A stretch of 33,910 nucleotides of DNA, from NCBI RefSeq assembly GCF_003334355.1, contig NZ_QOWP01000036.1; one strand, given 5' to 3'. Positions 1-33,910 of this stretch are shown here, one piece after another. Each line of letters starts with the position of its first letter. Position 1 is the first letter of the stretch. The notes beneath the pieces were generated by a model that ran no database searches, was not told where the DNA came from, and saw nothing but the letters and a program-made list of their open reading frames with translations. This DNA comes from Escherichia coli (GTDB lineage: Bacteria > Pseudomonadota > Gammaproteobacteria > Enterobacterales > Enterobacteriaceae). Both the position numbers and the translations under genes were made by a program.

Positions 1-55
1 TTTTTCGTCTTGCGACGTTAAGAATCCGTATCTTCGAGTGCCCACACAGATTGTC

Positions 56-75
56 TGATAAATTGTTAAAGAGCA
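56..75 (-). promoter_or_regulatory. rrn leader boxA antitermination element
   Basis: Minus strand reads TGCTCTTTAACAATTTATCA, matching the rrn boxA core GCTCTTTAACAA; the flanking leader (CACTCGAAGATACGGATTCTTAACGTCGCAAGACGAAAAA) matches the sequence upstream of E. coli 16S genes as I remember it. Confidence 0.75.
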
Positions 76-107
76 GTTGCGACGCGGCTTTCAGCTCACT
101 GTCGCGA

Positions 108-300
108 GGTGGCGTATATTACGCTTTCCTCTTTCAGAGTCAACCCTGAATTTCAGGATTTTTTTCTCTTCGTTATTCCGACCATCCTGTGAAGTGTTTC
201 ACGTTGTCGTCTCAACGGAGGCGCATTATAGGGATCCCAATTTTTTGCACAAGTATTTTTTTGATCTTTTTTTCTGTTTGTTGTTTTTTCACCCTTTTTG
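108..300 (-). promoter_or_regulatory. rRNA operon tandem promoters P1/P2 with upstream A/T-rich UP/Fis region (rrnD-like), transcribing leftward out of the window
   Basis: Minus strand P2: TTGACT (143..138), 16 bp spacer, TAATAT (121..116), then GCGCCACC discriminator. P1: TTGTGC (252..247), 16 bp spacer, TATAAT (230..225), then GCGCCTCC. An A/T-rich tract lies upstream of P1 (253..300 on plus). Confidence 0.7.
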
Positions 301-404
301 CTGCAATCGCACACAAAACGGTGCTTTTTTGCATACTAAAAGACTTGCACAAGGCCAATAATGCCCCCAAAGTCATTAGTAAATCATTTATTGCTGAGGT
401 AAGT

Positions 405-959
405 ATGTCTGATGTTTTACGCCCATACCGCGATCTTTTTCCACAAATCGGTCAGCGCGTAATGATCGACGATAGCAGTGTCGTGATTGGTGACGTTCGT
501 CTGGCTGATGATGTGGGGATCTGGCCGCTCGTTGTGATTCGTGGAGATGTACATTATGTACAGATCGGAGCACGCACCAATATCCAGGATGGCAGTATGT
601 TGCATGTCACTCATAAATCCTCGTACAACCCAGATGGCAACCCATTAACCATTGGCGAAGATGTCACTGTTGGTCACAAGGTGATGCTCCACGGCTGCAC
701 CATTGGCAATCGAGTTTTGGTTGGGATGGGCTCAATTTTACTTGATGGCGCAATAGTAGAAGATGATGTGATGATTGGTGCGGGTAGTCTGGTCCCACAA
801 AATAAACGGCTGGAGAGCGGATATCTGTATCTCGGTAGCCCCGTCAAACAGATCCGCCCGTTAAGTGATGAAGAGAAGGCTGGGTTACGCTATTCCGCGA
901 ATAATTACGTGAAATGGAAGGACGAATATCTGGATCAGGGTAACCAGACCCAGCCTTGA
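405..959 (+). CDS. yrdA: YrdA, hexapeptide-repeat (gamma-carbonic-anhydrase-like) protein
   Basis: ORF 189..959 trimmed to the ATG at 405 (MSDVLRPYRDLFPQ...), giving 184 aa, the remembered YrdA length. Left-handed beta-helix hexapeptide repeats are visible. Confidence 0.9.
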   Translation: MSDVLRPYRDLFPQIGQRVMIDDSSVVIGDVRLADDVGIWPLVVIRGDVHYVQIGARTNIQDGSMLHVTHKSSYNPDGNPLTIGEDVTVGHKVMLHGCTIGNRVLVGMGSILLDGAIVEDDVMIGAGSLVPQNKRLESGYLYLGSPVKQIRPLSDEEKAGLRYSANNYVKWKDEYLDQGNQTQP

Positions 960-1192
960 TCATCTTCACTTTGTTCCTGAATTAAGTTTTCCGCTTCTTC
1001 TTCCAGGTCCCAGCGATGCTGACGAAAACTCGCTAACCACTGTTCTGGCGTATCTCCAGTAAAGCGATACGCCAGACTCTCGCCAGAGATCGCGCATGTC
1101 AGTTGCATACCATTCACGAGAGCGGGAAAACATACACATTTTTTATTCTCGTCCCACTCTTCCCTGTCCGGAAACTGGATGGCCTGATTCAC
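935..1192 (-). CDS. yrdB: YrdB, DUF1488 small protein
   Basis: 85 aa [21 protein letters not shown]... matches remembered YrdB. Its 3' end overlaps the yrdA 3' end by 25 nt (convergent). Confidence 0.85.
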
Positions 1193-2007
1193 GCGGACAA
1201 TTCCTCCTGCAATTGCTTTATAACTGGTTCTACGTCAGGCAGAACACCGTGCCAGAGAAGAAAGGCATGAGCCGCCTGTGCCACCAGCATTCCTAAACCA
1301 TCAGCATTACGCTTTGAGCCTCGCTGCTCACACCATGCCAGAAAAGGAGTTTTTCCTTTCTGATAGAACATGTCATAGCAATAAATGCCTGGATGAATGA
1401 GCGATGACGGGATCGCCGGAATATCACCACTGATGCCACTGGATGTTGCATTAATAATGAGATCAAACTCATGACCTTCCAGTTCGTCCATACTCAACGC
1501 CTGAATACTGCCAGTGTGCGCAAACAATTTAGCCAACTCTTCCGCGCGGGATACCGTCCGATTAGTTATTGTCACCGCACAGTCCAGGGAAAGGAGTGGC
1601 AGTAGTACGCCGCGAGATGCTCCACCAGCGCCGATAAGCAGAATACGTAAACCAGGGCGGATAAAAGACAGACGTTCCAGATCGCTTAACAAGCCTACAC
1701 CATCGGTATTGTCACCCAGCAGGCGTCCATCTTCTAACCGCATGAGGGTATTAACAGCACCAGCCAACGCTGCCCGTTCAGTAAGCTCATCCGCTCTGGC
1801 AAAAGCCTCTTCTTTAAAAGGCACCGTCACATTCGCACCTTTACCACCAGCACTAAAGAAAGCGTTCAGTGTGTTGATGAAATCATTGATGGGTGCCAAC
1901 ACGCGCCCATAGGGATGTTCAATATTCAGTTGCTGAGCAAATTGCTGATGAATGAATGGCGATTTGCTGTGGGCTATCGGATTACCAAAAACAGCATAGG
2001 TTTCCAT
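1189..2007 (-). CDS. aroE: Shikimate 5-dehydrogenase
   Basis: ORF trimmed to [21 protein letters not shown]... (272 aa). Rossmann GAGGA motif present; 4 nt overlap with yrdB start. Confidence 0.95.
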
Positions 2008-2011
2008 TATG

Positions 2012-2584
2012 TTACCCCTGTCGAAACAGTTCACCCGTCAGGGCATCGCGGATTTCTGAAGGATTTAAACGCCCCCCCGTTTCACCAGGCACAACCGGGA
2101 ACGCCGCGCCAAATTGTGCGCGAACTTCGTCTACTGTTCGACAAGGTGGCAATCCACTCAAGTTGGCACTGGTAGAAACCAGCGGTTTACCATAAGCCTG
2201 GCACAAAGCAACCACCAACGGATGGTCGGTGACTCGTACAGCAAGCGAATCAAAGCGGCCCGTCAACCAGCGCGGTGTTGTCGCAGGCGCGGGAAAGACA
2301 AAGGTGACAGGACCTGGCCAGCGGGAAAAAATGGTTTCACGCTGCACGTCAGTCAACATGGTGTCATCAATATAGGGTTTAAGCTGCTCGTAATTTGCTG
2401 CGATTAAAATCAGCCCCTTATCAACCGGACGCTGTTTTAACTCCAACAGTCGCATCACTGCTGTTTCGCTATCAGGATCGCACCCAACACCGAAAACGGC
2501 TTCCGTTGGATAGGCGATGACACGTTCTTCATTGAGAACATCTATCGCAGCTGCGATAGCGTCTCTTTGCAGGTTATTATTCAC
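2012..2584 (-). CDS. tsaC: tRNA threonylcarbamoyladenosine biosynthesis protein TsaC (YrdC)
   Basis: ORF 2012..2629 trimmed to a GTG start at 2584 ([37 protein letters not shown]...), giving 190 aa. The longer ATG form would overlap yrdD. Confidence 0.9.
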
Positions 2585-2588
2585 GTTA

Positions 2589-3131
2589 TTATTCCGCCGA
2601 AACCGGCTTTCCACATTGTTTACTGGCACAAAAGTGTTTTACACCCTGCGCGGTTTTCTTTTCGATGAGTAGCGGATAATGACACTCAGGGCATTCTCCA
2701 GCTATGGGTTTGAAGTTAATGGCAAATTGACACTCCGGGTAGCGATCACAAGAGTGAAATGTTTTGCCATAACGGGAGCGGCGCTGGACCAGATGGCCCG
2801 TCCGACATTGGGGGCATGTAATTGCTGTTTCGTCCGGTTTATCGATAAGTTCGGTATGTTCGCATTCAGGGTAGTTAATGCAACCAATAAACATACCAAA
2901 GCGTCCCTGGCGTAATACCAGATTTGCGCCACATGCAGGGCAAACCTGCCCCTCCAGAACTTTGACGATATGTCCATCCGCTGAAGATTTCAGAGGACGG
3001 ACGTAGTCACACGCCGGATACTGTGAGCATCCAAGAAACGGACCGTGTTTCCCGGATCGAATAACCAGTTCAGCCCCGCACTTTGGGCAGGACTCATTAT
3101 TACGCACCGTGAACAGTGCTGATTTCGCCAT
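2589..3131 (-). CDS. yrdD: YrdD, topoisomerase-I-type C4 zinc-ribbon DNA-binding protein
   Basis: 180 aa ORF with repeated CPxCG...C motifs ([22 protein letters not shown]...). Confidence 0.9.
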
Positions 3132-3159
3132 AACAACTTATGCTGAATTAAAGAAATGA

Positions 3160-3633
3160 TTAATGCAGCATACCTTCATTCACTTCAAAGAGTAATTCTT
3201 CCATTTGCTGGTACGCATTTTCGCAGCCCGGAATATTGAACAACACCATCAGGATCACCCATTTCAGATCATCCAGTTCGAACTCTGCGTTATCCAGCGC
3301 GAGCACTCGCTCTATCACCATTTCACGAGTTTCAAGGTTGAGCACCTGAATCTGCTCAAGGAAAAGCAGAAACCCACGGCAGCTGGCATCCAGTCGTTCA
3401 CACTCTTCCGGTGTATAAATACGCATGGAGAGAGGATCCGAGGCCAGTTGCATCGGTTCTGCCAACCCTTCCTGATAATCAGCAAGTTTTTCCAGCCATA
3501 GCAGGGCATTGTAGATATCTTCTCGCTCAAAACCTGCGTCGGTAAGATCCTGTTCAAGTTTGTCTTGATCCACACGCAACTCAGCTTCTGTGTGAATATA
3601 GGTTTCAAACAAATACATTAGTACGTCGAACAT
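3160..3633 (-). CDS. smg: Smg (DUF494) protein
   Basis: 157 aa [33 protein letters not shown]..., acidic, matching remembered Smg. Confidence 0.9.
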
Positions 3634-4729
3634 GGCATGCCCTCCTCAATCGGACATAGCCGCCGGGTACAGCTGCGATCCATCCTGCTAACTCCAGTTC
3701 GAGTAGTTGAGTAACTACCTCTGGCACAGGTTGGCCGGCACGTTCAGCGACGACGTCAACAGGTGTTACCTCATCTCCTACGTTAGCCAGGAGCTCAGGA
3801 AATGGCAATGCCACGTCTTGCTGATCTGGTGAATAAAATGAATTTTCAGGGGCGTCTGGCAACCAGTGCAATCCAAATTGCAAGTTTTCCAGAATTTCTT
3901 CCGGTTCCGTCACAAGAATCGCACCTTGTTTTATTAACCAGTGAGGCCCTTCGCTTCCCGGATTCCCTATTGGACCTGGCAAGGCAAAAACTTCTCGCCC
4001 CTGCTCAAGCGCACAACGTGCTGTCACCAGCGAACCACTACGCAAAGCCGCTTCCACCACCAGTACACCTTTACTTAGACCACTGATAATGCGATTTCTT
4101 CGTGGGAAATTGTAAGCAAGGGGTGGAACATCGAGGGGAAATTCCGAGACGAGAGCGCCCCCCTGTTCAAGCAGACTGGCAGCCAGTCGGGCATGACGGC
4201 GGGGATGAATGGTATTAAGTCCATTCCCCAATACAGCAATGCTGACGCCATTTACCTGTAAGGCTGCTTTATGCGCTACACCATCGATTCCACGCGCCAG
4301 TCCACTCGTAATTGTCACTCCACGCGTCGCCAGAGTTTCGCAAAATAATCGTCCCCATCGCTCGCCATACCATGAATGCGCCCGACTCCCCACTACGGCA
4401 AGCTGAAATGAATGCAGCGCGTGCAGTTCTCCTTCAACAAACAGTGCGCCGGGGTAATCTGTCGTCGCCAGAAGTTGAGGAGGATAAAATTCGCTGTCCG
4501 CAGGAATTAAATGATGGTTGGGTTGCTCCAACCAACAAAGTGAGCTTTCGATACTCTTTCGTGGAAATGAAAGAAAGCGTTGTGCCTGCCGCAATGTAAG
4601 CCCTGTTTGCTGCAATACAACCGCATCAATATGCGACTGTTTTGCCACCCAGTGAGCGATACGGACCATATCATCGCCGTACAAGCTGCTGATACTCATT
4701 AAACGCAGCCAAATTTCTGTATCGACCAT
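3605..4729 (-). CDS. dprA: DNA-processing protein DprA/Smf
   Basis: 374 aa ORF with a Rossmann-like DprA core ([14 protein letters not shown]...[11 protein letters not shown]); 3' end overlaps the smg start. Confidence 0.92.
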
Positions 4730-4794
4730 CCTTATCTCCCTGCCATAAGCAGCCTTAGCAATCTTTGCGATTGGTCAGTGATGCTGTCAATCAG

Positions 4795-4858
4795 AGGGGG
4801 ATTTGTCTAGAATAGAAGAAATAATCTTTCTAACTCCTGAACACATCTCTGGAGATTT
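4795..4858 (+). promoter_or_regulatory. Candidate def-fmt operon promoter and 5' UTR
   Basis: TAGAAT -10-like hexamer at 4808..4813 with CTGTCA about 18 bp upstream, inside the divergent smf/def intergenic region. A hexamer guess only. Confidence 0.3.
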
Positions 4859-5368
4859 ATGTCAGTTTTGCAAGTGTTACATATTCCGGACGAGCGGCTT
4901 CGCAAAGTTGCTAAACCGGTAGAAGAAGTGAATGCAGAAATTCAGCGTATCGTCGATGATATGTTCGAGACGATGTACGCAGAAGAAGGTATTGGCCTGG
5001 CGGCAACCCAGGTTGATATCCATCAACGTATCATTGTTATTGATGTTTCGGAAAACCGTGACGAACGGCTAGTGTTAATCAATCCAGAGCTTTTAGAAAA
5101 AAGCGGCGAAACAGGCATTGAAGAAGGTTGCCTGTCGATCCCTGAACAACGTGCTTTAGTGCCGCGCGCAGAGAAAGTTAAAATTCGCGCCCTTGACCGC
5201 GACGGTAAACCATTTGAACTGGAAGCAGACGGTCTGTTAGCCATCTGTATTCAGCATGAGATGGATCACCTGGTCGGCAAACTGTTTATGGATTATCTGT
5301 CACCGCTGAAACAACAACGTATTCGTCAGAAAGTTGAAAAACTGGATCGTCTGAAAGCCCGGGCTTAA
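4859..5368 (+). CDS. def: Peptide deformylase
   Basis: 169 aa ORF with the conserved GxGxAAxQ, EGCLS and QHEMDH metal-binding motifs. Confidence 0.97.
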
Positions 5369-5382
5369 GGATAAGAACTAAC

Positions 5383-6330
5383 GTGTCAGAATCACTACGT
5401 ATTATTTTTGCGGGTACACCTGACTTTGCAGCGCGTCATCTCGACGCGCTGTTGTCTTCTGGTCATAACGTCGTTGGCGTGTTCACCCAGCCAGACCGAC
5501 CGGCAGGACGCGGTAAAAAACTGATGCCCAGCCCGGTTAAAGTTCTGGCTGAGGAAAAAGGTCTGCCCGTTTTTCAACCTGTTTCCCTGCGTCCACAAGA
5601 AAACCAGCAACTGGTCGCCGAACTGCAGGCTGATGTTATGGTCGTCGTCGCCTATGGTTTAATTCTGCCGAAAGCAGTGCTGGAGATGCCGCGTCTTGGC
5701 TGTATCAACGTTCATGGTTCACTGCTGCCACGCTGGCGTGGTGCTGCACCAATCCAACGCTCACTATGGGCGGGTGATGCAGAAACTGGTGTGACCATTA
5801 TGCAAATGGATGTCGGTTTAGACACCGGTGATATGCTCTATAAGCTCTCCTGCCCGATTACTGCAGAAGATACCAGTGGTACGCTGTACGACAAGCTGGC
5901 AGAGCTTGGCCCACAAGGGCTTATCACCACGTTGAAACAACTGGCAGACGGCACGGCGAAACCAGAAGTTCAGGACGAAACTCTTGTCACTTACGCCGAG
6001 AAGTTGAGTAAAGAAGAAGCGCGTATTGACTGGTCACTTTCGGCAGCACAGCTTGAACGCTGCATTCGCGCTTTCAATCCATGGCCAATGAGCTGGCTGG
6101 AAATTGAAGGACAGCCGGTTAAAGTCTGGAAAGCATCGGTCATTGATACGGCAACCAACGCTGCACCAGGAACGATCCTTGAAGCCAACAAACAAGGCAT
6201 TCAGGTTGCGACTGGTGATGGCATCCTGAACCTGCTCTCGTTACAACCTGCGGGTAAGAAAGCGATGAGCGCGCAAGACCTCCTGAACTCTCGTCGGGAA
6301 TGGTTTGTTCCGGGCAACCGTCTGGTCTGA
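5383..6330 (+). CDS. fmt: Methionyl-tRNA formyltransferase
   Basis: 315 aa [23 protein letters not shown]... with a GTG start at 5383, 14 nt after the def stop. Confidence 0.97.
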
Positions 6331-6346
6331 TAGTCCACTCTTCTAA

Positions 6347-6369
6347 GCCCGGTCTTGCCGGGCGTTTTT
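6347..6369 (+). terminator. Short GC hairpin plus U-tract between fmt and rsmB (candidate partial terminator/attenuator)
   Basis: GCCCGG (6347..6352), 5 nt loop, CCGGGC (6358..6363), then G and TTTTT (6365..6369); ends 6 nt before the rsmB ATG. Confidence 0.35.
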
Positions 6370-6375
6370 ATACTT

Positions 6376-7665
6376 ATGAAAAAACAACGTAATTTACGTA
6401 GCATGGCGGCCCAGGCCGTTGAACAAGTCGTCGAGCAAGGGCAATCATTAAGCAACATTCTGCCACCGCTCCAGCAAAAAGTTTCCGATAAAGACAAAGC
6501 ACTTCTTCAAGAGTTGTGCTTTGGCGTACTGCGTACGCTTTCGCAGTTAGACTGGCTGATTAATAAGTTAATGGCCCGTCCGATGACCGGCAAACAGCGG
6601 ACCGTGCATTACCTGATTATGGTTGGTTTGTATCAACTGCTTTATACCCGCATTCCACCTCATGCTGCGCTGGCTGAAACGGTTGAAGGCGCTATCGCAA
6701 TTAAGCGTCCGCAACTTAAAGGGTTGATAAACGGTGTATTACGCCAGTTCCAGCGTCAGCAAGAAGAGTTATTAGCCGAGTTTAATGCCAGTGATGCACG
6801 TTATCTGCATCCTTCCTGGTTGCTGAAGCGTCTGCAAAAAGCGTATCCAGAGCAGTGGCAATCCATCGTCGAAGCCAATAACCAGCGTCCGCCAATGTGG
6901 CTGCGTATTAATCGTACGCATCATTCCCGCGACAGCTGGCTTGCATTGCTGGATGAAGCAGGAATGAAAGGTTTCCCGCATGCGGATTACCCTGATGCTG
7001 TACGTCTGGAAACACCTGCACCTGTTCATGCGCTACCTGGTTTTGAAGACGGATGGGTTACCGTTCAGGATGCATCAGCACAAGGTTGCATGACCTGGCT
7101 TGCGCCACAAAACGGTGAACACATTTTGGATCTTTGTGCCGCCCCCGGCGGTAAAACAACGCATATCCTTGAGGTGGCACCAGAAGCGCAGGTTGTTGCG
7201 GTTGATATCGACGAACAGCGCCTCTCTCGGGTTTACGACAATTTAAAACGCCTTGGTATGAAGGCGACCGTGAAACAAGGTGATGGCCGTTACCCTTCTC
7301 AATGGTGTGGCGAGCAACAGTTTGATCGCATTTTATTAGATGCGCCTTGTTCAGCAACCGGTGTGATTCGTCGCCATCCAGATATTAAATGGTTACGTCG
7401 CGATCGCGATATCCCGGAACTCGCGCAATTGCAGTCTGAAATTCTCGACGCCATTTGGCCGCATTTAAAAACCGGTGGAACTCTGGTCTATGTCACCTGT
7501 TCGGTGTTACCGGAAGAGAATAGCCTGCAGATTAAAGCCTTTTTGCAACGTACCGCTGATGCCGAACTTTGCGAAACAGGAACACCAGAGCAACCGGGTA
7601 AACAAAATCTACCTGGTGCCGAAGAGGGCGACGGCTTCTTTTACGCTAAGCTAATCAAAAAGTGA
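6376..7665 (+). CDS. rsmB: 16S rRNA m5C967 methyltransferase RsmB (Sun)
   Basis: ORF 6355..7665 trimmed to the ATG at 6376 ([18 protein letters not shown]...), giving 429 aa. NusB-like N-terminus and SAM-MTase motifs ([19 protein letters not shown]). Confidence 0.95.
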
Positions 7666-7686
7666 TGAGATAACGGGTCGCGACTG

Positions 7687-9063
7687 ATGAAAATTATCAT
7701 TCTGGGTGCCGGCCAGGTTGGCGGCACACTGGCGGAAAACCTGGTTGGCGAGAACAACGATATTACTGTTGTCGATACCAACGGTGAGCGTCTGCGGACC
7801 TTACAGGATAAATTTGACCTGCGGGTCGTGCAGGGGCATGGCTCTCATCCACGCGTATTGCGGGAGGCAGGTGCCGACGACGCCGATATGCTGGTTGCTG
7901 TAACCAGTTCAGATGAAACCAATATGGTTGCCTGCCAGGTAGCCTACTCACTTTTCAACACCCCTAATCGCATCGCTCGTATCCGCTCACCAGACTACGT
8001 GCGCGATGCCGATAAGCTATTTCATTCAGATGCTGTGCCGATTGATCATCTGATCGCACCAGAGCAGTTGGTTATCGATAATATTTACCGACTGATTGAG
8101 TATCCCGGCGCATTGCAGGTGGTGAACTTCGCTGAGGGTAAAGTCAGCCTGGCTGTGGTTAAAGCCTATTATGGCGGCCCGCTGATTGGTAATGCACTTT
8201 CGACCATGCGCGAACATATGCCACATATCGATACTCGTGTGGCAGCAATTTTCCGCCACGATCGCCCCATTCGTCCGCAAGGTTCGACCATTGTTGAAGC
8301 TGGTGATGAAGTGTTCTTTATTGCCGCTTCACAGCATATCCGCGCGGTGATGAGTGAATTACAGCGACTGGAAAAACCGTATAAGCGGATCATGCTGGTT
8401 GGTGGCGGTAATATCGGTGCAGGGCTGGCGCGTCGTCTGGAAAAAGATTACAGCGTTAAACTCATCGAACGTAATCAGCAGCGCGCTGCCGAACTGGCGG
8501 AAAAGTTACAGAATACGATCGTCTTTTTTGGTGATGCGTCGGATCAAGAACTACTGGCCGAAGAACATATCGATCAAGTTGATCTGTTTATTGCCGTCAC
8601 CAACGATGACGAGGCCAATATCATGTCCGCCATGCTTGCCAAACGTATGGGTGCGAAAAAGGTGATGGTATTGATCCAGCGTCGCGCTTATGTGGATCTG
8701 GTTCAGGGGAGCGTTATCGATATTGCGATTTCACCACAACAAGCAACTATTTCTGCGTTGCTTAGCCATGTGCGAAAAGCAGATATTGTTGGTGTTTCCT
8801 CATTGCGCCGCGGCGTAGCAGAAGCTATTGAAGCCGTTGCTCACGGTGATGAAAGCACCTCACGCGTTGTCGGCAGAGTCATTGACGAAATCAAGCTACC
8901 GCCAGGAACGATTATTGGAGCGGTGGTACGTGGAAACGACGTGATGATTGCCAATGACAATCTGCGCATTGAGCAAGGCGATCACGTAATTATGTTCCTC
9001 ACAGATAAAAAGTTTATTACCGACGTCGAAAGACTCTTCCAGCCAAGCCCTTTCTTCTTGTAA
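7687..9063 (+). CDS. trkA: Potassium uptake protein TrkA (tandem NAD-binding domains)
   Basis: 458 aa [22 protein letters not shown]... with a second Rossmann motif [13 protein letters not shown]. Confidence 0.97.
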
Positions 9064-9065
9064 TT

Positions 9066-9100
9066 AATAAGGCGTCTAATGACGCCTTATTATTTCCCTT
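9066..9100 (+). terminator. Rho-independent terminator downstream of trkA
   Basis: Perfect 11 bp stem AATAAGGCGTC / GACGCCTTATT with TAAT loop (9066..9091), followed by a T-rich tract. Confidence 0.7.
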
Positions 9101-9192
9101 TGATTATCAAGGATTAATTAAATTCATTCCTGGCAGGAAAATGGCTTAACATTTGTTAGACTTATGGTTGTCGGCTTCATAGGGAGAATAAC

Positions 9193-9603
9193 ATGAGCAT
9201 TATTAAAGAATTTCGCGAATTTGCGATGCGCGGGAACGTGGTGGATTTGGCGGTGGGTGTCATTATCGGTGCGGCATTCGGGAAGATTGTCTCTTCACTG
9301 GTTGCCGATATCATCATGCCTCCTCTGGGCTTATTAATTGGCGGGATCGATTTTAAACAGTTTGCTGTCACGCTACGCGATGCGCAGGGGGATATCCCTG
9401 CTGTTGTGATGCATTACGGTGTCTTCATTCAAAACGTCTTTGATTTTCTGATTGTGGCCTTTGCCATCTTTATGGCGATTAAGCTAATCAACAAACTGAA
9501 TCGGAAAAAAGAAGAACCAGCAGCCGCACCTGCACCAACTAAAGAAGAAGTATTACTGACAGAAATTCGTGATTTGCTGAAAGAGCAGAATAACCGCTCT
9601 TAA
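9193..9603 (+). CDS. mscL: Large-conductance mechanosensitive channel
   Basis: 136 aa [36 protein letters not shown]..., matching remembered MscL. Confidence 0.97.
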
Positions 9604-9818
9604 CAAGCGCCTGAAAGCAGAAGACCAGTGGTAAAAAAGTGATTTACTTTCTTGCCACTGGCCTCCCAGTTCCCCCGATTGCCATGTTTTCCTTTTCGCA
9701 TGTAACTGCCTTTCCCCTTCTTATTTTTCTCTACGCGCTGTCGGAATAAGGGATCATGTAGTAATGCTTCTATCGCATTATCCTTTATCTGCCCTTTAGT
9801 ATGCTGATATCGACTCAT
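9600..9818 (-). CDS. arfA: Alternative ribosome-rescue factor A (YhdL)
   Basis: 72 aa [47 protein letters not shown]..., convergent with and 4 nt overlapping mscL. Confidence 0.9.
9624..9662 (-). promoter_or_regulatory. Hairpin inside the arfA 3' coding region (RNase III processing site that makes the non-stop arfA mRNA)
   Basis: Inverted repeat CCAGTGG (9625..9631) / CCACTGG (9655..9661) with partly self-complementary intervening sequence, located in the last third of arfA. Confidence 0.6.
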
Positions 9819-9873
9819 AAAAACTCCAGTTGGTTATTTAACGGCGCGAGTGTAATCCTGCCAGTGCAAAAAA

Positions 9874-10299
9874 TCAACAACCACTCTTAACGCCACTCGC
9901 CCCTTGTTCAAGAGCTTCAAGAATCGAACAATAAACACTGCTATGAGCAGTCCCACAACAGGCATCGTTAAGGCGTTGCAAGGAACGCTGCATACTCTGC
10001 AACTCGGCTATCCGTGCTTCGACTTCCTGCAATCTTTCCTGCACAATGCCTTTTGACTCCTGACAGGTATGGTGTTCAGGATCGATGCGGATCGACAGCA
10101 ACTCGCGGATCGACTCCAGACTGAAACCTAGTTGTCTGGCATGGCGGATAAATTTCAATCGCTGGAGATCGCTTTCGGTATATAGGCGAAACCCACCTTC
10201 AGTACGCACTTCATGCTCCATCATCTGCTGTTTTTCGTAATAACGAATCGTGTCGGGTGTTACTTCCGCCATTTTTGCCAGCTCACCAATGCGATACAT
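9874..10299 (-). CDS. zntR: Zn(II)-responsive MerR-family transcriptional regulator
   Basis: ORF 9874..10347 trimmed to MYRIGELAKMAEVTPDTIRYYEKQ... (141 aa); MerR HTH and C-terminal Cys/His metal-binding residues. Confidence 0.93.
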   Translation of the reverse strand: MYRIGELAKMAEVTPDTIRYYEKQQMMEHEVRTEGGFRLYTESDLQRLKFIRHARQLGFSLESIRELLSIRIDPEHHTCQESKGIVQERLQEVEARIAELQSMQRSLQRLNDACCGTAHSSVYCSILEALEQGASGVKSGC

Positions 10300-10309
10300 A
10301 CATACTCCA

Positions 10310-10678
10310 CTAGTTATCGTTGATTTTGTCCAACAACTTGTCAGCATAATCGCCGCGTAAAAAATCGGTACTCAATCCAGCTTGTCGCAGCTTCAATTCC
10401 AGTAATGACAATCGACGGCTAACCTCTTGATATTGCGGATCATCGTGACGGATACCTTTGAGAATATCCAGAAGCTGAATTGCTTCTCTCCGTTGCTCAA
10501 GTTCTGGCGGTAAGCAACCGGCATTCTTCAGCAAGCGATACCCCGCACGTAATTCCGGTGGCACGTGAGAATCATCATCCAGTATCAATGGTTCGCCGCT
10601 ACCTGCCAGGTTATCAAACTCACCTTTCGCTTGCGCTTCTGCTATATGGCGCTCTGCCCACTGGTCAAGTAACCACAT
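10310..10678 (-). CDS. yhdN: YhdN (DUF1992) protein
   Basis: 122 aa ORF MWLLDQWAERHIAEAQAKGEFDNLAGSGEPL... Confidence 0.85.
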   Translation of the reverse strand: MWLLDQWAERHIAEAQAKGEFDNLAGSGEPLILDDDSHVPPELRAGYRLLKNAGCLPPELEQRREAIQLLDILKGIRHDDPQYQEVSRRLSLLELKLRQAGLSTDFLRGDYADKLLDKINDN

Positions 10679-10743
10679 AAATACTCCAGGGGATGAACAA
10701 AAAGAGTACAGCTATTGTAGATAAGTGGGGATACTACGGGTAT

Positions 10744-33833: not shown

Positions 33834-33910
33834 TGAACCGCCCCGGGTTTCCTGGAGAGTGTTTTATCTGTGAACTCAGGCTGCCAGATCATCGTTTCCG
33901 ATGGAAGCAT
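33834..33910 (-). mobile_element. Terminal portion (inverted repeat plus transposase 3' end) of an IS3-family, IS629/IS1203-like insertion sequence; continues beyond the window
   Basis: Sequence starts TGAACCGCCCCGGGTTTCCTGGAG..., a 5'-TG terminus and IR that I recall for the IS629/IS1203/IS3411 group. The minus strand encodes a protein C-terminus ending ...ASIGNDDLAA-stop directly inside the IR-proximal region. Confidence 0.6.
33876..33910 (-). CDS. IS3-family transposase (OrfB), last 10 codons only; partial
   Basis: Minus-strand frame ...A-S-I-G-N-D-D-L-A-A with TGA stop at 33876..33878, consistent with an IS629-like OrfB C-terminus as remembered. Confidence 0.5.
   Translation of the reverse strand, partial: ASIGNDDLAA

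Follow-up and report, generated by a model that had tools for sequence, protein, structure and literature searches.

The first 404 nucleotides of this 33,910-nt stretch of Escherichia coli DNA (hereafter the window) run up to the start codon of yrdA, and they raise the question of what lies on the opposite strand, facing away from that gene. An earlier note, made from the sequence alone, had read them as the leader of a ribosomal RNA operon on the minus strand, divergent from yrdA, and both the identity to MG1655 and the annotation agree with that reading. We find that window positions 1..404, read on the minus strand, are almost certainly the control region of rrnD together with the first 216 nt of its transcribed leader, and nothing that we found contradicts this. 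Because this is the known rrnD control region, there is nothing new in it, and the observation is correct but ordinary. Its value is one of annotation only: it sets the orientation of the window, places its origin in a chromosome of E. coli or Shigella type, and identifies the rrnD-yrdA end of a region that extends through the ribosomal protein operons to gsp.

Placement of the stretch upstream of rrnD

On the minus strand, window 1..404 corresponds to the E. coli rrnD upstream region and is identical to MG1655 at 403 of 404 positions. Over a longer span, window 1..1200, the two share 1199 of 1200 bases, and the sole mismatch is at position 175. A megablast search with these 1200 nt returned matches in all 5426 complete E. 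coli genomes, of which 5421 cover 80% or more of the query; the top matches, at 99.9% identity, are annotated with yrdA, yrdB, and aroE. In the window, the divergent neighbour is yrdA (405..959, plus strand), which RefSeq annotates as a gamma carbonic anhydrase family protein. Its ATG at 405 is preceded, 5 nt upstream, by a GAGG Shine-Dalgarno at 396..399. The RefSeq annotation of the matching region places yrdB and aroE next, which is the flank of rrnD.

In MG1655, the equivalent of window position 1 is followed by 69 nt of leader and then by AAATTGAAGAGTTTGATCATGGCTCAG, the annotated 16S rRNA, so that the 16S 5' end is 70 nt beyond position 1, with GAAGAG at 75 nt. Since the 16S gene is outside the window, we infer its presence from homologous genomes, and in these the earlier note was right to expect the gene just to the left. 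Its predicted distance of 100 to 150 nt was too long, however, and the MG1655 distance of 70 nt is well inside the 200 nt that it had set as the limit for finding 16S. Each of ten E. coli records, MG1655 plus nine more, reaches 16S 68-69 nt past the position-1 equivalent, and eight E. coli alleles besides MG1655 have 16S and the divergent yrdA arranged alike. The MG1655 operon then continues in the order 16S, tRNA-Ile, tRNA-Ala, 23S, 5S, tRNA-Thr, 5S, the layout of rrnD. On the rrnD reading, TGAATACCAAGTCTCAAGAGTGAACACGTAATTCATTACGAAGTTTAATTCTTTGAGCATCAAACTTTT and then AAATTGAAGAGTTTGATCATGGCTCAG are expected to the left of position 1, the sequence there running on into TGAATACCAAG...AAATTGAAGAGTTTGATCATGGCTCAG within about 100 nt. 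The left edge of the window can be marked in annotation as 69 nt short of the 16S gene.

To compare operons, we aligned the window with the 400 nt upstream of each 16S gene in the six other MG1655 rrn operons. The window is the same as rrnD in this seven-operon alignment, and only rrnD matches it upstream of P2. Everything from ACTGCTCTTTAACAATTTATCA to the window edge is invariant in all seven operons; the region upstream of P1 and the P1-P2 spacer are operon-specific. A second alignment covered nine E. coli alleles of 96-100% identity. Here most of the variation fell in the boxB loop and in the P1-P2 spacer, where it includes indels of 1-2 nt within an A-run, and P1, P2, boxA, and boxC showed no variation. 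The identity, the motif positions, and this conservation across operons and alleles are all direct observations.

These alignments bear on whether the region could instead belong to another rrn operon or be a recombinant hybrid promoter, for example one derived from the rrnD/rrnE exchange that strain W3110 is said to carry. The leader from P2 onward is almost exactly common to three operons: over the span that starts some 20 nt upstream of the P2 -35 and reaches to 16S, that of rrnH is identical and that of rrnE departs in the boxB loop alone, and the rrnE type of this loop also occurs in some rrnD alleles of E. coli. In rrnE and rrnH, however, the region upstream of P1 and most of the P1-P2 spacer differ from the window. 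Of the seven operons, rrnD alone has the P1 -35 TTGTGC, this UP element, this spacer, and a G start, an 81-mer from the spacer (135..215) occurs once per genome, and the yrdA-yrdB-aroE flank is that of rrnD. For the part inside the window, another operon or a hybrid is already refuted by these comparisons, and we consider it scarcely credible. Alternatively, the leader might be an orphan fragment, with the sequence breaking off or being rearranged at the window edge and no 16S gene after it. The window does end inside the leader, its other end is also inside a repeat (an insertion sequence), and rrn operons are places where assemblies commonly break and recombination occurs. Against this, every one of the ten records reaches 16S within the distance given above, 80% or more of the 420-nt stretch is present in 5417 of the 5426 genomes, and the window edge may simply be a sampling cut, which leaves an orphan leader highly improbable.

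The tandem promoters

The earlier note had reported the motifs of two promoters and a boxA, and each of these occurs once in the 33.9-kb window, at the place it gave. The agreement goes well beyond chance, given the near-identity to MG1655 rrnD and the location of the motifs in alignment columns that are invariant in the seven operons. P1 occupies 216..252 on the minus strand, with a -35 of TTGTGC (252..247), a 16-bp spacer, and a -10 of TATAAT (230..225). A G+C-rich discriminator, GCGCCTCC, follows at 224..217 and includes GCGCC at 224..220, so the proposed arrangement TTGTGC-16 bp-TATAAT-GCGCC is borne out in full at 252..220. By alignment, the start base would be the G at 216, 9 nt past the -10. 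Together with an A/T-rich UP element at -60..-40, these features match the published architecture of rrn P1, which has a UP element at -60..-40, a G+C-rich discriminator at -8..-1, and a start 9 nt past the -10 (bioRxiv 2020.06.05.136721). Both TCCCTATAATGCGCC and the TTG of the P1 -35 are invariant in the seven MG1655 rrn operons. The base 9 nt past the -10 is G in rrnD only and A in the other six, which agrees with GTP versus ATP initiation at rrn P1 (PMC9239199). A generic sigma-70 scan misses P1, which scores below threshold because its -35 fits only three of six consensus positions; the promoter is identified by homology, not by consensus.

Upstream of the P1 -35, positions 253..275 are 83% A+T, versus 50% for the window. 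The UP element itself, CAGAAAAAAAGATCAAAAAAA, is at 256..276 on the minus strand, corresponding to -60..-40 of P1, and aligns with the rrnB P1 UP element. By analogy, the C-terminal domain of RNA polymerase's alpha subunit would bind at 276..256. The earlier note had described an A/T-rich tract of UP/Fis type, and the A/T richness stands; the strict Fis consensus GNNYRNNWNNYRNNC, on the other hand, has no matches in 1..404. Across the whole window, 53 strict matches were found versus about 68 expected, which is no enrichment, and a relaxed scan (at least 6/7) gave nothing convincing upstream of P1.

A candidate for Fis site I was found solely through positional conservation across operons, and not by the consensus scans. 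In each of the seven rrn operons, a G-N13-C 15-mer lies 27-28 bp upstream of the -35. In the window this is GGGTGAAAAAACAAC at 280..294 on the minus strand, centred at 287, or -71 from P1 +1, and its G at 294 and C at 280 are two of only three invariant columns upstream of the -35. The rrnD 15-mer scores 5/7 against the Fis consensus, and those of four other operons score 7/7. Fis site I of rrnB P1 is centred at -71 (PMC2885671), and Gaal et al. describe rrnD as having P1 and P2, with P1 activated by upstream Fis sites (PMC5110994). On the strength of the conserved position at -71, the rrnB site I position, and the account of Gaal et al., we name 294..280 as a candidate, and probable, Fis site I. 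No counterparts of Fis sites II and III could be located upstream of rrnD P1, and a bioRxiv paper on the insulation of ribosomal promoters makes no mention of rrnD or yrdA.

The closest known system is MG1655 rrnD itself, where the yrdA-rrsD intergenic region has the same flanking gene and the same motif positions and differs from the window only at 175 (T in the rRNA sense in the window). The reference rRNA promoter, rrnB P1, shares with the window a UP element at -60..-40, a 16-bp spacer, TATAAT, a G+C-rich discriminator, a start 9 nt past the -10, and, centred at -71, a Fis-type site of the form G-N13-C. The two differ in the -35 (TTGTGC in the window, TTGTCA in rrnB P1), in the discriminator (GCGCCTCC versus GCGCCACC), and in the start base, which is G and GTP-sensing in rrnD but A and ATP-sensing in rrnB P1. 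The UP sequence is also different, Fis site I is weaker in the window (5/7 versus 7/7), and the P1-P2 spacer is shorter.

P2 was located at 107..143 on the minus strand, with a -35 of TTGACT (143..138), a 16-bp spacer, and a -10 of TAATAT (121..116), followed by ACGCCACC; transcription would start near 109..107. It fits the expected TTGACT-16 bp-TA(A/T)TAT pattern about 110-120 bp downstream of P1. The hexamers and spacer given for P2 in the earlier note stand, but the GCGCC that it placed after them does not: the discriminator is ACGCC, and TAATATGCGCC occurs nowhere in the window. The P2 hexamers are invariant in all seven operons, as are TTGACTCTG and GCGTA of this promoter. P2 is the only match of the generic promoter scan in the stretch, and the overall counts from that sigma-70 scan are no higher than in shuffles.

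The one base that differs from MG1655, at 175 (T for C in the rRNA sense), is at P1 +42, in the variable P1-P2 spacer. The 81-mer 135..215 that contains it has no match of at least 99% identity among the 5256 matching complete E. coli genomes, which makes the base private to its source. Some 67 nt separate it from the P2 start downstream, variation within the region is greatest here, and spacer positions near it differ between alleles. That it alters upstream activation of P2 is a suggestion that we hold to be weaker still than the small-protein reading of 376..212 discussed below. The spacer also contains, on the plus strand at 145..167, a palindrome, CCTGAATTTCAGG, followed by a T-run, which looks like a terminator antisense to rrnD and directed toward yrdA. 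The palindrome is common to rrnD, rrnE, and rrnH and is broken in the O103 and STS63 alleles. Because terminator-like matches are not clearly enriched over shuffles, it is probably incidental.

The transcribed leader and its processing

For the leader, published coordinates were converted by a simple rule, in which window position n - 69 stands for -n relative to mature 16S. The 20-mer TGCTCTTTAACAATTTATCA at 75..56 on the minus strand holds boxA, with its core, TGCTCTTTAACA, at 75..64. It is single in the 33.9-kb window and invariant in the seven operons and the nine E. coli alleles. The core corresponds to -144..-133, just past P2, and a published boxA deletion, -147..-133, maps to window 78..64 and spans it (PMC10250234). 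BoxA is the binding site of NusB-NusE and seeds the rrn antitermination complex (PMC10250234). BoxC, TCTGTGTGGG, with the motif as given in PMC10250234, is at 41..50 on the minus strand and is also single in the window and invariant in the seven operons. We did not use the boxA-boxC spacing of 18-19 nt (PMC10250234), as the element boundaries adopted here give 12-13 nt.

On the 5' side of boxA is the predicted boxB hairpin, at 79..105 on the minus strand. Its minimum free energy of -13.5 kcal/mol has a z of only -1.17, so by energy alone the fold is unexceptional and not better than shuffles. All seven operons nevertheless fold a hairpin ending 2-4 nt before boxA, with differing stem sequences, and since the two leader classes have stems that sit one or two alignment columns apart, we make no claim of strict covariation. 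In the boxB loop (84..97), the rrnD alleles of STS63-1-E and OkiPb01683 (loci L013 and L015) carry the rrnE-type GTGCGCTAAAG--CGCG and not the rrnD/rrnH type. This pattern is consistent with gene conversion between rrn operons, as judged from the alleles.

Downstream of boxC, a CGTC-GCAA-GACG hairpin at 6..17 on the minus strand (-86..-75 from mature 16S) forms in the co-fold and agrees in its coordinates with helix hA as defined in PMC10250234. When leader 78..19 was folded with the 54 nt just 3' of 16S, the trailer being taken from MG1655, the pairing energy was -67.5 kcal/mol, versus -24.1 +/- 3.8 for 200 shuffles. That the leader around boxC is complementary over a long stretch to the sequence 3' of 16S is a direct observation, and from the strength of this pairing the window carries, at 19..78 on the minus strand, the 5' strand of the 16S leader-trailer helix, the substrate of RNase III. 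Biogenesis of the 30S subunit requires that helix, which RNase III cuts (PMC10250234, PMC3985665). The cut that yields 17S RNA is 115 nt before mature 16S (PMC3985665), and by arithmetic -115 would be about window 46, inside boxC. The critical pairs at -113..-89 likewise map to window 44..20 (PMC10250234). BoxA, boxC, hA, and the leader-trailer helix are all at their published positions (PMC10250234). An Rfam scan of the whole window found no family covering the rrn leader, so it offers no independent model match.

The rrn leader also resembles the lambda nut sites, in which boxA RNA likewise recruits NusB/NusE to make a termination-resistant polymerase (PMC10250234). It differs from them in its order, boxB-boxA-boxC, in using SuhB and S4 and no N protein, and in that boxC doubles as part of the 16S processing helix (PMC10250234).

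Taken with the literature, from which the start sites, factor binding, and cleavage are drawn, these elements suggest how the region may work. Sigma-70 RNA polymerase would start at the two tandem promoters. P1, beginning at the G at 216, would be the strong, growth-rate-regulated one, boosted by contact between the UP element (276..256) and the polymerase alpha subunits and by Fis bound upstream, probably at site I (294..280). The discriminator, rich in G+C, and the start 9 nt past the -10 would make for a short-lived P1 open complex, and hence for sensitivity to GTP concentration and to ppGpp/DksA. P2, with its -35 at 143..138, would supply basal expression. The nascent leader would then present boxB, boxA (75..64), and boxC, and by analogy boxA would recruit NusB/NusE, other Nus factors, SuhB, and S4 to form the termination-resistant rrn antitermination complex (PMC10250234). 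Leader 78..19 would later pair with the sequence just past 16S, and an RNase III cut at about window 46 would give the 17S precursor, with mature 16S beginning 70 nt past the window edge. Tandem rrn promoters, the UP element, Fis, initiating-nucleotide sensing, boxA antitermination, and leader-trailer processing have been in the literature for decades, and all that is described here was already known.

Open reading frames and the rest of the window

Four open reading frames fall in the stretch: 77..361 on the plus strand, 189..404 as an upstream extension of yrdA, and 314..153 and 376..212 on the minus strand. The earlier note had dismissed the 77..361 and 189..404 entries as genes, and we agree on both, with two corrections. 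The entry given as 189..404 is really 189..959, of which 189..404 is the part upstream of the yrdA ATG at 405, and the note left out a third frame, 376..212 (54 aa), that the NCBI pipeline annotates.

Whether at least one of the four encodes a protein can be judged from the nine-allele comparison. What favours coding is that 189..404 and 376..212 are open in all nine E. coli alleles, and that 376..212 is the hypothetical protein WP_000172051.1 in a minority of RefSeq genomes. However, the seven non-K-12 alleles all have 77..361 frameshifted or stopped, and in each of them a frameshift removes the stop codon of 314..153; the 1-2 nt indels in the A-run are the cause in both cases. In 189..404 and 376..212 all of the substitutions alter an amino acid, so that no selection on a protein is apparent; what keeps both frames open is the conservation of the underlying DNA as UP element, Fis site, and promoter. 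No Shine-Dalgarno precedes the ATG at 376, whereas that of yrdA at 405 has its GAGG. Most of the RefSeq records examined annotate nothing in this stretch, 189..404 being unannotated in those examined, and the predicted peptides are low-complexity translations of poly-A/poly-T tracts. None of the four behaves like a gene in the allele comparison, and we rejected the coding potential of all of them; that any one encodes a protein is very unlikely. It is just as doubtful that the 54 codons of 376..212 specify a genuine small protein whose gene spans the Fis/UP/P1 region of rrnD, and WP_000172051.1 at 212..376 looks like an annotation artefact. The rrnD reading explains the spurious ORF-caller entries at 77..361, 189..404, 314..153, and 376..212.

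Elsewhere in the window, 13 of the 16 single-base differences from MG1655 are in gsp (type II secretion) genes, at 24734..32746. Among them are five synonymous changes in a 61-bp span of gspE (29642..29702) and six that alter an amino acid, in gspH, gspD, gspA, and gspB. Outside gsp, position 7493 gives Ala373Val in rsmB, and position 5739 changes codon 119 of fmt synonymously. No difference from MG1655 falls in the ribosomal protein operons that lie in between. The only Rfam match in the window is Alpha_RBS (RF00140, 102.7 bits) at 13608..13719 on the minus strand, upstream of rpsM, a translational operator that binds S4 and belongs to the alpha ribosomal protein operon. At the far end, 33835..33910 are the terminal 76 nt of an IS3-family element of IS1203/IS629 type whose insertion lies in the gspI/gspJ region; the flank, as far as 33834, is a 100% match to gspJ/gspI, and the junction is found in 0 of the 5426 genomes. 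Taken with this insertion, the differences clustered in gsp suggest a close relative of K-12 from outside the E. coli RefSeq set, possibly a Shigella. With an rrn operon at one end and an insertion sequence at the other, both ends of the window are in repeated sequence.

Follow-up and report, generated by a model that had tools for sequence, protein, structure and literature searches.

The 3' stem-loop of Escherichia coli arfA, its cleavage by RNase III and the coupling of arfA regulation to tmRNA were reportedly described by Garza-Sanchez 2011, Chadani 2011 and Schaub 2012. arfA is a textbook example of a gene that purposely makes a stop-less mRNA, and the level of its product reports spare trans-translation capacity. 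The inverted repeat in the gene forms a mismatch-containing stem-loop, which is a substrate for RNase III (PMC3989581; also PMC8012679, PMC3989591). According to the review literature, arfA mRNA rises if the stem is disrupted by synonymous mutations or if rnc is mutated, the C-termini of ArfA coincide with the cleavage site, and the hydrophobic tail makes full-length ArfA unstable (PMC3989581, PMC8012679, PMC3989591). Truncated ArfA receives an SsrA tag and is degraded as long as trans-translation is not saturated (PMC3989581, PMC8012679, PMC3989591). At a length of 53-55 residues, truncated ArfA is fully active (PMC3989591). [quoted passage not shown] A transcriptome-wide map of in vivo RNase III cleavage found the arfA cleavage pair again, with 2-nt overhangs (PMC6212723). 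Up-regulation of arfA has also been noted in a pnp mutant, reported without a 3'-end position (PMC9122600). In-ORF intrinsic terminators occur in the arfA genes of other Proteobacteria, as reported by Schaub 2012 and reviewed in PMC8012679 and PMC3989591.

The stem-loop has also been connected to the adjacent mscL gene. Morra et al. 2023 place its limits at arfA nt 146-206 and describe how RNase III frees a 54-nt arfA fragment that is then cut to pieces of ~24 and ~30 nt (PMC10070815). The fragment serves as an antisense RNA that lowers mscL mRNA to roughly half (Morra et al. 2023, PMC10070815). Through this antisense fragment, the hairpin ties ribosome rescue to MscL expression. In vitro, RNase III also cuts the mscL 3' UTR, from which an RNA of 49 nt has been reported (PMC10070815).

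The DNA analysed here, hereafter the window, is a stretch of 33,910 nucleotides from the E. coli chromosome. It is colinear with MG1655 positions 3,428,832-3,462,741. The two sequences differ at 72 of the 33,910 positions and are identical over 8169-10169 of the window. The arfA CDS is at 9600-9818 on the minus strand and comprises 72 codons, beginning with ATG, plus a TAA stop; the assignment draws on the ORF list, PDB, Pfam and RefSeq. The encoded protein is 100% identical (72/72 residues) to chain 3 of PDB entry 5H5U (5h5u_3, 'Alternative ribosome-rescue factor A'). Pfam family ArfA (PF03889) matches residues 4-45, the N-terminal functional region, with E = 1.1e-25. RefSeq names the gene at this position arfA in E. 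coli genomes, and no NCBIfam model matched ArfA. Thus, the 72-residue ArfA ORF that the first-pass annotation had called intact is indeed so. In K-12, the gene is also known as yhdL (b4550).

The mscL CDS is at 9193-9603 on the plus strand (NCBIfam MscL equivalog, 1.6e-85; RefSeq) and converges on arfA. The stop codons of the two genes overlap in the palindrome TTAA at 9600-9603, giving a 4-nt CDS overlap. Morra et al. (PMC10070815, Fig. 1B text) put E. coli in the 'proximal' class (0 < x <= 110 nt), a minor discrepancy in class with the 4-nt mscL/arfA CDS overlap according to RefSeq. All 5,426 complete E. coli genomes match a 751-nt query around the hairpin (9150-9900). In E. coli ET5 (NZ_CP101014.1), this match is split in two by an IS1A insertion at the locus. 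In S. flexneri, arfA is reported to have been lost via an insertion element 3' of trkA (PMC3581467).

A perfect 7-nt inverted repeat, CCAGTGG/CCACTGG, is found in the 3' coding region of arfA at 9625-9631 and 9655-9661, exactly where it had been placed in advance (9625..9661). The pattern occurs once in the window compared with 0.00 occurrences expected from 100 shuffles, which rules out a chance repeat. It is the core of a longer repeat with arms of 19 nt (9622-9640 and 9646-9664) that are 84% complementary. In the arfA-sense (minus strand) RNA, the full stem-loop extends from 9613 to 9673, or nt 146-206 of the 219 nt of arfA. From its base, it has an outer helix of 4 bp and a lower stem of 14 bp, then a C.A mismatch, and above this an A/U-rich upper stem of 8 bp closed by a 5-nt loop. 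The core hairpin occupies 9618-9668 on the same strand. Here, 9655-9668 pairs with 9618-9631 in the lower stem, 9646-9653 pairs with 9633-9640 in the upper stem, and the loop is at 9641-9645. The mismatch seen in the fold opposes 9654 (arfA nt 165) and 9632 (nt 187). The stem-loop is therefore inside the ORF, 3' of the codons for the active domain and 5' of the stop codon, as is characteristic of the arfA self-truncating element.

Folding of the minus strand RNA over 9600-9700, suggested earlier as a check, revealed a stable stem. The predicted energy is -37 kcal/mol (z = -4.21) and none of 200 shuffled sequences was equally stable. The 61-nt hairpin alone (9613-9673) has an energy of -29.9 kcal/mol in the arfA sense, with z = -5.75. 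In the mscL sense, the same segment folds with -21.5 kcal/mol (z = -4.41) and the pairs of the plus strand hairpin span 9622-9664. The mscL-sense hairpin is shorter and weaker because five G.U pairs of the arfA-sense stem become A.C mismatches on the plus strand.

In UUCUGCUUUCAG, the base of the arfA-sense stem together with its tail, 6 of 12 nt are U (family mean 6.8). The arfA-sense tail itself, CUUUCAGG, departs from the consensus U-tract. A consensus scan called no terminator at the hairpin on either strand. A search of 9600-9700 against Rfam returned no match at E <= 1 or at gathering score, and Rfam contains no model for the hairpin. Over 9000-10500, Rfam gave only weak matches, attributable to chance, in the neighbourhood of the trkA terminator. 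A REP or other dispersed repeat can be ruled out; the 61-nt hairpin has a median of 1 and a maximum of 2 copies per E. coli genome and is found once in the window.

Several other structures were noted in the window. At 9595-9609 on the minus strand, a small 5-bp hairpin, CGCTTGTTAAGAGCG, spans the shared TTAA stops; GTTATTCTGC comes after it, and the scan classed the hairpin as terminator-like. The complementarity of this small hairpin is present in Escherichia and absent from most other genera in the alignment used below. A strong canonical terminator-like hairpin, with 12 pairs and the T-run tail TTTCCCTTTG, lies directly after the trkA stop codon (9065-9092, plus strand) and separates trkA from mscL. 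The sole Rfam match at gathering level in the whole window is Alpha_RBS (RF00140, 102.7 bits), at 13608-13719 on the minus strand upstream of rpsM. The S10 (rpsJ) and spc (rplN) ribosomal-protein clusters in the window had no upstream Rfam match of gathering score.

We consider it almost certain that the stem-loop at 9613-9673, in the last third of the arfA CDS, acts on the arfA mRNA as a self-truncating non-stop switch. RNase III would cut the transcript within the stem after ~nt 165 (codon 55) and again after ~nt 189. Alternatively, transcription would end just beyond the stem. By either route, the arfA message would be left without a stop codon. Ribosomes would stall at the 3' end of such an mRNA, and tmRNA-SmpB would normally tag the 53-55-residue ArfA for proteolysis. 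If trans-translation were saturated or absent, untagged truncated ArfA would build up and, with RF2, rescue stalled ribosomes. Any full-length, 72-residue ArfA would be unstable because of the hydrophobic tail. The freed 54-nt yrdG, complementary to the mscL 3' UTR, would reduce mscL mRNA stability. On the plus strand, the same palindrome would fold into a hairpin of lower stability, marking the 3' end of mscL.

The published features can be placed on the window. Codons 1-55 of arfA (9654-9818, minus strand) encode the active truncated ArfA; nt 1-165 translate to 55 residues ending ...NWEASG. The ncRNA yrdG (b4846), an 'arfA-derived small regulatory RNA', is a RefSeq feature of MG1655 that maps to 9600-9653 on the minus strand. 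It corresponds to the 54-nt 3' fragment and is antisense to the mscL 3' UTR. As reported, the upstream RNase III cut is between 9654 and 9653 (RefSeq yrdG 5' end; PMC10070815). Cutting after nt 165 and nt 189, as quoted, leaves a 3-nt overhang if the mismatch is counted, versus the textbook 2 nt; the cleavage coordinates and 3' ends are second-hand, from reviews, Morra 2023 and the RefSeq feature. For cleavage, termination, tagging, truncated-protein activity and antisense action, we likewise rely on published work with the identical sequence. The first-pass annotation had proposed that the RNase III hairpin gives rise to a non-stop arfA mRNA and to active truncated ArfA only when tmRNA rescue fails. 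The proposal fits the published experiments on this sequence, and the comparative tests described below agree with it independently. Nothing in the sequence evidence contradicts the self-truncation explanation.

The comparative set was obtained from a scan of species-representative genomes with alignment of 16 closer sequences. This gave 80 loci, all from Enterobacteriaceae, with ArfA proteins of 77-99% identity. Alignment A3 covers arfA nt 136-225 in 79 distinct sequences and is gap-free across the hairpin. When the pairs of the E. coli structure were imposed on A3, 91.6% of cells were paired, compared with 43-64% if the 3' partners were slid by 1-3 columns; the sequences are related, and such cell counts overstate the number of independent events. 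None of 500 shuffles of A3 (79 sequences) attained the observed pairing or covariation score. In the 13 inner pairs of the lower stem, 1026 of 1027 cells were paired across the 79 sequences. Compensation is seen in the upper stem, where pair 38-44 is C-G in 45 sequences, U-A in 29 and U-G in 5. Similarly, upper-stem pair 33-49 varies between G.U, A-U and G-C. The C.A mismatch is near-invariant, with C in 78/79 sequences and A in 76/79. For E. coli as a whole, the comparison of hairpin conservation with an N-terminal control is qualitative only, since the 28-nt word of megablast loses diverged control matches.

Residues 51-68, encoded by this region, are well conserved in Enterobacteriaceae, as they would be if selection acted on the C-terminal peptide of ArfA and the palindrome were a by-product. 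Because the stem is coding, we examined silent sites. Silent variation at third positions, measured as entropy among synonymous codons, dropped from 1.05 bits in codons 2-50 to 0.22 bits in codons 51-67 (p = 2e-5, Mann-Whitney). Within the stem, hardly any change is seen at the four-fold sites of codons 53, 55, 63, 64, 65 and 66, whereas those upstream vary freely. The low silent-site entropy in the stem hence indicates selection on the nucleotides, beyond that on the peptide alone. On this silent-site constraint we rejected the peptide-level reading, which we regard as exceedingly improbable. Covariation and constraint at silent sites show that structure, rather than peptide, is what homologues conserve.

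The behaviour of the ArfA tail also argues against selection on the peptide. Homologous ORFs are near-identical up to residue ~68, beyond which they diverge, with total lengths of 69-110 residues. A U6 run (9632-9637, minus strand; T6 in arfA-sense DNA and AAAAAA on the plus strand) lies in the 3' arm of the upper stem and is a natural frameshift site. E. coli variant P0057 (92 residues, 136 contigs) results from a 1-nt deletion in the run and P0070 (88 residues) from a 1-nt insertion; hand translation agrees in both cases. Such frameshifts are common, as P0057 illustrates, and alter every residue past position 62. The P0057 (-1) and P0070 (+1) frames both extend into the antisense of mscL. 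Furthermore, truncated ArfA suffices: ArfA cut at 46-60 residues has been used in PDB structures and activity assays, and forms of 53-55 residues retain full activity (PMC3989591). Variable tails and U6 frameshifts would be expected if translation seldom goes beyond codon ~55. The tail, encoded by the stem and the nucleotides beyond it, is dispensable and hydrophobic, with a mean Kyte-Doolittle value of +1.52 for residues 61-72 versus -1.45 for residues 1-55.

A different possibility is that the palindrome is primarily an mscL 3'-end element, either a terminator or an exonuclease block, that arfA merely overlaps. The arrangement of the genes would allow for this, as mscL is convergent on arfA in 80/80 Enterobacteriaceae loci and the spacing between mscL and the hairpin is constant. 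In addition, the plus strand hairpin is stable in its own right, at the energy given above for the window and with a family mean of -29.8 kcal/mol. The in vitro cleavage of the mscL 3' UTR by RNase III, and the 49-nt RNA (PMC10070815), also favour a primary role for mscL. Conversely, it is chiefly the arfA strand that bears the wobble pairs, with 241 cells of A3 that are G.U in the arfA sense versus 13 that are A.C there and would be G.U in the mscL sense. Considering the hairpin alone, the arfA-sense form is the more stable in only 49/79 sequences. The strand bias owes something to shared ancestry and to a handful of invariant positions, and is therefore supportive but short of proof.

Distant homologues, reached by four separate homologue look-ups, provided further evidence. 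The four arfA genes (L082-L085) encode ArfA proteins of 37-59% identity, and 4/4 carry an in-ORF hairpin at the same place. At L082, mscL is still convergent and the core of the hairpin, CCAAUGG/CCAUUGG, is doubly compensated. At L083, L084 and L085 (37-47% identity), there is no mscL nearby, and unrelated hairpins occur at nt ~140-205 with z = -3.3 to -6.3. Those of L084 and L085, at nt ~137-180, resemble terminators in that a U-run comes after a G+C-rich stem. Since arfA genes without mscL keep a hairpin, the in-ORF hairpin belongs to arfA rather than to the mscL neighbourhood. The same genes bear on the peptide, as distant homologues retain a hairpin and not the C-terminal residues. We also encountered a 383-bp contig, labelled Arthrobacter sp. 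18067 (NZ_CACSJJ010000125.1; L027), that carries an enterobacterial arfA-mscL junction, with an ArfA 87% identical to that of E. coli and a Raoultella-like hairpin. The junction is probably contamination of the Arthrobacter assembly.

In the window, the mscL 3' UTR (+1 to +64) corresponds to 9604-9667 on the plus strand and holds the plus strand hairpin (PMC10070815, citing SEnd-seq of Ju et al. 2019). The published end, near 9667, is ~3 nt beyond the plus strand stem. Hence, the hairpin marks the mscL 3' end, an observation in keeping with a primary role as an mscL 3'-end element. The +64 end and the 49-nt RNA reportedly go back to Ju et al. 2019 and Kawano et al. 2005. It had been stated that the hairpin sits 20 nt after the mscL stop and may help to terminate mscL. 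The hairpin is indeed 3' of the stop codon, but the distance needs correction; the 7-nt repeat starts 21 nt after the last base of the stop, and the full stem 14-18 nt after it. The suggestion about termination holds in part: the hairpin marks the 3' end of mscL, but not in the manner of a canonical Rho-independent terminator. The plus strand tail after the stem, CCUCCCAGUUCCCC, has 3 T in 12 nt (family mean 3.2), so that neither the window nor the family has a U-tract here, and no plus strand terminator was predicted between 9604 and 10500. The lack of a U-tract, and of any terminator in the scan, speaks against the canonical intrinsic mechanism for mscL; both likewise weigh against the palindrome being primarily an mscL element. 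With the wobble bias and the mscL-free homologues also taken into account, we think it unlikely that serving mscL is the primary role. A secondary role for the hairpin, in shaping the mscL 3' end, is likely.

Equally possible is that the mscL 3' end arises by processing, or that a longer transcript is trimmed back as far as the hairpin. One specific version is that Rho-dependent or collision-induced termination of mscL takes place further downstream, followed by 3' exonuclease trimming to the stem; the hairpin would then be a stabiliser and not a terminator. The missing U-tract after the plus strand stem and the empty terminator scan over 9604-10500 are both consistent with this. So too is the listing of mscL-arfA among overlapping-transcript 'excludons' (ExcludonFinder). 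Downstream of the hairpin, the plus strand (9662-9760) has much C (31%) and little G (16%), as may be expected of a rut-like region. However, the C-richness is also the plain complement of the Lys/Gly/Arg-rich codons of ArfA, and the Rho and trimming steps are inferred from composition. We hold this version to be possible rather than probable. It concerns only how the mscL end is formed. For the arfA transcript, the self-truncating switch remains our favoured explanation; the sequence, the fold and its conservation, selection at the nucleotide level, the strand bias and independence from mscL were all observed here and form its basis.

Position 9624, in the lower stem of the hairpin, is a silent A/G dimorphism in E. 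coli. The window and K-12 have A, so that the pair is G.U in arfA-sense RNA and is lost to an A.C mismatch in mscL-sense RNA. G, which restores a G-C pair, is present in 76/79 Enterobacteriaceae sequences and in 3/3 other E. coli genomes sampled, all three of which were drawn from the 95-99% identity band. Over 9613-9673, 2,582 complete E. coli genomes are identical to the window and 2,840 are in that band. The predicted consequences differ between strands. The arfA-sense hairpin has -29.9 kcal/mol with A versus -32.6 kcal/mol with G, so that A is weaker by 2.7. The mscL-sense hairpin has -21.5 kcal/mol with A versus -28.1 kcal/mol with G, a difference of about 6.6. The K-12 allele therefore costs the mscL-sense stem much more than the arfA-sense stem, which is a further point against a primary mscL function. 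The A allele leaves the arfA RNase III substrate nearly whole and weakens the mscL-sense stem, and a tuned imbalance between the strands, as opposed to a silent and neutral change, is conceivable but doubtful. In that case, E. coli lineages with A at 9624 could differ from the others in how stable the 3' end of mscL mRNA is, how far transcription reads through into arfA antisense, and how strongly arfA and mscL affect each other.

Compared with the known systems, the hairpin in the window shows no difference from the E. coli K-12 arfA 3' stem-loop and is that very element. Sequence, limits (nt 146-206), position past codon ~50, mismatched stem and hydrophobic tail are all the same. This is also true of the yrdG/mscL-arfA crosstalk (Morra et al. 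2023, PMC10070815): the sequence is identical, and 9600-9653 on the minus strand is complementary to the mscL 3' UTR at 9604-9667. A single study (PMC10070815) is the source for the physiological weight of this antisense effect (~two-fold for mscL mRNA). The arfA hairpin and the antisense link to mscL are both already published and annotated, and no new biology follows. The present work adds the family-wide silent-site constraint, a measure of strand bias, and the A/G dimorphism at 9624 with its unequal effect on the two strands. For genome scanning, the locus has value as a positive control, in which a validated regulatory RNA structure within a CDS was recognised from sequence alone.

The in-ORF terminators in arfA of other Proteobacteria share with this element a hairpin 5' of the stop codon that leads to a non-stop mRNA, and L084 and L085 appear to be of that kind. 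The E. coli stem differs in being long, in having an A/U-rich upper part and a mismatch, and in lacking a clean U-tract. These features fit a double-stranded substrate for RNase III better than a classic terminator. The locus also resembles the bidirectional terminators between convergent genes (Ju et al. 2019), in that RNA 3' ends are reported near a single palindrome on both strands. It differs from them in that only the arfA-sense 3' flank is U-rich (6/12, family mean 6.8, versus 3/12 and 3.2 on the mscL side), and in that the arfA/mscL element is inside coding sequence.
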